From the NCBI GenBank assembly GCA_964291215.2, contig OZ219790.1:864001-928000 (forward strand): 64,000 bases of DNA. The letters are read 5' to 3'. Position 1 is the stretch's first letter. Each line of letters opens with the position of its first letter. The notes beneath the pieces were generated by a model. The model was not told where the DNA came from, made no database searches, and saw only the letters and a list, made by a program, of their open reading frames with translations. The DNA is from Alphaproteobacteria bacterium (GTDB lineage: Bacteria > Pseudomonadota > Alphaproteobacteria > MPNO01 > UBA830). Positions 1 through 64,000 of the stretch are shown here, in pieces. Both the position numbers and the translations under genes were made by a program.

Positions 1-347
1 CGCGCAAGCGCCGCCTGCACCGGCCCGGCGCCGCGGCGCGGCGCGGCCCACGCGTCGAGCGCGGCTCCGAAGCGCGGGCTCGCCCAGTGGATCACCTGCA
101 CCGTGCAGCGCTCCGGCGCCGCGTCGGCGAGCGTGCCCGAGAGCGCCCCCAGGGTCTCCCCGTCGATCCCGGCAAAGGGCGGGATCTCGATCGCGAACCC
201 GGTGGAGCCTGCATTGACGTAGAGCGCGCTGCGCTCGTCGAAGGCGCGCCAGGGCAGCAGCGCGGCGAGCGGCGCCGGGACCTCCGGCGGCGACCACGGC
301 TCGAGCCCGGCCGGGCCCTCGAACAGCGCCGCGAGACGGGCCGGCAT
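1..347 (-). CDS. traC: F-type conjugative transfer ATPase TraC, N-terminal part (runs off window)
   Basis: Manual translation from ATG at 347: MPARLAALF...LLPWRAFDERSALYVNAGSTGFAIEIPPFAG..., typical of the TraC N-terminus; start overlaps the traV stop. Confidence 0.75.
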   Translation of the reverse strand, partial: MPARLAALFEGPAGLEPWSPPEVPAPLAALLPWRAFDERSALYVNAGSTGFAIEIPPFAGIDGETLGALSGTLADAAPERCTVQVIHWASPRFGAALDAWAAPRRGAGPVQAALA

Positions 348-958
348 CACGGGCGCCTCCAGTCGGCGGGCGCGATCACGATGCGCACATACGCGCCCTC
401 CCGGTAGACGCCATCGCCGTCGACGTACGGCGCGATCCAGACCCGCCCGATCGTCTCCGGCACACGCAGACCGTCCCCGGCCGGATCGGCGGCAGTAGTC
501 GTCTCCCGCGCCCCGTCCGGGCGTTCCTGCATCTCCGGCTGCGTCTGCTGCGCAACTGCCGTCTCCACGGAAGACCCGCTCTGCGGCGAAGAGCTTTGCA
601 TTCCGCCCACGCCGCCCGCCCCGGTCCCGTCGTCCGCGCTCTCCGGCGCATCGCTGGCGAACAGCCGTGCGAGCCAGGCCAACGGGTTGCAGCCCCGGTC
701 GCAACCGCCCCCGGTATTGCCGTCCCACGCCGGTCCGGCCGCGTCCTGCGCCCGGTAGGGCGGCGCCGGCTTCCGGCCCGCCGCGTCTCTGACCGCCGGA
801 TCGGCGGCGGCGACGCTGGCGCACTGCGAGCCCTGGGCGAGCGGGCACTGCCAGTCCTCGCCCACATGGCCCGAGGCGCAGCCGGAGAGCGCGAGCGCGG
901 CCAGGATCGTTGTCAGCGGCCCCTTGAGGCGCCGCATCGTCTTCGTCGGTTCAGTCAT
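347..958 (-). CDS. traV: Conjugative transfer lipoprotein TraV
   Basis: Lipobox LSGC, two further Cys (WQC...QC), C-terminal RVWIAPYVDGDG motif; lies between traB and traC. Confidence 0.85.
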   Translation of the reverse strand: MTEPTKTMRRLKGPLTTILAALALSGCASGHVGEDWQCPLAQGSQCASVAAADPAVRDAAGRKPAPPYRAQDAAGPAWDGNTGGGCDRGCNPLAWLARLFASDAPESADDGTGAGGVGGMQSSSPQSGSSVETAVAQQTQPEMQERPDGARETTTAADPAGDGLRVPETIGRVWIAPYVDGDGVYREGAYVRIVIAPADWRRP

Positions 959-2198
959 TGCCGTTCGTCCTCCGTGCGGGATCGGTTTCGGGCCGGCCGT
1001 CGAGCCGGGCGCCCTCGAGGAACACCACCGTCACCGGCGTGCCGGCCTGCAGCTGGATCACCGGCTGGTATTGCTCGGCGCGGCGGATCAGGTAGTCGGC
1101 GACCTTGCGGCCCGCCGAGGAGGCGCCGGAGCCGAGCCCGGCGCGGCCGATGTCGTCGAGACCGGTGTTGGCGACCGCCGCGCCGCCCGTGCCGGCCGCG
1201 ACCGCCTGGGGGGCGAACGCGCCCGCCACGCCCTGGCCGATGCCGGAGACGAGCCCGGCGAGGAATGCCTTCTCGACCAGCGCGCCCTCGCGGCTCACCA
1301 CCGGGCCGCGCACCCCGGCCTTGCCCGAGCCGGCAACGAACCCCGCCACATCGGTCTCGACCACCGTGCCGGGCTCGTTGCCCGCGCAGGTCAGCGTCCG
1401 GAGCCGCGCATAGACCTTCTCCGAGGACAGGTCGCCATAGGCCGCGGCCGTCACGGTGCAGCCGTCGAGATCGACGGACCGCGCCGTCCCGTCCGCCGCC
1501 GCGGTCCATCCCGGGCCGGCGATGCGCAGCAGCACCGGGCGCGGGTCGCCCTGGGAAGCCACCCCTGCCGAGGCGTCGACGCCCGCAATCACCACCGCCT
1601 CGGCGTGGCTGCCCGCCGGCAACCAGAGCGAGAGCGGCTTCGCGGCCTCGCCCCCGGGATCGCCGAACACCGGCGCCTCGAGCTCGAAGCGCCGGATCAG
1701 CGGCGCCGCGGGCGGCGGCGAGGCGGCCGGACCGGCCGGAGCCGCGCCCGGCGCCGCGCCCGGACCCGCCGGTGCGAAGACGCCGCTGTCCGGCGCCGCC
1801 CGGACCGGCCCCGGGCTGTCAGCGCCGGGCCCGTCCCGCCCCGCAGCGAGCTGGTCGATGACCCGCTTGGCCTCGTCGGCCTGCCCGCGCAGCTCGTCCC
1901 GCAGGCGGCGGTTCTCATCGGCAAGGCGCCGGTTGTCGTTGCGCGCCTCGTTCAGGTCCGCCTCGATCCGCCCGAGCCGCGCCTCCGAGCGCCGCGTCCA
2001 GCTTTCCTCCGCCGTCCCGGGCCCGGCGAGCTCGGCCGCGATCCGCGGACCCGGCCCCGGCGCCTTGCCGCCCGAGGCGGCGAGCCACGCCGCGACCGCC
2101 AGCAGCGCGACCGCGGCCACGCCGGAGAACAGCAGGATCTGCCGGTTGCGCACCTGGCGCGCCCCGCCGTCCGCCGCAGCAGTCCCGGCGGCGCTCAT
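951..2198 (-). CDS. traB: Conjugative pilus assembly protein TraB (VirB10-like)
   Basis: N-terminal TM, coiled coil, LPAGS...GVDA, GC.VTAAAYGDLSSEKVY.R, GKAGVRG.VVSR, RAEQYQPVIQL motifs. Confidence 0.9.
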   Translation of the reverse strand: MSAAGTAAADGGARQVRNRQILLFSGVAAVALLAVAAWLAASGGKAPGPGPRIAAELAGPGTAEESWTRRSEARLGRIEADLNEARNDNRRLADENRRLRDELRGQADEAKRVIDQLAAGRDGPGADSPGPVRAAPDSGVFAPAGPGAAPGAAPAGPAASPPPAAPLIRRFELEAPVFGDPGGEAAKPLSLWLPAGSHAEAVVIAGVDASAGVASQGDPRPVLLRIAGPGWTAAADGTARSVDLDGCTVTAAAYGDLSSEKVYARLRTLTCAGNEPGTVVETDVAGFVAGSGKAGVRGPVVSREGALVEKAFLAGLVSGIGQGVAGAFAPQAVAAGTGGAAVANTGLDDIGRAGLGSGASSAGRKVADYLIRRAEQYQPVIQLQAGTPVTVVFLEGARLDGRPETDPARRTNGND

Positions 2199-2938
2199 CG
2201 CGAGGGGCCTTCATGCACGGCAACGGCGGCGCGGCCCACCGGGAACCCGGCCTCCGGCCCCGCAAGCCACACCGCCGCGATGCCGGGGCCGAGGCGCGCG
2301 GCAAGGGTCTCCGGGGCGCGCGGCCCGTCCGCGCCGAGCGCCACGACCCATGCCGAGAACCGCGGCCCGCGCCATACCTCGACAACCTCAACTGCCCCGT
2401 CGCCAGCATCGCCGCCGCCTTCGATCCTGTAGCCGGCGAGCGGGGCGCGGTTCGCCACCGCCCGGATCAGGGCCGCGATGGCGCCGATCCGCGCCTCGCC
2501 CGCCGCGGCGGTTCCCGATGCCGCCGCGATTTCCGGGTTGCGGATCAGGATCTGCGCCGGGCCCCCTTGCGAAGGCGTCAGCACGAGGCGATAGGTGAAG
2601 CCCTTTTCGGAGCCGACGAACAGCGCGACAGGCGAGGGCTGGCCATGGTCCGGCGCCGTGCTGTCCGCCGTTCCCGGCAGCGGGTGCAGCCAGAGGTCGC
2701 CCGTGGCCGGATCGTGCTCGACCCGGTAGCCGCCCGGAGCGCGGATCACCCGCGCGATCCGGTCGCCCAGCAGCGCCACCCGGATCACCCCGGCCGCCGA
2801 TACCGGCGCCGCAAGCCCGGCATGGTCCGCGGCGTCCAGGATCCGCGCCGCCGACGCGGCGCCCGCATGCGCCATGCAGAGAAGGAAGGCGGCGGCCAGA
2901 ATGCCGGACCCGTTCCGCTTGCGTTTCGTTCGCATCAT
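2195..2938 (-). CDS. traK: Conjugative transfer secretin-like protein TraK
   Basis: Signal peptide, RVALLGDRI and LFVGSEKGFTYRLVLTP motifs; position between traE and traB. Confidence 0.8.
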   Translation of the reverse strand: MMRTKRKRNGSGILAAAFLLCMAHAGAASAARILDAADHAGLAAPVSAAGVIRVALLGDRIARVIRAPGGYRVEHDPATGDLWLHPLPGTADSTAPDHGQPSPVALFVGSEKGFTYRLVLTPSQGGPAQILIRNPEIAAASGTAAAGEARIGAIAALIRAVANRAPLAGYRIEGGGDAGDGAVEVVEVWRGPRFSAWVVALGADGPRAPETLAARLGPGIAAVWLAGPEAGFPVGRAAVAVHEGPSR

Positions 2939-3492
2939 TGTTCATCCTCCATGTCCTCGAATCCCAGGAGCCCCAGCCGGCCGCCCTCGACGCGGAAGGC
3001 GAGCCGGTAGGTCCTGCTTGCGCGGCCGACCTCCTCGCGCCCGATCCAGGTCGCGAGCCGGCCCCGCACCTCCACCGTCAGCCGCTCCGGGTCGGCGTCG
3101 ATGCGCTCGGGGTAGAAGGCCGTGCTGAGATCGCGCCGCGCCATCCGCTCCGCCTCTACCGCCACCCAGGCGCCGATCGCGCCCCGGGCCGAGGGATGGC
3201 TCAGCCGCGCTGCCGCCTCGCGCACATGGCCCGCATTCTCCGGCGTGAGCGTCAGCAAGGTCACCGCCGCGGTGCGCGCCGCATCCTCGAGATAGCGCCG
3301 GCCCGCCCAGCTGCTCCCGACCTCCCACACCGGCCCGGAGACCGCGGGTACCAGCACCGTCGTCTGCCCCCGCCCGGCGAGCCCGACCGAGAGCGCCAGG
3401 TTGGCCGCCAGCGACAGCCCGAGCAGGACGCCGAGCGCCAGCCGCGCATCCCGCGCCTTCCGGCCCTCCGCCTCCTGTACATCCCGCCGCAT
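2935..3492 (-). CDS. traE: Conjugative transfer protein TraE
   Basis: Start MRRDVQ at 3492; one TM then TVLVP, YLE..A....LLTLTPEN, STAFYP motifs. Confidence 0.85.
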   Translation of the reverse strand: MRRDVQEAEGRKARDARLALGVLLGLSLAANLALSVGLAGRGQTTVLVPAVSGPVWEVGSSWAGRRYLEDAARTAAVTLLTLTPENAGHVREAAARLSHPSARGAIGAWVAVEAERMARRDLSTAFYPERIDADPERLTVEVRGRLATWIGREEVGRASRTYRLAFRVEGGRLGLLGFEDMEDEQ

Positions 3493-3497
3493 CGCCG

Positions 3498-3791
3498 TCA
3501 GCCCGCGTAGCGCCGGACATGGCTCGGCGGCGTGGCCCTGAGCCGGAGCGCGAAGTCCGGCAGGAACCAGTAAAGCGCGTAATGCACCACATTCGCCCCG
3601 CCGCCCCGCTTGATGCGCCGCAGCAGCCACCAGCCGGCGGCGCCCGCCACGAGCCCCGTGACGAACGCATTGGCCGCCAGACCCAGCAGGGCCGGGCCGA
3701 TCAGCGCCGCTGCCTCGTCCACCGTCCAGAACAGCCAGCGCTCCGGATCGTCGAGACGGCGCGGGATCGCATGGCGGCGGGTCTCGCTCAT
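3498..3791 (-). CDS. traL: Conjugative transfer protein TraL
   Basis: MSETRRHAIPRRLDDPERWLFWTVDE...YWFLP...TPPSHVRRYAG, classic TraL pattern. Confidence 0.9.
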   Translation of the reverse strand: MSETRRHAIPRRLDDPERWLFWTVDEAAALIGPALLGLAANAFVTGLVAGAAGWWLLRRIKRGGGANVVHYALYWFLPDFALRLRATPPSHVRRYAG

Positions 3792-4126
3792 CACACGATC
3801 GCCGTGCCGACCAGGCCGGTCACGATGCCGGTGCCCGCGCCCGCCGCGATGCCGACCCCGACCGCGCCCAGCAGCTGGGCCGCGTTGAAGCGCAGCACCG
3901 AGCCCACCAGCGCCGCCCCCACCGCGAGCGCCGCCGCCAGCTGTCCGCCGGTGCCGCCGACGATGTTCGTCACCGTGCCGAGCGGACCGGAAAAGGTCGT
4001 GTCCGACGCGGCCAGTGCCGGGTCGGCGCCCGATACCAGCACCGCCGCCGCGACGGCGAGCGCCGTCACCAGCCGGGCAGGCGCGGCAGGCCCCGCGTCC
4101 CCGTTCGGGTGCGCCGGCAGGACCAT
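3791..4126 (-). CDS. traA: Conjugative pilin TraA
   Basis: 111 aa, signal peptide ending ALA, two hydrophobic helices, immediately upstream of traL. Confidence 0.7.
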   Translation of the reverse strand: MVLPAHPNGDAGPAAPARLVTALAVAAAVLVSGADPALAASDTTFSGPLGTVTNIVGGTGGQLAAALAVGAALVGSVLRFNAAQLLGAVGVGIAAGAGTGIVTGLVGTAIV

Positions 4127-4812
4127 CAGCGCGCCCTCCGGGGGCCGGAACCGCCGTCGTCCGACGTGGACGTCCGCCGCCGCGCCGCGGCCCAGTCCCC
4201 AAGGTCGGCGCGCGCATAGCGGATGCGCGTCCCGAACCTGTAGAACGCCGGACCCGCCCCGGTCACACGGTAGCGGTCCAGCGTGCGGGGCGAGAGCCCC
4301 AGCAAGGCCGCCGCCTCGCGCGTGCCCAGATACTCCATCGGCCTCTCTCCGTGGTCGTTCATGTCTGCGTCTCCTCCTCTTTCGTGTCCGTCGGCCTGCG
4401 CTGCCCGCCTGGCGATCGCGGCCTCGATCGCCGCACGCTCGCTGCCGGTCCGGTGGGCCGCCATCCACCGCCGCGCCCGGTCCACGGTGGCCAGCAGGGG
4501 CGAAGCCCCCCTGCGAAGCCGCAGGACAAAGGACGGATCCCCCACCGCCTCCATGCCGAGCATGTGCGGCTTGGTGCGCGTCACCTCGAGAAACGCCTCG
4601 ACCTCATGCCGGAAGACATCGCCGAGCGGCGCCTCGGCCATGAAGGCCAGCACCCTGTCGGCGGTATCCAGGCGCGGCTCGCGCCCGCGCATCAGCCGCT
4701 GCACGAAGGACGGATCGCCCAGCGCGTCCATGCCGAGCCGCGCGGGCGCGGTCCCGGTGGCTTCGAGCCAGGCCTCGACAGTGTCGCGGAAACGGGCGGT
4801 CAGTCCGGTCAT
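4126..4812 (-). CDS. Regulator with two tandem Cro-like HTH repeats fused to an excisionase/AlpA-like HTH
   Basis: Internal repeat LGMDALGDPSFVQRLMRGREPRL / LGMEAVGDPSFVLRLRRGASPLL; C-terminal YLGTREAAALLGLSPRTLDRYRVTGAGPAFYRFGTRIRY; stop overlaps traA start. Confidence 0.75.
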   Translation of the reverse strand: MTGLTARFRDTVEAWLEATGTAPARLGMDALGDPSFVQRLMRGREPRLDTADRVLAFMAEAPLGDVFRHEVEAFLEVTRTKPHMLGMEAVGDPSFVLRLRRGASPLLATVDRARRWMAAHRTGSERAAIEAAIARRAAQADGHERGGDADMNDHGERPMEYLGTREAAALLGLSPRTLDRYRVTGAGPAFYRFGTRIRYARADLGDWAAARRRTSTSDDGGSGPRRAR

Positions 4813-4833
4813 GGCGCGGACGATACGGAGCGA

Positions 4834-4871
4834 GATTGTCGTTGACAATCGTTTTATTTAGCGAATATGCT
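4834..4871 (+). promoter_or_regulatory. Palindromic operator GATTGTC-N3-GACAATC overlapping a sigma70-like promoter
   Basis: Perfect 7-bp inverted repeat at 4834-4850; TTGACA 4842-4847, 18 nt spacer, TATGCT 4866-4871; lies between divergent regulators. Confidence 0.6.
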
Positions 4872-4915
4872 ATGACATCCGCCGCCAGACGGCGACAACA
4901 CTGCGAGGCAATGCG

Positions 4916-5617
4916 ATGGAACCCGACCCGGTACGACAGAAAATCCGCGACCTGCTCTGGAAACGCGGCCTCAACATGCGCGAGACCTCGCTCGCCATCG
5001 GACGCAACGTCTCCTACCTGCACGGTTTCCTCGAACGCGGCAGCCCCAGGGTGCTCTCCCACCAGGACGCCGCGAAACTCGCCGGCCTGCTCGACTGCAA
5101 GGCGCAGGACCTGCACCACGCCGAACGCCCGCCCCGGCGCAAGCGGGCCGGGACGGAGAAACCGCGTCCCCGGGAGATGCAACAGGGCCCGGCGCCGCTC
5201 GCACCCGTCCCCGAGGTCGATGTCGAGGCCTCCGCAGGACCGGGCGCGCTCGCGGACGAGTTCGTCGCCGAGCGCGCGCGCTGGTTCCTCCCCGAAGGGA
5301 TGATCCGCTACGAGGGCGGCGCCGCTCCCGGCGCCATCCGCGTGCTCCGCGTGCGCGGCGAGTCCATGGAGCCCGAACTCTCCGAAGGCGACCGCCTGAT
5401 CGTCGACACCGCACGGCGCCGCCCCGAAACCGGCGAGATGTTCGTCCTCTGGGACGGCAACGGGCTCGTCGTCAAGCGCGTCGAGCACCTGCGCGCCGAA
5501 GGCGCCGCGCCCGCGCTGCGCCTGAAGTCAGCCAACCCCGACTACGACGACTACACCTGTCTCGCCGAGGACATCCACATCGTCGGCAAGGTGCTGTGGA
5601 CCCTCAGGAGAGTGTGA
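4916..5617 (+). CDS. CI/LexA-like repressor with S24 autopeptidase domain
   Basis: N-terminal HTH, Ala-Gly cleavage site (ASAGPG), catalytic Ser (VRGESMEP) and Lys (VVKRV). Confidence 0.9.
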   Translation: MEPDPVRQKIRDLLWKRGLNMRETSLAIGRNVSYLHGFLERGSPRVLSHQDAAKLAGLLDCKAQDLHHAERPPRRKRAGTEKPRPREMQQGPAPLAPVPEVDVEASAGPGALADEFVAERARWFLPEGMIRYEGGAAPGAIRVLRVRGESMEPELSEGDRLIVDTARRRPETGEMFVLWDGNGLVVKRVEHLRAEGAAPALRLKSANPDYDDYTCLAEDIHIVGKVLWTLRRV

Positions 5618-5766
5618 AAGCGCACGGGCTGTCGGGCAGGAGCGCCGGGCTCGCCGGGATTGCTCCGGCCTCCCGGCCGCATGGGCACAAGCATCCAGTC
5701 CGGGCACGGCACCGTGTTCCTGCTCATCGACCAAACTGGAACGAACAACGAATCATCCGCCTTGAG

Positions 5767-6024
5767 CTATGGCCGCCGAAAAATGGAAAGCCACCTCCAG
5801 AGCCGCCTGATCGCGTCCTTCCGAACGGGATTCCCGGTCCGCTGGAACGCGGTCTCGTTCTTCCCGTAGTACCTCTTCTTCAATCCGCGATCCTGTACGC
5901 GGCCAGCTTCGACCCGGCGGCCTGACCATTGTCTGGCCCATTTCATCGTGCTCTTGCTTATCCAGTAGTGCGAGCGACACTCGAAGCTCCAGTTGCCGAC
6001 CGACGGGTTCAGCGAAATCGACAT
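5767..6024 (-). pseudogene. DUF6527-like protein, C-terminal remnant
   Basis: SLNPSVGNWSFECRSHYWI...W...WS...GR..DR motif; N-terminal half absent. Confidence 0.55.
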
Positions 6025-6156
6025 ACCACCGTGCGGTATGCGCATCTGGCGCGGGACCCGGTGCACGAGGCCGGCATCCGTGTTTCCGACAGTATCATCA
6101 CCGATATCCTCGGGGACAGACACCGGCGATTGCCGACCCGACAGTGCCCGGCGTAG
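6021..6156 (+). pseudogene. Tyrosine integrase C-terminal remnant
   Basis: TTVRYAHLARDPVHEAGIRVSDSIITDIL closely matches TTARYAHLARESVHEAAARIANSIAADIL of the integrase ending at 23496. Confidence 0.75.
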
Positions 6157-6245
6157 GGTCGCGTCATGTTGAACGCCGCCCCTCTCCCGGCCCGTGAGCG
6201 GGCTGTTCGTCGGAAACCTTCCGGATACGGCGGGGAACACGCCCG

Positions 6246-7223
6246 GTGAGCCTTCCGGCGACGCCACACGATGCGCTGTTCCGCGCGCTGGTCTCCGAGC
6301 CGGCCCGCGCCGCTGCGCTGCTCGCGGAATACCTGCCGCAAGAGGTGGCCGCCCTCCTCGACCCCGAGGCCCCGCCCGAGGCGGTCGAGGGCAGCTTCGT
6401 CGACGAGGACGCCGCGCGGACCCAGTGCGACGCGCTCTTCCGGGTCAGGCTGAGGAGCGGCCACGAGGCGCGCCTCTATGTGCTGCTCGAACACAAGAGC
6501 CGCGTCGATGCCGACACGCCGCTCCAGCTCCTGAAATACATGGTCAACATCTGGCGCCGCGAGATCGAGAATGGCACTGCCGGGGACAGGCTGCCGGCGA
6601 TCGTCCCACTGGTCTTCTACCACGGCCGGGGCCGCTGGACGGCGCCGCTCTCGGTGCCGGGGATGATCGACGCGCCCGGGGAGCTGGAGCCGTTCGTCAG
6701 GGAGTTTGCCTGTGTGGTGCACGACCTTGGCGAGATTGCGCCGCGCCGGCTGTCGGCCTCGCCCGAGGTGCGGGCCGGGCTTCTGGCGCTCAGGATCGTC
6801 CATGCCGAGGAGATACCGCCCGATCTTCTGGACGAGATGACGGGCGGGCCGGTTGCGGGGAGCGCGTTCGAGCGTCATATTGTGCGCTACATTGCCGAGC
6901 GCATGAACCTGACGCCGCCCTTGCTGGAGGCGTCGCTGCGCCGGACGAAGCCGGACCGCTGGGAGGCGCTGATGGGAACGGTCGCACAAGCCTGGATCGA
7001 ACAGGGAAGAGCCGAGGGAATCGAGCAGGGGATCGAACGAGGTCGGAGCGAGGGCCAAGCCGGAATCGTTCTTCGTCTCCTGGAACTGCGCTTCGGGGCT
7101 GTGCCGGGTGCGGTTCGCGAGCGGGTCCGCGGTGCGTCGGCCGCCGAACTGGAGGCCTGGGCGGAGGCGGTGCTGGTGGCGGCGAGCCTCGATGAAGTGC
7201 TGGCCGCCAAACCTAGACGTTGA
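6246..7223 (+). CDS. Rpn/YhgA-like recombination-promoting nuclease (PD-(D/E)xK) with DUF4351-like tail
   Basis: HDALFR, SFVD, CDALF, YVLLEHKS, PLVFYHG motifs; EQGRAEGIEQG repeats; LELRFG tail. Confidence 0.9.
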   Translation: MSLPATPHDALFRALVSEPARAAALLAEYLPQEVAALLDPEAPPEAVEGSFVDEDAARTQCDALFRVRLRSGHEARLYVLLEHKSRVDADTPLQLLKYMVNIWRREIENGTAGDRLPAIVPLVFYHGRGRWTAPLSVPGMIDAPGELEPFVREFACVVHDLGEIAPRRLSASPEVRAGLLALRIVHAEEIPPDLLDEMTGGPVAGSAFERHIVRYIAERMNLTPPLLEASLRRTKPDRWEALMGTVAQAWIEQGRAEGIEQGIERGRSEGQAGIVLRLLELRFGAVPGAVRERVRGASAAELEAWAEAVLVAASLDEVLAAKPRR

Positions 7224-7284
7224 ACCCGGTGCGTCCAACGCACTTGCCACTTGCGTCGCACGCCTCTATGCGAGGAGGCAATTC

Positions 7285-9714
7285 ATGAATATCGAGAGGC
7301 TGTTCTGGGACCTTTACAAGGCACAGACCGAGTTGGAAGTCGACAAGGTCCTAAAGCAACACGGTCTCGACGCAAACCCAAATTACTGGCGCCCTTATGG
7401 GCAGAACGAGAGCAACTTCGGGGTAGTGGAGAATCAGCAATCCTCACCCATTCCTGCGTTGATCGAGAAGATCACCAACGGAATCGATGCTATCCTGATG
7501 CGCGCCTGCATCGAACATGGAATCGATCCCCGGTCAGAGGAGGCGCCGCGCTCGATCAACGAAGCGCTGGATTGCTTCTTCCCCGACCACAAAAACTGGG
7601 ACTTGGGGCGACAAAGGCGTCAGCTTGCCGAGCGGCTTCAGATTCTTGCCGACGGTCCGCGGATGGAAACCTCGCTCGTGATCTATGACGATGGCGAAGG
7701 TCAAGCCCCGGAGGATTTCGAGAAGACCTTCCTGTCGCTGCTGCAAGGCAACAAGAACGACATCCATTTCGTCCAGGGCAAATACAACATGGGCGGTGCC
7801 GGCGCGATCGTGTTCTGTGGCATTCGGCGGTACCAACTCATTGCCTCGAAGCGGTTTGATGGCAGCGGCGAGCTCGGATTCACGCTTGTACGCCGCCATC
7901 CCCTGACAGCCGATGAAGAATGGCGCAAGAAAGCGACCTGGTATGAGTATCTGGTCGTCGGCGATCGGATTCCTGCCTTTGCCTGCGGGGCATTGGAGCT
8001 GGGTCTGCATAATCGAAAATTCAGAACAGGCACCGCCATCAAGCTGTATTCCTACGATCTACCCTCGGGATCGCGGTCGGTCATATCGCGCGACCTAAAC
8101 CAGAGCATCAATGAGTATCTCTTCAACCCCGCACTGCCGGTCTTCACCATCGACACCCCGGGCCGCTATCCAGAAGACCGGAATCTCGAACGCGACCTGT
8201 ACGGACTGAAGCGGCGTCTCGAGGAAGACGAGAGCCGATACGTCGATCAGTTTTTTTCCGAGGACGTGGTTGACAAAGAGATCGGACGTATCCGGGTGAC
8301 CTGCTATGTGTTCAAGGCACGGGTGGAAAAGCGTACCGCCAAGGAAACCCGCGAAACGATCCAACGGGAGTTTTTTAAGAACAACATGTCGGTCCTGTTT
8401 TCAGTGAATGGACAGGTCCACGGGCATTACACGTCCGAGTTCATCACGCGGTCGCTAAAGTTTCCGCTACTGAAGGACTACCTGTTGGTTCACGTGGATT
8501 GCGCCAACCTCCGCACCGAGGTCCGCAATGAACTCTTCATGGCCTCACGCGACCGCCTCAAATACGGCGCGGAGTCCCGGAACCTTCGGCAAAGGCTCGC
8601 CAAGCTTCTGGCCAATGGCCGCCTGAAGGAAATCCACAAGGAACGCAAGGCGAATATAACCGTTGAAAGTGGGGATACCGAGGAACTTCTGCGTAACCTT
8701 ACGCGGAATCTTCCGATCCGCGACGATCTGGCGGACTTGCTCAGCCAAACCTTCAAGCTTGGCGACAAGCGAGACGGCAAGCGAAATGAGAAGGCGAAGG
8801 AGACTTCGCTGAGAGAACCGAAGACAAAGCCTGTGTTCGACCCGAAGCGGTATCCGAGCTATTTCAATATTGATGCCAAGCCGGCCAATGGCGAAGCGTT
8901 TCCCATGGTGCAGGTACCACTTGGAGGCGAGCGCACGATCCGATTCTCCACGGACGTCGAAGACCAATATTTCGACAGGGTGCAGGATACAGGAGACCTA
9001 CTGATCGGCCTGCTGGAGTCGGGCTCCAACGGTGGAGAAGACGGTCCAGGCCAGCCCCGGGATATTCAAACCGTTCTCAACGTGGTCAAGTCGAGCCCTC
9101 AAGACGGGACGATTCGGGTCGTGGTGACGCCGACCGGGGAGGCGAGGGTAGGCGACGCCATCAAACTCCAGGCATCTCTGTCCAGCCCGGAACGATCACT
9201 GGAGCAGATCTTCATGGTGCGGATCGGGGCGCCGGAAAAGAAAAACACCGACCCCAAACAGGGAGACCAGCCTGACACCCGGCTCGGCCTTCCCGAGCCC
9301 CGCATGGTCTACAAAGATGAAAGCCGTGGCAAACTTACATGGGATAGACTGGAGGAGACCGGCGTTTCAATGAACCACGATGTCGTCGTCTGTCCGCTAG
9401 TCGAGGGCAACACGTTGAGCGCGGTCTTTATCAACATGGATAGCAATGCCTTGCTGACACATCGTGCGAAGCTAACCAAAGAGGAGGCGATCGCCAATGC
9501 TGAAAAACGATATGTATCTGCGGTCTACTTCCACACCCTGTTTCTCTACACGATCACGAAGAACCGCAAGTTCGGGATCGTCCAACAGAAGGAACAGGAA
9601 GACGACGTACATGTCGAGGTCACCGACTACATTTCGGACCTGTTCAGTACTTTCTATGCGCAGTTCCTTCTGAATTTTGATACTCAGGAATTGATCGCTG
9701 CACTGGAGGCATGA
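7285..9714 (+). CDS. Large GHKL (Hsp90/MORC/MutL-fold) ATPase, uncharacterised
   Basis: GHKL boxes EKITNGIDA, DDGEG, GKYNMGGAG, TGT; ATG at 7285 preceded by GAGGAGG. Confidence 0.75.
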   Translation: MNIERLFWDLYKAQTELEVDKVLKQHGLDANPNYWRPYGQNESNFGVVENQQSSPIPALIEKITNGIDAILMRACIEHGIDPRSEEAPRSINEALDCFFPDHKNWDLGRQRRQLAERLQILADGPRMETSLVIYDDGEGQAPEDFEKTFLSLLQGNKNDIHFVQGKYNMGGAGAIVFCGIRRYQLIASKRFDGSGELGFTLVRRHPLTADEEWRKKATWYEYLVVGDRIPAFACGALELGLHNRKFRTGTAIKLYSYDLPSGSRSVISRDLNQSINEYLFNPALPVFTIDTPGRYPEDRNLERDLYGLKRRLEEDESRYVDQFFSEDVVDKEIGRIRVTCYVFKARVEKRTAKETRETIQREFFKNNMSVLFSVNGQVHGHYTSEFITRSLKFPLLKDYLLVHVDCANLRTEVRNELFMASRDRLKYGAESRNLRQRLAKLLANGRLKEIHKERKANITVESGDTEELLRNLTRNLPIRDDLADLLSQTFKLGDKRDGKRNEKAKETSLREPKTKPVFDPKRYPSYFNIDAKPANGEAFPMVQVPLGGERTIRFSTDVEDQYFDRVQDTGDLLIGLLESGSNGGEDGPGQPRDIQTVLNVVKSSPQDGTIRVVVTPTGEARVGDAIKLQASLSSPERSLEQIFMVRIGAPEKKNTDPKQGDQPDTRLGLPEPRMVYKDESRGKLTWDRLEETGVSMNHDVVVCPLVEGNTLSAVFINMDSNALLTHRAKLTKEEAIANAEKRYVSAVYFHTLFLYTITKNRKFGIVQQKEQEDDVHVEVTDYISDLFSTFYAQFLLNFDTQELIAALEA

Positions 9715-9715
9715 G

Positions 9716-10365
9716 GGGCGTGAGTCTGGCATGGCGATGGCGGGACCGGTCGGCTGACCGGGCTCATGCGGCGCGCTTGGGGGCGTAACCGGGGCAGTTG
9801 TTGTCGTTGACCGGGGTATCGGCATCGCTCATGAGGCCTGCCCATGCGCGGTCGAAGCGTCCGGATTTGATGAGGGCGCGTATGGTGAGGACGGCCGCCC
9901 GCCGTGGATGCGCCATCGCATGCCGGAGCGCTTCATCCTCTGTGCGACGAGGGTTTTGTTCGCGGCCTCGACAACGCCGGAGCCGATGGTGATGCCCCGG
10001 TCGCTGAGGTTGCGGTATCGCATGCGCTTGCGGTGCTTGCGGAAGAAGGCGAGTTCGCGCTCGACGGCGTTGCGCGCGGATCACCTTGGCGACGCCGCAC
10101 GGGTCATGACGCAGGATATGGCGGTAAGTCTCGAACCAGCGGGGATCGACGGCATGGTGTGGTGCGGTGCGATTGCTTCAGAACGACATCCTGCCCGCCT
10201 TCGGCGGGCGGAGCGGTCCCGCTTCCGGCCCTGCCACCGAGCGGCCGTGACAAAATCCCGACCCCGAAACCCCGATTGTCACCGATCGACCCCAAAGGCC
10301 ATCCGAAACGAACATAAAATTTCAATAAATCAAATGGTTGCAATCGCCATACGGGACCTGCACCC
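9716..10365 (-). mobile_element. Internally deleted ISKra4/ISLre2-like IS remnant
   Basis: MRY....RGITIGSGVVEAANKTLVAQRMKRSGMRW motif of ISKra4/UPF0236 transposases; imperfect GGG-starting ends. Confidence 0.65.
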
Positions 10366-10444
10366 GTGCAGACCTGAAAAGCCGCTCATATCCGCAGACT
10401 ACAAGGGACTCGGCAAGGTCACGCCATCCTCAAATGCCGGATTT

Positions 10445-10495
10445 AGGGTCAATCTTCGACGCCGATCCGGGGTCAACTTTGAACGCCGATTGACA
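10445..10495 (-). mobile_element. Orphan IS21-family terminal repeat
   Basis: Minus strand TGTCAATCGGCGTTCAAAGTTGACCCCGGATCGGCGTCGAAGATTGACCC: TG end with two tandem transposase-binding repeats. Confidence 0.65.
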
Positions 10496-10505
10496 GTCTA
10501 CGGCT

Positions 10506-11771
10506 TTATCTAATTTTTTTCGGCAATTCCGCTGTATTATTGCCGCTTGCTCTTTGATACCTTTCGAGTAATGTCGCTTCCGGGTAGTTTTTTGTGTTCT
10601 TCCCGACCATGTACCACAGCACTTCACGTATCGTCACCTTATGGCCATTAAGCATGATCTTCTTGGTCGGCTCCCACATTAGCCACCGAAACGGCTCTTC
10701 GTTTAGGTTATTGGGTAGCTCGGCCACTAGTTTGACGGCCCGATCAAGACTAATGTCTTTCGTTAATCGCGCGATCACGCGAGTCATGATCTCCAGTCCG
10801 ATAGGACGATAGAGAACATGACCTCCGTGGCTACCGCGATACCTCTTGACCACGGGTTCGGTGTTCTCCGCGCTAAAAAACTCATCAAGAGCTTCAAAAT
10901 TCTTCTTAAGTTGAAGAAAGTATGCTTCAGCGAACTCAAAATATTTATCCAAAATTATATCATCCGGACGCACACGCTGCAAATTTGGCCTCTGATTCTT
11001 CAGATCGGATTGAGCGTTAGTGAACAATATCGTCAGGATATCGTAGAGATTGGCAATCGTGGTCAGGCTGGTCGTGTTCGCGGTTGGCATATTGTTGCTG
11101 GCAACGAAAGCGACCTTGTTACCAGTGAAAAGTTCGGTTTGTTCAATGAGTCGCCTTACGCAAATGGCCATGACATCGTCCTCATCAAGGGCGATGATTT
11201 CCCCTTTAGAAACGGGGCGTGCAGTCTTGTTCAAGGTCGTAAACAACCGACGTGTGCGCTCCAACCCTTCTTCGGTATCTTTATGTCCAACGAATATGAC
11301 AGAAAATTCATCATAGAGGCCGTTGTGCAGACCGTCTTTTATAGCCTTCTTGATGCCAGCCAGACGATGCTGACCGTCGAGCGCAAAAAGCTTCTCTCGC
11401 CCCGTGAGCGTCAGAAATCCGACGGAGGAAACCGTATCCTCGGTGAGGTTCTTCAACTCTCTACGGGCAGTCTTGCTCCGAACATCCGAAAGGGCGTACC
11501 AACTAGGTTGGCCACCGTATGTAGCGACCACAAGGGAATTAAAGAAGTGCTCGGGTTGTCTCTTGAGATAATCCGCGATCTGTGTAGCCCGGCCTTTCTT
11601 TAGGTGCCGTTGTATCATGTCCGAAAGCGCTTCGTTCTCGTGGATTTGCTCCGCGTAATTGACGCGCGAACTCAGCTCACCAATGTCCATAAGGCATGAA
11701 TAAAAAACCCAATCGCCCATGACACCACGGAGAGCCGGCAGTACGATTTCTTTTTGCTTTCTTGTCATCAC
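10506..11771 (-). CDS. DGQHR-domain (DndB-like, ParB-fold) protein
   Basis: IQR, LFALDGQHRLAGI and LFTTLNK motifs. Confidence 0.85.
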   Translation of the reverse strand: MMTRKQKEIVLPALRGVMGDWVFYSCLMDIGELSSRVNYAEQIHENEALSDMIQRHLKKGRATQIADYLKRQPEHFFNSLVVATYGGQPSWYALSDVRSKTARRELKNLTEDTVSSVGFLTLTGREKLFALDGQHRLAGIKKAIKDGLHNGLYDEFSVIFVGHKDTEEGLERTRRLFTTLNKTARPVSKGEIIALDEDDVMAICVRRLIEQTELFTGNKVAFVASNNMPTANTTSLTTIANLYDILTILFTNAQSDLKNQRPNLQRVRPDDIILDKYFEFAEAYFLQLKKNFEALDEFFSAENTEPVVKRYRGSHGGHVLYRPIGLEIMTRVIARLTKDISLDRAVKLVAELPNNLNEEPFRWLMWEPTKKIMLNGHKVTIREVLWYMVGKNTKNYPEATLLERYQRASGNNTAELPKKIR

Positions 11772-12322
11772 CGGAACGCCTTCCGTTTTTGCTTTATATC
11801 GGCGTCGATGTCTCCTTCGGAGAATGGCGGCAGCAACGCCGTGTTGAGCTGCTTTTCGAGCGCCTGTAAATCATCTGAGGAAACATCATCATCGATGGGA
11901 GCAAAGTAGAACCGTAATACTTGGTGCCAAGTTCCGATCATTCGTGCGATGCGAGCACGCTTTAGGACCTTCTTGGCGTTAAGATAATCCTTATACCGTT
12001 CCCTAAGCGGGCGTTTGGAATCGCGTCCTGCAATTCCGATGTAAAGAACGTACCCATGAGGCGGAAATACATCATTAGTGCTCGAGATCGCGAAGGCGTA
12101 AATGCCTCGCTTATCAGCAGGAACCCTTCCCAACTCTTCTTCGCCGTAGCTGATAGAATCCCACGCAAGGGCTTCAATGGCGAACTCATTCGCCATCATT
12201 TTATCAGGCGACAAGGTAACGGGAACCGTATACTTGTTGATTTCCTCGGCTGCCTCGTTTGCAAAATCTGTCAAGGATTCCAGATCCACCGTCCGTGCCC
12301 TCGCCTTCATTATTTGTGACAT
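11768..12322 (-). CDS. GIY-YIG family nuclease
   Basis: GIYAF...VLYIGIA, conserved Arg (LRERYKDY), Glu helix (ALEKQL), terminal PPF. Confidence 0.7.
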   Translation of the reverse strand: MSQIMKARARTVDLESLTDFANEAAEEINKYTVPVTLSPDKMMANEFAIEALAWDSISYGEEELGRVPADKRGIYAFAISSTNDVFPPHGYVLYIGIAGRDSKRPLRERYKDYLNAKKVLKRARIARMIGTWHQVLRFYFAPIDDDVSSDDLQALEKQLNTALLPPFSEGDIDADIKQKRKAFR

Positions 12323-13149
12323 GCCAGACAGGCTTTGGCCCTGCCATACAGATCATCGATGTCCAGAGGTTCCCGGTCGGGCCGAAGTGGATTGATTCCG
12401 CCGCGTGAACGCATCCGCGCTAGCCTCAGTTCGTGATCGCGTCTGATTTGCGCGATGCGCTCCGATCGTTCCAGCTCTTCGAGAGACTCTCCCTGGCTCC
12501 ACGTGAACGGCGAGCCGTGCTCGACGGCGTTCTTTTCGTAGGCTTTGGCTTCTTCGAAGGCCGCGGGGTGTTGTTCCCTGAGCCGCACCCACTCGATTTT
12601 TTGCTGGAAGAAGCAGAAGGTGCAGCCGCTGCGTGTGCGCCAAGCGTAATACGCTGGCAGACCGAGCCCCGCGCCATCAAGGATATCCAGCACACCCGCC
12701 TTGTCGACACCGGCCTGTTTGAAAGGCAGCCTGATGACGAGGCGGTCGTGCTTCGAAGTGTAGCCTTCGCGATATTCCTCGTCGCTGCGGATCGCGACAT
12801 AGCTGTAGACGATAGTGCCAGCCGCGAGGATCGGTCGGAGCCATTGCTCGAACGGCCGGAGCTTGAGTTGCCGTGTGCACCAGCGCGTCTGGGGTGACGG
12901 AAGAAAGTCGTTGTACTGCTTGAGCCAGAAGTCGAAGTCGCGGTCGGGGTTCAACCGCCGTATCGGCTGTCCGAGAAATCCTTCGAGTTTCCCCAGATAC
13001 TCGTAGACCTCGGGCAATTCCTTGCCCGTGTCCGTAAAGAAGTAATCAATCTGCAACTCGGGATGATGCTGTCTCATATGGACGGCGAGCGCCGCGCTGT
13101 CACGCCCACCGGACAGGCCGAGGACATGTTTCACGGAATCGGACGTCAT
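12310..13149 (-). CDS. sspD: PAPS-reductase family protein, SspD-like
   Basis: PP-loop SGGRDS, RWCT..LK, RSGCTFCFFQ, C-terminal CLACHK; operon context. Confidence 0.75.
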   Translation of the reverse strand: MTSDSVKHVLGLSGGRDSAALAVHMRQHHPELQIDYFFTDTGKELPEVYEYLGKLEGFLGQPIRRLNPDRDFDFWLKQYNDFLPSPQTRWCTRQLKLRPFEQWLRPILAAGTIVYSYVAIRSDEEYREGYTSKHDRLVIRLPFKQAGVDKAGVLDILDGAGLGLPAYYAWRTRSGCTFCFFQQKIEWVRLREQHPAAFEEAKAYEKNAVEHGSPFTWSQGESLEELERSERIAQIRRDHELRLARMRSRGGINPLRPDREPLDIDDLYGRAKACLACHK

Positions 13150-16100
13150 GAAGCGACTCTCCCATTACGTTTCTCTTCCACGGGCGCAGGCTGCTGCATG
13201 TAGCGCGTGCTGAGTTCTGCCAGCGCCGCCAGAATGATGCTGCGGTGACTGTTATCGGCTTTCTCAAGGGCGGCAGCCACGCGCTCGACAAGTTCGTTGA
13301 CGGCGGCGCGGTCGGTGTCGGCAATTTCGAACTCCTCCAGCAGGGGCGCCGGGCGGCCGTCCATGCCGATGACGACGGCAAGGGCCTGCCGTTTGTCGGG
13401 ACGTCCCTTGACGCGCGCATATGTCTCCGTGCGCAGGAACTTCTGCGCCATGTCGGCAAGCTCGATTGCCGCCCGGTCCAGGTCGGGATCGACCCAATCG
13501 CGCGGAGGCTTGTTGGCGGCCAGGCTGGCAATTCCTTCGAAACTGTCGTGAGAGCCATCGAACTGCATGAGCCGACCGACGAAGGCGTCGAGACGGAAGT
13601 CTCCGGCAAGCTGCCTGATGTTCTCTGCGCGCTCCCGCAATTCCGCGAGGGCCTGCGGGGAGCAGTTCGGCACCTGCAACTCTGCGAGCATGAGGTCGCG
13701 CAGGCGATACAGCATGGAGGGATAGGCCTGTACCAGCTCTTCGAGCCCTGCGCGGACGCTGCCGATGACACCGCGCAGGGCGTCCTCATCGCCAAGCGAA
13801 ACGTCTTCGCCCAGCGTTCCGGGGATGTCATCGAACAGGAACTGGTTGGGGTCGTGTGCCCGTTTGAAGAGCTCGCGGATGCTCACGGCATTCGAGGACA
13901 GCCGCATTGTCCGTTCGGTCCACCTCGGAAGCCGGTCGTAGATCGCAACGAGGCCGCGGCCGACATCGATCGGCTTCAGATATGTGAGTTCATTCGTTTC
14001 GTCGAGATCACGCACTATCTGCGCCATACCCGAAAGCAGACCCCGGGCAAGGCCGGTGAGGTCCATCCAGCGCAATTGGACAAAGGCTGCGTCCTTCGCG
14101 AGATAGTCCACGTCCACATCGTCGAATATCGCCCGGAACACGCCGTTCCGATAGACCGCGAGCCTGTCGCGCTGCGACAGGATGAAGGCGACGGCGAGGA
14201 TCGGCATGAGGCCATCCTTGACGCCGAAAGGCGGTTGCCTCCACTCATCGAACAGCTCGGAGATGGCGACCGCGCGATTCGCGTTCTGCTCCACGAACTG
14301 GCTTGCCCATTCCCAAATGGGGCCCAGACGGCATGGATCGTCGTGGCCTGTCGTCGGCGAAACGAATCGCCAGGCATTTTCACTTCGGGCATAGAGGCCC
14401 GTCGCTTCAAGCAGGGACGCAAACAGGCCGCGCTCGGCGGGGAACCCGTCAATGCCGAGACGAGGCGCGCCCTGGTTCAGAACCATGCGTCGAAGGAGAT
14501 TGTTCTGCGCCGCGATGGCGTTGCTGGACGGCTTCCTTCGGTTGAGAAGCTCGTTGTGCAGGCGCGGCGACTTGTCGAAACGGCGATCTGCCAGCTCGGA
14601 GGCAATGCCGTTCAGGTCCGCCTGCCGGAAGCGCTTCGCCCGGTGGCCCTTGCGAAACCACAGGGCGCTGTCGAACGCCTTGTGCAACTCTGTTTCCAGG
14701 ACGGCCTGCAGGGCTGCAAGCCGTGCGGAGACTTCTCGCCGGGCAACGGTATCGCCAGCCAGTTCCGGATGAGCGTCGGCGACGCGGTCGAGAGCCAGCA
14801 GTTCACGCGCGAGCGGCATGATGGTCCAGGATCGCTGGGAAATTCCGACGACCGTGTCCCATTCATCACTGCAACGCGCCGCCTTGCGGCACAGCGCTTC
14901 GGCGTTTCTCCTGCTTTCTCCCCCGGTCGGGATGGTGAGGAGGAACTGACCGATCGCGCCGTTTCTCGGTCCGGGGCCGGTTGTGAATTCAGCGAGTCCG
15001 CCGACGGGAACAATGTTCACGTCGAACCACCGGAGCGCGCCTGTATCGTGATAATGGCGTTTGGCGAGAATTGGCTGAAGTCCCGCCAGGGATTCGAGTC
15101 CCCGGAAATCGACCTCGCCGGTCTCGTCGAGCGCAGCGCGGACGGCCCGGTCGATGTCGAAATCGCTGCCGGCAAATATCGCGCGGGCGTCGAGGAACTT
15201 CTTGAAGATCGTGAATGACCACGTGTCCAGCTGCGTGAGCGTTTTCTCAAGCTCGCTGTCGGAGACCTCGGGGAAGCAGGTTCGCAGAAGCCCGGAATTC
15301 GGAACGAGGCCCGAGTTCTCCTTGAACAGATCGATGACCGCGATCGTCTTGAGCAGGCGCACATGAAGGGCATCCCCGCCGATTGCTTCACATCGCTCCA
15401 GTGCTTCCGCCGCCAGCGCCCATCGGTGCCCGTCGGGAGAGGCAAGGATGGATGGCTCAAGGTTGACGCGCAGGTAGTCCCAAAGCCGCTCCGGGCCGTA
15501 AAGGTGCCTGCCGGAGGCCCTGTTGAGGAAGTCCTGGAATCCGTGTGGCTCGGCGGAGTTGAGGAAGCCGAATATGCTACGCTGGTTCTGCCCGAAACGG
15601 CGCCGCGAAATCGGTCCCAGCAGACACGAGACGACCGGATGCAGTGGCCAGCATGCTTCGAGCACGGCGGCCAGCCTTTCCGCGTCGCGAGGATGCCCCG
15701 GCAGCGAAAGCCCTGCGACGGCGGATGCGAGTGCGCCCGGCTTCGTCGGGCGGTGATCGCTGTCGATGGCGCGGGAGATGAGGTCGATCTGTTCCTCGCC
15801 CGCGGTGTTGACGACGAGATCGACGAAACGGCCCTGTATCTTGGCCCATTCATCGCGCATTTCGTGCGACAGGCGGCGGGCATACTCCTCGAATGCCTGA
15901 TGCAGCACACCGACCATCAGCAAGCGCCCATTGCTCCGGGACGCCGCTTCGGCAAGTTGCTGGAGGATGTAGATGTCGGAGCCGTCCTGGGCCGCGGCTT
16001 CGAGAAACTTGCCCATCTCGTCGATGAAGAGGACGAGCCCGCCATGCGTTGCGGGCTTTTCTGCCGCCGCGCCGGTCAGCGTGGCGATCAGGTTGGCTTC

Positions 16101-16541
16101 GGTCCAGCCGCCCCGCGGTTGGCGAGATACAAGTCCGGCTCGCTTTACAGCTTCGCCGATGACCGCAACGGGGTTGTCGCGCCGGGCAACCACGGGAAGG
16201 ACACGCCAGCCCTTCGAGCCGGCCGGCAATGCCTCCCGGACCGTCCTCGTGACCTTCCGGCCGAAGACCCTGGCAGCTTTTGCGCGCAATCGGGCATTGC
16301 CGTTCAGCAAGGCGCTGAACGCGACGATCAGGCTCGACTTGCCGCTGCCGTAAGGGCCGGTCCAAGTATATGCGCCCTGTCCGGTTTCGGAAACATGCCG
16401 GGCCATCGTCAAGAGAATGTCGGCGAAGGATTGCGGACAGATGAAGCCTTCAAGGCTCGCGGCATCGCCGAAGTCGGAGTCGATGCGGACCGATCGGAGG
16501 AAACGGCGGGCAATGCGGACACGATCGCCGAAAGGCATCAC
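13146..16541 (-). CDS. sspC: Large P-loop ATPase, SspC/BrxC-like
   Basis: Walker A GPYGSGKS, Walker B FIDEMGK, EWAKIQGRF, WPLHP, QNQRSIFGFL; 1131 aa. Confidence 0.75.
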   Translation of the reverse strand: MMPFGDRVRIARRFLRSVRIDSDFGDAASLEGFICPQSFADILLTMARHVSETGQGAYTWTGPYGSGKSSLIVAFSALLNGNARLRAKAARVFGRKVTRTVREALPAGSKGWRVLPVVARRDNPVAVIGEAVKRAGLVSRQPRGGWTEANLIATLTGAAAEKPATHGGLVLFIDEMGKFLEAAAQDGSDIYILQQLAEAASRSNGRLLMVGVLHQAFEEYARRLSHEMRDEWAKIQGRFVDLVVNTAGEEQIDLISRAIDSDHRPTKPGALASAVAGLSLPGHPRDAERLAAVLEACWPLHPVVSCLLGPISRRRFGQNQRSIFGFLNSAEPHGFQDFLNRASGRHLYGPERLWDYLRVNLEPSILASPDGHRWALAAEALERCEAIGGDALHVRLLKTIAVIDLFKENSGLVPNSGLLRTCFPEVSDSELEKTLTQLDTWSFTIFKKFLDARAIFAGSDFDIDRAVRAALDETGEVDFRGLESLAGLQPILAKRHYHDTGALRWFDVNIVPVGGLAEFTTGPGPRNGAIGQFLLTIPTGGESRRNAEALCRKAARCSDEWDTVVGISQRSWTIMPLARELLALDRVADAHPELAGDTVARREVSARLAALQAVLETELHKAFDSALWFRKGHRAKRFRQADLNGIASELADRRFDKSPRLHNELLNRRKPSSNAIAAQNNLLRRMVLNQGAPRLGIDGFPAERGLFASLLEATGLYARSENAWRFVSPTTGHDDPCRLGPIWEWASQFVEQNANRAVAISELFDEWRQPPFGVKDGLMPILAVAFILSQRDRLAVYRNGVFRAIFDDVDVDYLAKDAAFVQLRWMDLTGLARGLLSGMAQIVRDLDETNELTYLKPIDVGRGLVAIYDRLPRWTERTMRLSSNAVSIRELFKRAHDPNQFLFDDIPGTLGEDVSLGDEDALRGVIGSVRAGLEELVQAYPSMLYRLRDLMLAELQVPNCSPQALAELRERAENIRQLAGDFRLDAFVGRLMQFDGSHDSFEGIASLAANKPPRDWVDPDLDRAAIELADMAQKFLRTETYARVKGRPDKRQALAVVIGMDGRPAPLLEEFEIADTDRAAVNELVERVAAALEKADNSHRSIILAALAELSTRYMQQPAPVEEKRNGRVAS

Positions 16542-17521
16542 GCGGCCTCCTTCCCGGCAAGCGCCCCGTAGTCGTCTGGAATCCGGGACAGGATTGACCC
16601 GTCGTCGAGGTCGATGTTGCGTTCAACCTGCCTGAGGCCGGCGGTTTCGGACCACTGCAAGGCGCCGTCCGTTGCCCCGCCGAGGGCGGACAGGCGGTCG
16701 GCGACATCGTTCTCGTCGAAAAGGAATACGCGCCCGGGGCCACCGGGGGCATGTGCAATGGCTTCGAATGACAGGGTAGATGCAGTGGAATACTGTCGCC
16801 AGAAATCCAGGAGCGCATATATGAAGATACCGTTACCCAAGGTTGTCTTCGCCCCGCGCACGAAACGGAATCCGTCTTTCTGGCCAACAGCCTTGATAAG
16901 GCCCAATTCGGTCAGCGGCGATTCAAGTGCGTCGTCGTGGCCCGCATTGCCTGAAGGTTGACGCGCGACATAGGTGCGAATGAAGCAGGCGACATCGTTC
17001 CTGATCGTCTTGCTGGCGGCGCGGGACCACTGGCGGTCCGTTGCAAGACGATCGAGTCTCCTGATCAGTGACTCTCGCTCGAAGGTGACGGCGGGGTAGT
17101 GGTTAAATGCCCAGAACCATGTCGTCTTGTCTGCATGAGCTGCGAACTGCCAATGGATGAGCCACAGCGTTGCAGGATGCTCCATGTACGGGTCAAGACC
17201 TTCGGAGCCGAACAACAGGCGACCGAGTGTCGTCGTGCGAACCGAATTGGCCGCAGGCTCCTCGACCACGCCGGCTGCCTTCGCCCAATGGCGTATGGAC
17301 GCGACCATGTTCCTGCCGACGCCGAAGCGCGCTATGGCCTCTTCTCCCCAACAGGCAGCCCGGTTCTCGGGCCGATGCTCGGTCCCTGCGACTCGGTCGA
17401 ACGCCTTCTTGAGCCATCCGTAACGGAGCGGGAAGGTCTCATGGCCTGAAAACTGCGGGTTGTAGGTGTTCTGATAGAGCGGTCCACGCACCATTCGTTC
17501 CTCGGCTACTGGACCCTGCAT
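16538..17521 (-). CDS. sspB: DUF4007 protein, SspB-like
   Basis: FSGHETFPLRYGWLKK, FGVGRNMVASIRHW, DPYME...TLWLIHW, SPLTELGLI, ETAGLRQ motifs. Confidence 0.8.
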   Translation of the reverse strand: MQGPVAEERMVRGPLYQNTYNPQFSGHETFPLRYGWLKKAFDRVAGTEHRPENRAACWGEEAIARFGVGRNMVASIRHWAKAAGVVEEPAANSVRTTTLGRLLFGSEGLDPYMEHPATLWLIHWQFAAHADKTTWFWAFNHYPAVTFERESLIRRLDRLATDRQWSRAASKTIRNDVACFIRTYVARQPSGNAGHDDALESPLTELGLIKAVGQKDGFRFVRGAKTTLGNGIFIYALLDFWRQYSTASTLSFEAIAHAPGGPGRVFLFDENDVADRLSALGGATDGALQWSETAGLRQVERNIDLDDGSILSRIPDDYGALAGKEAA

Positions 17522-17652
17522 CCAGTGGTTCGACTCTAGCGCACGGCCTGTGCTACGGTCAACGGAAACTGGAGACCTCCGCCAGACGGAGACACAGGGC
17601 CGAATCTCGACCCTGCGGTACCCACCAAATCACGCCAACATATTGTTATATA

Positions 17653-18861
17653 ATGAAAATTGGACAAACGATCTATCTGGACCATCAGGCCACGACGCCT
17701 TTGGATCCGCGCGTCTTGGCCGAAATGGCTCCCTGCCACGGCGAATCGTTCGGGAATCCGCACTCCTCGGATCACAGCTTCGGCTGGCAGGCCGCGCGTG
17801 CGATTGAAGAAGCCGCTGCGCGATTCGCACGGTTCATCGGAGCGGACCCCGACGAAGTCTTTTTCACCTCCGGCGCAACCGAATCCAACAACATGGCGTT
17901 GCTCGGGCTCGGACGCAGGGCCGCCCGGGGAGACCGCCGCCGTATCCTGGTCAGTGCCATCGAGCACAAGTGCGTGCTCGCATCGGTTCGAGCGCTTGAA
18001 GAACAGTACGGGTACGCCGTCGAGCGGATCCCGGTGGACCGACAGGGCCTCGTCGATCTCGAGGCGTTTGACGACATGCTCGGCGAAGACATCCTCGTTG
18101 TGTCGGTCATGGCCGTGAACAACGAAATCGGATCGATTCAGGATATCGAGACCATATCCGATCGTGTTCGTCCGCATGGGATCGTGTTTCATTGCGATGC
18201 GGCACAAGCGCCTCTCGGCATGCCGAGAGGCGCGCTTGCAATGCATGCGGACCTGCTGAGTTTCTCCGGTCACAAGATGTACGGTCCGAAAGGGGTCGGA
18301 ATCATCTTCATCGCGCGCGCGCTGCAAGACCGGATCGAACCGCTGATTTACGGCGGTGGTCAGCAGGACGGGCTTCGCTCGGGAACGCTCCCGGTGCCGC
18401 TCTGCGTGGGCATGGGCGCGGCCAGTCATTTGCTGAACAGCGAAGAAGCGCGAAAGAAACTCGAGGAACTGTCCCTCCGCCGCGACGCTTTCGTGCGTCT
18501 CCTGACAGGTCTGGACCGGTCCGTTCGATCAATCGGCCCCGAAGGCGAGTCACGGCATCCGGGCAATGCAAGCATCTGTTTCCACGGGTTCTCGGCGCAC
18601 GAGATACTCGGGGCGCTTCAACCCCGTCTTGCCGCTTCAACAGGCTCTGCGTGCACATCGGGTATTCCGGAGCCGTCTCATGTGCTGAGGGCGGTCGGCC
18701 TCAACAGTGACGATGCTGAAGCGACCATACGTTTCAGCCTGGGCTTCGGAACGACCGATGAAGACATCGGGCAAGCCGTGGCGCTGATTGAAGAGGTCTT
18801 GGCGAAAATGCTCAAAGCCGGATCGCGGAATGTCAGGCCCAACTTCAACAGTGACGATTAA
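17653..18861 (+). CDS. sspA: Cysteine desulfurase (IscS/DndA/SspA-like)
   Basis: YLDHQATTP, FTSGATESNN, HCDAAQ, PLP-lysine SGHKMYGPKG, catalytic Cys STGSAC; divergent from the DUF4007 operon. Confidence 0.8.
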   Translation: MKIGQTIYLDHQATTPLDPRVLAEMAPCHGESFGNPHSSDHSFGWQAARAIEEAAARFARFIGADPDEVFFTSGATESNNMALLGLGRRAARGDRRRILVSAIEHKCVLASVRALEEQYGYAVERIPVDRQGLVDLEAFDDMLGEDILVVSVMAVNNEIGSIQDIETISDRVRPHGIVFHCDAAQAPLGMPRGALAMHADLLSFSGHKMYGPKGVGIIFIARALQDRIEPLIYGGGQQDGLRSGTLPVPLCVGMGAASHLLNSEEARKKLEELSLRRDAFVRLLTGLDRSVRSIGPEGESRHPGNASICFHGFSAHEILGALQPRLAASTGSACTSGIPEPSHVLRAVGLNSDDAEATIRFSLGFGTTDEDIGQAVALIEEVLAKMLKAGSRNVRPNFNSDD

Positions 18862-18925
18862 AAATATTCGATATCACAACGAGTTATACCGGCACGGCCG
18901 AGTGTACCCACTACATTTCGTTGAT

Positions 18926-19363
18926 TTGCCGTGAAAATTATTGGGGATCGGGCGCGCAAAAACCCCTCCCCGCCAAAGCACTGCTCCCGAGGCGTCCGAT
19001 ACTCGCCATCTGCGGCACCCGTCTTGCGGACCGTGACCGGTAGGCAACCCCGTAAAAGCCCGAAGTCCCGCCCGCGCGGCCGGCACCTGTTTTCATGATA
19101 CGGGGTGGCCGACCCGCCCGGCAATGAAGGTTTTGAGGGGATCAGGCTTTGTGTTCGCGCCATTGCCGTGAAAATTATTGGGGATCGGGCGCGCAAAAAC
19201 CCCTCCCCGCCAAAGCACTGCTCCCGAGGCGTCCGATACTCGTCATCTGCGGCACCCGTCTTGCGGACCGTGACCGGTAGGCAACCCCGTAAAAGCCCGA
19301 AGTCCCGCCCGCGCGGCCGGCACCTGTTTTCATGATACGGGGTGGCCGACCAGCCCGGCAATG
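18926..19363. repeat. Two 201-bp direct repeats (18926-19126, 19163-19363) separated by 36 bp
   Basis: Copies differ at only two positions by eye; both begin TTGCCGTGAAA and end CGGCAATG. Confidence 0.95.
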
Positions 19364-19531
19364 GACGTTTGCCGTGAAACAGATTCGGCCGAAGGGCGCG
19401 CGGAGGGGTTCCAACGCCGTGTTGCGGAGTTGGGGTCGGTGGCCGAGATCGGCGCGGCAGGGACGAGCGTTGGACTTCCCCGATGTGGCCCGTAGCAGTC
19501 CCGCGTTGCCGGCTGGCGTGTTTCAGGGGGC

Positions 19532-20785
19532 TCAGGCGGCCTTGAGTTCTGGCGCGTTGACGGGTGCGATGTAGCCGTATCGTCGGAGCATTCGGATCCA
19601 GCGCGGGGCGTTGCGTTTGACCATCAGAGCGTCGTAGTCGGCGGTGCGGTCGTAGTAGGGCGTGGCGGTCTTGAGGACGACATGGATGATGCGCAGCATC
19701 TTGTGGGCGCCGGCGACGATGGCGCGCTTGTAGCCGCGCCGTGCGGCAAGCGCGCGGTGGTGGGCCTCGAACTGGCATCCTTTGGTTCGGGCGGCGCCGT
19801 GGGCGCACTCGACGAGACTGGCGCGCAGGGTTCTGGAGCCCTTTCGGGTGCGCGCGTTGCGGCGCTTTCCGCCGCTCTCGTTGTTGCCGGGGCACAGCCC
19901 GGCCCAGGCGGCGAAGTGCTCCCTGGAGGCGAAGGCCTCGATATCGGGTCCGATCTCGATCAGGATGGTCGAGGCGGCGGTGCGGTCGATCCCGGGGATG
20001 GTGGTCAGCAGACGGAGCTGCTGCTCCCACGGCGTCATCTGCCCGTCGATCCTGTCAGTGCAGGAGGCGATGCGCGCCTCCAGCGCGTCATGCTCCGCCA
20101 GCAGGTCGCCGAGCATGAAGCGGTCGTTGTCGCCCAGGCTGAGCGAGAGCGCCTCGCCGAGCCCTTCCAGCTTGCTGGCGACATGGCCGGTGAGCGAGGC
20201 AAGAATGACCTCGCGCTCCACGCCCTGCGCCAGGCCGTCGAGGATCCTGCGCCCGTTGAGTCCGAAGACGTCGGAGAGGATGCCGCCGATGCGCACGCCG
20301 GCGCGGTCGATGATCTTCTGGACGCGGTTGCGCACGGTGGAGCGCTGCCTGACCAGAACCCGCCGCTGGCGGCTCAGGGCGCGCAACTCCCGGAACGGCT
20401 CGGGCGGCACATGGGACGGCGTGCAGAGCCCGAACTGGCACACGCAGGCCAGCCATACGCTGTCGGCCACGTCGGTCTTGCGCCCCTTCAACTGCTTCAC
20501 CTGCTGCGCGTGCACCAGGATCGCCTCGATCCCGGCCGCTTCCAGGGCCGCGAAGGGCGCCTGCCAGTAGATGCCGGTCCCTTCCATCACCGCAGCCTCG
20601 ACGCCGTGTGCGCTCAGCCAGGAGACCATCGCCTCCAGACCGCTGGGCAGCGTGCCGAAGCAGCGCGTCTCGACCACCGGCTCGCCCTCGCCCTCGCACA
20701 GGCGAACCGTCGCGGTAATCTCCATCTTGTGCACGTCCAGACTCGCCGCGCGCGCCCGGACAACATGCAAGCCTTCCGTCTTCAT
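19532..20785 (-). CDS. IS110-family recombinase/transposase
   Basis: DEDD residues (LDVHK, MEGTG, KTDVADS), TIPGI, catalytic Ser region PGNNESGG; intact ORF. Confidence 0.95.
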   Translation of the reverse strand: MKTEGLHVVRARAASLDVHKMEITATVRLCEGEGEPVVETRCFGTLPSGLEAMVSWLSAHGVEAAVMEGTGIYWQAPFAALEAAGIEAILVHAQQVKQLKGRKTDVADSVWLACVCQFGLCTPSHVPPEPFRELRALSRQRRVLVRQRSTVRNRVQKIIDRAGVRIGGILSDVFGLNGRRILDGLAQGVEREVILASLTGHVASKLEGLGEALSLSLGDNDRFMLGDLLAEHDALEARIASCTDRIDGQMTPWEQQLRLLTTIPGIDRTAASTILIEIGPDIEAFASREHFAAWAGLCPGNNESGGKRRNARTRKGSRTLRASLVECAHGAARTKGCQFEAHHRALAARRGYKRAIVAGAHKMLRIIHVVLKTATPYYDRTADYDALMVKRNAPRWIRMLRRYGYIAPVNAPELKAA

Positions 20786-20955
20786 CCTCTTCTCCTCATT
20801 GCGCGCTCTCGCCACGATCGCACAGGATCACGATGTGGCATCGCCACGGTGGAGGCGGGGACAGCGGTCGGAAGGACACGCATCCGCCATGCGGGTGCGG
20901 TTCGTTTTGCCGCGCGTCCACGGCCAATGGCCGGGCACAATACGGGGTGCGGATC

Positions 20956-22407
20956 GATCGTGTCCCGAGCCGTGGTGTAAGAGCCTGGCGCCCGTGGCGG
21001 TGTCCGGCGGGTAGGGCCGGTAGGCTCATGCTGCCACGGCGGGCAGCTTGACGGTTGCATTGTCGCTCACGGGAGCGATGGATTCCAGCGTTACGTATCT
21101 GGCTCTCTGGACGGCCCATTCGTCGTTCTGCTCGAGCAGGATGGCACCGATCAGGCGGGTGATGGCGTTCTCGTTGGGGAAGATGCCGACGGTGTTGGTG
21201 CGCCGCTTGATCTCGCCATGGAGGCGTTCGAGCGGGTTTGTGGAGTGCAGCTTGGCGCGATGCGCGGCCGGGAAGGTCATGTAGGCGAGAACATCGTGCT
21301 CGGCCTCGTCCATGATGGCGGCGAGCTTCGGCGCCTTGGGCCTGAGCTGGTCGGCGACCTGGCGCCACTGGGCGGAGGCGCTGTCTGCATCCTCCTGGGC
21401 GAAGGCGGTGGTGACGAAGGCGGAGACGACGCGCCGGCCCTGCTTGCCGGCATGGGCGAGCAGGTTGCGCATGAAATGCACGCGGCATCTCTGCCATGTG
21501 GCGCCGAGGATGCGGGTCGCGGCGGCCTTCAGGCCCTTGTGGTCGTCGGAGATCACCAGCTTGACGCCGCGCAGGCCGCGCCGGGCGAGCGAGCGCAGGA
21601 AGTCGGTCCAGAAGGTCTCGGCCTCGGACGCGCCGATCGCCATGCCGAGCACCTCGCGCCGGCCCTGGTCGTTGACCGCCACCGCGATGGTGACCGCGAC
21701 CGAGACGATGCGCCCGGCCTCGCGCATCTTCACATAGGTCGCGTCCAGCCACAGATACGGCCAGTCGCCCTCCAGCGGCCGGTCGAGGAAGTCGCGGATC
21801 TTGTCGTCGATCTCGCCGCACAGCCTGGACACCTGGCTCTTGGAGATGCCCGACATGCCCATCGCCTGCACCAGGTCGTCGACCGAGCGGGTGGATACGC
21901 CCTTGATGTAGGCCTCCTGGATCACCGCCGTCAGCGCCTTCTCCGCCATCCGCCGCGGCTCAAGGAAGCCCGGGAAGTAGCTCCCCTTGCGCAGCTTCGG
22001 GATCTTCAGCTCGACCGTGCCGGCGCGCGTCTCCCAGACCCGGTCGCGGTAGCCGTTGCGGTGCGTGATCCGGTCCGGCGAACGCTCGCCGTGCCCGGCG
22101 CCCGCAAGGCCCTCAACCTCAAGCGCCATCAGACGCGCGGCCGTGAACCCGATCATCTCGCGAAGCAGATCGGCGTCGGAACTCTTCTCCAACAGCGCCC
22201 GCAGGGTCATCATGTCGGTGGTGGTCATCGTGGTACTCCTCCGGTCGGATGGACTGTGGAAGCCCAACCCTACCGGCACCGCGATGGCCATCCGCTATGG
22301 ATAAGTGGCCCGCCGCCGCCAGACTCCAGACGGTCGCGGCGGCGGGCCACTTACCCACAGCTACCGATGGTGGCTCCAGCTCCTACACCACGCCTGGGGG
22401 CACGACC
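20956..22407 (-). mobile_element. IS256-family element, intact (transposase 21026-22228)
   Basis: [35 protein letters not shown] motifs; imperfect terminal IRs; 9-bp TSD GTGCGGATC at 20947-20955 and 22408-22416. Confidence 0.95.
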
Positions 22408-23039
22408 GTGCGGATCCGACCGCCGGAAGCAGTTTTGGCGTCGGGAACTACGTCACCGATAAAGCAACGCTCACGCGTCCCCGCCTCCGCCATCAGCCAC
22501 CCTGCCACAGCAGAAGCCGCCAAGCCCCTGTTTCATCAAACGGGGCGGCTCAGAACGCAGAGACCATGAAGGTTTTGGGCGTTTGGAGATGCGCTGCGGC
22601 TCGTTGTCTGGTTTCTTTCGCTGCCCCGGGCGCGTCCGGAGCGTTTGATGATCGGGCCGGGGGCAATTTTCGCGCCGATCCGGTGCTCATCGGGACCGAC
22701 CGGGCGCGCGTTTTCCTCCGGCGTCGTGCCGGTGGGTTTTCAGTGGCGCTGTGTGGCGCGGGGCTCAGGCGGTCGAGGGCGTCGGCGGCGGCATGGCGAG
22801 GCCCATACGCCGGCGTGCCGCCATCAGATGCGTGCCGCCGTTGCCGAGCACGAGTGTAATCTGGCGGCCATGGTGGACGACCCGGGCGACGAGGTGGATC
22901 CACATCGCGCGCAGAGCGATAAACCCTCACCATTCCTTCACCCGCTCGGTGAAAACCAGATGCACAACCCCGTTGCGCTCAAATCAGCCTACACAAGCGA
23001 TCAGAACACTCTCCACCCCACCAAAGCTCGCCGATCAGG

Positions 23040-23470
23040 GAGGCCTATGACAGCGCCAAAAACCGCCAACTCGCCCACAAAAGAGGCGCCCTGACCGTCA
23101 TCCCCTACCGCAAGAACACCAAAAACAGGCCAAAGTGGTTCGCAAGGGCGCTCTACAGGGCACGCGCCCGCGCCGAACAGGCTGTCGGCAAGCTCAAACG
23201 CTTCAAGCGCATCGCCCTGCGCTGCGAAAAGACCGCCACTAACTTCAGTTCCTTCGTCGCACTCGCCACCGCATTCATCTTGATCAAATCCGTCCACAGA
23301 ACCTAGGGTTCCTCTTTTCCGGGCGAGTTGGCGGTTTTTGGCGCCGCCATAGGCCTTGTCGGCGACGACAGCGCGGGTCCGATGTGCATCAGGGTCTCGG
23401 AATGCGGACAGTCCGCGGCCTCGCGGCCGGTCAGGCCGAAGGCGGCCGGCAGGCTGTCGAAATCCGTCTT
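23040..23470. pseudogene. Two opposed IS5-family (IS427-like) transposase fragments
   Basis: Plus strand AYDSAKNRQLA...KLKRFKRIALRCEKTA; minus strand VVADKAYGGAKNRQLARKRG. Confidence 0.7.
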
Positions 23471-23495
23471 CAAGGATCACCTCCCGGACCGCGGC

Positions 23496-24668
23496 CTACA
23501 GGATGTCGGCGGCGATGCTGTTCGCGATTCGCGCGGCCGCCTCGTGCACCGACTCGCGCGCGAGATGCGCATAGCGCGCCGTGGTCTCGACCTGGCTGTG
23601 GCCGAGCAGCTTGCCGATCATCGGCAGGGACTCCCCGAGCGCCAGGGCCCTGGACGCGTAGCTGTGGCGGAGGTCGTGAAGCCGCACGCCCTTGAGCCCG
23701 GCGCGCTCCCGGAGGGTCTGCCAGGCGCCGTCGATGTCGGTCATGTGCGTGCCCGGCCTGTGCCCCGGAATGACCCAGGGATTGCCGGGCCTGCGGGGCA
23801 GCGCCGCCAGCAGCCGCACCGCCGAGGGCGGCAGCGGCACCGCGCGCGGGCCGGTCTTCGCGTCGGCCAACGCCAGCTCGCCCGCGTCCAGGTCCACGTC
23901 GTCCCACCTCAGCGTCAGGATCTCGTTCTTGCGGCACCCGGTCAGCATCAGCAGCCGGATCGCCGTCACCGCGCCCGCCGACGCGCCGCCCTGCGTCTCC
24001 GCCCCGTCCAGCACCCGGCCCAGCTTCTCGAACTCCGCCCCGGTCAGAAACCGCTCGCGGCGTTTCGACGGGTACCTCGTCAACGACCCGCACGGGTTGA
24101 CCCCGTCCGCCACCATGCCCCAGCCCTCGGCCAGACGGTACATGTGCGAGAGCGTTGCCACCGCCATGTTCGCCATCGCGGGCCGGTCGCCGAGACCGTG
24201 ATGCAGCTCCAGGACATCGCGGGGCTCGACCGCCGCCAGCGCCAGACCGCCGAGCCCGGGCACGATGTGCCGCTCGACCACGCTGCGCGTCGTCCTCGCG
24301 GTCTTGGGCTTGCAGCGCACCGCCACATGCTCCTCGAGGTAGCGCGCCGCGAGGTCGGCCACGGTCGGCCCCTGCGCCAGCTTCGCCGCCAGCGGCTCCG
24401 GCACCGGGTCCTCGCCCGCCTTCACCCGCGCGATGACCAGCGCCGCCCGGCGCCTGGCCTCCTCCGCGTTGAGCACCCCGTGACGGCCCACCGTGACACG
24501 CCTCGGCCCCCCGGGTCCCCGCGCCTGCGCGACATAGACCCTGCCGCCGCCGGGATAGGCCCGCACCCCGAAGCCCTTCAGCTCACGGTCCCAGAACACC
24601 GTGTCCCGCTCCACTTCCAGCGCCGCCACCATGCGGTTGGAGATCGTCCGCCTGCGCGTTCCCCTCAT
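23496..24668 (-). CDS. Tyrosine integrase with N-terminal arm-binding domain (copy 1)
   Basis: FWDRELKGFGVR arm domain; catalytic TGCR, KTG, HDLRHS, LGH, RYAH. Confidence 0.92.
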   Translation of the reverse strand: MRGTRRRTISNRMVAALEVERDTVFWDRELKGFGVRAYPGGGRVYVAQARGPGGPRRVTVGRHGVLNAEEARRRAALVIARVKAGEDPVPEPLAAKLAQGPTVADLAARYLEEHVAVRCKPKTARTTRSVVERHIVPGLGGLALAAVEPRDVLELHHGLGDRPAMANMAVATLSHMYRLAEGWGMVADGVNPCGSLTRYPSKRRERFLTGAEFEKLGRVLDGAETQGGASAGAVTAIRLLMLTGCRKNEILTLRWDDVDLDAGELALADAKTGPRAVPLPPSAVRLLAALPRRPGNPWVIPGHRPGTHMTDIDGAWQTLRERAGLKGVRLHDLRHSYASRALALGESLPMIGKLLGHSQVETTARYAHLARESVHEAAARIANSIAADIL

Positions 24669-25846
24669 GCCGCGCTCCGCTCCGGCGCCACGTGAACGCC
24701 GATGCTCTCGCCCACCCGGCCCGCCGCCGCCCTCTCCGCGTCGCGCACCAGATGCGCATAGCGCGCCGTCGTCGCCACCCGGGAATGACCCAGCAGCCGC
24801 CCGATCATGCTCAGGCTCTCCCCCAGCGCCAGCGCCCGGCTTGCATACGAATGGCGGGCGTCGTGAAGGCGCACATCCCTGAGGCCGGCTCTCGCGGTGA
24901 TGCGCCGCCAGTAGTAGTCCAGGTTGACCAGATGAGTATCCCGCTTGCGGCCCGGCACGATCCACGGACTGCCGTCCGACCGGTCGATGCCGTCGAGCAC
25001 CTTCACCAGCGGCGGGGTCAGCGGCACCATGCGCGGCCCCGACTTCGCGTCCCTCAACCGCAGTTCGTTCGCCACCCGGTCCACGTCGTCCCACCGCAGC
25101 GTCAGGATCTCGCTCTTGCGGCAGCCGCTCAGGATCAGCAGCCGGATCGCCGCCACCGCCTGCGGCCACGGCGCCGATTTCGACGCCGCCTCGCGCAGCG
25201 CCTCGCCCAGACGGCGGTATTCTTCCGGCGTCAGGAAGCGCTCGCGCGTGTGTTCCCGGTAGTAGCGCAGCGACCGGCACGGGTTGGAGCCGCGCGGCGC
25301 CAACTCCCAGCTCTCCGCCAGCTTGTACATCTTCGACAGGACCGCCGCGGCGGTGTTGGCCATGTAGGGGGTGCCACGCAGCCGGTGGTGCAGCCCGGCC
25401 GCGGCCTCCCGCCCCACATCCCCGAGCGCCCTGCCGCCGAGCGCCGGCAGGATGTGCAGGTCCAGCACCGTCCGGTAGAGCGCCGCCGTCTTCGGCTTGC
25501 AGTGCATCGCCACATGCTTCTCCATGTAGCGCGCCGCCAGCCCGGCCACGGTGAGCGCCGGCGCCGCAGGCGCCGGACAGGGCTCCTCGCCCCGCTTGAT
25601 CCGGTCGATCGCCGCCGCCGCGCGCGTTCTTGCCTCCTCGACGGTGATCTCGCCATGTCTGCCGAGCCGGGCGCGCTTCAGCCCGCCCGGCCCCCGGGAC
25701 TGGACCACGTAGACCTTGCGCCCGGTGGCATGGATGCGGACGCCGAAGCCCGCGAGGTCGCGGTCCCAGAAGGTGGCGTCGTCGCGATCGACGCTGAGCG
25801 CATCGACGGTGCGCTTGGTGATCCTGAGAGTGCTTCGCTTGGGCAT
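24665..25846 (-). CDS. Tyrosine integrase with N-terminal arm-binding domain (copy 2)
   Basis: FWDRDLAGFGVR; SGCR, KSG, HDARHS, LGH, RYAH; stop overlaps the start of copy 1 (ATGA). Confidence 0.92.
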   Translation of the reverse strand: MPKRSTLRITKRTVDALSVDRDDATFWDRDLAGFGVRIHATGRKVYVVQSRGPGGLKRARLGRHGEITVEEARTRAAAAIDRIKRGEEPCPAPAAPALTVAGLAARYMEKHVAMHCKPKTAALYRTVLDLHILPALGGRALGDVGREAAAGLHHRLRGTPYMANTAAAVLSKMYKLAESWELAPRGSNPCRSLRYYREHTRERFLTPEEYRRLGEALREAASKSAPWPQAVAAIRLLILSGCRKSEILTLRWDDVDRVANELRLRDAKSGPRMVPLTPPLVKVLDGIDRSDGSPWIVPGRKRDTHLVNLDYYWRRITARAGLRDVRLHDARHSYASRALALGESLSMIGRLLGHSRVATTARYAHLVRDAERAAAGRVGESIGVHVAPERSAA

Positions 25847-26029
25847 GGCGTCATTCCCGTGATCAAACCGCACATGAGCGGCATCGAACCGGGGCGCATT
25901 CAAACGCATCCATGGCGCAGATGCAAGAGGCGAAAGCGACCGGGTATTTCAGGTAATCATAGGGAATACAAGGCATTATCATCTTCGGAGGTAGCCAGGC
26001 GCATGAGTGACATGGTCGAAAAAATGTAA

Positions 26030-26818
26030 CCTGTCTTTGAGTCGCGCAGCCGTATCTCGCCGGTGTCGAAGTTGAGGTCGTCCTACCGCAGGCCGAGGAT
26101 CTCGTTGCGCCGGCAGCCGGTCAGCACGAGAAGATAGATGGCGGCCGCCGCATGGGGGGACGCCCGGCGGGCGCGGTCCTGAGCGCCTCGCCGGGAGAGT
26201 TCCTCGCGGGTGAGGAAGCGCTCGTGCTTCTCGACCCTGAAACGGGGCACGCTCCGGGCCGGGTTGCGCCCCGAGGGACACCAGCCCCACTCGTCGGCCA
26301 GATTGAACATCTTGACCAGAATGTCGGCCGCCCGGTTGGCGACGGTGGGGCTGTGATGCAGCGCGTCGTGGAAGCGCAGGATGTCCTTGTGCCCGACCTC
26401 GGCGACGAGACGCCCGCCGAGTGCGGGCACGATGTGCTTGCGCAGCGTGATCCGGTAGCGGGAGACGGTGGCCGGCTTGCAGTGCATCTCGACATGTTCG
26501 CGGAAGTAGCGGTCCGCGAGGTCGGCGACGGTGGGATCGTTGGCCGGGTCCTGCGGGGGCTGCCCCGTCTTGATGCGGACGATGACCTCGGCGGCCTCCT
26601 TGCGGGTCGGCGGAGAGCGGGTTGCCGTGCTCGCCGAGGGTCACGCGTCTGGAACGGCCGAAGGCTCGCGTCTGGACGACGAAGACCTTCTTGCCGCTCG
26701 CGTAGACGCGCAGGCCGAAACCGGGCAGCTCGCGGTCCTAGTAGACGGTGTCCCTGCCATCGGCGGGAAGACTGTCGACGATACGCTTGGAGAGGGTGCG
26801 GTACTGGCGTTGCGTCAT
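26030..26818 (-). pseudogene. Third integrase paralog, disrupted and C-terminally truncated
   Basis: DRELPGFGLRVY, MHCKPAT, LTGCRRNEILGLR; premature stops and frameshifts; ends near SKTG. Confidence 0.85.
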
Positions 26819-27149
26819 GGCGTCCTGCTCCGGAGACGAGGGCGTTCGGTCATGGCGACGATGAAAACGACGATGCCGGCTCCGCGTTCCGGCAGGTCCG
26901 GTCCGAATTCGGTCTGCGCCATCGCTCCCTCCGTCACGGCCTCGCCGAACCGGATTCGACGGATGGCGTCCTGCGGCGGAACGGGTCGATTTTCTCGTAA
27001 GCGCAGCGGGAATGCGAGCGTGCGAAACGGGTCGTAAGCACTCGCTCTCTTGTCTCGTTTGGCGACTGTGGGTTCCATGGCCGCAATCTGACGGACTAAA
27101 ATAATCCTGTCAACGCAACCAGTTATGTCACACATGCCTCAAATGGAAG

Positions 27150-27786
27150 GGCCTGGCAAGGATGCCGAAGTGGGTGCTTCGTGGAGAGTTATTTACTTGC
27201 CCCAGTCCGCATCGGGGTTCGGGGTCTTCCCCCTGTCCCCGGCAACCCGGCCCGTCGAGTGGCTCGCCACCGCCTTGCCGTCGTACCCGGGATGGCGCCC
27301 GAAATCCGGCAACTCCTCGAACAGCGACGCGCGAAAGCTGTCGATCATCGCCGATACCAGGCCGCGCTCGTTCTCAAGCCGCACCACGCGTCCCAGAAAG
27401 CGCGAGAAGTTCCAGGAGCCCGGCACCGTCGAGCGCAACGGCGCCGGATGCCTCACCACGCTTGTCCCCTCGCTCCTCTCGCAAAGCTTCATCACCGGCG
27501 CACTCTGGAAGGGCAGCGCCTCGAAGCCGCAAATCCCAAGCAATGCCGGGTTGCGGCCCAACTCCCGCAGCAGCGACTGGATCGAGGCATGCCGGAACAC
27601 GATCCCCGCGATCAACGCACGCCACATCGCCCGCACCGGATAGTCGTTCCGCCCGCGACCCGCCTCAAGCGCCGCCACAACCTTCTCGTCGGGGAGCGTG
27701 TCGAGCACCACACGCAGACGCTCAAGGTCCGCAAGGCCTTCCACAGACCTCCACGAAAAGGCTAACTTCTCCGCTGTCGCCATCAC
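27150..27786 (-). pseudogene. DUF772-type (IS1182/IS5-like) transposase, truncated
   Basis: DLERL..VLDTLPDE, GRNDYPVRAMWRA, DGKAV, DADWGK. Confidence 0.65.
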
Positions 27787-28029
27787 GTTCTCACAATCAG
27801 CGCTGGTGGAGGGAACAAGGGTCGAAGGCCCGATGGCGACACCTTCTACTCATTCCCGCGCCTCAACGCGACGACGCCCGAAAACCAGCCCGCGCACGGC
27901 CATGGGGTGGAAATCCACAAAAACCTTCCCTTCAAGCCGCAAAAACCCCGGAAATCAGCCATGCTGACAGGGTAAGAAAAATCTCAAACCTCCGCGAAAC
28001 CTTGCTCAGAAAGCACTTCCAAACAGCGC

Positions 28030-28265
28030 ACACGCCTCTGATCCGTCCAACCCGAGGCAGCGATCTCTTTCATCTCCTCGACCGAGAACGAAGCCTGCGG
28101 TTTCGCGAGCATGCCGAAGACGGCCACAGCTGACGTGCGCCACTTCGACTTTAGCTGCATGCGCCTGTCCGTCAGCAGGTCGCTCTCAAGCTTATCGCCG
28201 GGCCGCATCCCCAAGTGTGCGAGCACATCCGTGCGCAGCGTGATCTGTTCCTTCGAAGTAACCGT
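28030..28265 (-). pseudogene. AbrB/MazE-type antitoxin, start removed by IS66 insertion
   Basis: TVTSKEQITL..DVLAHLGMRPGDKL...SVEEM; abuts IS end at 28266. Confidence 0.6.
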
Positions 28266-28744
28266 GTAACTGCTCACCCCCTGGTTCCGGCTTGATGTCG
28301 GGGTAGAGTAACGAACGGGTTTTCGTGGAGATTTGACACTGCAGGCCAATTCGTTCAGTGGTGGTCATCGATAACGACGGGGGCCGCCAGTGGGCTACTT
28401 TGGATCGAAGGCGACGAGCGGGCTGTGCCAGCTGCTTCCGGGGCTCCAGCCTCCGCATGATCTGTATGTGGAAACGCATCCGGAGGCGGCGCGCTGATGA
28501 AGCGCAAGGCGCTGCGCTCGATCGGGATCGACCGGCGAGCGCTGGACGGGTTCGGGTGCGACTATCCGGTGAAACTGATCCACGGCTGCGCCCACGCGTT
28601 CCTGGCCGGCTTTGCGTTCCGGGGCACGGAACCGGTCTGCAGCGACCCCTGCAGGCGACCCGCCGATCGAAGCAGCGGTACCGCCACGACTACACCGACC
28701 ATGTCGAACTCCTTAAACTGCTCAAGGGGCTGCTGTGGCAGTAA
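28266..28744 (+). mobile_element. IS66-methyltransferase element, truncated copy
   Basis: End GTAACTGCTCACCCCCT followed by decayed VGYFGSKATSGLCQ...GCDYPVKLIHGCAH methylase. Confidence 0.8.
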
Positions 28745-28838
28745 TGCAATAACGAAGTGCGCGAGAATCTGCCTGCCGCTCCCGTTATCCGTGAAATTCT
28801 ATAGTTGACATATCGATTTTCAAGGATGACTTTAGTTT

Positions 28839-30020
28839 ATGATTGTTGATCGCCCCGACGCCCGCGCCCGCATCCAGGAGGCGTTCTCCGTCCACCCAGC
28901 CGTGGCCCTGACCGGACCGCGGCAATGCGGCAAGACGACGCTTGCTCGCGAGATCGCATCGGACATGCCGGAGAGCACTTTCTTCGATCTCGAAGATTTG
29001 GCAGACCGGCAGCGCCTGCAAGCCCCGCGCCAGGCACTTGCAGACTTGCGAGGTCTTGTCATCATTGATGAAATACAGCGGGAACCCGCGCTTTTCGAGA
29101 TGCTTCGCGTGCTCGTCGACCGGCCCGACAACGTGGCGCGGTTTCTCGTCCTCGGAAGCGCTTCTCCCTCGCTCGTCCGCGGGGTTTCGGAATCCCTTGC
29201 CGGACGTGTGGGCTTGGTAGACCTGTCTGGTTTCGACCTTTCCGAGGTCGGACCGGAAACCTGGCGCAGGCTCTGGTTCAGGGGCGGTTTCCCGCGCGCG
29301 TTTCTCGCTCCCGATGACCATGCATCGTCGGTATGGCGGGAGAGCTTTGTCCAGACCTTCCTTGAACGCGATATTCCCCAACTCGGAATCACGATTCCGG
29401 CGGTTACGCTTCGTCGATTCTGGACCATGCTGGCTCACTACAGTGGCCAGAAATGGAATGCGGCCGAGTTTGCCCGCGCCCTGGGATCCAGCGAAATCAC
29501 CGCGCGGCGGTACCTCGACATTCTGAGCAGTACTTTCATGGTGCGCGCGCTCCCGCCATGGTTCGCAAATGTCCGAAAACGCCAGATCAGGTCGCCCAAG
29601 ATATACCTGCGCGACACGGGCCTTCTGCACACTCTGCTCTCTCTGGAAACGAGCGAAGATGTCGCCGGCCATCCGAAGCTTGGCGCATCTTTCGAGGGGC
29701 TCGTAGTCGAACAGCTCGCTGCCAGGTTCGGAACGGGCACACTCTACTTCTGGGCGACACATGGCGGCGCCGAACTCGATGTGCTACTCATGCGCGGTGG
29801 TCGCAGCTACGGTTTCGAATGCAAGTTCAGCGACGCGCCCGGCACCACGCGTTCCATGCGTACAGCACTTGATGACCTCGATCTGACGCACCTTTGGATA
29901 ATATACCCGGGAGATGACGCCTACTGGCTGGATGACCGGATTTCGGTATTGCCGATCACACAGATCCCGGCGCTCGCACTATCTCCGGGCTCTGGAGGTG
30001 AGCGTAGCGCGGAGATCTGA
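28839..30020 (+). CDS. AAA_14 ATPase with DUF4143 domain
   Basis: GPRQCGKT, IIDEIQ, LGSAS, ESLAGR, RGGFP, PKIYLRDTGL, ELD...FECK. Confidence 0.9.
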   Translation: MIVDRPDARARIQEAFSVHPAVALTGPRQCGKTTLAREIASDMPESTFFDLEDLADRQRLQAPRQALADLRGLVIIDEIQREPALFEMLRVLVDRPDNVARFLVLGSASPSLVRGVSESLAGRVGLVDLSGFDLSEVGPETWRRLWFRGGFPRAFLAPDDHASSVWRESFVQTFLERDIPQLGITIPAVTLRRFWTMLAHYSGQKWNAAEFARALGSSEITARRYLDILSSTFMVRALPPWFANVRKRQIRSPKIYLRDTGLLHTLLSLETSEDVAGHPKLGASFEGLVVEQLAARFGTGTLYFWATHGGAELDVLLMRGGRSYGFECKFSDAPGTTRSMRTALDDLDLTHLWIIYPGDDAYWLDDRISVLPITQIPALALSPGSGGERSAEI

Positions 30021-30999
30021 ACCCAATCGGTGCGGTCATCGGCGTCGCCTCGGCTGCCGTCTCCAGCAACAACTCGGGCGTATCCCGGCGCCAGATTCAG
30101 ATGTCCTGACCTCGGGTTCGATTTTTCCAATCAGAGTGATGCTTTCGGGCCGAGTTTGCGTGCGTTGTCTGGCAGTTCGTAGATCATGCGGAGGCCGGTT
30201 CCGGGGAAGACCGTGCGCATCCGGTTGAGTTCGCCGAGCAGTCCGGCGATGTCGGCGTCCGACTGGAACAGTTCGGCGAGAGGGCGTCGCGGACGCTGCT
30301 TTGCGCCCTGCGCCGCGGCGACGGCGGACATCATCCGAGTCTCGGCGCGGTAGGCGATCATGCGAACGATGTCGAGCAGAAGCTTCTCGCTGGAGGATAG
30401 GGCGTCGAGCCTCTTGTCCTCGTCGAGCTCGGCCACCGTGACATGCTTCGGGATTTCGGAACGCTGGACCTTGAGCGCCGTGTGCTCGGCGTCGAGCGTC
30501 ACGATCTCGTCCTTCAGCGTCCCGTGACGGCGGTGTCGGACGGGGTGCCCCTGAGCAGGTCGGCGACGCGGTTGCGCAGCGTGCCGAGCTCCTCGCGCAT
30601 GTACTTGAAGAAGTTCTCCCGGGATCAGCGCCAGAACAGCGCGCCCGCGACCCGCTCCATGGTCGTGTGCATGTCGGTGGTGACAAGCGGCACCTGCCGG
30701 CCGCTGTCCGGAAGACGCCGGATCTGGCGCACCTCCGACCCGCCGGACAGCGTGATCCGTTTCTCCGCGAGCCGCACCTCGGCGGTCCAGACGCCACCTG
30801 GACCGTGAAGCGGCCGTGCGGAACTCCCCCTCGGGCCAGGGATCGCCCCCGAACCCCTTGTGCCAGGCGATCACCTCCATCCCGCGCCGGGCGAGGCGGG
30901 CGAACAGCGCCGGGCTCCAGCGGTCGAACACCAGCGTCAGCGCGGCTGCCTCTCCCTTGGCGAGATCCGGCACGTCCGATCCCGGCAGGCTCCTCCAAC

Positions 31000-32378
31000 G
31001 CCGGCAGGATGCGATCCGACGAGGCGTCCGAGATCGATGACCACCGCCCTGATGTCGGGCGCCTTCCCGTCCGCCATCCTCACGACGTTGCGATGACCCT
31101 GCGCTTCCGGCAGCGTGTGGAGCAGGCCGATGTCCTCCTCCGCAAACACCTCGCTCGCCGAGGTCGAGGGATGCTCCCGCGCGAGGACGGTCAGGACATG
31201 GACGGCGAGGCACTTCTTCAGGTCGTCGGCCCGCCGGCGGTCCTTGATCCGGGTCTTCAGCGTGCGGAACCAGGTCTCGATGCGCGTCCGCGCCGCATGC
31301 ACGGCCTCCGCTTGCGCCGGGCGCTCGGTGGTCAGCAGCGCCTCGTCGCCGTCTCGCTGGCCGCGAACATGGAAACAGGCGTCGCCCTCGCGGTGCGGCG
31401 GCGCCACCTGTGCGGATCTCGAGACGGACAACGCGCTCCTTGCGGGCGCGCGGGCCGCCGGGATCGTCAGCTCCGTCACGGGCCGCGACATGCTCCCGCA
31501 GGCACGCCTCGTTGCCGTCCGCACGCGCTGGCTCGCGCGCACCAGCAGCGCGGTCCCGGTGTCCACGGCATGCAGCTCCCGGAAGTCGCCCTCGCGGTCG
31601 CAGACCACCCGCGTGTCCGGGCAGGCCGCCGCGAGCTCCCGTGCCCGCCCGGCGCCGGCTGTCCTCCCCGGGCTCCTGCCGGAAGGCCGCGTCCATCAGG
31701 CCCGGGGGCCGGCCCTCCGGCGTCACCGCCAGACCGGCGAGACCGACACTTCCCTTGCCGCCCCCGTCCGGACCCTTCGTCGACCCCGGGCCGCTGCAGT
31801 CGAGTGCCGTCGTGTCCTGTATCGCAAGAGGCTCTGTCCGACAACGCTCGACGGGCGCCTCGACATGCGCCTCCAGAACATGCTCCATGGAGATCCTCGG
31901 GTTCGACAGCAGGCGGCCTTCTGCTCCGCCTTCTCCGGAAAGATGACCGGCAGATCCTCCCCCATGTTCTCCATCCGGGCCCATGTCAACGATGCGCCGC
32001 CGCCCGTCGGCGTGCGCCCGTACTCCCGCTCCGCCCGGTCCGAGATCCTGCAGCAGGCAGGCGAGCCTGGTACGTCATCGGACGGGATGGCGGGCACGAC
32101 GGTCGGGGACGCGCCGCGGCGGCGGAAGCTCGAGACCCACGCGCTCGGCGAGCGCCGGCAGCACCTTCGCCGCCGCCGACAGGCACGGACGACCAGGCGC
32201 GTTGCGCCAGCCGGTGCGTTCGCAAAGCTCGCGAGCCAGACCGTGACGGGTGGCGTCGGCGGAGCGCAACGCGCCGGCGAACCAGTCAAGTGTCCGTGAA
32301 TCGAAATGGCGGAGACCGACCTGCATGCCCGCAGCATGCACGAAACCAATCACCTATATAGGTCTGATACTTTGAAAG
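31000..32378 (-). pseudogene. IS4-family (IS50-like) transposase remnant with DUF4338-protein-like N-terminus
   Basis: LAIQDTT, CDREGD, IETWFRTLKT fragments; N-terminal RHGLARELCERTGWRN..G...LELP. Confidence 0.65.
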
Positions 32379-33420
32379 CCCCTGAGCAGGTCGGCGACGC
32401 GGTTGCGCAGCGTGCCGAGCTTCTGGCGCCGCTGCCGGATGCGGTGGTCGCAGCGGCGCCAGTCCGGGACGCGCGCTGCGGGGTCCTGCTCGACAAGGCC
32501 GTGCACGGGCGTCGAGGCCGAGCCCCTCGCGCATGTACTTGAAGAAGTTCTCCCGGGACCAGCGCCAGAACAGCGCGCCAGCGACCCGCTCCATGGGCGT
32601 GTGCATGTCGGTGGTGACAAGCGGCACCTGCCGGCCGCTGTCCGGAAGACGCCGGATCTGGCGCACCTCCGGCCCGCCGGACAGCGTGATCCGTTTCTCC
32701 GCGAGCCGCACCTCGGCGATCCGGAACCTGGACCGTGGAGCGGCCGTGCGGAACTCCCCCTCCGGCCAGGGATCGCCCCCGAACCCCTTGTGCCAGGCGA
32801 TTACCGCCATCCCGCGCCGGGCGAGGCGGGCGAACAGCGCCGGGCTCCAGCGGTCGAACACCAGCGTCAGCGCGGCCGCCTCTCCCTTGGCGAGATCCGG
32901 CGCGTCCGCGATCCAGCCCCTCGCCAGAGCGTCCTGCCAGTCCCGGACCCGCTGCGGGTCGCTCGCAAGCGCCCTGATCTTGCGCCGCAGCGTCCTGGCC
33001 TCCGGGCAGCGGTCGAGCCCCACGACCGCGCCCCGTTCTCCGGGCGCCTCGTGGCGCAGCGCCTCGGGGTTCCGGCCCATGAACAGGAACGCGAGCATGA
33101 GAAGCACGCTCGTCAGCCCGTAATACCCTTTCGGCAGCCACAGGAACCTGTCCGCGTGCTCCGGAAGACCCTCCTTCAGCAGCGCCGCCAGGACGCCGCC
33201 GCCGGCGACCGCCGAGAGCGGCTGGTCGAAGTACGGCGGCGCTTCGGTCATGGCCCCCGTCGAGGCCGCGACGCGCCCGCCGCTGTCACGCGCGCCACGC
33301 CCCATCGGCGCGACCCCACTGTGATCCCACGCTGCTAATCCGGCGACGACTGGCGAGATTTTTACAGTTTGCGTCGCGCTGCAATCGTGCCGCCAAGGCT
33401 CGATGAAGCCTTCTCGGCAC

Positions 33421-36307
33421 GTAACTGCTCACCCCCTAGTTCCGGCTTGATGTCGGGATAGAGTAACGAACGGGTTTTCGTGGAGATTTGACACTGCAGG
33501 CCGATTCGTTTAGTGGTGGTCATCGAGAACGACGGGGACCGCCAGTGGGCTACTTTGGATCGAAGGCGACGAGCGGGCTGTGCCAGCTGCTTCCGGGGCT
33601 CCAGCCCCCGCATGATCTGTATGTGGAAACGCATCTCGGAGGCGGTGCGCTGATGAAGCGCAAGACGGAGTACCGGAAGATGCCGCCGGGTGAGCGCCAG
33701 GCGATGCTCGCGGCGAGGCCGGGTGATAGCGACGGGCGGCGCGCGAGGAGTTCGAAGCGGCCAGGATCGCGGCGCTGCCGGCAAGGTGGCGGAAGAGGCC
33801 GTGATCCTCGACATCCTCATCGTCGTCCTTCTGGAGAAGACCACGCACGAGCCGGAACTCCGGTCTACCGCCGTCACAGACGGACAAGAGCGTGCCGGGA
33901 GCAACGGCCCGAAGCCGAACCGGCAGATGGGCGACAACCTGCGCAAGACCATCGTCGAGGAAACGGTCGCGGCCTGCGGCGCCGACGGCCCCGTCGAGCG
34001 CCGCACGACATCGTGTTCGAGGTCGCGCCGCGTCGACGCCGAGGAATGCCCGAAGTGCAAGGCCCGGTTCCCCGACAACATCCCGTGCAGTACGGCATCC
34101 AGGCCCTCGTCATCAACCTGCTGGTCGCCCAGATGCTGTCCCTGCGCCGTCGCGCTCGTGCAGGCGATATCAAGCTCTCCGAGGCCTCGGCCATGCTTTC
34201 ACGATGCGTCATGGGAGGAGGCCGCCGTGGCGCACCTCCTGCAACGCCCGATGTCGACGATTTCGGATCAACGGCAAGTGGCTCCATGTCGTCGGGACGT
34301 GCAAGTTCCCGTACCGCAAGCAAGAGATCGGCCCGTGCTGCAAGGGCGTCCTGGGCCTCGTACATGGCAGTGTAGCCACCAGCGGCAGCCACCTGCTGCG
34401 CGAACTGACCTTCGTCGTCGAGACTACCGCGCGACTGATGAAGAGCCTGCTCCCTGCCACAAGGTCAACAAGAGCGCATCCAGGACCCTGAACGACGCCG
34501 TGCGCTACCGCACCATCAGGGCGCCAGGGAACTGCCCGACATCCCGACGAAAGGAAAACGCATCGCAAACGCGCACAACCTGTACAAACGTCTCGTGAAA
34601 CACGAAAACCTGCGCTTCATAGACGACCATCGCGGTAGGGAACCGGGTTACCCCCCGCACAGAACCGGACGTGCGCTGTTCGCTCCTCCCCTGACGACAA
34701 GGCGCTGGTTTGGCCACAGATGCTGGCTCAGTGGGCAGCGGTGAGGGTGTCTGTGTCCCCGGTGAAGTCCTTTTGGGAGCGTCGCCGAAGGGCACGCAGC
34801 TGTTTGTATTGGTGTATGAACTTCTGCAGGCTGCTTCCCGGAACGGCGTAGTAGCAGCCGTTGATAACTCACCACTTGGCCGTTTCGTGCCGGTTATCGT
34901 GCCACCGCTTGCGCAAGGCCTCCTTGATCCGCCGCAGGGTACCCGTTTGCGACCGACCCTGAACCTGCCTTTCCTCGTCTGTTCGCAGAAGTGCGTCATG
35001 CCGAGGAAGTCGAACGTCTTGTCCACGCTTCCGGCGGTTCGCTCTGGCAAACCGACCGAACTCGATGATTTTCCGGGTGCAGTTCAAGTGGGCCAGTCTC
35101 TCCCCAAGGTCTCAGCGTCGCCCAGATGCTGAAAGCCGCACACGAAGTCGTCCGCATAATGATCGTGTCCCGCTTGCGCCAGTGGTTCTGGAACCAGTCG
35201 CACGTAGTGCAGGTTCGCAAGGCAGGGCGCCGCCCCTTGCGGTGTTCCCTTGCCAGTCGGTCCCTTCCATGACGCCGGCGTCACTTGATGATCAGACCCC
35301 CCGATCCGTGAGCATCGCAACCAGATGGTCGCGGTTGTCGAAGGGGCGTCAACGATCCAGTTGACCTTCCGCCGTTCCACCGTGACGGCGCATGATGCGC
35401 CCCGGCCGGAACCGAGGAACTCCGTTTCGCGGCACCAGAATCACACCGCCCGCTGAAGAATCTTGTCCGAGGCAAGTTGCCCCTCCTTGGGAATGTAGAC
35501 CCTGGAGGCGCCCGCCCCTGTGCACACGGGCGTGCAGAAGTTCCACCCCGTACGTTTGCCACACAACGCCCCGCCGCCGCATCCTTCCTCAAGGAATGGA
35601 ACGCAGAACATCACGTGGTGGAGTAGCGCCACAAGACGCTCTTCCGGGTTCCTCTTCGCTACCTGCCGCCTGTGACCCCCGCTTCTGCGCGCGGCGCGGG
35701 CCAACCGCATTGCCCTTCCCTCCAGCAACTCCGCAGAGCCCTTGTTCGCCGCCTTCAGCGGTACTATGGCCGAATCTGACTTCTCGTTCATCATCGGCTT
35801 ACGGATTTTCCTCTGCGGCCCCTCCACGACAGAGGGGCAAGACCTCCCAGGTCCCTGCTTCGGCCATGGTTCTCGGACCCCGCGGAGCCCCCCTCACCAA
35901 CGCGGCTCGTTGCCTTCGGCCACGACCTCGGCACTCCGGTTTCAAAGCATCTCGTGGCTCAATAGCCTGGCCTGCCGCTCCCCAACGCTTCGCCTCACGA
36001 CGCATGGTTCACGGAGAAATTAGCCTCTCTCGGGACTTGCACCCGGCCACATTCCACCAGTTTGCCTGGCACACCCGACGTCAGCTTCACCAACAATGCC
36101 GGAGAACAGAAAATCAGGATGGCAAAGCTCAAGGTGTCCGGATGCTTCCGCTCCACGCAAAAGCATGGTGCCAAGCTACCTCACCTCCATGGCCGCACTC
36201 GGCTACAATCATCACGTCGCAACCCAGATCGCCCTCGACGGAAAAGCCGCAGACATCATCAACGAGCACTACGACCAATCAGAACCCAACTAGGGGTGAG
36301 TAGATAC
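33421..36307 (+). mobile_element. IS66-methyltransferase element, decayed, interrupted by a group II intron
   Basis: IRs GTAACTGCTCACCCC / GTATCTACTCACCCC; 8-bp TSD CTCGGCAC; methylase start then tnpC fragments (QYG, FTNN.GEQ.IRMAK). Confidence 0.85.
34629..36074 (-). mobile_element. Group II intron with decayed reverse transcriptase
   Basis: 5' GTGTG, 3' CCCTACCGCGAT with domain V/VI-like sequence; RT fragments VYIPK, GTPQG, YADDFV, FDFLG; flanks rejoin as tnpC LRFIDDPDVSFTNN. Confidence 0.85.
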
Positions 36308-37260
36308 CTCGGCACAAAAATTGCGATCGAGGAGGCGATCTGTGATGACGCGAGCCCCAACGCATTCGGATTTCGCGTCTCCGAATTAGCACAGGATCAC
36401 CGTGGCGCGACCCTGTCGCGACGGTCCCGCTCGCCGCGGCCGAGAAGATCGTCCGGGCATCTCGTGGCCTTGTCGACTTTCGTCGCCTCCGGCTACGGCC
36501 GCTCTCCGGCGCCGACAAACCCGTTGCTGAGGTTGTAGTACACCGTCGATCTCGCGATCCCCAGTTCCCGGGCCAGTGCCGCGGCGCTCATGCCCTCGGC
36601 CAGGAGACGGTTCGCCGCGTCCGCCGTCTCGCCGGTGAACACGCTGATACCGCGGCCCCTGCGCGGCTCGTGGAAGCTCGCTTCGCCCTGTCCCGGAGCT
36701 TCTTCACCGCCCGCTGCACGGTCGCGCGGCTCACGCCGTCTGCAGGTCTCTTTGAGGAACGCGGTGCCTGGCGATCCGCAGCAGCATCGCCGGCCGGTCG
36801 CCCTCGTCGTGGCAGGGCTCCATGTTCGAGAAGTAGACGGTCTGTCCGTCGACATCGGCAAGGGAGAAGCACGAGGTTCCGATGGCTTCAGGAAGGTGCA
36901 TCGCGAGCGTGTTTATGGCCGGGAGTATCCAATTACAGGCATCATGGTATATCGGGCCATCAGGCGGCTATGTTGCCAAGCAAGAACCGGGAAAATCGTT
37001 CATTGTGTTGGAAAAGGGGGGGGCCGGACTGATCAAGTCAACATCACGAGGTCAGGATGTCTGAGATTCCGGATCGTGGGCGTCGGCCACAGGAACTACC
37101 GGGAATGGTGGACGAGCTTGGGGTCGTGCGGCTCGACAAGAACCTCGTGCCCCATCGTCATGTTTGCCGGGACCTGCGCCAGCTCAACCGGTGTGTCGAT
37201 CAGGAAACGCCGATCCGGCCGGTCGGGGAGCGACTCGATGTCCATGCCCGATTCCCGTTC

Positions 37261-38466
37261 TCAGCCGATATTGATTCCGTCCGAGGTCACCGACCCGCCC
37301 AGCGCCCAGAAACCCCAGGTCTGTAAATGGGTCTTGCGGGCCTGCATCTGCAGCCCGATTGCGCGGATGTCCCGAAACCGCCGCTCGAACGGACTCGAGG
37401 CCATGACCGCGCTGGTCCCGGCGGTATCAAAAAGCGGATCGACGGCGGTCTTCGCCTCATGGATCGCATGCGTACCAGCAAGCCGGATCGTCATCAGCGC
37501 GTCCAATGACATGCGACCCTCCGCGGCGAGATCGGCGGCTCCCGCCTCCGCCGCCTCGACAAGAAAGGCACGGGCGCCGCGAATTCTCGCGCCGGCACGG
37601 GCGACCTCTTCGTGGACCGCCGGATTCTCGTTGAGCGTCAACCGGGCGCCACGCGGACGCTTGTCCTGCGCCAGCGCAACGAACGCATCGAACAATGCGC
37701 GGGCGATGCCAAGCGCGGCAGCGGCGAAGCCAATTGCATAGGCAGACATCAGCGGCATGCCGTGCAGCGAAGAGAGGACAGGCCTGTCATCGAGCATCGT
37801 GGCGCGGACGATAGTCCGCTCATCGGGTACGAACAGGTCGTCGCAGGCAAACCCATCGCTACCGGTGCCGCGGAGACCAACAGCGTCCCACTTGTCCGAC
37901 AGCTCGATCGACTCCGCCGGAATCAGAACCGTGCGATTCTCCGGCTCCCCGCTGACACCGAGCCTGGGCGTACCGTCGCGCTCGAACACGTTGCAATGGG
38001 CCGCAAGCCAGGTCGCGTGGTGGCTACCGCTCGCGAATCCAGTGCGAGCTGTGACGCTGTAGCCGCCCACGACCTCGCGCGCTTCCGCCTTGCCAGGCCC
38101 CCAGGCGAGCACGCCGGCCGGATCTCGTCCCCAAATCTCCTGCGCCAAAACAGGCTCCAAGAAACCGGCAAGCGAGGCGCATCCGTTCCCTTGGGCGACG
38201 CACCAGGCGGCGCTGCCGTCATGCCTGGCAATCGCCTCGATTACAGAAAGAAAGACCGGCAGAGTTATCTCTGCGCCACCATAGACCGCAGGTAGAAGAA
38301 GCCGAAACAGCGCCTGCTTGTGAAGCGCTGCCATCGCCTCGACGGTCAACCGGCGCCGCCGGTCGGCCTGCGGTGCGAGGGACTCGACGATCGGTCCGGC
38401 TTCCGCCACTCGAGCGAGCCAAGCGTCGACATCGAGCGTGGTCAGATCATGGCCGGGAGCGTCCAT
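37261..38466 (-). CDS. Flavin-dependent monooxygenase, acyl-CoA dehydrogenase fold (HsaA-like)
   Basis: LLPAVYGG, DGSAAW, FASGS, WDAVGLRGTGS, ERRFRD motifs. Confidence 0.85.
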   Translation of the reverse strand: MDAPGHDLTTLDVDAWLARVAEAGPIVESLAPQADRRRRLTVEAMAALHKQALFRLLLPAVYGGAEITLPVFLSVIEAIARHDGSAAWCVAQGNGCASLAGFLEPVLAQEIWGRDPAGVLAWGPGKAEAREVVGGYSVTARTGFASGSHHATWLAAHCNVFERDGTPRLGVSGEPENRTVLIPAESIELSDKWDAVGLRGTGSDGFACDDLFVPDERTIVRATMLDDRPVLSSLHGMPLMSAYAIGFAAAALGIARALFDAFVALAQDKRPRGARLTLNENPAVHEEVARAGARIRGARAFLVEAAEAGAADLAAEGRMSLDALMTIRLAGTHAIHEAKTAVDPLFDTAGTSAVMASSPFERRFRDIRAIGLQMQARKTHLQTWGFWALGGSVTSDGINIG

Positions 38467-38916
38467 CAGAGCGCCTCTCGCTGCTTCGTTGTCGTCCAAT
38501 TATGCGGACATCGTCTCAAGCTGTCACCAAATAATCGAATCCATGTTGTTTGCGTTGGCGTTTTGTCTGTCCGGTGATTTTGGTTGAGCGCTTGCCGACG
38601 GGTCAGTCTGCCGGCTTCAGTTGGTTGGTGTTGGGGTCTTTCGGGGATGATTTGTCGGTCAGTTTGGTTGCCGGCTGATTCTCCGGCGCTGGTTGGGGCG
38701 TTTATATTCGGTGCATGGAACAGGCAAAGAGCATAAGGCACCGGTTTGCAGTCCTTTCTCCTCATCTTGACGAGAAGGGTCGCCAGTTGCTCGCGGCGGT
38801 TGAGGCGCAATGTCTTGGGCGCGGCGGAATAACGCAGGTCTCGGATCTCACGGAGTTGCGCGGTCGACGATTGGACGGGGTCTGAAGGAGATTGACGGAA
38901 CGTATCTACTCACCCC

Positions 38917-40142
38917 TAGTAGTCTAACATTATTGTATTGATGGATATAGTGACTTCAGTTTCGTCCGGGCATCCTTCGTCGTGAAACGCCAGTCGACAG
39001 TGACATCGGCCGCATTGCGGCGCTCGACCCACGCCACGGTCTCCCGCAGCATGGTGTCGCGGTCGGGAATGCGTCGCCGAAGGCATTGCCGCGACAGCGC
39101 ACCGATCTCGGCCATGTTGAGCCAGCTTCCGTGCTTCGGCGTATAGCGAAACTCGAACCGCTTTCGTACCCGCCTCCTCGGGCTCGAAGGCTTCATACAG
39201 TGACTGTGCGTGTTCAGATTGTCCAGCACGATCTTTCTGTCGGGGAAATGGTCGTCGGCAAGCTCTTGGATGAAGTGCGCCCAGTCCCGCGGCGGTCGGT
39301 GACTTTCACCGTGCGCCAGTTCTCGTTGGGCGCAAAGGCCATGAAGAGGTTGGCCGTGCCGTTGCGCTCATATTCATAGTCGACCACCTCCGGCTGACCG
39401 GGGGATACGGGTTTCCTGCTGCCGGCTGGTCTCCAGCACCTCGTCCTTGGCAAAGTCCCGCTGATAAATGTCAAGCACATCCTCCATCGCCGCCACGAAC
39501 TGTGCGCTCCGGTGCGGTGGAATGCACCAGTTCAGCCACGGCTTGATCTCCTTTTTTTTAGCGTCTTCCTGACCGTCTCTTCTGAAATGCGCTCGACAAT
39601 CTCCATCTCCACCAGACGGCCGGCGAGCAGCTTCAGCGTCCACAGCCCTCGGGCGGGGACGAACAGGGCGATCAGCTTCGCCTCCATCGCCCCCGTTTTG
39701 GCCGGCGGTTCACCTGCCCCTTGCGGCTGAGGGCGGCGTCCAGCCCCTTCAGGACGCAGCACTTGCGCAAGCGCTCAATCGTCGCCGTGCCGATGCCCAG
39801 CCCTATGTCGGCATCGACAAGCGCCCCCTCAGCATCAGGACCTGTGCCCGGCGCCAGGCGGCCCCGGTGCCGTCGACGATCGCCTTCAAATCCTGGCGCT
39901 CCTGCGTTGAAAGGGTCACGCGGTAGAGCTTCCTGCCCCGAGAGTTGGCCATATGCGCCGCTCCTGTCATTGCGCCGAAGACCTGCGGGCATGCCCGTTG
40001 TCCGGACCTGCACATGGGGCTGCGGCTGCCTGCCTGTTCGGCATCTGCCCGTGTGGATATCGGTACTGTCCGGATTCCAACGAACGCCGACACGAAAATA
40101 CTACCCACAAAAAACCATCAATACAATGCCGGTGGATTACTA
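38917..40142 (-). mobile_element. IS630-family element, decayed (copy 1)
   Basis: DYEYERNGTANLF, LDNLNTH, YTPKHGSWLNMAEI, DWRFTT; inserted at CTAG. Confidence 0.85.
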
Positions 40143-40301
40143 GTTGGGTTCTGATTGGTCGTAGTGCTCGTTGATGATGTCTGCGGCTTTTCCGTCGAGG
40201 GCGATCTGGGTTGCGACGTGATGATTGTAGCCAAGTGCGGCCATGGAGGTGAGGTAGCTTGAGCCCCGGCACCATGCTTTTGCGTGGAGCATGGTGCGGA
40301 A

Positions 40302-41553
40302 GGATTACGCAACCTGATGTCTGGAAATTGTCGTGAAGCTCTCAGTCATCGAGCTGTTCCCATTTGATCTTGGTTTCGGTTTCCCATTTTTCGTCGATGA
40401 GGACCGCGGTTGAGAGGCGCTCCAACGAGGCGAGGTTCGGAAAGACCCTGACTTTGGAGGTGCGCCGCTTGAGCTCTTGCTGGATCGGTCGCTCGATGCC
40501 GTTCGAGGTTCGCATGCGCTTGTGGTGAGCATCGGGCAAGGTGAAGACAGCGAGCCCCGCATTGTTTTCCAGCCAGGAAGCCTGGATGCTTGTCGCGATA
40601 GCTGGCCACGAGGGTGCCCGGTTCAGCCTCGGCGGTTTGGAGTGAGGACGCATGGCTCCGAGCTGTTTTCCGATACGTTTCCTGATGCCGTTGTTCGGTG
40701 CACGGCGTTTTGTGCCAGGTGGAACTGGCAGCGCTGCCATGTCGCCGCGCCCAGCACCGCGCGTCGTGCCGCTTTCAGCCCGGCATGGTCATCCGAGACG
40801 ATGAAGGTCGTACCATGCAGGGCTAGCAAGCTTTCCAGGAAGGCTCTCCAATGGACCTCGGCCTCGGAGAGCGCCACAGAGAGCCCCAGAACGTGCCTGC
40901 AGCCCCTATTCCGATGGCCGAGAGTACCGCGACATCGCGCACAACGCCGTCATGGCGGGCTTTTTCATAGCGCGCATCCAGGTATTTCATCAGGGGCCGG
41001 TTGCGCGGCGAGTTCTTCATCGAGCAACCTGGTGGCCCGGCTGACCTGAGAAGAGGACAGGCTCCCGAACTCGCGCATTACATCCTGCCGCGTGGAAACA
41101 CCCTTGATGTACATCTCGGCTACAACCAGCATGACGGCGCGAGAAGATCGCTGGCCGCGTTCAAGCGACTGGGGGGTCGTCCCCGTGACCGGCCGTCTTT
41201 GGTACCTGAACGGTAACAGTGGGGGTGTCGATCCGCTTGTAGCCGTTGGCATAGCCCTGTCGTTCCGGTGTCCGGTGGCCCGCTTTCAAGTGCTGCTCGC
41301 GCTCGATTTGCATCGCAAGCTCGAAGAGCTGGCCAAAGACCCGCCCCAGATCCGTTGCTCCGTTTGCGATCAGATGTTCCAAAACGGCCTCAATCGTCGT
41401 AGTGTGTCGCAGGTCCAGTCGCTTCCTCCATGAAGGTTTACAGCTCCATGGGATAGCACGATGGCGCCGCGTTTCACTGGGGGGCTAGCCCCCCAGTGAA
41501 ACGCCTCAAAGCGCAAACCTCAGACAAATTTCCAGACATCAAGTTACAGTACC
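40302..41553 (-). mobile_element. IS256-family element, decayed
   Basis: IRs containing TGATGTCTGGAAATT; [41 protein letters not shown]. Confidence 0.8.
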
Positions 41554-43059
41554 TTCAGGGTCTTGGATGCGCTCTTGTTGATCTTGTGGCAGACCTCACG
41601 GAGCAGGCTCTTCATCAGTCGCGCGGTAGCCTCGACGACAAAGGTCAGTTCGCGCAGCAGGTGGCTGCCGCACAGCTGGTGGCTACACTGGCCCATGTAC
41701 GAGGCCCAGGACGCCCTTGTAGCACGGGCCGATCTCTTGCCCGCGCTTGCGGTGCGGGAACTTGCACGTCAGGGTCCCACGACATGGAGCCACTTACTGT
41801 TGATCCGAAATCGTCGACATCGGGCGTTGCAGGAGGTGCGCCACGGCGGCCTCCTCCCATGACGCATCGTGAAAGCATAGCCGAGGCCTCGGAGAGCTTG
41901 ATGCCGGAGATCGCCTGCACGAACGCGACGGCACGGCGCAGGGACAGCATCTGGGCGACCAGCAGGTTGATGACGAGGGCTTGGATGCCGTACTGCACGG
42001 GATGTTGTCGGGGAACCGGCCCCGGGCCTTGCACTTCGGGCATTCCTCGGCGTCGACGCAGCGCTCGACGACCTCGAACACGATGTCGTGCGGCGCTTCC
42101 GATCGATGGGGCCGTCGATGTCAGCGCCGCAGGCGTCGCAGGCCGCGACCGTCTCCTCGACGATGGTCTTGCGCAGGTTGTCGCCCATCTGCCGGTTCGG
42201 CTTCGGGCCGTTGCTCCCGGCACGCTCTTGTCCGTCTGTGACGGCGGCAGACCGGAGTTCCGGCTCGTGCGTGGTCTTCTCCAGAAGAACGACGATGAGG
42301 ATGTCGAGCAGGATGACGAGGACGCGGATCACGGGCTCTTTCGCCACCTTGCCGGCCGCACGTAGCGTCGCGGTCTTGGCCGCTTCGAACTCCTCGCGCG
42401 CCGCCCGTCGCCATCACCCGGCCTTGCGCTTCATCAGCGCGCCGCCTCCGAGATGCGTTTCCACATACAGATCATGCGGGGGCTGGAGCCCCGGAAGCAG
42501 CTGGCACAGCCCGCTCGTCGCCTTCGATCCAAAGTAGCCCACTGGCGGTCCCCGTCGTTCTCGATTACCACCACTAAACGAATCGGCCTGCAGTGTCAAA
42601 TCTCCACGAAAACCCGTTCATTACTCTACCCCGACATCAAGCCGGAACCAGGGGGTGAGCAGTTACGACGGAACAACATCGCCGCCGGGTCCGGCGCGTG
42701 GGCGGCAGTTGCGCCGGCGACGCGGAACGGTCTTTGCTGTGGGTTTCGAAGAGCACCCGGCATCTTGCGAAGTGTCTTGAGGAGCAGAGCTATTCGGCGT
42801 CGCACTCGCTTGTCGGGCGGCTTCTGGGCGAGCTTGGCTATACGCTGCAGGCCAACGCGAAGACCCGCGAAGGCGGCGTACACCCTGCCCGGGACGGGCA
42901 GTTCGGCCATATAAACGGGCAGGTTGCGGAGTTTCTTGCGGCCGGGGAGCGTAAGCGTTCGTTCGCACGGTGAGGTGTTGTTGCTCATACCACCGAACCA
43001 ACCCATATAGTGCTTCGAGGATCAGGATAGGCGATATGTTGTGCGATGTATACTCTTTA

Positions 43060-43228
43060 CGCGTTGATCTTCTATTAAATGGAGCGGTTCTTCGACAAGA
43101 TCAAGTAGTTCCGACGGGTCGCCACCCGTGATAACAAGACCGCACGGAACTTCCTCTCCGCCGTGCAGCTGGCCGCCAGCCGATTCTTGCTCCGCAGAAT
43201 CGCGAACCAATTATTTGAGCCCACAGCT
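43060..43228 (+). pseudogene. IS5-family right-end remnant
   Basis: Matches the 3' part of the element at 44631-45448. Confidence 0.75.
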
Positions 43229-43229
43229 A

Positions 43230-43449
43230 GTCATCTGGAACTGAAGTAAGTATGATTGTATGATGGCGGTTGGAGTGTGAACACGGAGATCATGGCGATG
43301 CCACGCGGTATGGGACGGCCCTTGGCGGTGCTGGTCTTGAGTGGTCAAGGCCGCCAGCGGCCGTCCCGTACCGCGCCCCATCGAGATAACCTCCATTGTC
43401 TGACTCGGGACACAACCATACAATGAACCTTACTTCAGTGTCACGTGAC
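43230..43449. mobile_element. ~220-bp MITE, probably IS630-derived (copy 1)
   Basis: Subterminal IR ACTGAAGTAAG / CTTACTTCAGT, TA flanks; near-identical copy at 45451-45671. Confidence 0.7.
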
Positions 43450-44630
43450 TAGTAGTCTACCGACATTGTATTGATGGTTTTCGGCGGGTAGTATTTCCGT
43501 GTCGACGTTCGTTGGAATCCGGACAGTGCCGATATCCACACGGGCAGATGCCGAACAGGCAGGCAGCCCCATGCGCAGGTCCGGACAACGGGCATGCTCG
43601 CAGGTCTTCGGCGCAATGACAGGAGCGTGGCCAACTCTCAGGGCAGGAAGCTCTACCGGATAACCCTTTCGGCGCAGGAGCGCCGGGATCTGAAGGCGAT
43701 CGTCGACGGCACCGGGGCCGCCTGGCACAGGTCCTGATGCTGAAGGGCGCTTGTCGATGCCGACATTGCGCTGGGCACGGCGACGGTCGAACGCTTGCGC
43801 AAGCGCTGCGTCCTGAAGGGTCCGGAGGCCGCCCTCAGCCGCAAGGAGCAGGTGAACCGTCGGCCGAAACGGGGGCGATGGAGGCGAATCTGGTCTCGTC
43901 CCCGCCCGAGGGCTGTGGACGCTGCTCGCCGGCCGTCTGGTGGAGATCGTCGAGCGCATTTCGGAAGAGACGGTCAGGAAGACGCTAAAAAAAAGAGATC
44001 AAGCCGTGGCTGAACTGGTGCATTCCACCGCACCGGAGCGCACAGTTCGTGGCGGCGGACGTGCTTGACATTTGTCAGCGGGACTTTGCCGGGGATGAGG
44101 TGCTGGTGTGCGAGGCCAGCCGGCAGCAGACGAAGGCCCCCCCCCCCCGTCCCCCGGTCAGCCGGAGGTGGTCGACTATGAATATGAGCGCAACGGCACG
44201 GCCAACCTCTTCATGGCCTTTGCGCCCAACGAGAACTGGCGCACGGTGAAAGTCACCGACCGCCGCGGGACTGGGCGCACTTCATCCAGGAGCTTGCCGA
44301 CGACCATTTCCCCGACAGGAAGATCGTGCTGGACAATCTGAACACGCACAGTCGCTGTATGAAGCCTTCGAGCCCGAGGAGGCGGGTGCGAAAGCGGTTC
44401 GAGTTTCGCTACACGCCGAAGCTGGCTCGACATGGCCGAGATCGGTGCGCTGTCGCGGCAGTGCCTTCGGCGACGCATTCCCGACCGTGACACCATGCGG
44501 CGGGAAACGGCAGCATGGGTGGAACGGCGCAATGCGGCCGATGTCACTGTCGACTGGCGTTTCACGACAAAGGATGCTCGGACGAAACTGAAGTCACTAT
44601 ATCCTTCAATCCAATAATGCCAGACTACTA
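43450..44630 (+). mobile_element. IS630-family element, decayed (copy 2)
   Basis: Ends TAGTAGTC / GACTACTA; same transposase fragments as copy 1. Confidence 0.85.
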
Positions 44631-45448
44631 GGCTGTGTACCCAAATGTTGACATTTTGCATGATCTGCCTCATTCTTGTCGAAAGCGATTCACAAGGAGA
44701 GTGAAGGATGAGCGGCGACCGACACGACATGAGCGACGCGGAATGGGAAGTTCTCCGCTCGGTGCTTCCTGACAAGCACTAGGGCCCGGAGCGGGTGCAT
44801 GACCGGAGGAACGGGATATTCTTCGTGCTTCGCACCGGTACGCCGTGGCGCGACCTGCGCTACGGTCCGTTTGCTTCAACCGCTTCAACCGGTGGAGCAA
44901 GAACGGCACCTGGGCATGGAGAAGCTTCAAAGGCTTACGAGCGGTGATGACGGGAGCGACGATGGCCCGCCGGTTCATCTGCGCATGGTGAACTCCTCGT
45001 CGGTGCGCGTTCACAAGCTGGGATGTCCCGGGACGACGAGCCTTCGCAAATCGGGCCGTGGCGGACGAACGACGAAGGTCCATCTTGGCGAGAGGGTGAA
45101 GACCGTGTTCCTGACCCCGGGCCAAGCGGCCGACTGCGCGCAGGCGCTTCTCGCCGGGCATGGCGAGACGGTGGTCGGCGACAAGGCCTACGACACCGAC
45201 GCCATCTGATCGAGACGGCAGGAGCAACCGCGGTCATGAAATCCAACCGGACATCGCCACGGCCGCTTGACCGCGAGATCTACAGGATGCGCAACCTGGT
45301 CGAGCGGCTCTTCGGCAAGATCAAGGAGTTCCGACGAGTCGCCACCCGTTATGATAAGACCGCACGGAACTTCCTCTCCGCCGTGCAACTGGCTACCAGC
45401 CGATTCTTGCTCCGCAGAATCGCAGACCAATTATTTGAGTCCACAGCC
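44631..45448 (+). mobile_element. IS5-family (IS427 group) element, decayed
   Basis: IRs GGCTGTGTACCCAAAT / GGCTGTGGACTCAAAT; GDKAYD, RNLVERLFGKIKEFRRVATRYDK. Confidence 0.85.
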
Positions 45449-45450
45449 TA

Positions 45451-45671
45451 GTCATCTGGAACTGAAGTAAGCATGATTATATGATGGCGGTTGGAGTGTG
45501 AACACGAAGGTCATGGCGATGCCACGCGGTATGGGACGGCCTTTGGCGGGTGCTGGTCTTGAGTGGTCAAGGCCGCCAGCGACCGTCCCGTACCGCGCCC
45601 CATCGAGATAACCTCCATTGTCCGACTCGGGACACAACCTTACAATGAACCTTACTTCAGTGTCACCTGAC
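45451..45671. mobile_element. ~220-bp MITE (copy 2)
   Basis: Near-identical to 43230-43449. Confidence 0.7.
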
Positions 45672-45804
45672 TAGCACAGGTTCGCAGTTCCGTTGCACCT
45701 GCGGGCGATGAAATCTTCCCACCCGCTTTCCGCCGTTCGCGGATCGACAAGTGAAATCATGACGCTCATCCGGGCCTCCCCGGGCTGTGGTTTTCTGTGT
45801 CTGG

Positions 45805-46836
45805 CTACGCGGCGACGACCGCTTCGGCAGCAATGCTCTCACGCAAAAGGGTGCGCATGGCAAGCCCCGGCGCATCGACGTTGATGTCGATCCAACGGGT
45901 GTCAGGATCCCTGTCGAGCGCGGCCTGCTGCGCCTCGACGATCGCCACGTCTTCCATGAATATCCTGTAGAAATCGCGGCGATAGACCTCGTCCATCGCG
46001 GCGCTGTCGGTCTTGAAGAAGTGGGCATGCGCGTAGAAGAAGTGAGTGCTGATCGCGGTCTCAGGCGTCGGCGCGTTGAGCGCGTGATAGGCGATGCCTT
46101 GTGGTCGTTCACCTTCCAGCACGCCACTGCCGACTTCGGCGCTGCCGACGTTGACGTCGATCAGGGCCGGCAGTGCCGCCTCGACAATCATCCAGCGATC
46201 CACGTTTCCCTCGAACTCCCCGGCCGCGCGGTGGAACGGCGGTGGCACCACGTCGGCCATCAGCCGCGTCATGACAACCCGGTCGGTTTTCCGCTCAGTG
46301 CGCACCGGGAACCTCACCACGGCATCGCTGCCGATGGTGTCGGGATGGACGTAGCCGACATGACTCAGATCGAGCAAGTTGTCGGTGAGCAGCTCGTAAT
46401 TGCTGCGCGTGTGGATCGGTCTGCCCTCGTTGCCGGGGACGACCTTCCATTCGGGGTGGTCCATGAACCACCAGTCGGGAATCGCGGATTCGTCGGCGTG
46501 GGCGGAATCTCCCATCCAGATCCAGACCCAGCGCTCGGCAAGGGGATAGGTACGCACCGCGGCCCCTGGCGGGACGGCGCTCTGGCTCGGGACATGGCGA
46601 CAGCGCCCTCCGGCATCGAACTGCAGGCCGTGATAGCCACACCGGATTCCGTCTCCGACGACCTCGCCCATCGAGAGCGGCAGCTGCCGGTGACAGCACC
46701 GGTCCTCGAGCGCGACCGGCGTTCCATCATCGATCCGGAACAGTACCACCGGCTCATCCAGCAACGTACGGGCGAGCGGTACATTCGTAACCTCGCTGCC
46801 CCAGGCCGCGACATACCACGCGTTGCGCAGAAACAT
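45805..46836 (-). CDS. Rieske non-heme iron oxygenase, VanA/O-demethylase-like
   Basis: MFLRNAWYVAAW; Rieske C-x-H (DRCCHR) and CGYHG; iron site DNLLDLSHVGYVH; distal ED. Confidence 0.9.
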   Translation of the reverse strand: MFLRNAWYVAAWGSEVTNVPLARTLLDEPVVLFRIDDGTPVALEDRCCHRQLPLSMGEVVGDGIRCGYHGLQFDAGGRCRHVPSQSAVPPGAAVRTYPLAERWVWIWMGDSAHADESAIPDWWFMDHPEWKVVPGNEGRPIHTRSNYELLTDNLLDLSHVGYVHPDTIGSDAVVRFPVRTERKTDRVVMTRLMADVVPPPFHRAAGEFEGNVDRWMIVEAALPALIDVNVGSAEVGSGVLEGERPQGIAYHALNAPTPETAISTHFFYAHAHFFKTDSAAMDEVYRRDFYRIFMEDVAIVEAQQAALDRDPDTRWIDINVDAPGLAMRTLLRESIAAEAVVAA

Positions 46837-47002
46837 TGGCACCTCGTTCGGTTATCTCTTGCGGCGCCAGTCTAGGCATCAGACCGGAGCTTGTCTCCCG
46901 CTTCCGGCGGCTACGCCCCGGCGGTCTGACACGGGTGCCTCCGGAAAGGAGTGACGCCTATCGCCACACCGCGACAAGGAACGGTGTGAGTGGAGGAATA
47001 TC

Positions 47003-47170
47003 ATGAAGACCGGCGTGACCATCGGCTATTCGGGCTCCAGCTTCTCGGTACCACCCGAGGAGATCCACGAGATCGAGAGGCTCGGCTACGCTTCCGCCCG
47101 GATCTCAAAGGCCTACGGCTCCAGCATCGTCATACCGGCGACCCTGCAGCCCAGCATGATGATCCCGCGC
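47003..47170 (+). pseudogene. LLM-class oxidoreductase N-terminal fragment
   Basis: MKTGVTIGYSG...EIERLGY...AYGS; cut off by the IS1634 end. Confidence 0.45.
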
Positions 47171-47172
47171 TG

Positions 47173-48900
47173 CTAAACCGAAGTTCCAGTCACAATCAGA
47201 CGCATCATTTTGCATGTATTGACGTTCGAGAGAATCGGGTGTGTCGCTACCGGGAACGCTACAGGCGCACGCCGAGGTGGTCCAGGGCCTTTCTCTGAAG
47301 TGAGGTGGGGCGTGTGGTGACCTGGAAGGGATCGGTGCTTGCAAGGCGGGGAGCCACGGTGTTGCGGGTGAGGGTGGCGAGGTCGCCGAGGAGCGTGCGG
47401 AAACTGTGCACCGGATCTCCGTCAGCGTTCCGCTTGCTGCCGGCCTTGGCCCGGGCGCTCTCCGATACCCTTGCCGGTGCCACGATGGGCGGCCACCGGG
47501 CGCCTTCGCCATCCTCGTCCTCGAACAGCAGGGGCTTCAATCTCTGACGCATGTGCCATTCGACGTAGTAGGCGAGCATACACAGGAAGATGTGGGCCCG
47601 GGGTTTGGTGCGGTGGTAGACGGGACGGACCTTCAGGTCCTTGAGGCTGCGGAAGGCCCGTTCCACGGAGCTCAGCCGCTTGCAGGCGCGTACCGTGCCG
47701 GGACCGTCGAGCTCGCTCTGCGGCAGACTGGTGCGGACCACGTAGAGGAGCCTGGCCTCGGCAGCGATGGCAGCCTCATCGCGCCCATAGGTGAAGACAC
47801 CGTCATCGTCGATGGACCACGTGAAGTGCTTCGCCATCTTGTACCGACCTTGCCGATCCGCTCCCCGATCTTCCCGGCGCTTGTCGCGCCGTGTCGCTGC
47901 GGCAATCGGTGCGAGCCTCGGTGGCCTCGAGCAGCTCCTGACGCTTGCGAGCCCGGTCCTCGGCCAGCAAGGGGTTGCGGCAGAGGCGCTCGCCGGGATA
48001 CGCATCGCTGGTGATCTCCACCAGGGCTCTCTCGTCGAAGAGCGACATCTCGATGTCGCCGGCCTCCACCAGTGAACGGATGCCCCTCAAGGCGCTGATC
48101 TAGGCCCGCAGGCTTCACCTCCTCGCGCGCCTCGGTCCCCCGATCCCCCACCAGCACCACCTTCGCAAGGGAGAACCGCTCCTGCAGCGTGGCGATCTGC
48201 GAGGACAGCGTCGCCGGGTTCGCCGTGTTGCCGGGAAACACCTGCACCGACACCCGTCCCGATCACACAGAAGGCCGACTGCAGCTTGCCCTTCTTGCCA
48301 TCCCGGGAATGACCTCGCCTGGCCAAGGGGCACGCTCTCCCCTCCATCCACACGGAAGTCAGGAGCACCAGGCAGCCCTCTTCGAGGTGCCGCTTCGCCA
48401 GGGATCGCTCGATCCTCTCCTGACGCTCCAGGAGCCGGCGCCGTAGAGGACATCCTCGTCCCCTTCCGCCTCGAGGATCTCGCCCAAGGTACTCGCCGCA
48501 GTGGCCTCGGCCAGCCCTCGGGCCAGCTTCGAAGCGGGTGCCAGGATCCTCGCCACGATCAGGGCCAGCACCTGATCGCGCCTGGGAGAGGGCTTCGGGT
48601 CGATCCGCCTGTCCAGCTTCTTCAGGGTTCCCAGCACTGCGGCGACATGACCATGGGGAAGGGAACGGACGATGTCGAAGGCATCGTCACCGAGGGGTTC
48701 GTTCTTCAAGAGGCGCCGCAGGATCTCGACCTTCCCCATAGGCCAAGAGGAGAGATTGGCGATGGTGCGTTTCCTGACCTTTCCGTTTTCGCGCCATCCT
48801 TCGCGCAGGAGGATGGCGGGGGGGGGGGGGGGGGGGGGGCGAATTGCGGTTGAGGATGATGTCTATATACATGGCAACGTATATAGAAGATCAAAATTTT
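47173..48900 (-). mobile_element. IS1634-family element, decayed (copy 1)
   Basis: GHSRDGKKGKLQ, VFPGNT, VGDRG, VERAFRSLK, FLCMLAYYVEWHM; end CTAAACCGAAGTTCCA. Confidence 0.85.
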
Positions 48901-48937
48901 ATATCAATAGGTTATTATACCTATACATAGTAATATT

Positions 48938-49190
48938 TTAGTACCGTCTCCGCGCCAGTTTACCAACAAGATCAACCGCTTGGAGAGATTCTGCCGCCGA
49001 AATCAGGGAGAACTTCGGGCTAATCGAGCGACGATCGGCGAGATTTTTCAGTCTGCGTCGCGCTGCAATCGTGCCGCCAAGGCTCGATGAGGCCTTCTTG
49101 ACGCGGAAAATTGCGATCAAGGAGGCGATTTATGATGACGCGAGCCCCGATGTACTCGGATTTCTCGTCTCCGAATCAGCATGGGATCGT
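48938..49190 (-). repeat. Diverged fragment of the transposon at 30098-37063 (empty IS66 site)
   Basis: 49019-49190 matches 33353-33420 joined to 36316-36400. Confidence 0.7.
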
Positions 49191-49460
49191 CATGGCAGCT
49201 CAGCAGGAATTCTTGACTTCAGGGCAGGGAATCTCGAAAGTCGCTGAATGGAATTGACCACATTGTCGGCAAAGTCTACTCATGGTGCGCTGGGCCAAGC
49301 CGTCGCGGACCTTCATCGAGTTGACCTAAAGAGTACGCCTGATCCAACAAACTGCAGGTTACGTAACGGTCGCCGCCTCGACGGGACAGCGGCCAGCCTG
49401 CCCGCACCAGATCCGCATCAGCAGCCGTCAGACTGCTCCTGACGGGAATGGAGAACATAC

Positions 49461-50216
49461 ATGACCTCCTTGAGAGTGGCTATCGTCACGGGAGGTGGCA
49501 CCGGCATTGGACGGGCCGCCGCGCTAGCGCTGCAGAAGACGGGACACTCCGTCGTCTTGGCCGGGCGCCGGCCCGAACCGCTGCAGGAAACCATCGCTAT
49601 GGGGTCCGATGACGGCCCTGACATGCTGGCCGTGCCCACGGACATCACCAATCCGGCACAGATCAAGGCACTTTTTGCCACGACCTGCGAGACATGCGGG
49701 CGTCTCGACTTGCTGTTCAACAACGCCGGGATCGGTACACCAAGGATCCCGATGGAGGACCTTGACCTCGTCGATTGGAAGCGCGTAGTCGACGTGAACC
49801 TCACCGGATCGTTCATCTGCGCGCAGGAAGCGATCAGGATCATGAAGCACCAAACACCGCGCGGGGGCCGGATCATCAACAACGGTTCGGTGTCTGCGCA
49901 CGTGCCGCGCCCCGACACAGTCGCCTACACGGCCACCAAGCACGCGATGACAGGCCTGACCAAGAGCATCGCCCTCGACGGTCGGCGTCACAATATCTCG
50001 TGCAGCCAGATCGACATCGGAAACGCCGACACGCCGCTCGCAAGCCACATGAAGCACGGCGTACCGCAGGCCAACGGGGGGATCATGGCGGAACCGGTGA
50101 TGGACGCCAAGCATTGCGGCGATGCCATCGCTTATATCGCCGACTTGCCGCCCGACGCTAACGTCCTGTTCATGACGATCATGGCAACCAAGATGCCCTT
50201 TGTCGGCCGCGGCTAG
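49461..50216 (+). CDS. Short-chain dehydrogenase/reductase
   Basis: [21 protein letters not shown]. Confidence 0.92.
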
Positions 50217-50252
50217 TGTTATGTCAGCAATGATATGTCGTACATTTGGTGC

Positions 50253-51447
50253 TAGTAGTCTGGCATTATTGGATTGAGGGATATAGTGACTTCAGTTTCG
50301 TCCGGGCATCCTTCGTCGTGAAACGCCAGTCGACAGTGACATCGGCCGCATTGCGGCGCTCGACCCACGCCACGGTCTCCCGCAGCATGGTGTCGCGGTC
50401 GGGAATGCGTCGTCAAAGGCACTGTCGCGACAGCGCACCGATCCTCGATCTCGGCCATGTTGAGCCAGCTTCCGTGCTTTGGCGTGTAGCGAAACTCGAA
50501 CCGCTTTCGCACCCGCCTCCTCGGGCTCGAAGGCTTCATACAGTGATGCGGGATTGTGCGTGTTCAGATTGTCCAGCACGATCTTCCTGTCGGGGAAATG
50601 GTCGTCGGCAAGCTCCCGGATGAAGTGCGCCCGGTCCCGCGGCGGTCGGTGACTTTCACCGTGCGCCAGTTCTCGTTGGGCGCAAAGGCCATGAAGAGGT
50701 TGGCCGTACCGTTGTGCTCATATTCATGGTCGACCACCTCCGGCTGACCGGGGGACGGGGGGTTTCCTTCGTCTGCTGCCGGCTGGTCTCGCACACCAGC
50801 ACCTCGTCCCCGGCAAAGTCCCGCTGATAAATGTCAAGCACATCCGCCGCCACGAACTGTGCGCTCCGGTGAGGTGGAATGCACCAGTTCAGCCACGGCT
50901 TGATCTCTTTTTTTTGAGCGTCTTCCTGACCGTCTCTTCCGAAATGCGCTCGACGATCTCCACCAGACGGCCGGCGAGCAGCGTCCACAGCCCTCGGGCG
51001 GGGACGAGACCAGCTTCGCCTCCATCGCCCCCGTTTCGGCCGACGGTTCACCTGCTCCTTGCGGCTGAGGGCGGCCTCCGGACCCTCCAGAACGCGGCGC
51101 AAGCGCTCGACCGTCGCCGTGCCCAGCGCAATGTCGGCATCGACAAGCCTCGCGCTCCTCAGCATCAGGACCTGTGCCAGGCGGCCCCGGTGCCCGATCG
51201 CCTTCAGATCCCGGCGCTCCTGCGCCGAAAAGCTCACCCGGTAGAGCTTCCTGCCCCGAGAGTTGGCCACGCTCCTGTCATTGCGCCGAAGACATGCGGG
51301 CATGCCCGTTGTCTGGACCTGCGCATGGGGCTGCCTGCCTGTTCGGCATCTTGCCCGTGTGGATATCGACACTGTCCGGATTCCAACGGATGCAGACACA
51401 GGAATACTACCCACCAAAATCATCAATACAATGTCGGTGAACTACTA
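50253..51447 (-). mobile_element. IS630-family element, decayed (copy 3)
   Basis: Same ends and transposase fragments as copies 1 and 2. Confidence 0.85.
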
Positions 51448-52366
51448 GAGCAGATCGACGCGTGGAAGAACAGGGACACCGGCAAGCCGATCTCCACCGT
51501 GCACCGGGTGCTGCAGAACACCGACCCGGGATGGATCGAGGATGCGGCGCAGCCGCAGGTCGGCAACTTGGCACGGGACCGGTATTCGATCCTCAACTGT
51601 CACGACGGGGAGATCGCTGCCGTCCACGGCGCCGGCCGTCTGCTCACCTTCGACGCGCTCCACACCACCCGCGAGGCTGATCGTCGAGACCCATCGCGCG
51701 GACTGGTGATCAAGGGCAACGCGCCCGAGACCTTCGAGAGCATCAACCGGAAGACCGCGAGCACGGGACGCTACAAAGCCCGCGCATGGCCGCCAGCGCA
51801 CCATCTTCACCCCGCTGGCGAAGATGACCAACTATGTCAAGCAGATCTTCCGCGTCACCCGGCACGTCGAATTCAGGAAATCCGGAAAACGCCATGACCT
51901 CAGCCGAACGCGCCTTGCCGCAACAGTTGCTCGCATGGAATCGCGGACACTGGGTAGTCGAGAGCCATCATCATGTCCGCGATGCCACCTTCCGCGAAGA
52001 CGACTCCATGCTCCGAACGCGCCCGCAAACAACGCGATCACCCTCGCAATCGCCGTCATCATCCGCAACAAGCGCAAGCTGCCCAAACCCTTCAACAGCT
52101 TCGTCGACACCACTATGCCGACAAGCGCAGACAGGTCCTGCACGCAATCACAAGACCAGGCTGACCGCGCCTCTCTCCCCGACAGAAACTGCAAGCTTCC
52201 GAGCCCGGCAACCAAGGCCTCTTGCTCGCCCCGGATACGCCGACCAATCGCGCCCCGCGCCGCAACAGCGCGTCAGCAAATCTCAAAATCGCAGCTTCGA
52301 ACGCGTCGACCCGCGCCGCGATCAGGACTCAGATCACATCACATCAACAAGCATGAGATCACCTTG
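51448..52366 (+). pseudogene. ISAs1-family transposase remnant
   Basis: TFDALHT, IKGNAP, RGHWVVE..HHVRDATFRED. Confidence 0.75.
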
Positions 52367-52372
52367 CCACCG

Positions 52373-52483
52373 ATGACGGACGAGCGCCCAGAGGACCCAT
52401 TGGGCCCCGAGCAGCAGACCACCCCGAAAGTCGATCCGGAGGACCTGGTGCTGCGCACTAAGCTTAGGCCGGTGACCCGAAAT
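52373..52483 (+). pseudogene. Possible TrbI/VirB10 N-terminal fragment
   Basis: MTDERPEDP...PKVDPEDLVLRTKLRPVTR resembles TrbI starts; truncated by IS. Confidence 0.4.
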
Positions 52484-54115
52484 AGTGCCTGCGAAAAAAT
52501 ATAAAATGACTTGATTTTTTTGGTGGAATCCTGATATGGAGGGGACGAATAATCCCGCTTTGGGGCGGGAATTGGCCGATCAGACCGGAAATCCGCCGGA
52601 TTTTCGGAAAACTTCGCGAGAATTGCCATGCGAAACGTCATCAGCCCGCAGCTGGAATTGGGCCAGGTTGCGATCGAGAAGATCGATCTCAGCGAAGACT
52701 CGCGAGATGACATGCGCGGGATTCAGCACGTGTATGCCGACCCGGCTGTTCAAGATCCTGGAGGAGGGAATTCTTCCGAGAATGTCCCGCAGGAAAGCGC
52801 GTCCCGGCACTGTGGAAGATCCTGGTGTCCTGAAGCAGGGCCCGGGGTATGACCTCGATCATCTGCACGAGTTGGTGAACGAGCCGGTTCGGAAGTTCCC
52901 GGACCACGGCGATATCCGGGACAACACGAGGTACAGCTATCGGACGGTGCTGGAGAACGTGAGCCATCTGACGCCGGAAGTGCTGGGGAAGGTATCGCAG
53001 CTGGTGGCGGAGAGCGGCCATGCGATGGTCCGCAAGAGCGGCGAGTACAAGAGCGGCAAGCGCAAGTCGGACGGTCCCTTGCGGGGCCGCTGCGATTCGT
53101 TCGTGGTGGAGTGCACTACCCGACGGACGTCAACCTGCTGTGGGATGCGATGCGTTGTCTGGTGCGCGGCCGCGCAGCCGTGCTCGCGGGGGTGGCGGCA
53201 GTGGCAGCATCGGAGCCGCGGGAAGCGCTTTCAGAAAAGACCCGGCGGCGGCGGATGGTACCTCGACGACAGCCGGGAGTTGGAGCGCAGGAGACGGTTC
53301 CGGTGCTTCGGGAGAAGGGCATCGGAGCCTTGAGGATTCTCAAGATCCAGTCGTACCTCAACCATGCCCGCCGACAGATCGACCAGGTGGACCGTCGCCT
53401 AAGGCGAGAAGATCCCGCAGGAAGAGAAGGTGTTTTCGATCTTCGAGGAGCGCTGGTGCGTGAAAGGCAAGTGCCGGTGGAACTCGGCGTGCCGGTGGCC
53501 GTTCTGGAGGATCAGCATGGCTTCCTCCTACACCACCGGATCCTGTGGGAAGGCAGTGACGTGGACCATGCCGTACCCATGATCCGGGAAGCACAGGCCC
53601 GCTTCCCGGATCTGCGCCTGTGCACGGGTTCCACAGCCCTCGGGTCGCACTGGACGAACTGCTGGACGCGCTTCCGAAGAAGGGAAAGCTTGGTCGGGCG
53701 GAACGGGAAGCTGAGACGACGTTCCGGGAGATGCGCCGACAGCATCCGGCCGTGGAGTCGGCGATCAACAATCTTGAGCAACGCGGCATGGACCGGATCC
53801 TGTGGGGCGGACGGCTTTGCGCGGATGGTGGCGCTGTCCATGGTCGCCTTCAATGTCCACCGCCTGCTGTTGCACAGACAGGCCCGACGACGACGAAAAC
53901 GCGCCGCCTGACGGCGGCGCCCCTCCACCCCACCCACCCGCCGAGAGCGGGAACGGAGCCGCTTGTCCGGCTTCTCGGCTGGAAGAGCCCTGATACCACT
54001 GCGAATCAGCAGGACCCCCCCCCCCCCCCCGAAAACGGGGCGGGACCCGGAAGGGCGATCAAACCAGAAATTTCGCCGGAATCTCAGCCAAAACAGCCAT
54101 TTTCGCGCGGGCACT
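52484..54115 (+). mobile_element. ISNCY/IS5-like element, decayed
   Basis: IRs AGTGCCTGCG / AGTGCCCGCG; SRDD, RCDSFVV, HYPTDVNLLWDA, PVELGVPV, RQHPAVESAINNLE. Confidence 0.75.
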
Positions 54116-54155
54116 AATTAACCAACGCACCCTTCCTGCACATGTGAGCAACGGA

Positions 54156-55442
54156 TCAGGGTGTCGCTGTTTCCAGGATGCGGGCGCAGTGTTTAGAACG
54201 TGCGTTCAATAACTCGATCATGCGCTGCAGAATCGGGTGATCGAGCCCGTTGGCGCGGGTGTCGTCAACGGTCTGGGCAAACGCGGCGGGCAACATTTCA
54301 GCCATGGTTCTTCCGATGTCAAGGATGTCGGCGGGCGGCAGGCGCGCTTCCGTTGCAAATCTCGCCCAATGGCGCGAGTGAACCTCCTCTAGCAGGTATT
54401 TCCCACCGATCTTGATGGCCATCTTCAGCTTCCTGAGATCTGCGTCGTAGGGCAACATGCTTGCCACATCGTAGAGAGGCGCGAGGCGCCCGCGACCTTG
54501 GGGGCCGATCAGCATGGAGAAGTTCTTTGCGTGCGCGTCGGTGCCGCCGATGATCCAGTTCAGCATGATGGCACGCGCGAAGGTCCGTGTATCGTCGCCG
54601 GGCTCTCCCGAGTGCGTCCGGATCGCTTCGCTCAGCTCGGCGCACCCGGGGCCGCCCTCATTCTGATATTTCTTCGTCGGGGGAAGCCCCAGGACCTGGC
54701 ACATGTCTTCCTGGTGAAGGCGACGGATCGATCCGGAGAACCTGATTCGGTCGTAGCGTTCCACGATGATTGCCGTTTCGCCCGCGAATCTGCGTACTTC
54801 CGAGCGTGCTGCGGGCAATCCGAGTGCCCGGGCCAGCGTCAGGCAAAGGTGTTCGTTTTCGGCGTGACCGTCGAGCCCGTCGATGGGCGGTTTCAGGATG
54901 TGGGTGGTTGGCGTTGGGCCGCTGGGCACCCCCCAGCGCTGACCGTCGAATAGAAGCGCCGTCTTTGGCTGCGCGCCGGCCAAGCTGAACTGGCCGGTAT
55001 CGTGCGCCATGCGCCACGCCGCTTGATCTTGTCTCAGAACACGCAGGCGTTCGGCGATATCGGTTTCGGTCAACCATTCGATCTGCTGGTCATTGTCCTG
55101 GAGAATATCATCGACCCTGTCCGGCCGTACCAGTTGGATGGCGCCGGGGCAGTCCTCGCCAACCGCACCGAGCAATGCAAATGCGTTGCGGGGCGATACA
55201 TGAAATCGCTGTCCCCAGCGGGCCAGGATGGCTTCATTGTCAGGAAGGAGGCCCCAGAGCCAAGGCTCGATCCTGACATGCTCATGTTGGGCAACTACGA
55301 GCGGCATCGAGAGGGAAAGCGGATAAGCTGCATCCATGAACCGCCAGCGGTCGTCGTAGACGAACAGGAGCCGGCCACGCCGGTCACACCGGATCTCTCC
55401 CATGGTCCGGCGGTCGGCAATCACGACCAAGATATCGGTCAT
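54156..55442 (-). CDS. hipA: HipA-family kinase toxin
   Basis: LSLSMP, GLLPD, FSLAGAQPK, THILKP, ENE, RLHQED, TDAHAKNFS, LAPLYD. Confidence 0.92.
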   Translation of the reverse strand: MTDILVVIADRRTMGEIRCDRRGRLLFVYDDRWRFMDAAYPLSLSMPLVVAQHEHVRIEPWLWGLLPDNEAILARWGQRFHVSPRNAFALLGAVGEDCPGAIQLVRPDRVDDILQDNDQQIEWLTETDIAERLRVLRQDQAAWRMAHDTGQFSLAGAQPKTALLFDGQRWGVPSGPTPTTHILKPPIDGLDGHAENEHLCLTLARALGLPAARSEVRRFAGETAIIVERYDRIRFSGSIRRLHQEDMCQVLGLPPTKKYQNEGGPGCAELSEAIRTHSGEPGDDTRTFARAIMLNWIIGGTDAHAKNFSMLIGPQGRGRLAPLYDVASMLPYDADLRKLKMAIKIGGKYLLEEVHSRHWARFATEARLPPADILDIGRTMAEMLPAAFAQTVDDTRANGLDHPILQRMIELLNARSKHCARILETATP

Positions 55443-55729
55443 TTTCGATCCGACCGGGCGGCTTTCACGATGGCATCGATATCGAGAGGCAATATGTCGT
55501 CGCTTGAGGGAAGCAGGTGATCGCCAGAATCGATCGTCAAGGGAAGGTTCAGGGCGGAAAGGGTGCGGAGAACCAGACCAAGCTCGGCACGGGGCTTGCC
55601 GTGCTCCATGGCCACGACCCATTGCCGTCCGACTCCCACCTTGCGGGCGAGTTCGGTTTGGCTCAACTTGAGCTTGCGGCGTCGGTCGCGAATTGTCAGA
55701 CCGAGGTCCAGCGGGGTTCGAATTTGCAT
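55439..55729 (-). CDS. hipB: HipB-like XRE antitoxin
   Basis: IRDRRRKLKLSQTELARKVGVGRQWVVAMEHGK HTH; overlaps hipA start. Confidence 0.88.
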   Translation of the reverse strand: MQIRTPLDLGLTIRDRRRKLKLSQTELARKVGVGRQWVVAMEHGKPRAELGLVLRTLSALNLPLTIDSGDHLLPSSDDILPLDIDAIVKAARSDRK

Positions 55730-55740
55730 GATGGCCCCAA

Positions 55741-55812
55741 TGTCGTCGAACGCCAACTATATATGAATGTCGTCGAACAAAGACAAGGCAAAAATATCTG
55801 CGTTCAACGACA
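55741..55812. promoter_or_regulatory. Three copies of TGTCGTYGAAC upstream of hipB, putative operators
   Basis: Direct copies at 55741-55751 and 55768-55778; inverted copy at 55802-55812. Confidence 0.6.
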
Positions 55813-55815
55813 CAT

Positions 55816-57613
55816 TAGGCCGAAGTTCCAGAGCCGATCAGACGTAAGTGCCTGATAGAAATCACATTCAATAAATTTCAGCGGTCTGGGTACACCAGGG
55901 CTTCACGCCCAAGGTACACTAGGCCGAATTTCCAGAGCCGATCAGTCCTAAGTATCTGATAGAAATGACATTCGATACATTTCAGCGGTCTCGGTACACT
56001 ATGGCTTCACGCCCAGGAGCTTGAATGCCCTTCTCTGGAGCGGCGTGGGCCATGTGGTGACCTGGAAGGGTTCGGCGCCCGCAAGGCGGGGCGCCACGGT
56101 GTTGCGGGTGGCAAGATCGCCGATGAGGGTGCGGAAGCTGTGCCCCCTCCGGGCGTCCTCTTCGTTGTCGCCTTGGCCCGGGCGCTCGCCGAGACTTCTG
56201 CCGGCGCCACAACGGACGGCCGCCTTCGGCATCCTCGTCGTCGAACAGCATGGGCTTCAGTCGCATGTGCCATTCGACGTAGTAGGCGAGCATGCACAGG
56301 AAGACGCGGACTCGGGGTTCGGGTAGACGGGACGGACCTTCAGGTCCTTGAGGCTGCGGAAGGCCCGTTCCACGGAGCTCAGCCGCTTGTAGGCGCGCGG
56401 GACCGTCGAGCTCGCTCTGCGGCAGGCGGACCACATAGAGGAGCCTGGCCTCGGCAGCGATCGCAGCCTCATCGCGCCCATAGGTGAAGACATCGTCATC
56501 GTCGATGGACCACGTGAAGTGCTTCGTCATCCTGCCGATGACCTTCCGCTCCCCGATCTTCCCGGCGCTTGTCGCGTCGCTGCGGCAATCGGTGCGAGCC
56601 TCGGTGGCCTCGAGCAGTTCCTGGCGCTTGCGAGCCCGATCCAGCAGGGGGTTGCGGCAGAGGCGTTCGCCGGGATACGCATTGCTGGTGATCTCCACCA
56701 GGTCCCTCTCGTCGAAGAGCGACATCGTCGCCGGCCTCCACCAGTGAACGGATGCCCCTCAAGGCGCTGGCCCGCAGGCTTGACCTCCTCGCGGGCCTCG
56801 GTCCCCCGGTCCCCCACCACCTTCGCAAAGGAGAACCGCTCCCGCAGCGTGGCGATCTGTGAGGACACCGTGGCCGGGTGTTGCCGGGGAACACCTGCAC
56901 CGACACCCGTCCCGGTCGCACAGAAGGCCAAACTCGATCTGCAGCTTGCCCTTCTTGCCATCCCGGGAATGACCCCGTTGGGCCAAGGGGCATGCTCTCC
57001 CCTCCATCCACACGGAAGTCAGGAGCACCAGGCAGCCCTCTTCGAGGTGCCGCCAGGGGATCCTCTCCTGACGTTCCAGGAGCCGTAGAGGGCATTCTCG
57101 TCCAACTCCGCATCTCACCCAAGGCGCTGACCGCTGTCGCCAGCCCCCTGGCCAGCTTCGAGGCGGGCTCAAGGATGCGTGCCACGATCATGGCGAGAAC
57201 CTGATCGCGCTCGGGAGAAGGCTTCGGGTCGATCCGCCGGTCCAGTTTCTTCAGGGTTCCCAGCACCGCGGCGACATGGGGAAGAGAGCGGACGAGGCGT
57301 CGTTGAGACCTGCGGTTCCTCCCTTGAGCAGAATGCGCAATCCCTCGATGAGAGCGGGCTTGGAAAGGTTGGCGAGGGTGCGCTTCTTGACCGTTCCGGC
57401 TTCGCGGCAGGACTCGCGGAGCAGGATGGCGGGCGGGGACGAGCGGTTGGGGATGGATTCGATATACATGGCTATAGGCGGCAAATCCATGGATGTCACG
57501 CATCTAACACAATATTACATGGGTACAATCTGACGCACGAAAAATCAGATAAACCACGCTACATCAATGATTTGACGTGCATTTTAAACGGAATTTTCTG
57601 GAACTTCGGATTA
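55816..57613 (-). mobile_element. IS1634-family element, decayed (copy 2), with duplicated right end
   Basis: MYIESIPNRSSPPAILLRES...KRTLANLS start; end TGGAACTTCGGATTAG; two ~100-bp end copies at 55816 and 55920. Confidence 0.85.
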
Positions 57614-57689
57614 GGGAGGGTTACGAAACCTCTCCTCACGGCGATCGTGATCGAGGGCAGCTGCGGTCAGCGCCCGATGGCTGTACCGC

Positions 57690-58175
57690 AGTACCGGCCA
57701 TCTCCGGCATGGACGATGGTGTCTCGGAAGGATGCATCAGAGCCTTGATCCGATCGACGATCTTCTGCGCGGGCCCGCACAGCTGGGCGATGGTCCGGTC
57801 GGCGGCGTACCCTTGGGTCACGTCGTTGGGGCGGGCGTGGTTGCCCAGCCGCTTGGTGAGCAAGGGGGGGCAGCATCAATTCGCGCTCGGCGACGGTGAT
57901 GAAGCTGTTGCGCAAGCCGTGGAACCAGAACTTAGCCTCGCCAACCTTGTCGATGCGGGCGTAGAGGTGGTGCGGGTCCTAGACATGGCGGGTGGCGCTG
58001 GTCGGGGATGGAAACATCCACTCGCGGACGCCCTCGGGCAAATCCACGGCGGCGGCCTGGCGGCGTTCGAGAATGGCTGTGAGCTGATTGGTGATGGGAA
58101 GTTCCACCCCCGTCTTGGTTTCCTCGACGCGGAAGGTGAGCGCGTCCATGTTGACCCGCTCCCAGCGGAGCAAGA
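57690..58175 (-). pseudogene. Tyrosine recombinase C-terminal remnant
   Basis: LRWERV, ETKTG, HGLRNSF, LGNH, TQGY fragments with frameshifts. Confidence 0.75.
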
Positions 58176-58302
58176 TGATCTTACGCTAAATTCTGTTTGA
58201 TTTTTCGTAACTGCCCAGGTCTGCTTCCGGCGATCAGCCACGGGTTATGGACTGAAGCTTCCGGTCTGCTGCCGCGGACGCGGAGGCGAGCGGCGGGGGA
58301 TT

Positions 58303-59700
58303 TCAGAGGCGCAGTCTCGGGATCAGCTGCATGGGATCGGGATGCGCCAGGGTTTCGAGGACATTCCAGCGTTGCTTTCGGGCTGTTGCGATGACGGAAC
58401 GCAGGCTGGCGAAGTCGCGGGCGCCTTGCATTGATCGGAAGCCGCCCGAGATTTTCTGGCGCAGCTTGCCCATGCGGAGGTCGCGCTCGGCCTGGTTGTT
58501 CGAGAAGGGGGTTCTCGGGTCGGTGAGGAAGCGCAGGCAGCCCTCCTTGTATTTCTGGAGCCGGAGGGCGAGGTTGTGACCGATGCGGCGCTTTTGTCGT
58601 CCGTGCTTTCCGCTCTGGAGGGGCGCCCTCTCTTCGTGAGAGGCGATGGCCTGCTCAAGGATGCGGTCCCAGGCTCGGGAGATGCGGGCCACCAGTGAAG
58701 CGGGCAGGTCGCGGTCATTCTTGCGGGCGAAGCGGGCGGCTCTGTTGGCACGGCTGAGGAGCCGGTGCGTGGTGGCTGCCCAGTTCTCGATCTCGATCAG
58801 GGCTTGGAGTTCGCGCAGGTGATGGGCATTGCAGGCCCCGTGGCGCACGCCTTGGAGAGCGAAGTAGGTGGCGTAGTCGTCATGGATGACGATGCCGTTG
58901 AGCTTCTCGTCGATGTGGCTGCGCCCGGCGGCGATGCGCAGGATGGTCAGCAACGGGGTGCACAGTACGTGGAGCCATTGGGTCCGGGCGGCGATGCGGA
59001 TGCCGGTCTCGTCGAGGTGTTTGACCGGGGCCGCGGTGCGGATGATCTCGCCGACACGGTCGAGGAAGCCCTCGAAGCGCCGGGCGGTGCGTCTGCCCAT
59101 GGCGGCGATGGTGGCGGTTGAGAGCCTGACCGCGAAGAGGTCGCTCATGACTTCGGCGACGCGCTTCTCCGGAATGAACTGCGCGTGCAGCAGGTAGGTC
59201 ACCCACGCGGTGATACGCGGCCCGTACTGGACCGGGGCGCCGTTCGGGAAGACGGCTGTCGTCACGGTGCCGCAGGCGGCACAGAGGCAGCGGTGCTCGG
59301 TGACCTGCGGTTCGGGCACATCGAAGACCTGCCGGCAGACGGGGGCTCCGTGACGCTCAGCGGCCGACAGCGGCGCGCCGCAGCCCGCACAGGCGCAGGG
59401 ATCATGATCGACGACGTGGTCGGGCGTCGCGGTCCGCTCCAGAGTGGTTCCCTTGTGGCTGGCCGCCGCCTGTCGGACGTGCCGCGCCGGGTGCGCTGGG
59501 GTCCGCTCTTCTTCTTCAGACCGTCGCTGGCCGGCGACCGGGAGCTGGTGGTGCTGTCGAGCGCGGCACTGCGCTCGAGTTCGGCAATCCGCTCGCGCAA
59601 GTGGGCGTTCTCCCGCTCCAGCGCGTCGTTCTCCCTGACCAGCGCCGCGCTCAGGCGCAGCAGCCCCTGGCCCGGATGGCTTTGATGACCGTCATCGCCA
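58303..59700 (-). pseudogene. IS66 transposase TnpC, frameshifted in the 5' part
   Basis: LDSTTSSRSPASDG, VQYGP, HLDETG, HDDY, CNAHHLREL, FSNNQAERDLRMGK..QKISGGFRS. Confidence 0.88.
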
Positions 59701-59773
59701 GGCATTGTGGGGTGAAAAGGTCCTGCAGGCACGCAAAAGCCTCGTCGTGGCCGGCGAGGTCCTCGCGCCACCG

Positions 59774-60433
59774 TCACGGGACCTCGACGGCCATGATCGC
59801 GGCCAGCACCGCCAGGCGTTCGCCCGCCGGCATGGCCTCGTAGAGCCGGCCCCAGTTGGCCGCCTTGCGCTTGATGCGCTGGCGGTCGGTGAAGTTCCGG
59901 CCGGCGAAGCGCGCCCAGTGCACCCGGTCGGGCGCGAAGTTGAACCACACCACCTCGGTCCGCACCCGGGCCTGGGTCGTCACCTGCAGCGCCAGCCGGC
60001 GCCAGCCCGACAGCAGGTCGTCATAGAGCGCAGACGGGTGGCCCGAGACCATCACCTGGCAGGGCAGACCCTTGAGCAGCTCAAGCAGCGCGACGTGGTC
60101 GGCCTCCGCATACTCGAAGCGGTAGCGCTGCGACGAACGCCGGGTCGCGTGCAGATAGGGCGGATCGCTGTAGACCAGCTCCGGGCCCAGAAACGCAAAC
60201 GACGCCAGAAAGGAGTGGGCGCAGCCATGCACCAACTCCACCGGGTAGTCGCAGCCAAAGGCCTCAAGCGCCCGCTCATCGAGGTCGATCCCGATCGAGC
60301 GCACGGCAGCAGGCTTGCGCTTCATCAGCGCACCGCCCCCCAGGTGACTCTCGATATAGACAGAGTGCGGCGGCATCAGCGCAATCAGCGCCTGGCTCAG
60401 ACCCGTCGTCGCCTTCGATCCGAAATACCCCAC
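59774..60433 (-). CDS. Small Dam-like (alpha-class/D12) DNA adenine methyltransferase
   Basis: GTG start after GGAGG; YFGSK (motif X), ESHLGGGA (motif I), GIDLD, YSDPPY (motif IV), MVSG, TEVVW. Confidence 0.85.
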   Translation of the reverse strand: MGYFGSKATTGLSQALIALMPPHSVYIESHLGGGALMKRKPAAVRSIGIDLDERALEAFGCDYPVELVHGCAHSFLASFAFLGPELVYSDPPYLHATRRSSQRYRFEYAEADHVALLELLKGLPCQVMVSGHPSALYDDLLSGWRRLALQVTTQARVRTEVVWFNFAPDRVHWARFAGRNFTDRQRIKRKAANWGRLYEAMPAGERLAVLAAIMAVEVP

Positions 60434-62039
60434 CAGCCGCTCCTCCCATGCGAGAGGGCAACCCATAGGCGCGCGCGCCTATGCAGTCAAGGCCGAGAGC
60501 AGCGACACGGCGAACAAAATCAGCAAGCTCTCTCACTTGGCAGGGTACCTGGGTAGTTACGATTTTTCAAGGCAGCACTTGGGTTTTGCGGGGGCGCGGG
60601 TCGGTGCGGGAGATTTTTTACAGTTTTCGCTGACTTTTCTGCACTAGAGTTGTCATGGTGCGGGGATGTCGGTTCACAAGCACAGCGCGTCCTGCCCGAT
60701 TCACGTCGCAGCTCCGGAAGGGTCTGTCCGAGCATCCATGTTTCCTGGCAAGGTTTTGGCGGGTGTCTGCGGTGATGTTTTCTGTGGCTGTCCACAAGCG
60801 GTGTGGGATTTGCTCTGCGAGCGAGGCGACATGAAGCTTGTGGTCCCGGCGGCGGGTTGCCGTCCATTGGTCACGTGAACGCGGCTACCTTGCCGTCCCC
60901 GGGCATGGTAACGTGACCATCCGGGTTCCAGGTGTCCCAAGGCGGTTCGATCTCCTCGATGTCGGCCTCGACGATGATCTGCAGATGTTCTCCCCAAGCC
61001 GTGTCGTAGAGGGAGACTGTCGAGACAGTCCCGATCGCGCTCTCGGCAGAGCCGTGTCTCCTTCGCTCACTCACCGGTGCTTCAGGCAACGCTGCTGTCG
61101 CAGCAAGGTGTTCGCCAGAGCTTGCGCATCACGGCGACAATCGCGACCTTGCTTGCCGGCAGTCTTGAGGCGCACCAGGTCCGCGTTGAAGCGTGCCGGT
61201 TGCGGCCAGGAGATCGCTTGGCCTTCGGCGCCCGCCACGGATGTGCCGAGCACCGTGGTCGTTGGCGCCACCCCGATCAAGGCTGCCGACGCTGCCGAGT
61301 TCGGGCATCCAGAAGGGCCGCGGCGGTCACCGGATCGAGGTCAGAATGGTGTACCTCTGCTCGGGATCACCGGCGATCACCGCTTTGATCGCCGCACCGG
61401 CGATCATCGAGATCGGCCGCCGAGGCCCTTGTGACGGTCTCGCCATCCACCTCATCTGCCACGCGTCGACAAGCGCGCCACCAGGAGATCCTCCAGGCTC
61501 TTGAAGAAGGCGGAGCCACAGGCTCAAGATCGCCCAGCCGATCTTGGCGTCGACGCGGTTGGCCCATCGCCTCGGCGAAGCGCCCGCAACGGGTTGACGA
61601 GAACAACCTCGAAGCCCCGGTCATGAAGACACTGGTGAACCTTGCGGTGATAGCGGCCTGTCGCCCACCACCCGGCTCACCCCGAGGCCGCGAAGCCACC
61701 TGCCCGTGGCGTCGTTCGCAAAACAATGCGCCAGATGTCCAGACTGGCTGACCCCTGCTACTACCTTGACCATCGTCCCTTGCTCCTCGCCTTGTGATGA
61801 TACGGGTTCAAACCCAGGCATCCAGCGAGGGACGTCAAGGGAGGTTGCCAAACTCGGTTGCGGCTCTGTCAAGGTCGAAACGGCAACCTTCGCGGAGATC
61901 GTTTGATCCCCTGTGCGTGTTCGCTCAGGGGAGCGGAATCTCTCTGCAACCATAGCTCTCCCACAGATCCACATTTTCCCGCCCCCAACCGCTGTGGATG
62001 ATTTCATCATCAAGGGGACAAAACCTAGTCATATAAGGT

Positions 62040-63370
62040 CGAGGTTCGCGAAGCCCGAGGAGCATCCGCTGCGTTGATGGACGACTATCTCGGGTTTCGC
62101 CGTCTGGCGGGGCTGCGCTATATTGCGTCCTTCAGGGGGCAGTGGCTGGCGGCGTGACGGGGCCTTCAAGTGCCGCGACCGGTGGCTGGAAGCCGAAGCA
62201 GCAGTGGCTTGATCTGACAACACGCGACTGCTTGCGGCGCCGGGAACGTTTCCGAACCTTGCCTCCTTCTTTCTTGCGACGCGGCGGCTGGCCGACGATT
62301 GGGCCTACGGCCACCAGGTGGCGGAGACGTTCTGCGATCCGGCGCGTTTTGCGGGCACAAGGCGGCGGGCTGGTGTGCCAAGGGGTTTGCCCGCGGGCGC
62401 TACACCGACCCCCATGGTAAGGAGATTTTCGTTGTGCGGCGCGACGGCTGCTGTCGCAGGCGCTGCGGTAGCGCCGCCTGCCTCCTCGCTCCCCGGGGTT
62501 CCGAGGTGATGCGTTCGCTGCACGAAGAGTTGGCGGCGATCGAGGACTTCCGCCGCGCAGGAAGCACACGGTGTGCTCACGTTCTCGCCGAGCTTGCGAA
62601 CATGAAAGGCTGCCTCGCAGCTGCGCAGTTTGCGCGGTCGCTGTCTCAGGACGAGGCCATCGGCGGAACCCGAGGACGGAGCTGCGCGAGCCGCCCTCCA
62701 AGGCGACCCTCCACCGGGCAGTCGATCGACCCCGAGGCGCTTGAGGATGTACTCGGCCGCGGCCGCGGGCTCGCCCGAGCGCTTGCCGCCGACGGCAAGC
62801 GCATCCGCGGCGCCAACGGCCACCACGAGACCGTGGCTCTCACGCCTCCGGCGCACTCTTCGCGCTGTTGAATTTCGACGACGGTGAGCTGGCGGCCACC
62901 TCCTCGAGCGCACCGATGTCCGCGGCAAGGTGATCACCCGCACGACGCCGGCGGCGCTGATCACCCGGCGCTGCGGCGCAGACTATGTCTTCTCGGTCAA
63001 AGGCAATGCGCCCGAAACCTTCGACATCCTCGACGGCATCGACTGGGAGCCAGCGGCCGCTTCAAGGAAGAGTAAGGCCCGCCTCGAGCAGCGCGTGCCG
63101 CTCAAGGGCTTGATCAACTACCCGGCCAGATCGCCCGCATCAAGCGCTACCGTGAGCCGCTGGGAAAGAGCGCCAGCGGCGCAGCGAGCGGCAACGACTG
63201 TACATCATCACCTCGCTCGATGCGCAACACGCGTCGCCAGAGGAACTGCTGCGGCCGCGGGCCGTGGAAAACATGAACCACCGATACTGCGTCTTCGGCG
63301 AGGACGCCTGCCTGACCCGCAAACCGCGCCAGCCTCGATAACATCGCGCTCGCGGTGATCTTCCCGACGC
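62040..63370 (+). pseudogene. DUF4338 (DruA-like) domain followed by ISAs1 transposase, decayed
   Basis: LMD.YLGFRRLAGLRYIASFRGQWLA, ETFCDPARFAGT; then DFRR, ADGKRIRGA, DYVFSVKGNAP, VFGED. Confidence 0.7.
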
Positions 63371-63694
63371 GAGAACCTCGCCGAAACACGGCTGCAGCTC
63401 GACCGCCGGGAAGCCGTCGCAGCTCTGATTCGGCCCTGAGCGCCAATGGCGTCCGGCCGATTCCCAGACGCCGCCCACAACCCGCCTACATCCCGAAAAC
63501 AACCCGCCCACGCGCCGGCAACGCCGACGACGACGACCGCGGACGGCCCCGAAGCCAGAAAACCCGGCACGCCGTGAAACCTCCGGACAGCAGAAGACAG
63601 CAAAATTGAATGCAGCATGGGAAACACCTGGGTAGCCGCCGGTCCGCGCACGAATCCCCTTGCGACAGCCTGACCTCGCGCAACTCCGGTCCGC

Positions 63695-64000
63695 TCAAAC
63701 CAGCTTGGCGCTTATGCCGCCATCCACCACCAGTTCAGCACCGGTGATGTAGCGGGCATCGTCACTGGCAAGGAACAGCGCTGCATGCGCGACATCCCAA
63801 CCATCGCCCATGTAACCGGTAGGACACTGGGCATCGCGCGCATCGATCATCCTGTCGACATCGCCGCCGCCATAGGCGTCCTTGAGCGGTTCGACAATCA
63901 TCGGGGTGTTCATCAGCCCCGGCAAAATGGCATTGGCACGTATGCCCCGGTCTGCGTATTCGAGCGCAATCGAACGGGTCAGCGGGAGTACGGCACCCTT
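63695..64000 (-). CDS. Short-chain dehydrogenase/reductase, C-terminal part (runs off window)
   Basis: GIRANAILPGLMNTP...LFLASDDARYITGAELVVDGG. Confidence 0.9.
   Translation of the reverse strand, partial: KGAVLPLTRSIALEYADRGIRANAILPGLMNTPMIVEPLKDAYGGGDVDRMIDARDAQCPTGYMGDGWDVAHAALFLASDDARYITGAELVVDGGISAKLV

What the first reader, a model, noticed from the sequence alone, without database searches (positions are those of the whole stretch)
18926..19380. Tandem non-coding 201-bp units carrying IS110 end motifs: mini-IS110s or bridge-RNA cassettes
Seen: two near-identical units separated by a unique 36-bp spacer, 5 bp from the IS110 downstream end. Each unit begins TTGCCGTGAAA, as does the IS110 end at 19369, and both have GGGCGCGC 13-14 nt later. 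Each unit also has ATACGGGGTG near its other end, found again upstream of the transposase (20940-20949), where it abuts a -10-like hexamer on the minus strand (TATCAT in units, TATTGT in the IS). The interiors are otherwise unlike the IS110 flanks. Known: IS110 recombinases are guided by bridge/seek RNAs encoded in their non-coding ends. Inference: these are non-autonomous guide-only elements, or an expanding array of end/guide cassettes that could supply alternative specificity to the neighbouring recombinase.
Basis: partly seen in the sequence, partly recalled or inferred. Interest (0 to 1): 0.7.

Follow-up and report, generated by a model that had tools for sequence, protein, structure and literature searches.

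The report
Guide-less miniature IS110 hitch-hiker elements
The two repeats are gene-less 206-base miniatures made of the two ends of the neighbouring RNA-guided jumping gene, with no match to its guide RNA, and they likely spread by borrowing that gene's enzyme and guide, a kind of hitch-hiker already described.

Summary
The repeat is real (204 of 208 bases identical). Each unit is a 204-bp element between TT cores. The genome holds six full copies, one diverged copy and one end fragment; relatives occur in other genomes carrying this IS110 family.

The unit is the IS110 left end (about 50 bp) joined to a diverged copy of its downstream non-coding end. The family's bridge-like RNA lies upstream of the transposase, and its loop tracks the insertion target across 12 guide variants. 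A model of that RNA scores intact copies above 200 bits and the two units at most 3.4.

Unit insertion sites fit the resident IS's guide (14 sites, p=5e-5). The 36-bp 'spacer' is 5 bp of unit end, the core and 29 bp of an IS1634 end. The '5 bp gap' is unit 2's own left end.

So 'mini-IS110' is supported and 'guide cassette or specificity array' is not. The published precedent is MITEPpu9/ssr9 beside ISPpu9. This scan has also noted such elements before on other DNA. Transcription and mobilisation were not tested.

The parts
18926..19133 (-). Mini element copy 1: core (19132-19133), left end from 19131, body, right end to 18928, core (18926-18927)
   Evidence: an empty allele joins 18925 to 19131 in contigs of 3 of 4 runs
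19095..19124 (-). Sigma70-like promoter consensus inside the left end of copy 1 (TTGCCG-18-TATCAT); same in copy 2 at 19361-19332; transcription untested
19134..19162 (.). Host part of the 'spacer': 29 bp of the end of an IS1634-family element, continuous with 18859-18925 in the empty state
19163..19370 (-). Mini element copy 2; its left end (19364-19368) is joined through the core (19369-19370) to the IS110 right end, a donor-type junction
19371..19531 (-). IS110 downstream non-coding (right) end, homologous to the mini element's interior; carries the conserved motif GGGCCACATCGGGG
19532..20785 (-). IS110-family recombinase gene, 417 aa from the ATG
   Evidence: Pfam PF01548 + PF02371; NCBIfam NF033542
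20865..20960 (-).
   Evidence: model R1, positions 72-168, 92.3 bits
20956..22407 (-). IS256-family element inserted into the bridge-like RNA, 9-bp duplication at 20947-20955 and 22408-22416
22409..22494 (-). 5' (target-loop) half of the bridge-like RNA, with target guide GACGCCA-AA at 22442-22434
   Evidence: (60.5 bits)
22520..22575 (-). True IS110 left end (starts 22573; core 22574-22575), homologous to the first ~50 bp of the mini element

Best explanation
The units are gene-less 206-bp miniatures consisting of an IS110 left end joined to a diverged IS110 right non-coding end, likely born by internal deletion of the bridge RNA and recombinase gene and likely moved in trans by the intact IS110's recombinase and bridge RNA. 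Shown by calls: shared ends and AA/TT core, dispersed copies, an empty allele, no match to the family's bridge-like RNA, and insertion sites that fit the IS's guide. Inferred: excision as a circle joined at the core, integration at sites ending CCA-AA, and supply of enzyme and guide by the intact copy at G000:C1:480-482 kb, because the neighbouring copy's guide RNA is split by IS256. The local cluster would be two separate events. Copy 1 inserted into an IS1634 end. Copy 2 is fused to the IS110 right end, as this family stacks at its own ends; a later rearrangement left the composite with unmatched flanks.
For: Eight BLAST matches in the genome (6 full, 1 diverged 177-nt, 1 left-end fragment), with different flanks and one head-to-tail pair. 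Empty allele in the genome and in contigs of 3 of 4 runs. Profile searches: unit positions 1-52 match the IS left end; the IS right-end profile covers positions 54-211 of two relatives (E 1.2e-9, 1.1e-7); the unit profile hits 11 of 14 IS right ends at E<0.02. A right-end motif is kept in 14 of 14 IS and 10 of 11 minis. The upstream RNA folds with covariation (12 of 50 pairs with two-sided changes). Its loop matches each lineage's target flank: 3.59 of 4 bases against 1.35 permuted, 12 guides, p=5e-5. Fourteen independent mini sites match the resident guide at 2.36 of 4 against 1.11 background, p=5e-5, best of 9 guides at that width. A mini in G047 sits at the same target site as the window's IS110 left end (L140). 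Tandem IS-IS junctions occur in 7 of 78 IS loci, all in one genome. Mini and IS fall in the same two genomes of the family sample.
Against: No mobilisation experiment. For the window copy itself, the direct match to the IS right-end profile covers only the last 40 nt (9.2 bits); interior homology comes through relatives. Over 7 bases the target match is weak (p=0.028) and another guide scores slightly better (p=0.008); a second guide is also significant at 4 bases (p=0.001). Kin are not independent in the guide test. One genome (G039) has a degenerate mini and no bridge hit. 5 of 10 IS-bearing genomes showed no mini, with only 150 candidates scored each.
Confidence: 0.82

Rival explanations
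1. The unit is a mobile mini element that also expresses a ~160-nt small RNA from its left-end promoter, which would modulate the IS110, as proposed for Ssr9. This adds to the best explanation rather than replacing it.
For: Promoter consensus inside the left end; -10-like hexamers closer to consensus in minis than in IS copies (alignments). Core motif conserved across diverged minis. One small 3' hairpin with some two-sided changes. Precedent Ssr9 (PMC12288879).
Against: Weak consensus structure: -10 and -15 kcal/mol on the two strands against -55 for the bridge-like RNA. Single-sequence folding no better than shuffles (z 1.17 and -0.22). No excess pairing to the cognate bridge RNA in 6 of 6 pairs (z -1.1 to 1.3). 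The conserved motif is equally kept in the IS right end, so it may act as DNA.
Confidence: 0.15
2. The units are guide-only cassettes, or an array, giving the neighbouring recombinase alternative target specificity.
For: Adjacent to an IS110 whose own guide RNA is interrupted. Internal promoter consensus. A CGCCAAA word like the IS guide lies on the plus strand of the unit.
Against: Model R1 gives at most 3.4 bits in the two units and at most 8.9 bits over other minis, below chance hits of up to 17.9. The bridge HMM has no hit at E<=10 in 11 minis. The two units differ at only 4 positions, so they carry no varied guide. The CGCCAAA word is opposite to the promoter, varies among copies and is absent in relatives. 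Insertion sites follow the IS guide.
Confidence: 0.03
3. The doubled arrangement is an assembly artefact or a local duplication of one insertion.
For: No listed contig bridged the two units (table cut, other samples).
Against: The copies differ at 4 positions, have different left-end variants and different junctions. Both junction types recur elsewhere in this and other genomes. The spacer is single-copy target DNA on one side only.
Confidence: 0.03

Closest known systems
MITEPpu9 (ssr9 module) of ISPpu9, IS110 family, Pseudomonas putida KT2440 (PMC12288879; read: abstract, introduction, sections 13, 17, first part of 18, term passages)
   Same: Gene-less element bounded by copies of the IS110 left and right end boxes and a 2-bp core. 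Found directly downstream of the transposase, alone elsewhere, and sometimes in tandem. Proposed to hitch-hike on the IS transposase.
   Different: MITEPpu9 has a shown small RNA complementary to the IS's antisense RNA, and shown minicircles; neither was tested here. This element keeps the IS's right non-coding end rather than 5'-UTR-related sequence, has an AA core, and abuts the IS in 1 of 8 matches in this genome rather than 5 of 8.
IS621-type IS110-group elements with a left-end bridge RNA (Durrant et al. 2024, PMC11208160; read: term passages only)
   Same: The parent element has RuvC-like DEDD and Tnp domains and a long left end holding a ~185-nt structured RNA whose loop covaries with the target.
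   Different: The parent also has a long (~160-nt) conserved right end. Its clearest target guide lies on the 3' side of the loop and reads like the left flank in transposase-sense orientation. The mini lacks the RNA altogether.
IS1111-group elements with right-end bridge/seek RNA (PMC11208160 passages)
   Same: Long right non-coding end, which the mini retains.
   Different: In this family the covarying guide is in the left end; the right end shows almost no consensus structure (-3 kcal/mol).

Membership tests
Non-autonomous IS110-family mini element (MITEPpu9 type) | Both ends homologous to those of an IS110 element, with the same 2-bp core at both junctions | tested here: met
Non-autonomous IS110-family mini element (MITEPpu9 type) | No transposase gene | tested here: met
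   204-bp body; tblastn with the recombinase hits no unit
Non-autonomous IS110-family mini element (MITEPpu9 type) | Several dispersed copies with different flanks, and an empty allele | tested here: met
Non-autonomous IS110-family mini element (MITEPpu9 type) | Target preference shared with the helper IS | tested here: met
   (strong over 4 bases, weak over 7); shared site L140
Non-autonomous IS110-family mini element (MITEPpu9 type) | Recombinase-dependent circle formation and transposition in trans | not testable with these tools
   needs PCR or an assay; donor-type junctions at 19364-19375 and on contig C2 are only consistent with it
Non-autonomous IS110-family mini element (MITEPpu9 type) | Encodes a small RNA (as ssr9 does) | tested here: inconclusive
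   promoter consensus only; weak consensus structure
Bridge RNA / seekRNA cassette | Homology to the cognate bridge RNA in sequence and structure | tested here: not met
Bridge RNA / seekRNA cassette | Loop sequences that match and covary with target and donor sites | tested here: not met
   met for the IS upstream RNA; no such covarying word in minis
Bridge RNA / seekRNA cassette | Binds the recombinase | not testable with these tools
   needs RNA pull-down
Repeat-spacer guide array (CRISPR- or TIGR-like; features recalled) | Constant repeats separated by variable acquired spacers | tested here: not met
   one spacer, which is unit end plus flanking IS1634 DNA; other tandem pairs have no spacer; no Rfam match better than E 0.65

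The most novel reading that the evidence does not exclude
This IS110 subfamily needs more than its terminal boxes. A motif 105-125 bp inside the right end (GGCCAC..CGGGG), kept in 14 of 14 IS and 10 of 11 minis, is roughly complementary to the invariant CCCCG arm of the bridge RNA donor loop. It acts either as a distal donor site read by the RNA, or, once transcribed from the mini's promoter, as an anti-bridge small RNA that throttles the parent element.
Probability: 0.12. Interest if true: 0.6.

Novelty: new member of a known kind. Interest (0 to 1): 0.22.

Why it matters
It removes a tempting claim (a guide array for a bridge recombinase) and replaces it with an ordinary one. The useful by-products are a natural minimal donor of about 206 bp for an IS110 subfamily I did not match to a named element, a table of 12 natural guide-target pairs for its bridge-like RNA, and a testable lead that an internal right-end motif is needed for mobility.

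Tried and rejected
Rfam scan of 18700-21200: nothing better than E 0.65. Folding of the unit on both strands: no better than shuffles. Pairwise alignment of the unit to the IS ends: only the upstream end just exceeded 300 shuffles (50.5 against a maximum of 48); an apparent antisense match to the guide loop did not. Antisense pairing of mini RNA with cognate bridge RNA: no excess in 6 of 6 pairs. The idea that the right end holds the guide (IS1111 style): rejected. No RNA holder listed among 23 runs; this says nothing on expression. No contig bridged the two units. The 113 matches in G043 are not 113 transposition events: the 25 examined all sit at one site inside an IS66 end. Likewise 8 of 9 tandem pairs in G047 share flanks (29 of 38 matches fetched), so they were counted once. 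Tandem junctions were left out of the target tests. Model R2 matches G042 and G043 partly by construction, and R1 was built from L015 and kin of L044. Literature searches gave PMC12288879 as the only listed paper on an IS110-associated MITE; paywalled papers and ISfinder were not searched. No supplements were read; those of PMC12288879 may bear on how alike MITEPpu9's interior is.

Full report
Observation. The two copies are at 18926-19133 and 19163-19370 and differ at 4 of 208 positions. BLAST against the whole genome gave eight matches: six full copies, one 177-nt copy at 81% and one left-end fragment. Their flanks differ, and two on contig C2 are head to tail with a 206-bp period. Comparing junctions fixes the element as 204 bp between TT cores (AA in transposase-sense orientation). 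So the 36-bp spacer is 5 bp of end, 2 bp of core and 29 bp of host DNA, and the 5-bp gap before the IS110 is unit 2's own end, joined through the core to the IS right end.

The spacer. Its host part and the DNA left of unit 1 are continuous at G000:C1:2540380-2540420, next to a reading frame that matches the C-terminus of an IS1634 transposase (E 2.4e-24, a fragment below the family cut-off). Contigs of 3 of 4 public runs, all of one study, show the same empty joint. No listed contig bridged both units, so the exact arrangement rests on the assembly.

The parent element. The neighbouring gene is an IS110 recombinase. A second, intact copy in the genome shows that the element extends about 330 bp upstream of the ATG. 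In the window this stretch is interrupted by an IS256 with a 9-bp duplication, and the true left end is at 22573. Seventy-seven related loci have a conserved upstream region of about 185 nt that folds with covariation. A loop word ending AAAC matches the left flank of each lineage's insertion sites: 3.59 of 4 bases against 1.35 in permutations, 12 guides, p=5e-5, with kin not independent. A second loop carries CGGCAAA, which matches the right-end donor and changes to CAGCAAA in the lineage whose end does. This is the covariation logic used to define bridge RNAs in PMC11208160 (passages read); binding was not tested.

What the unit contains. A covariance model of the bridge-like RNA scores intact IS copies at 206-211 bits and the two halves in the window at 92 and 60. 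It scores the two units at most 3.4 bits and other minis at most 8.9, below chance hits. A sequence profile finds nothing in 11 minis. By contrast, unit positions 1-52 match the IS left end, and the IS right-end profile covers positions 54-211 of two relatives (E 1e-9, 1e-7), though only the last 40 nt of the window copy directly. A motif 105-125 nt inside the right end is kept in 14 of 14 IS and 10 of 11 minis. The simplest origin is an old internal deletion (inference).

Distribution. The unit was found in 2 of 41 relatives by DNA search (own genome included), and the recombinase in the same two among 26 family genomes; G004 has five diverged matches. With a profile, 5 of 10 genomes reached through IS loci had matches. 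Among 78 genomes of the order, 4 had a mini and 7 the bridge-like RNA; 3 of the 4 had both. High counts in G043 and G047 are largely passive copying inside other elements.

Mechanism. At 14 independent mini sites in G000 and G047 the last three flank bases are C (10 of 14), C (12 of 14) and A (10 of 14), the end of the resident guide GACGCCA. The match is 2.36 of 4 against 1.11 at random AA sites (p=5e-5), the best of nine guides at that width; over seven bases it is weak and not the best. One G047 mini occupies the same site as the window's IS left end. The IS itself forms end-to-end junctions in 7 of 78 loci, all in one genome, which offers an explanation for unit-unit and unit-IS stacks. 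I infer mobilisation in trans by the intact copy's recombinase and RNA. Circles, transcription and binding are untested. The composite of unit 2 and IS110 has flanks from two different loci, which points to a later rearrangement.

Rivals. A guide cassette is not supported (see above); a guide from a distant clade would escape my model, but the two units carry no varied segment. A regulatory small RNA remains open: there is a promoter consensus, but weak structure and no excess pairing with the bridge RNA.

Known systems and novelty. PMC12288879 (abstract, introduction, sections 13, 17, part of 18) describes MITEPpu9: IS110 end boxes around a small-RNA gene, downstream of the transposase, alone, or in tandem, forming minicircles. 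This element is a new member of that kind. I also read the first fifth of bioRxiv 10.1101/2025.10.25.684509 and the abstract of PMC13626964 for mechanism; neither describes minis in what I saw. Earlier AI notes of this scan report similar minis in other genomes (unchecked), and none for this sequence. Interest 0.22.

Noticed in passing
   Followed up: partly
window 20947-22416: IS256 splits the bridge-like RNA between its target and donor halves, so this copy could at most make a target-loop-only RNA; such RNAs support partial transfer in another IS110 (bioRxiv 10.1101/2025.10.25.684509, first part read).
   Followed up: partly
mini left ends in G000 and G047: The left-end variant ACGTC goes with a target ending in C at 4 of 5 sites, other variants at 0 of 9 (Fisher p=0.005, seen after the fact); possibly two helper elements, or a shifted core.
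   Followed up: partly
window 20940-20949, 19098-19107, 22535-22545, 19479-19492: CCCCG occurs in the donor-loop arm, about 28 bp inside the left end, and (as its complement) about 110 bp inside the right end, across recombinases down to 61% identity.
   Followed up: partly
window 12310-18861: SspD, SspC, SspB and a divergent SspA: a phosphorothioation-type defence cluster (PADLOC). The IS1634 end begins about at the sspA stop codon.
   Followed up: no
L097 and 24 other loci of G043: A mini sits inside the 3' end of an IS66 element and appears to have been amplified with it (113 matches in that genome).
   Followed up: partly
window 23496-26644: Three tandem open frames on the minus strand that look like tyrosine integrases (motifs recalled, not searched).
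   Followed up: no
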